In this document: piece after piece, positions 1 to 11,067 of the stretch
How positions within the stretch are numbered: the stretch's first letter is position 1
Layout: every line of letters begins with the position of its first letter
Source of the DNA: Patescibacteria group bacterium
GTDB lineage: Bacteria; Patescibacteriota; Minisyncoccia; UBA6257; HR35
Direction: 5' to 3'
NCBI GenBank assembly: GCA_023480925.1
Contig: JAMCWY010000017.1
Location: 1-11,067, forward strand
Length of the DNA stretch: 11,067 bases
Notes under the pieces: model-generated
What the model was told of the DNA's origin: nothing
Databases searched by the model: none
What the model saw: the letters and a program-made list of their open reading frames with translations, nothing else
Position numbers and translations under genes: made by a program

Positions 1-42
1 GCGGCGGAAAGTAGTATAGCACCCAAACTGTACACAAAGTAA
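1..42 (+). CDS. possible 3' end of a CDS that begins upstream of the window (product unknown)
   Basis: Frame 1 is open from the window edge (AAESSIAPKLYTK) to TAA at 40-42 and is followed immediately by a strong intrinsic terminator. The other two + frames hit stops by nt 19. Only 13 codons are visible, so support is weak. Confidence 0.25.
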   Translation, partial: AAESSIAPKLYTK

Positions 43-73
43 AGGGATGACTGTCAAATGTCATCCCTTTTTT
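41..73 (+). terminator. Rho-independent terminator, possibly bidirectional
   Basis: Perfect inverted repeat aaagggatgac (41-51) / gtcatcccttt (60-70) with an 8-nt loop, followed by a T6 run (68-73) on the + strand. On the - strand the same stem is preceded by A6 and followed only by TTTACTTT, so it is weaker in that direction. Confidence 0.7.
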
Positions 74-74
74 A

Positions 75-361
75 CACTTCCCGTTTTTCAGTAGCAACAT
101 CGTCGACTAATTTCAACCGCCTCTCAGTCATCTCCACATAATCCGACCTTAACTCAATGCCGATATCGCGAGGCAATGGCAGACTTCCGGCAATCGACAC
201 GCCGATCTCAAGCTTCCTCCGAGAAGTTTATCATGAGTTCTAATCAACTCTGACACCATACCAGTGTCTGTCGAGAGATGGATACTGGTTTTCTTTTTCT
301 TTAACCTCTTAACACTTCGCCCCTGCAAAAATCCGCCACGCTCTCCTGCTGCGCCCTCCAT
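75..361 (-). ncRNA. candidate structured non-coding RNA, family unassigned
   Basis: There is no credible ORF. The only one (149-361, -) encodes a G/A/R-rich peptide unlike every other protein here. By hand count, G+C is about 49% over 121-360 (57% over 301-360) against about 24% in the adjacent spacer 361-480. The segment is C-rich on + (G-rich on -), which favours a - strand transcript. Local hairpins include gacac/gtgtc at 252-268, with an alternative accagt/actggt pairing at 260-289. The segment is bounded by an AT-rich promoter-like spacer and the hairpin at 41-73. No RNase P, tmRNA or SRP signature was seen by eye. Confidence 0.3.
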
Positions 362-547
362 TTTTTGTTTGCGAATATGAAATTTATTTTTTACGAAAGC
401 TCTATGATGTCGATATTGTAAAAGATCAAAAAAATACGATAAGGTGTTAATATAAAATTTCGAGAACCAAAATCACATATACATTGCAGGCTATCGCTTT
501 GTAAGAAACTATCTCACTGGGGTAACGAAAATGTGTAAAGGGCGTAT

Positions 548-570
548 TGTCACGCGCGAAACGCGTGGCA
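548..570. other. stable 9-bp hairpin inside a GC-rich segment just 3' of tRNA-Leu
   Basis: ttgtcacgcg (548-556) pairs with cgcgtggca (562-570); the core is cacgcg/cgcgtg with a 5-nt loop. It is embedded in about 63% G+C sequence (541-600, hand count). No T-run follows on either strand, so it is not a classical terminator. Confidence 0.5.
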
Positions 571-604
571 CCTCCTGGCTTCCAAGGGCCGCTAAGTTCC
601 ATTT

Positions 605-691
605 TGGTGCCGGAGAGAGGATTTGAACCTCCACGAGCTTGCGCTCACCAGGTCCTAAACCTGGCGCGTCTGCCAATTCCGCCACCCCGGC
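605..691 (-). tRNA. tRNA-Leu (anticodon UAG), class II, CCA encoded
   Basis: The reverse complement reads GCCGGGG TG GCG GAATTGGCAGA CGC G CCAGG TTTAGGA CCTGG TGAGCGCAAGCTCGT GGAGG TTCAAAT CCTCT CTCCGGC A CCA. It has a 7-bp acceptor stem (one G-T), a 3-bp D stem, anticodon loop TTTAGGA (anticodon TAG) and a T arm with a TTCAAAT loop. The 15-nt variable arm has a GAGC/GCTC stem. Total length is 87 nt. Confidence 0.95.
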
Positions 692-759
692 GTCTAAATA
701 AATTTTATCAAACTTGATCATATAATTATATTCGATAAAGAACGAAATTTTGTTAGTCG

Positions 760-787
760 TTTATAAATTTACCAATGGTTTAGTCAA
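760..787 (-). promoter_or_regulatory. sigma70-like promoter upstream of tRNA-Leu
   Basis: On the - strand: TTGACT (787-782), a 16-nt spacer, then TATAAA (765-760). This predicts a start about 60 nt upstream of the mature tRNA 5' end. Confidence 0.45.
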
Positions 788-826
788 CTAACAAAAAAGA
801 ATTTATCAAAAAATTAAAAACAAAAA

Positions 827-899
827 GCCCGCTTAGCTCAGTTGGCAGAGTATCTGGCTTACATCCAGAAGGTCGTTGGTTCGAGTCCAACAGCGGGCA
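827..899 (+). tRNA. tRNA-Val (anticodon UAC), CCA not encoded
   Basis: GCCCGCT TA GCTC AGTTGGCA GAGT A TCTGG CTTACAT CCAGA AGGTC GTTGG TTCGAGT CCAAC AGCGGGC A. The acceptor stem is perfect (7 bp), the anticodon loop is CTTACAT (anticodon TAC) and the T loop is the canonical TTCGAGT. Total length is 73 nt. Confidence 0.95.
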
Positions 900-1130
900 C
901 GAAATAGAATTCGCCAAAGTTTTAGAAGTGAACAAAAAAATATTCACCAGACCCGATCGGAATTTTTTTCTTGCGTTTTATTTTTCCGCCAATAAATTCT
1001 TGCGAAGCATAACACCGCTTTGCGGCGGCCGGCGGCTGATTCGTCAAGACCAAAGATTTTTGTTAAAATAGGTTCAAACGTGATTATATAAATACACTCC
1101 CCGGTTCGTTCCGACCGCAAAACAATCAGT

Positions 1131-2432
1131 ATGAAATTTTATAGCGTGCGACAAAAAAATTCGCTGGTCAAACTTCAAGAAGCCGTCATGAACGGCATTG
1201 CCCCGGACGGCGGGTTGTACATGCCTTCTCAAATACCTCGTTTGCCGGACAACTTTTTTAAAAAGGCGGGATCAATGTCATTCCAGGATATCGCTTTTGA
1301 AATAAGCAAAAATTTTTTTGTGCCCGACCTGCCCCAAAATGTTTTGAAAAAAATTGTTGAGGAATCGTTTAATTTTGATCTTCCCTTGATTGAATTGGAT
1401 AAACAATTATACGTATTTGAATTATTCCATGGCCCGACTTGCGCCTTTAAGGACTTCGCCGCTCGATTTATGGCGCGGTTGCTTAGCTTCTTCGCGGAAA
1501 AATCGCGGCAAGAAATCACTATACTTGTCGCCACGTCGGGCGACACTGGCAGCGCCGTCGCGAGCGGATTTTTAAACGTAGACAACATCAAAGTAATTAT
1601 CTTGTATCCAAGCGGGAAAGTAAGTCCGCTCCAAGAAAAACAACTAACGGGGATGAGCGGCAATGTTATTGCCATAGAAGTTCAAGGCAGTTTTGACGAT
1701 TGTCAGAAATTGGCAAAACAAACTTTTCTCGACGAAGAATTAAGAAAAAAGATGACATTGACATCGGCAAATTCGATTAACATCGCGCGCCTATTGCCTC
1801 AATCTTTTTACTACGTCTATCTTTGCGCGCGGCTTAAACTGAAAAATATTCCGCTCGTCGTTTCCGTGCCAAGCGGAAATTTTGGCAATTTAACGGCCGG
1901 CGTTATCGCGAAAAGAATGGGTGCGCCCATATCCAAATTTATCGCTTCAACCAACACTAATAGCGTCGTCCCCGAGTATTTAGAAACAGGAAATTTTAAA
2001 CCGAGAACTTCAATCTCAACCATCTCAAACGCCATGGATGTTGGCAATCCAAGCAATTTTTCAAGAATGCTCGAATTATATGATGACGATGTTGAAAAAA
2101 TGCGAGCTGACATATGCGGCGCGATTTTTTCCGATAGCCAAACAAGAGACGCGATCGCGAACGTTTTCAACCGATACCAGTACATTATGGATCCCCATGG
2201 CGCGGTTGCTTATCTTGGGCTGATTGAATTTATAAAAACATTCCAAGAATACACAGGCGTATTTTTGGAAACAGCTCATCCCGCTAAGTTTTTCGAAGAA
2301 GTTGAAAAAGTTATAAAAACGCCAGTGCCCATGCCGGACAGGTTAAAAAATTATCTTGAACGAGAAAAACAGGCTGTCTTTTTAAACAATGACTTCGACG
2401 AACTTAAAAATTTTCTTTTAAGGCAATTTTAA
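1131..2432 (+). CDS. thrC: threonine synthase (PLP-dependent, E. coli ThrC type)
   Basis: 433-aa ORF. The N-terminus has GIAPDGGLYMP. The PLP-lysine motif is HGPTCAFKDFAARFM, with the Lys codon at 1449-1451 (residue 107, as I recall for E. coli ThrC). ATSGDTGSAV and SANSINIARLLPQ are also present. Length and motif order match ThrC. Confidence 0.92.
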   Translation: MKFYSVRQKNSLVKLQEAVMNGIAPDGGLYMPSQIPRLPDNFFKKAGSMSFQDIAFEISKNFFVPDLPQNVLKKIVEESFNFDLPLIELDKQLYVFELFHGPTCAFKDFAARFMARLLSFFAEKSRQEITILVATSGDTGSAVASGFLNVDNIKVIILYPSGKVSPLQEKQLTGMSGNVIAIEVQGSFDDCQKLAKQTFLDEELRKKMTLTSANSINIARLLPQSFYYVYLCARLKLKNIPLVVSVPSGNFGNLTAGVIAKRMGAPISKFIASTNTNSVVPEYLETGNFKPRTSISTISNAMDVGNPSNFSRMLELYDDDVEKMRADICGAIFSDSQTRDAIANVFNRYQYIMDPHGAVAYLGLIEFIKTFQEYTGVFLETAHPAKFFEEVEKVIKTPVPMPDRLKNYLEREKQAVFLNNDFDELKNFLLRQF

Positions 2433-2584
2433 TATTCCAACCCGCACAAAAAATATTGCCACAAAAATAAAATCGAGTTTAGGCCAAGGCCCGGCAAAAA
2501 TTTTAAGACTTTTCCAAAGTTAAATTCGCGAACAAAAAATTTTTTAAGTTCAACTCAAATTAACAACTTCTCAATCATTAATTA

Positions 2585-3907
2585 TTACAAACCATAATTC
2601 GCCTTATCGGCGTTATAAAGACTTCCAATTTCGGAACTGGACAAGGCCCGATCGTAAATCTTAATATTACTGAGCATACCCTTGAGTGTGCCGGCCGGAT
2701 TGGAAAGTTCATGACCGCTCCCGCCAGCAATATTAATTTGGTTAAAACCAGTTGTCATCTGCGTTGCCGTTGCATAAGTACTCGCCAAAAGACCGTTTAA
2801 ATATATATTCATCACGCTGCCGTCATAAGTAGCGGCGACAAAAACCCATTGGTTAGACGGTATAGAAGCGTTTAGACAAACATCGGGGCCTCTCCTAATA
2901 TACCAATCCCCGCACCAGTTGCTTCCATCCGTAAAAGTAGGGGTGAATCCACCGCTTCCTTGATAACCCATAATAAATCCTTCATTTCCATAACTTATAT
3001 TGCCAGTCTCATCCAACCAAAAAGCGTAGGTGATTTTATTACCCACTGTCGTCGAAGCGAAAATACTGTTGGGAGCGCTAAGGATGTAACCCCAAGTGTT
3101 GAAATTCAAAACATACTGGCCTGAATTAAGCTGAGTCCACTGAGGATAACAACTCGCTCCGCAAGTGGACGAACCATTATACATCTGGCCATTATCACCA
3201 TAGATCGTATAATCGTTTACGACCGTCCCCACGCCTTCATCCAGCGGCCACCAGGCGACAAGAGTCGAATCGTTGGAAACTTTAATTTGCGAACGATTCA
3301 AAACCGCGACTGGTATTAACTTTAGATTACTTCCGACTTCGTAAGAAAGATTTGAGAGACCACCGTCAGTACCGGCGATACTCGTGTTACCTTGATTGCT
3401 GGAAGATTCCATATAAGCGGATACCTCCCATTGCGGATCGGTCACATAGCTGTAATAGTAGGGCGGCTGATTGGTTGGATCAATAGGAAAGGCGCTTAAT
3501 GCGATCATCATATCATTGGCAAAATTAACGGGAATCCAACCGGTACCGTCAGTCTTACCTAATGTTGAGGTCGCGACGCAGTTGTAAGACCAGCCCAAAG
3601 GCAAGATAGGCAGTTGACTTGTCCAGCTTGAGCAAGTCGCCGACGAATCGGGCAAAGAAATATAAACAGTGTTAGCATTGCCCATTGAGGCGGCGGGATA
3701 ATCGGCGGCGAAAACATTAAGAGCTTCGTTGATATTTTTTAAATCTTGAACTCTGCGCACGTCTCTGGACTTGGCGAAAATCAGAGCCGGTTTCATGTAA
3801 AGTATGATGATAACGGCCAAGATCGCGAAGATCGCGAAGACAATAAGAATCTCGATCAAGGTGAAACTTTTATTTCTAAACTTAAGAGAGTTTTTTCGGC
3901 GATTCAA
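2585..3907 (-). CDS. type IV pilin-like (prepilin-type N-terminal methylation domain) protein with a C-terminal LamG/concanavalin-A-like lectin domain
   Basis: The N-terminus MNRRKNSLKFRNKS|FTLIEILIVFAIFAILAVIII is a basic leader, then the FTLIE motif with Glu5, then a hydrophobic helix (class III signal peptide). The C-terminal roughly 215 aa starts with LVAWWPLDEGVGTVVNDYT and ends with LSNIKIYDRALSSSEIGSLYN, the typical ends of LamG (Laminin_G_3) jelly-roll domains. The start is TTG at 3907-3905, and there is no in-frame ATG or GTG upstream before the stop at 3949-3947. Confidence 0.85.
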   Translation of the reverse strand: MNRRKNSLKFRNKSFTLIEILIVFAIFAILAVIIILYMKPALIFAKSRDVRRVQDLKNINEALNVFAADYPAASMGNANTVYISLPDSSATCSSWTSQLPILPLGWSYNCVATSTLGKTDGTGWIPVNFANDMMIALSAFPIDPTNQPPYYYSYVTDPQWEVSAYMESSSNQGNTSIAGTDGGLSNLSYEVGSNLKLIPVAVLNRSQIKVSNDSTLVAWWPLDEGVGTVVNDYTIYGDNGQMYNGSSTCGASCYPQWTQLNSGQYVLNFNTWGYILSAPNSIFASTTVGNKITYAFWLDETGNISYGNEGFIMGYQGSGGFTPTFTDGSNWCGDWYIRRGPDVCLNASIPSNQWVFVAATYDGSVMNIYLNGLLASTYATATQMTTGFNQINIAGGSGHELSNPAGTLKGMLSNIKIYDRALSSSEIGSLYNADKANYGL

Positions 3908-3911
3908 ACTA

Positions 3912-3934
3912 CTCTCTCTCTCTCTCTCTCTCTC
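3912..3934. repeat. perfect dinucleotide microsatellite, (CT)11.5 on + and (GA)11.5 on -
   Basis: 23 uninterrupted nt, ctctctctctctctctctctctc, read directly from the sequence. It lies 4 nt upstream of the TTG start of the pilin-like gene, within its 5' UTR. Confidence 0.98.
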
Positions 3935-3971
3935 GAATTGACATATTTAATACCCATCTTAATTTGAGTTG

Positions 3972-4000
3972 TTGAAGTTTGTGAATTGTTTGATTATAAG
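3972..4000 (+). promoter_or_regulatory. candidate divergent sigma70 promoter for the + strand gene string starting at 4087
   Basis: TTGAAG (3972-3977), 17 nt, then TATAAG (3995-4000). Its -10 overlaps the -10 of the opposing pilin promoter within the shared ATTATAAG segment. Confidence 0.35.
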
Positions 4001-4021
4001 TTGGTTTTAATTTAAAGTCAA
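3993..4021 (-). promoter_or_regulatory. consensus sigma70 promoter driving the pilin-like gene
   Basis: On the - strand: TTGACT (4021-4016), exactly 17 nt of spacer, then TATAAT (3998-3993). This predicts a transcription start near 3986 and an approximately 80-nt 5' UTR containing the GA repeat. Confidence 0.65.
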
Positions 4022-4086
4022 GTCGGACCAAAGACAAAAAAAGACCGCCCCTGAAAATTTTCGCGCCAATCGGTTAAACTTAAAAT

Positions 4087-5379
4087 ATGAGATTTTTCGC
4101 CGACCTTCATTTCCACTCAAAATATTCGCGCGCCTGTTCAAAAGACTTGGACTTGGAACATTTGGTTTACTGGTCGAAACTGAAAGGTTTGAACTTAATC
4201 GCGACGGCTGATTTCACCCATCCCTTTTGGTTTCACGAACTCAGGACCAAGCTCGAAGAAGACGGCTCGGGTTTTTTACGGCTGAAAAAAGAATATCAAA
4301 TTGACAGTCAGATTGAAAAAGAAATATTTTTTGTCCCTTCGGTTGAAATCAGCTCAATTTTCAGCCGGGCCGGTCAAGTCAAACGGATGCACTACCTTGT
4401 TATCTTACCCGACCTTGATTCGGTTGAAAAGTTTAATCAGAAACTTTCATTTCGCGGCAATCTTCGTTCCGACGGCCGACCGATTCTTGGTCTCGAACCG
4501 AAAGCTGTTTTAGAATTAGGCCTGAGCGTCAACCCAAAAATGATTTTTATCCCCGCCCATATCTGGACGCCCTGGTTTTCGCTCTTCGGTTCGATGTCGG
4601 GCTTTAACTCGATCAACGAAGCCTTTGGCGACCTGACTCAGTTTATCCCGGCGATTGAAACTGGCCTTTCCTCCGATCCGGAAATGAACTGGCGGCTGAG
4701 CCAACTCGATCCCTTCCAAATCGTTTCATCTTCCGATGCTCATTCGCCTCAACCTCATCGAATCGGCCGCGAAGCGACTGTTTTCGAGCTAGAAAAACCA
4801 AATTACGCTTCGCTTTTCCAGGCCTTAAAAAATCCCAACGAAAAAAATCGGATCGAGCTGACAATCGAATTTTATCCCGAGGAAGGCAAATACCACTATG
4901 ACGGTCACCGTTCCTGTCAAATCAGCTTCTCGCCCGAAGAGTCGAAACGAAACAATTTTCTCTGCCCAATTTGCGCCAAAAAATTAACCATCGGCGTTTT
5001 ATCGCGCGTGGAAGAACTAGCCGATCGACCAAGCGGCTACATTGGACTAAATCGGCCGCCAGCCAAACATCTTATTCCTTTAAGCGAGATTATCGCCGAA
5101 GCGCTTAAGAGCGGTCCGACGACAAAAAAAGTTCTTGATCTTTACTTGACAATCGTCAATCACTTCGAGAACGAATTTAACTTATTCTTGGGCGACGCCG
5201 ACATCAATGAAATTAAAAATAAAATTCCCGAACCGGTCTGGTTGGGTTTGAACAAGTTCAAAAAAGGCGAGTTGAAAATCAAACCTGGCTACGACGGCGT
5301 TTACGGCGAGATAAAAATTCTCGATCTCGACGAAGCCGAATCAAAAAAAACCGCCGAGTGGCCCAAATCGTTATTTTAA
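4087..5379 (+). CDS. PHP-domain nuclease of the endonuclease Q (EndoQ, COG1379) family
   Basis: 430 aa. The PHP metal-binding motifs are ADLHFHSKYSRA, IPAHIWTPWFS and SSSDAHSPQPHRIGRE. The Zn-ribbon insert is GKYHYDGHRSC...CPICAKKLTIGVLSRVEELADR. The C-terminus has KPGYDGVYGEIKI. Motif order and spacing match my recollection of Pyrococcus/Bacillus EndoQ. Confidence 0.78.
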   Translation: MRFFADLHFHSKYSRACSKDLDLEHLVYWSKLKGLNLIATADFTHPFWFHELRTKLEEDGSGFLRLKKEYQIDSQIEKEIFFVPSVEISSIFSRAGQVKRMHYLVILPDLDSVEKFNQKLSFRGNLRSDGRPILGLEPKAVLELGLSVNPKMIFIPAHIWTPWFSLFGSMSGFNSINEAFGDLTQFIPAIETGLSSDPEMNWRLSQLDPFQIVSSSDAHSPQPHRIGREATVFELEKPNYASLFQALKNPNEKNRIELTIEFYPEEGKYHYDGHRSCQISFSPEESKRNNFLCPICAKKLTIGVLSRVEELADRPSGYIGLNRPPAKHLIPLSEIIAEALKSGPTTKKVLDLYLTIVNHFENEFNLFLGDADINEIKNKIPEPVWLGLNKFKKGELKIKPGYDGVYGEIKILDLDEAESKKTAEWPKSLF

Positions 5380-5415
5380 ACAAAGCGTTATAATTATTGA
5401 TTATTAAAACAAAAA

Positions 5416-5763
5416 ATGATTTTTCAGGTTCTTGGTCAAAGTCTTTTGAATGACATCGTTGATTTTCTTCAATTTTACTTCATCACTAATCTTAAAAAAA
5501 TCAGCCGGAGCTTTTTCGACCAACTTGATCGAGCCGAACGGCAGTTTGGCTTTAAGGCCAATTTAAAAAATTTTTGGCGGCCGCTTTTTAGCGACTACTC
5601 CTTGCCCGGTTATGTTTTCGCCGTTCCTTTTCGTTTGATTTTAATCGGCTTGGGCTTGGTCGTGATTTTGTTTTGGCTGATTCTTTACAGCCTTATTTTG
5701 CTTGTTTATCTTTTTCTGCCAGTCGTCATTAGTATTTATCTTTACTATGGCCGACTTAGTTAA
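5416..5763 (+). CDS. small membrane protein, function unknown
   Basis: 115-codon ORF with an ATG start, long for AT-rich DNA. It has a soluble N-terminal half and two strongly hydrophobic C-terminal segments (FRLILIGLGLVVILFWLILY and LILLVYLFLPVVISIYLYY). Its end overlaps the next gene's ATG (5747) by 17 nt. I recognise no family. Confidence 0.5.
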   Translation: MIFQVLGQSLLNDIVDFLQFYFITNLKKISRSFFDQLDRAERQFGFKANLKNFWRPLFSDYSLPGYVFAVPFRLILIGLGLVVILFWLILYSLILLVYLFLPVVISIYLYYGRLS

Positions 5764-8257
5764 TCTTGAAGCGAAAATTTTTCAACTCGGCTATTGGGAA
5801 AAACTTCTTTATAAAAATTTAATTCTGAGCGCGCGCGTCCTCTTGATTATTCTTGGCTTTAGTTTGATTTTTATCAACATCCCTATTCTCCGTCTGACCG
5901 GATTTTGGTTAATCGTCATCTGGCTCTTTCATTTTATTCAAACCAACTACTTGACCAAAAAAGATCTTCGCTTTAAACAAGACGCCGATTTTTTGGAGTT
6001 CGCCGAGGAAAAAACAATTTTTTTAATTCTCGACAGCCTAAAAGAAGCCGAACTTTTAAAAATCCAAAATATTCAGATCGTTCTCTTGGCCAAACTTTTA
6101 AATCAAAAAGACGTGATTAAAATCCTGGCTCGGCTTAGTCTCGAACCAAAACCAATCCAAATTGAAACCGAGACTTACTTTAAAGAAATTGGGAAAGGCC
6201 CGGCTTTGGATTTAAAACTTCAATTAAAAAAATTTCTTTTAAAAAACATCGAACCGATCTTGATCTGGTCGATCAAAATCGCCCGCGACTTAAACTACCC
6301 CTCGATATCGCCGGCGATTCTTTTTGTCGCCCTGCGCGAAAAAGGCGATTTGAGCATAAATGAAATATTCGAAAAATTCAACATTGACCAAGACTTTCTT
6401 AAATCGGCTCTGGCCCTTAATATTTTTAAAGAAAAAATCGGCGGCCAGCGGCGCCAAAGCCTGGCTAAGTTTCATTTAGGCGGCGCGCGCCAGCGATGGC
6501 ATAATCGTTCTTGGACATCAAGACCAACACCGATTTTGGATCAGTTCGGCACCGACTTAACCAACCTCGCCCGCGCCAACCAAGTCGGCTTTATTATTGG
6601 ACACGGCAAAGAACTTAACGAAATCATGGTCAATCTCAATCAGTTTGACAAATTTAATCTCCTTTTAATCGGCCGCGCCGGTTCGGGCCGAACCAGTTTA
6701 GTTTGGCGCTTGGCCTGGTTAATCAGTCGAGACTTGATCCCGGAAAAATATTTTGATTTCCGCGTGATCGAACTTAATTTGAATGAAATTTTTGCCGCCG
6801 ACCCGCGAAATTTTCATCATCTTTTAATTTCGATTTTGAACGAAACCGCGGCCAGTCAAAATACCATTCTTTTTTTGCCCGAGATTGATCAAATTCTTTT
6901 AGCTAATATTTCGCCTTCGCCGCTATCACTACTCCAACCTTTCCTTGAATCGAACTCAAATGTTTCTTTTATCGCCACGACCACGATTGAAGCGGCAATC
7001 CGGCTGAAACATCTTTACCAAATTGAAAATTATTTTAACTTAATTGAAATTGATGAGCTTCAACCGAACGAGGCGATTAATCTTCTTTCGCTTGAATCAC
7101 TTTTACTTGAAAAAAAAGAAGGAATTTTGATTACGCCCCAAGCGATCGCCCGATCGGTCAGTTTAGCCGAACGATTTATCTCAACCAAACCCCTGCCCGC
7201 CTCAGCCCGAAGCGTCATTAACGAGGCTTTTAGTTTAGCTAAGGCCCATCGCTTAAAAATTATCACGGAAGAAATTATTGGCGACATCATTAGCCAATCA
7301 ACCAAAATTCCGATAACCGATCCAGGCCAAGCGGAAAAACACCTGCTCGAAAACCTCGAGGCCGTCATTCATCAACGTTTAATCGATCAAGACTTCGCCG
7401 TTAAAGAAGTAAGCCGAGTCTTAAAAACATACCGAAGCGGCTTGATTAAAAGCAAAGGACCAATCGGCAGCTTTCTTTTTGTCGGACCAACCGGCGTCGG
7501 CAAAACCGAGTTGGCGAAGATACTGGCTCGAACATACTTCGGCGGCGAAACGGAAATGATTCGAATCGACATGGTCCAATTTCAAAACTCGACCGATATC
7601 GAAAACTTAATCGGTTCGGCCGACGGCCAAACGCTCGGCCGTCTGACCGAAACGGTTCGAGCTAAACCCTACAGCCTAATTCTTTTGGATGAATTCGAGA
7701 AAGCCGGATTGGAAATTATTAATCTCTTTCTGCCAATCTTCGACGACGGTTTAATTAAAGACGGCCTCGGACGCGAAATAAAATTTGACAACACCATTAT
7801 TATCGCCACCTCGAACGCCCATTCGAATTTAATCAAAACCGAATTTGAAAACGGCAAAACGATTGAAGCGATCGCCGACGAAGTCAAGACCAAGCTAAAC
7901 GATTATTTCCCAATCGAACTCTTAAATCGATTCGACGGCGTTATTTTTTTTAAACCGCTTGGCCCAAACGAACTTCGCCAAATCGCCGAACTACTAATCG
8001 GCGATTTGAGTCGTGACCTCTTATTTAAATTCGGCGCCAACTTAAAATTAACCGAGCCGGCCTTGGCTAAAATCGTTGAATTGGGTTATAATCCAACTTA
8101 CGGCGCCCGGCCACTCGCTCGAGTGATTGAAAAAGAAATTAAAAGCCTAATCGCCGAAACAATTTTAAAAACAAGCCTGAACCGCGGCAGTCAGATTAAT
8201 ATTGACTACAACGATCAAGACAATAAATTCGTTTTTAAGACAACTCCGCCGTTATGA
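5747..8257 (+). CDS. membrane-anchored Clp/Hsp100-family double-AAA+ ATPase (ClpB/ClpC-like) with a degenerate first nucleotide-binding domain
   Basis: Start taken at ATG 5747 (MADLVN...); the ORF track uses TTG 5702. Two predicted TM helices (VLLIILGFSLIFINIPIL and FWLIVIWLFHFI) are followed by Clp_N-like repeats. The D1 module begins TPILDQFGTDLTNLA, with Walker A GRAGSGRTS (6671-6697) and Walker B ILFLPEID. The D2 module is canonical: GPTGVGKT (7484-7507), LILLDEFEKA, IIIATSN, ELLNRFDGVIFFKPL and GARPLARVIEKEI. Confidence 0.9.
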   Translation: MADLVNLEAKIFQLGYWEKLLYKNLILSARVLLIILGFSLIFINIPILRLTGFWLIVIWLFHFIQTNYLTKKDLRFKQDADFLEFAEEKTIFLILDSLKEAELLKIQNIQIVLLAKLLNQKDVIKILARLSLEPKPIQIETETYFKEIGKGPALDLKLQLKKFLLKNIEPILIWSIKIARDLNYPSISPAILFVALREKGDLSINEIFEKFNIDQDFLKSALALNIFKEKIGGQRRQSLAKFHLGGARQRWHNRSWTSRPTPILDQFGTDLTNLARANQVGFIIGHGKELNEIMVNLNQFDKFNLLLIGRAGSGRTSLVWRLAWLISRDLIPEKYFDFRVIELNLNEIFAADPRNFHHLLISILNETAASQNTILFLPEIDQILLANISPSPLSLLQPFLESNSNVSFIATTTIEAAIRLKHLYQIENYFNLIEIDELQPNEAINLLSLESLLLEKKEGILITPQAIARSVSLAERFISTKPLPASARSVINEAFSLAKAHRLKIITEEIIGDIISQSTKIPITDPGQAEKHLLENLEAVIHQRLIDQDFAVKEVSRVLKTYRSGLIKSKGPIGSFLFVGPTGVGKTELAKILARTYFGGETEMIRIDMVQFQNSTDIENLIGSADGQTLGRLTETVRAKPYSLILLDEFEKAGLEIINLFLPIFDDGLIKDGLGREIKFDNTIIIATSNAHSNLIKTEFENGKTIEAIADEVKTKLNDYFPIELLNRFDGVIFFKPLGPNELRQIAELLIGDLSRDLLFKFGANLKLTEPALAKIVELGYNPTYGARPLARVIEKEIKSLIAETILKTSLNRGSQINIDYNDQDNKFVFKTTPPL

Positions 8258-9204
8258 CGAAACCAATAAAGATTTCATTAATCGCCGGCTTGATTGTTTT
8301 AGTTGCCACAGTTGGATTTTTTATTTTTTATTTTCGTCAAAAAATTTCTTTGATCAACAACTTCAACAACTTTTTCCCCAACTCAAACCAAGCCATTCTT
8401 CTTTTAGGCCAACCTGGCCTAGAACAATACCAAACCGATTACAACACCGACGCGATTATTCTTGTTTATATCGACACCAAAACCGAGAGTGCCAATTTTA
8501 TCCGCATTCCTCGCGATCTAATCGTTGAAATTAACAAGCGTCAATACAAAATTAATTCTCTCTACGCTCTTGGCTTAAAAAAGGAGCTGCTCGAGAAAAT
8601 TAGCGACATCAGCGGCTTTAAAGTTAGTCATTATGTTGTTTTTGACCTAAGTTTGGTTAAAGAAATTGTCGACGCCATCGGCGGCATTGATGTCGATCTA
8701 AAAGAACCAGCGACCGATTGGGCTTCGGGCTTCACCTTGGCCCCGGGCGTTCATCATCTAGACGGAAAGCTGGCTGAGTTTGTTATCCGCGACCGCCTCT
8801 ACCCAACCGGCGATTTTTATCGCATCCACAATCAGTTTTTAGTTTTTCAAGCAATCAAAGAAAAAATTGAAGAGCTGCCCAAAACAAAACTTATTGGGCT
8901 AATCGGAATTATTCAAGCCAGCCGGCGCCATTATGAAACAAATCTCGAAGAGTATCAGATCCTTGACTTTTTGACAAAAATTGAGAAAATTAAATCTGAT
9001 CGTTTCCACGATATTATTATCGACACAAGCCACAATCTTCTTCAGGCCGGATCGTTCAGAATTTATTTTGGCCAAATTTATTACGACAACATTTACGGCT
9101 TAATCCCACCCTTCGGCATTAATCACTACGCCGAAATCAGAAATTTCATCAACGATCAAATTAACCAATCCAAACAAAACAGCAATGAAGCAAGTTCGAC
9201 CTAA
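8254..9204 (+). CDS. LytR-CpsA-Psr (LCP) family cell-envelope glycopolymer transferase
   Basis: An N-terminal TM anchor (ISLIAGLIVLVATVGFFIFYF) is followed by the LCP core motifs DAIILVYIDTKTESANFIRIPRDL, KINSLYALG and VSHYVVFDLSLVKEIVDAIGGIDVDL. Its ATG overlaps the TGA of the upstream gene (ATGA at 8254-8257). Confidence 0.85.
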   Translation: MTKPIKISLIAGLIVLVATVGFFIFYFRQKISLINNFNNFFPNSNQAILLLGQPGLEQYQTDYNTDAIILVYIDTKTESANFIRIPRDLIVEINKRQYKINSLYALGLKKELLEKISDISGFKVSHYVVFDLSLVKEIVDAIGGIDVDLKEPATDWASGFTLAPGVHHLDGKLAEFVIRDRLYPTGDFYRIHNQFLVFQAIKEKIEELPKTKLIGLIGIIQASRRHYETNLEEYQILDFLTKIEKIKSDRFHDIIIDTSHNLLQAGSFRIYFGQIYYDNIYGLIPPFGINHYAEIRNFINDQINQSKQNSNEASST

Positions 9205-9325
9205 GAGCCTAAAAAAATTTATTCGCCAACTAAAAAGTCAAATGCGGCGCGATTTAACCGCCGAAACGGAAATTAAAATTAAGATTGAAAAAATTTTAAA
9301 ATCTTATCATGGCGAAAAAGTTTAA
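9185..9325 (+). CDS. possible small basic protein (46 aa), unannotated in the ORF track
   Basis: ATG 9185 to TAA 9323-9325 encodes MKQVRPKSLKKFIRQLKSQMRRDLTAETEIKIKIEKILKSYHGEKV. It spans the whole 104-nt gap between the LCP and Mur ligase genes and overlaps both ends. An open 46-codon frame in AT-rich spacer is mildly unexpected. I recognise no homology. Confidence 0.25.
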   Translation: MKQVRPKSLKKFIRQLKSQMRRDLTAETEIKIKIEKILKSYHGEKV

Positions 9326-10685
9326 AAAATTGATTCCGAAAAAATTAGTCAATTTTTATCATTATCTTTGGGCCTTGGTCGGCGCCTTAATTTACAAATT
9401 TCCGAGCCGGAATTTAATCGTTATCGGCGTCACTGGGACAAAAGGCAAAACTTCCGTCTCTTATCTGACTTACGCTTTGCTTCAAAGCGCCGGGATCAAA
9501 ACCGCCCTTTTCTCTTCACAATATTTTTGCATCAACGATGACCTCAAAGAAAATACTGTTCGATTAACCACGCCCGGCCACGGCTTCTTTCAAAAATTTC
9601 TGGCCGAAGCAACTAAAGCCGGCTGCGAAGTCGCCATCCTTGAAATCACGTCGGAAGGTCTGGTCCAGTCGCGCCATCGCTTTATTGATTTTGATATTGT
9701 CGCTTTCATCAATATTCATCCGGAACACATCGAACACCACGGCGGTTATCTTAACTACCGCGAAGCTAAGAGTCTTTTATTTAGAAACTTACTCAAGGGT
9801 AAAAACAAACTTTTTCGGAGCAAGTTGATCAAAAAAACAATCGTCGTCAATCTTGACGAAAAAGAAGCTGATTATTTTTTAAGCTTCCCCGCCCAACAAA
9901 AAATAACTTACTCGATCGAAAACACCTACTCTTATCCGAATCATCTCCAACCCCAAAAATATACTCTTGCCCCGACCGGGACGAGATTTTATTGGGAAAA
10001 TCAAATTTTCAATTTTAAAATGCCCGGCCGCCAATATTTAAGCAATGCCTTCGCCAGCCTTAGTATTATTCACGGCCTCGATCTTAACGTTAAATCTTTT
10101 AACCAGGCCTTGGCCGACTTCAATGGCCTGAGTGGAAGATTTGAGGTTATAAGCGCCGGCGGGATTAAAGTAATTATTGATTACGCCCACACGCCCGGTT
10201 CAATCGAAGCTCTTTACCAAAATATCTGGCAAATATTTAAACCGAAACGTCTTCTTTGCCTTGTTAGTTCTGCCGGCGGCCACCGCGACAAGTGGAAACG
10301 GCCGGTTATCGGCGAAATCGCCTGCCGCTATTGCAATGAAACTATCATCACCGACGAAGATCCGGTTGACGAAGACCCGATGGCGATCATGAGATCGATT
10401 GAAACTGGGCTAAAACGTTATTTGGCCGAATATGAGCTTCAAAAACCGCACAAAATTATTCCCGATCGAACCGAGGCGATTAAAACCTTAGTCGACCAAG
10501 CCCAAAAGGACGACGTTGTTGTCTTAATTGGCAAGGGCGCTGAAAAATCGATCGAGACGGCCGATGGCCCAATCCCTTGGGACGAAGAAGAGGCGGTTAG
10601 AAAAGCTTTAAACTCTAAACAAGGACAACTTCGCCGGTCAAACCGGAAAATTTACTCCAAAATTTCAACCAAAGCGTCGGAATGA
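9309..10685 (+). CDS. murE: Mur ligase family enzyme, MurE-like (UDP-MurNAc-L-Ala-D-Glu:diamino-acid ligase) lacking the canonical N-terminal domain
   Basis: The P-loop is VIGVTGTKGKTS (9426-9455, residue 40 onward). EITSEGLVQSRHRF...NIHPEHIEHHGGYLNYREAK, DYAHTPGSIEAL and SSAGGHRDKWKRP parallel E. coli MurE EVSSHGL..., DYAHTPDALE and GGDRDKGKRP. TDEDP (10350-10364) sits at the position of the MurE DNPR motif. Confidence 0.75.
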   Translation: MAKKFKKLIPKKLVNFYHYLWALVGALIYKFPSRNLIVIGVTGTKGKTSVSYLTYALLQSAGIKTALFSSQYFCINDDLKENTVRLTTPGHGFFQKFLAEATKAGCEVAILEITSEGLVQSRHRFIDFDIVAFINIHPEHIEHHGGYLNYREAKSLLFRNLLKGKNKLFRSKLIKKTIVVNLDEKEADYFLSFPAQQKITYSIENTYSYPNHLQPQKYTLAPTGTRFYWENQIFNFKMPGRQYLSNAFASLSIIHGLDLNVKSFNQALADFNGLSGRFEVISAGGIKVIIDYAHTPGSIEALYQNIWQIFKPKRLLCLVSSAGGHRDKWKRPVIGEIACRYCNETIITDEDPVDEDPMAIMRSIETGLKRYLAEYELQKPHKIIPDRTEAIKTLVDQAQKDDVVVLIGKGAEKSIETADGPIPWDEEEAVRKALNSKQGQLRRSNRKIYSKISTKASE

Positions 10686-11067
10686 ATGCCGAAATCGAGC
10701 GCTTGCTGTTTCGACGACATCCAGATATCGAATCTGGTCGAGTAGCGGTTACTCATCCGATCCTCAACCACAAAAATCTTGTCGCCATAAATACCGGGGA
10801 AGCTGACCTTGGTGCCAAAAGGCAAAAAGTTGTTCGCGACGATTCCATCCGCAACATGCAAACCCGAAGCGGTGATGAATGGTGTTGGTCCAGTTTCGTC
10901 CGGGCTCGAAGAGTAAGCGGTCACGTTCGCTCGAACTATGGTTGTGGCTGAAATTGATTTTAAGAACGGGCCCTCTGGATTTTGGCTTTGGTAAACGACC
11001 TTAGCCTCGGTTGGAGAATAAACTTGGCCAACCGAGACCGAAACGAACAAAATTAGAGCTAACAGCA
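10652..11067 (-). CDS. 3D-domain (MltA/RlpA-like double-psi beta-barrel) cell-wall-associated protein, N-terminus beyond the window edge
   Basis: VTAYSSSPDETGPTPFITASGLHVADGIVANNFLPFGTKVSFPGIYGDKIFVVEDRMSNRYSTRFDIWMSS matches the 3D-domain pattern (tAY..p.eT...P.iTAsG......G.vA...lPfGTkv........y.V.DrM......iDi.m). The frame stays open upstream of the listed TTG (11050) to the window edge and reads LLALILFVSVSV, which looks like a signal or TM segment. Confidence 0.8.
   Translation of the reverse strand, partial: LLALILFVSVSVGQVYSPTEAKVVYQSQNPEGPFLKSISATTIVRANVTAYSSSPDETGPTPFITASGLHVADGIVANNFLPFGTKVSFPGIYGDKIFVVEDRMSNRYSTRFDIWMSSKQQALDFGIHSDALVEILE

Follow-up and report, generated by a model that had tools for sequence, protein, structure and literature searches.

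A GA dinucleotide tract as a probable translational phase-variation switch at the 5' end of a lectin-pilin gene in an environmental Patescibacterium

In a stretch of 11,067 nt from an uncultivated, ultrasmall Patescibacteria group bacterium (NCBI GenBank assembly GCA_023480925.1, contig JAMCWY010000017.1; hereafter the window), a GA dinucleotide tract occupies the 5' end of the reading frame of a type IV prepilin, where it probably acts as a hypermutable simple sequence repeat (SSR) forming a translational phase-variation switch. In the proposed mechanism, transcription would begin at a consensus promoter, and translation would start, without a Shine–Dalgarno (SD) sequence, at either of two ATG codons situated 13 nt apart in different frames just 5' of the tract. 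Slipped-strand mispairing, presumably reversible and frequent, would gain or lose 2-nt units and so take the pilin body through three phases, with ATG1 in frame (tract length L mod 3 = 0), ATG2 in frame (1) or neither (2). Expression would be ON in the first two phases and OFF in the third, in which both ATG frames would meet a TAG or TGA directly past the tract. The tract would be read as (Arg-Glu)n within a leader that prepilin peptidase is predicted to cut off, and therefore both ON phases, and all in-frame lengths, should give the same mature lectin-pilin. As two ATGs leave two of the three phases ON, the OFF bias would be weaker than at classical loci. The elements of the locus are the following:

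4016..4021, minus strand: -35 hexamer TTGACT of the pilin promoter (promoter scan), kept in the orthologs and in paralog C, TTTGTT in paralog B
3993..3998, minus strand: -10 hexamer TATAAT (promoter scan), identical in 4/4 aligned loci
3958..3986, minus strand: short, A-rich, SD-less 5' UTR (alignment), with a predicted transcription start ~7 nt past the -10 hexamer
3955..3957, minus strand: ATG1, alternative start, in the pilin frame if tract length mod 3 = 0
3942..3944, minus strand: ATG2, alternative start 13 nt 3' of ATG1 in another frame, in the pilin frame if tract length mod 3 = 1
3912..3934, minus strand: (GA)11.5 tract, probably hypermutable, giving (Arg-Glu)n from either ATG (TRF, shuffles; 15, 21, 23, 25 or 27 nt among homologous positions)
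3904..3911, minus strand: out-of-frame stop trap, in which TAG 3911-3909 closes the ATG2 frame and TGA 3906-3904 the ATG1 frame
3905..3907, minus strand: TTG, annotated start of the window allele, probably a fallback call and at most a weak start
3866..3904, minus strand: basic prepilin leader NRRKNSLKFRNKS, ending at the predicted cleavage site preceding FTLIE, with the N_methyl motif at aa 11-34
2585..3865, minus strand: mature pilin including the stop codon, with a hydrophobic N-terminal helix and a C-terminal LamG/ConA-like lectin domain (~2627-3052); PF07963, PF13385

The gene product was identified as a type IV prepilin by Pfam matches to N_methyl (PF07963; E = 7e-7, 29 bits against a cut-off of 21.2) and to Laminin_G_3, a ConA-like lectin domain (E = 8e-18), together with the site KS/FTLIEILIVFAIFAILAV (slash, predicted cleavage) and a hydrophobic helix. 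The family norm at this site is K-S/FTLIE, typically behind short leaders of 4-14 aa. At 440 aa, the protein is identical to NCBI MCL5257962.1, which is annotated from the same TTG, and it had 181 homologs at E <= 1e-10, mostly Patescibacteria prepilins. An exact-protein look-up of the window pilin (first residue L or M) and of P0004 matched no record, and neither pilD nor pilB was found in the window or in the compared loci.

At 3912-3934, TRF reported a period-2 array of 11.5 copies with 100% matches and 0 indels. An SSR census agreed with TRF that it is the sole dinucleotide array of the window, as a preliminary description of this DNA had stated, and a GA run of 15 nt occurred in none of 200 dinucleotide-preserving shuffles. 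The upstream promoter named in the same description, TTGACT-17-TATAAT (4021..3993, minus strand), matches 11 of the 12 sigma-70 consensus positions with a 17-nt spacer, and alignment of the paralogs revealed a common 5' UTR motif, AAACTT.AA.AACT.AAATTAA.ATG. The pilin frame is open upstream to TAA 3949-3947 and is indeed devoid of ATG and GTG in that interval. From ATG 3957, translation yields MGIKYVNSRERERERVV, whose TGA stop (3906-3904) overlaps the TTG (3907-3905); from ATG 3944 it yields MSIRERERERE, ending at TAG 3911-3909. The tract itself ends 4 nt 5' of the annotated TTG. It is a perfect repeat of a unit not divisible by 3 in the 5' part of a reading frame, as expected of a contingency locus, and is placed between the ATGs and the leader with its cleavage site, so that ON alleles read through it.

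Simulated window tracts of 11-33 nt followed the predicted three-phase cycle: ATG1 was fused to the pilin at L mod 3 = 0, ATG2 at 1 and neither at 2, and neither junction gained a stop. The earlier calculation that one lost unit brings ATG 3957 into frame, and one gained unit ATG 3944, thus held in simulation. With L = 23 (L mod 3 = 2), neither ATG is fused to the pilin in the window, and the window allele is, judged by its reading frames, in the OFF phase of the putative switch.

Comparison with the orthologous locus, which the preliminary description had put forward as a test, showed the repeat to be present at another length. The window aligned to L005 with 96.7% identity over 10.5 kb and two gaps, one of which is 8 nt long and falls inside the tract. 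Thus the tract of the window gene (gene A) measures 23 nt here and 15 nt in the syntenic ortholog in two other assemblies (L005 and L006), where the pilin frame runs on from ATG1, giving an ORF of 454 aa (P0123, P0125: MCIKYVNSRERESSLNRRK...). In these alleles the tract encodes (RE)n of the leader peptide, and its earlier assignment as a 5' UTR element was abandoned.

An even closer comparison was provided by paralog B, which belongs to the same genomes. The alignment of L007 (NCBI GCA_021788915.1) with L010 (ENA ERZ27233565) covers 17,377 nt without a mismatch; its only gap, of 4 nt, falls within the paralog B tract (25 nt in L007, 21 nt in L010). The two assemblies may have been built from common reads, and the difference would then reflect a mixed population or assembler choice. 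The 25-nt allele is present on two NCBI contigs. The in-frame start is ATG2 in L007 (P0002, MSIRERERERESKN...) and ATG1 in L010 (P0128, MNFNYVNSRERERESKN...). An invariant length across relatives had been named in advance as evidence against a switch; here a 4-nt difference separates assemblies otherwise identical over 17.4 kb. The length variants, with both predicted fusions found as real alleles, support the original suggestion of a three-phase slipped-strand contingency switch on a lectin-pilin.

Paralog B also bears on where translation starts. If the tract were a neutral microsatellite of the 5' UTR, the pilin would always be made from the TTG or another start past the tract, the ATGs would be irrelevant and tract length would be without phenotype. 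The longest window ORF does begin at the TTG, in agreement with the NCBI annotation; this codon is kept in genes A and C, and the short leaders typical of the family (4-14 aa) also favour such a reading. However, paralog B has no equivalent codon: ATG, GTG and TTG are all absent from the tract to the cleavage site, and therefore translation must run through the tract. ATG1, ATG2 and their 13-nt offset are kept across paralogs sharing 44% protein identity, the TTG is buried in a stem of the minimum free energy (MFE) fold, and both wrong frames are stopped directly past the tract, as in designed switches. The start-codon usage of the lineage (ATG in 33 of 36 genes, TTG and GTG together in 3/36) likewise speaks against this reading, which we regard as unlikely. 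The preliminary description had rightly noted that the TTG lacks an SD, but this carries no weight as a sign of a weak start, because only 2/36 genes of the lineage have an SD-like motif and SD-less, A/T-rich upstream regions are the norm. As far as sequence can tell, the prevailing use of ATG behind such leaders fits ATG1 and ATG2 and not the TTG, which is probably an annotation fallback and at best a leaky start.

Beyond gene A and paralog B, the arrangement recurs as a cassette. Promoter, UTR, ATG1, ATG2 and GA tract head at least three paralogous pilin genes, whose head domains comprise two LamG and one FGE-sulfatase-like. From the -10 hexamer to the tract, both ATGs and the 13-nt offset included, the cassette is kept between paralogs with 44% protein identity, and the offset itself is retained in the window, L005, L006, L007 and L010. 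Repeat number varies between close genomes while flanks are conserved: three pairwise comparisons (~34 kb) gave 14 substitutions and 0 indels outside the tracts, and in ~67 kb of the lineage dinucleotide SSRs of at least 5 units were confined to the pilin tracts. In both alleles and simulation, length changes shift the pilin body in or out of frame, the wrong frames hitting premature stops. As at licA-type loci, starts occupy two of the three frames 5' of the repeat, and each is fused to the body in real alleles.

In paralog C the tract measures 27 nt in L008 and 21 nt in L011, where an AGT expansion accompanies it, and P0129 implies a tract of 23 nt; against these differences stand only 3 substitutions in 6.8 kb. 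Paralog C is out of frame in 3/3 assemblies, and a 1-nt insertion closes its ATG1; decay, and not switching, may thus account for some copies. L011 is a chimera across the cassette. Paralog D begins at a plain ATG and has no tract. Carriers amount to only 3-4 genomes of one narrow clade. Cassette searches of GTDB representatives and JGI contigs returned no match, the exact 20-mer TATGTCAATTCGAGAGAGAG had 0 matches in genome_contigs and metagenome_contigs, and a degenerate 5' UTR pattern had 0 in metagenome_contigs. A search for related loci in genome_contigs with P0123 returned only an unrelated LamG fragment from a Chthoniobacteraceae MAG.

Since each paralog has its own cassette, each should be switchable independently, varying the adhesive tips displayed. 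We lean slightly towards a broader reading, in which a portable switch cassette on several pilin paralogs of uncultivated Patescibacteria, slipping independently at each copy, would provide three-state (ATG1, ATG2 or off) combinatorial display of lectin-tipped pili as bet-hedging in the attachment of an episymbiont to host or substrate, and in which these would be the first contingency loci of CPR.

Recurrence among paralogs also bears on the quality of the assemblies. Length differences might be short-read errors in a low-complexity stretch shared by paralogs, with the window gene a pseudogene, frameshifted or mis-assembled. The presence of the cassette in at least three paralogs, the breaks of Logan contigs at window positions ~3735, 3963 and 4009, the chimeric L011 and the PCR stutter common in dinucleotide runs all lend this some credit. 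Nevertheless, the tracts (15-27 nt) are far shorter than the reads and than k = 141, and therefore an assembled length must exist in the reads. The differences amount to 2-4 units, as against +/-1 for stutter, and the flanks are without further indels; for gene A, independent assemblies concur on a 15-nt tract, and the 25-nt allele of gene B recurs on two NCBI contigs. An artefact thus appears quite unlikely. Separately, we rejected repeat heterogeneity as the cause of the Logan breaks, which concern the same strain, because a paralog-shared cassette of >31 nt explains breaks in a de Bruijn graph. The neighbouring genes of this strain occur at 100% identity in SRR10252151, SRR10244963 and SRR10278331.

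The two ATG ORFs had first been described as uORFs, with termination-reinitiation at the TTGA overlap controlling a TTG-initiated pilin and tract length tuning the length of the uORF. Their coordinates and stops were correct: in the window, L008 and L011, one of the two ATG frames closes at the TTG or close to it, and when L mod 3 = 2 the TGA shares nucleotides with the TTG. Their status as separate ORFs did not stand, as it is with them that the prepilin frame begins in ON alleles. The supposed uORF is continuous with the pilin in L005, L006, L007 and L010, that is, in 4/7 sequenced loci (5/8 known alleles when the one inferred from P0129 is counted). Reinitiation likewise found no comparative support: paralog B has no TTG, or any other start codon, past the tract, and an SD or other reinitiation signal is absent. 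We consider uORF control very unlikely.

That the tract acts as a polypurine/polypyrimidine mirror repeat at the DNA or RNA level (H-DNA, transcription block or SD-like landing pad) and not through the frame is highly improbable: (GA)n/(CT)n tracts in general are able to form triplexes and 4 nt separate the purine run from the TTG, but the two-ATG frame logic and trailing stops would go unexplained, an SD-like role is rejected because the lineage makes no use of SD, the predicted fold of the leader RNA is no more stable than that of shuffled sequences (MFE -18.4 kcal/mol; shuffle mean, -18.5; z = 0.03), and an Rfam scan of the window matched only two tRNAs, located elsewhere than the leader.

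The proposed frame switch has several relatives among known systems. In Neisseria opa (CTCTT) and pilC (poly-G), the repeat falls within the part of the gene that encodes the leader peptide, the products being surface adhesins or pilus-tip proteins, and paralogs switch independently, giving combinatorial display. Their repeat units differ from that found here, they have no dual-ATG design, and pilC encodes a pilus-associated adhesin and not an N-methyl-leader pilin. Haemophilus hif likewise has a dinucleotide repeat governing pilus expression, but its TA repeat separates the -35 from the -10 element and works at the level of transcription, whereas the GA tract (3934-3912) begins 58 nt downstream of the -10 hexamer (3998-3993); a promoter-spacer switch of the hif/nadA type was therefore rejected. 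Of the analogies drawn earlier, the hif one was dropped and the opa one retained; licA and oipA are also apt, all three being translational switches.

In licA (lic1) of Haemophilus influenzae, a CAAT SSR lies 3' of several start codons in two of three frames, and repeat number determines from which of these, if from any, the body can be read in frame, as proposed here (PMC2212159). Unlike the present locus, licA has a tetranucleotide and encodes an LPS-modification kinase of a pathogen; our repeat has a 2-nt unit, lies in the leader of a type IV prepilin from an environmental Patescibacterium, and specifies residues that cleavage is predicted to remove. Helicobacter pylori oipA, sabA and hopZ also carry a CT/GA tract in the region of a cleaved signal peptide, with frameshift ON/OFF switching by slipped-strand mispairing (PMC10564699). 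Those genes, however, encode outer-membrane beta-barrel adhesins with a single start and a Sec signal peptide, and their coding strand carries CT. In the present gene there are two ATGs in staggered positions, the leader is that of a prepilin, and the coding strand carries GA.

Closer in phylogeny, the hypervariable PTD-repeat gene of a Gracilibacterium (CPR) also encodes a predicted surface or attachment protein, but its 9-nt repeats are in frame and vary synonymously, neither shifting the frame nor forming an ON/OFF switch (PMC6851277). The PilX1 and PilX2 pilins of Saccharibacteria type IV pili (T4P) resemble the window pilin in that their C-terminal head is lectin-like, and binding of host glycans has been proposed for them (PMC11623550). 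They have not been reported to carry a repeat or to vary in phase, and the present pilin belongs to another, environmental lineage and another family (LamG). In the searchable literature on phase variation or slipped-strand mispairing in Patescibacteria, CPR or Saccharibacteria, the in-frame PTD-repeat gene was the only case found. The type of switch is thus already known (licA, oipA, opa); what is new is the host lineage, the location in a pilin leader and the cassette shared by paralogs.

Patescibacteria/CPR are thought to live attached to other microbes, and little has been described of the ways in which such reduced genomes vary their surface. Host-adapted pathogens, among them Haemophilus, Neisseria, Helicobacter and Campylobacter, are characteristically equipped with simple-repeat contingency loci. 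In Patescibacteria/CPR, the foremost candidates for host recognition are T4P whose tips resemble lectins (PMC11623550), and a candidate contingency locus on a family of lectin-pilins in an environmental member suggests that the same bet-hedging logic may operate in episymbionts. The TTG start of MCL5257962.1 is probably a phase-dependent call, and for such genes start-codon and pseudogene calls in MAGs would depend on the phase captured by the consensus. The window thereby offers a concrete locus whose putative ON/OFF state may be read directly from metagenomic reads.

The tract lies on the reverse strand within the 5' region of the lectin-pilin gene, whose layout is listed here together with the two tRNA genes of the window.

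Features of the window
4021-4016 and 3998-3993 (-), TTGACT and TATAAT of a sigma-70 promoter, 17-nt spacer, 11/12 match by consensus comparison
between promoter and ATG1 (-), A-rich stretch of ~29 nt
3957 (-), first ATG (ATG1)
3944 (-), second ATG (ATG2), in a different frame because it is offset by 13 nt
between ATG2 and GA tract (-), conserved TCAATTC
3934-3912 (-), perfect GA tract of 23 nt (TRF: period 2, 11.5 copies, 100% matches)
between GA tract and TTG (-), TAGT
3907-3905 (-), TTG, annotated pilin start
downstream of TTG (-), basic leader NRRKNSLKFRNKS, then FTLIEILIVFAI...
608-691 (-), tRNA gene (Rfam RF00005, 54.7 bits)
827-899 (+), tRNA gene (Rfam RF00005, 71.8 bits)

The sequence observation at the GA tract made in the preliminary description was confirmed: the short ORFs opened by ATG2 and ATG1 stop at TAG 3911-3909 and at TGA 3906-3904 (overlapping the TTG), respectively, and the pilin frame is open upstream to TAA 3949-3947 with no start codon. 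The tract is the sole dinucleotide SSR of at least five units within the window, and a 15-nt GA run arose in none of 200 dinucleotide-preserving shuffles. The TTG-started ORF encodes 440 aa with a prepilin N-methylation motif and a Laminin_G_3/ConA-like lectin domain. Its product matches NCBI MCL5257962.1 at 100% identity, a protein of a 'Patescibacteria group' MAG in which the whole window makes up the contig. In the N-terminal hydrophobic helix of this pilin, 9 nt are tandemly duplicated at 3819-3840 (AAGATCGCG on the + strand, 2.4 copies), resulting in VFAIFAILA versus VFAILAILA in the ortholog. A divergent gene (4087-5379, (+), 430 aa), syntenic in the relatives' contigs L005 and L006, shares a 179-nt intergenic region with the pilin cassette; our own scan of its product gave no Pfam-A match, and a precomputed PF27218 MJ0043_C match is on record. 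The two tRNA genes are divergent and lie upstream of thrC.

Comparison of orthologous loci, which the preliminary description had called for, revealed the tract in gene A (the window ortholog) of both L005 and L006, at 15 versus 23 nt in the window; the neighbours of L005 gene A match those of the window (thrC, MJ0043_C-domain, ClpB-like, LytR, Mur ligase). Alleles were also found in two cassette-bearing paralogs, genes B and C, and gene D is a paralog devoid of the cassette.

Tract alleles in the window and its relatives (locus, source; gene; tract; in-frame start)
Window, NCBI MAG contig; gene A; 23 nt; both ATGs out of frame
L005, NCBI GCA_021788915.1; gene A, syntenic ortholog; 15 nt; ATG1
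L006, ENA ERZ27233565; gene A, syntenic ortholog; 15 nt; ATG1
L007, NCBI GCA_021788915.1; gene B, LamG paralog; 25 nt; ATG2
L010, ENA ERZ27233565; gene B; 21 nt; ATG1
L008, NCBI GCA_021788915.1; gene C; 27 nt; out of frame
L011, ENA ERZ27233565; gene C; 21 nt plus (AGT)5, not (AGT)2; out of frame, ATG1 closed
P0129, partial protein MCL4358359.1; gene C; 23 nt, implied by protein sequence; contig stops within cassette
L012, L013, Logan SRR10278331 / NCBI GCA_023381135.1; gene D (protein P0003); no tract; plain ATG with A-rich leader upstream

Gene B lies ~29 kb from gene A on the same contig of GCA_021788915.1. In gene C of L008, a 1-nt insertion creates a TAA that closes ATG1, and the gene C ortholog P0004 carries a C-terminal domain of the FGE-sulfatase type (PF03781).

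Between the gene B contigs L007 and L010 (NCBI and ENA assemblies, possibly of shared data), 17,377 aligned nt contained no mismatch and one gap, of 4 nt, within the GA tract. L008 and L011 differed by 3 substitutions over 6.8 kb, with all three gap positions in the tract region, and L005 and L006 by 11 substitutions over 9.8 kb with no gaps. Thus, across ~34 kb of near-identical pairwise comparisons, indels were confined to tracts, and 2/3 tracts were altered; the window and L005, at 96.7% identity over 10.5 kb, had two gaps, one being the 8-nt tract difference. This confinement is the expectation from a locally raised slippage rate, which would predict the between-assembly indels, themselves short of proof for switching within a population. 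A pure assembly artefact is unlikely, given length differences of 2-4 units in tracts that fall far below the size of reads and assembly k-mers. Breaks in Logan contigs around the pilin locus count neither for nor against, because paralogous cassette copies would break the k = 31 graph anyway.

ATG1 and ATG2 had been described as starts of separate uORFs. The short ORFs exist, and fusions in relatives point instead to alternative pilin starts: P0002, recovered by homology search at 44% identity to the window pilin, begins MSIRERERERESKN..., corresponding to the ATG2 ORF fused to the pilin, and two 454-aa members of the 90% cluster of the window pilin begin MCIKYVNSRERESSLNRRK..., corresponding to the ATG1 ORF fused to it. 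Across L005, L007 and L008, an SD-like motif precedes 2 of 36 genes and 33 of 36 start with ATG, with A/T-rich upstream regions, a near-absence of Shine-Dalgarno that bears on start-codon calls in these MAGs. ATG1 (after ...CAAATTAAG) and ATG2 (after ...ATTAAAT) match this pattern; the TTG, preceded by GAGAGAGTAGT, departs from it. In gene B no ATG, GTG or TTG was found between tract and cleavage site, so that production of its pilin requires initiation at an ATG before the tract and translation across the repeat. Between paralogs at only 44% protein identity, the cassette is conserved over the stretch bounded by the -10 element and the tract, and the conserved features include ATG1, ATG2, the 13 nt by which they are offset and the TATGTCAATTC motif. 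We conclude that the supposed uORFs probably represent alternative true starts, with the tract encoding (Arg-Glu)n in the prepilin leader, which would place the window consensus in the phase with both ATGs out of frame. The TTG annotation appears to be a gene-caller fallback. As for the proposed termination-reinitiation at the TTG, the TGA/TTG overlap is present and gene B lends it no support; weak TTG initiation may possibly occur in genes A and C, perhaps coupled to ATG1-frame termination at the overlapping TGA.

When tract lengths (L) of 11-33 nt were simulated in the window, a strict three-phase cycle emerged with no new stops: ATG1 is fused to the pilin at L mod 3 = 0 and ATG2 at L mod 3 = 1, and both frames stop directly past the tract at L mod 3 = 2. 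Judging from the N-methyl motif, the repeat-encoded residues would sit in the leader cut off by prepilin peptidase, so the mature pilin is expected to be unaffected by tract length. A promoter-spacing mechanism was excluded, as the tract begins 58 nt downstream of the -10, and the leader showed no RNA structure beyond expectation (z = 0.03) and matched no Rfam family. We consider translational phase variation the likely explanation of the GA tract; the slipped-strand switch first proposed for this lectin-pilin is supported by the length-polymorphic, frame-shifting tracts in relatives, and is refined here.

Several further observations concern cassettes and pilin 5' ends. In L011 (k141_405891, 1-240), the left 115 nt are a gene-A-type upstream region (MJ0043_C-neighbour side), joined via the common cassette, with one A-like SNP, to the gene C body; either the assembly is chimeric at this junction, or the paralogous switch cassettes have undergone gene conversion. 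A second SSR directly follows the GA tract (L011 224-238 versus L008 7947-7952), where (AGT)5 instead of the (AGT)2 seen elsewhere makes a frame-neutral serine expansion coinciding with a GA tract 6 nt shorter. L007 (16293-17228) and L010 contain a further pilin-like gene, with leader MVRPVKTKAKRKKKKLNRPAG followed by FTLIE; an A9 run in its leader-coding part (L007 16329-16337), of equal length in both, is possibly a second type of slippage tract. Many Patescibacteria LamG-pilins have a partial second 'SFTL...' N-methyl stub 20-45 residues before the true FTLIE motif (distant homologs P0006, P0031, P0032, P0065, P0066, P0090, P0102, P0103 and P0118), and such duplicated stubs could have arisen where the 5' ends of pilin genes recombined or exchanged cassettes.

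The sequence hallmarks of an SSR translational switch are present: a perfect repeat with a non-triplet unit early in the coding region, tract-length polymorphism among near-identical genomes, and frame changes with stops trailing the tract. By analogy, the switch logic appears to be that of classical contingency loci, Neisseria opa and pilC being additional analogues. The nearest design is seen in H. influenzae licA, which likewise has initiation codons in two of three frames upstream of a CAAT repeat (PMC2212159); nearest by repeat type and position are H. pylori oipA and similar adhesin genes, with a CT dinucleotide tract within the signal-peptide coding region (PMC10564699). Among 8 million full texts searched, we found no account for Patescibacteria/CPR of phase variation or of SSRs that shift the reading frame, the nearest CPR case being a Gracilibacterium gene with an in-frame 9-nt repeat (PMC6851277). 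New, on this reading of the genomes, would be the host lineage for this type of switch, its position inside a type IV prepilin leader, and a single cassette common to paralogs with differing head domains. Lectin-like minor pilins have been implicated in host binding in Saccharibacteria (PMC11623550), which gives such a switch a plausible biological purpose.
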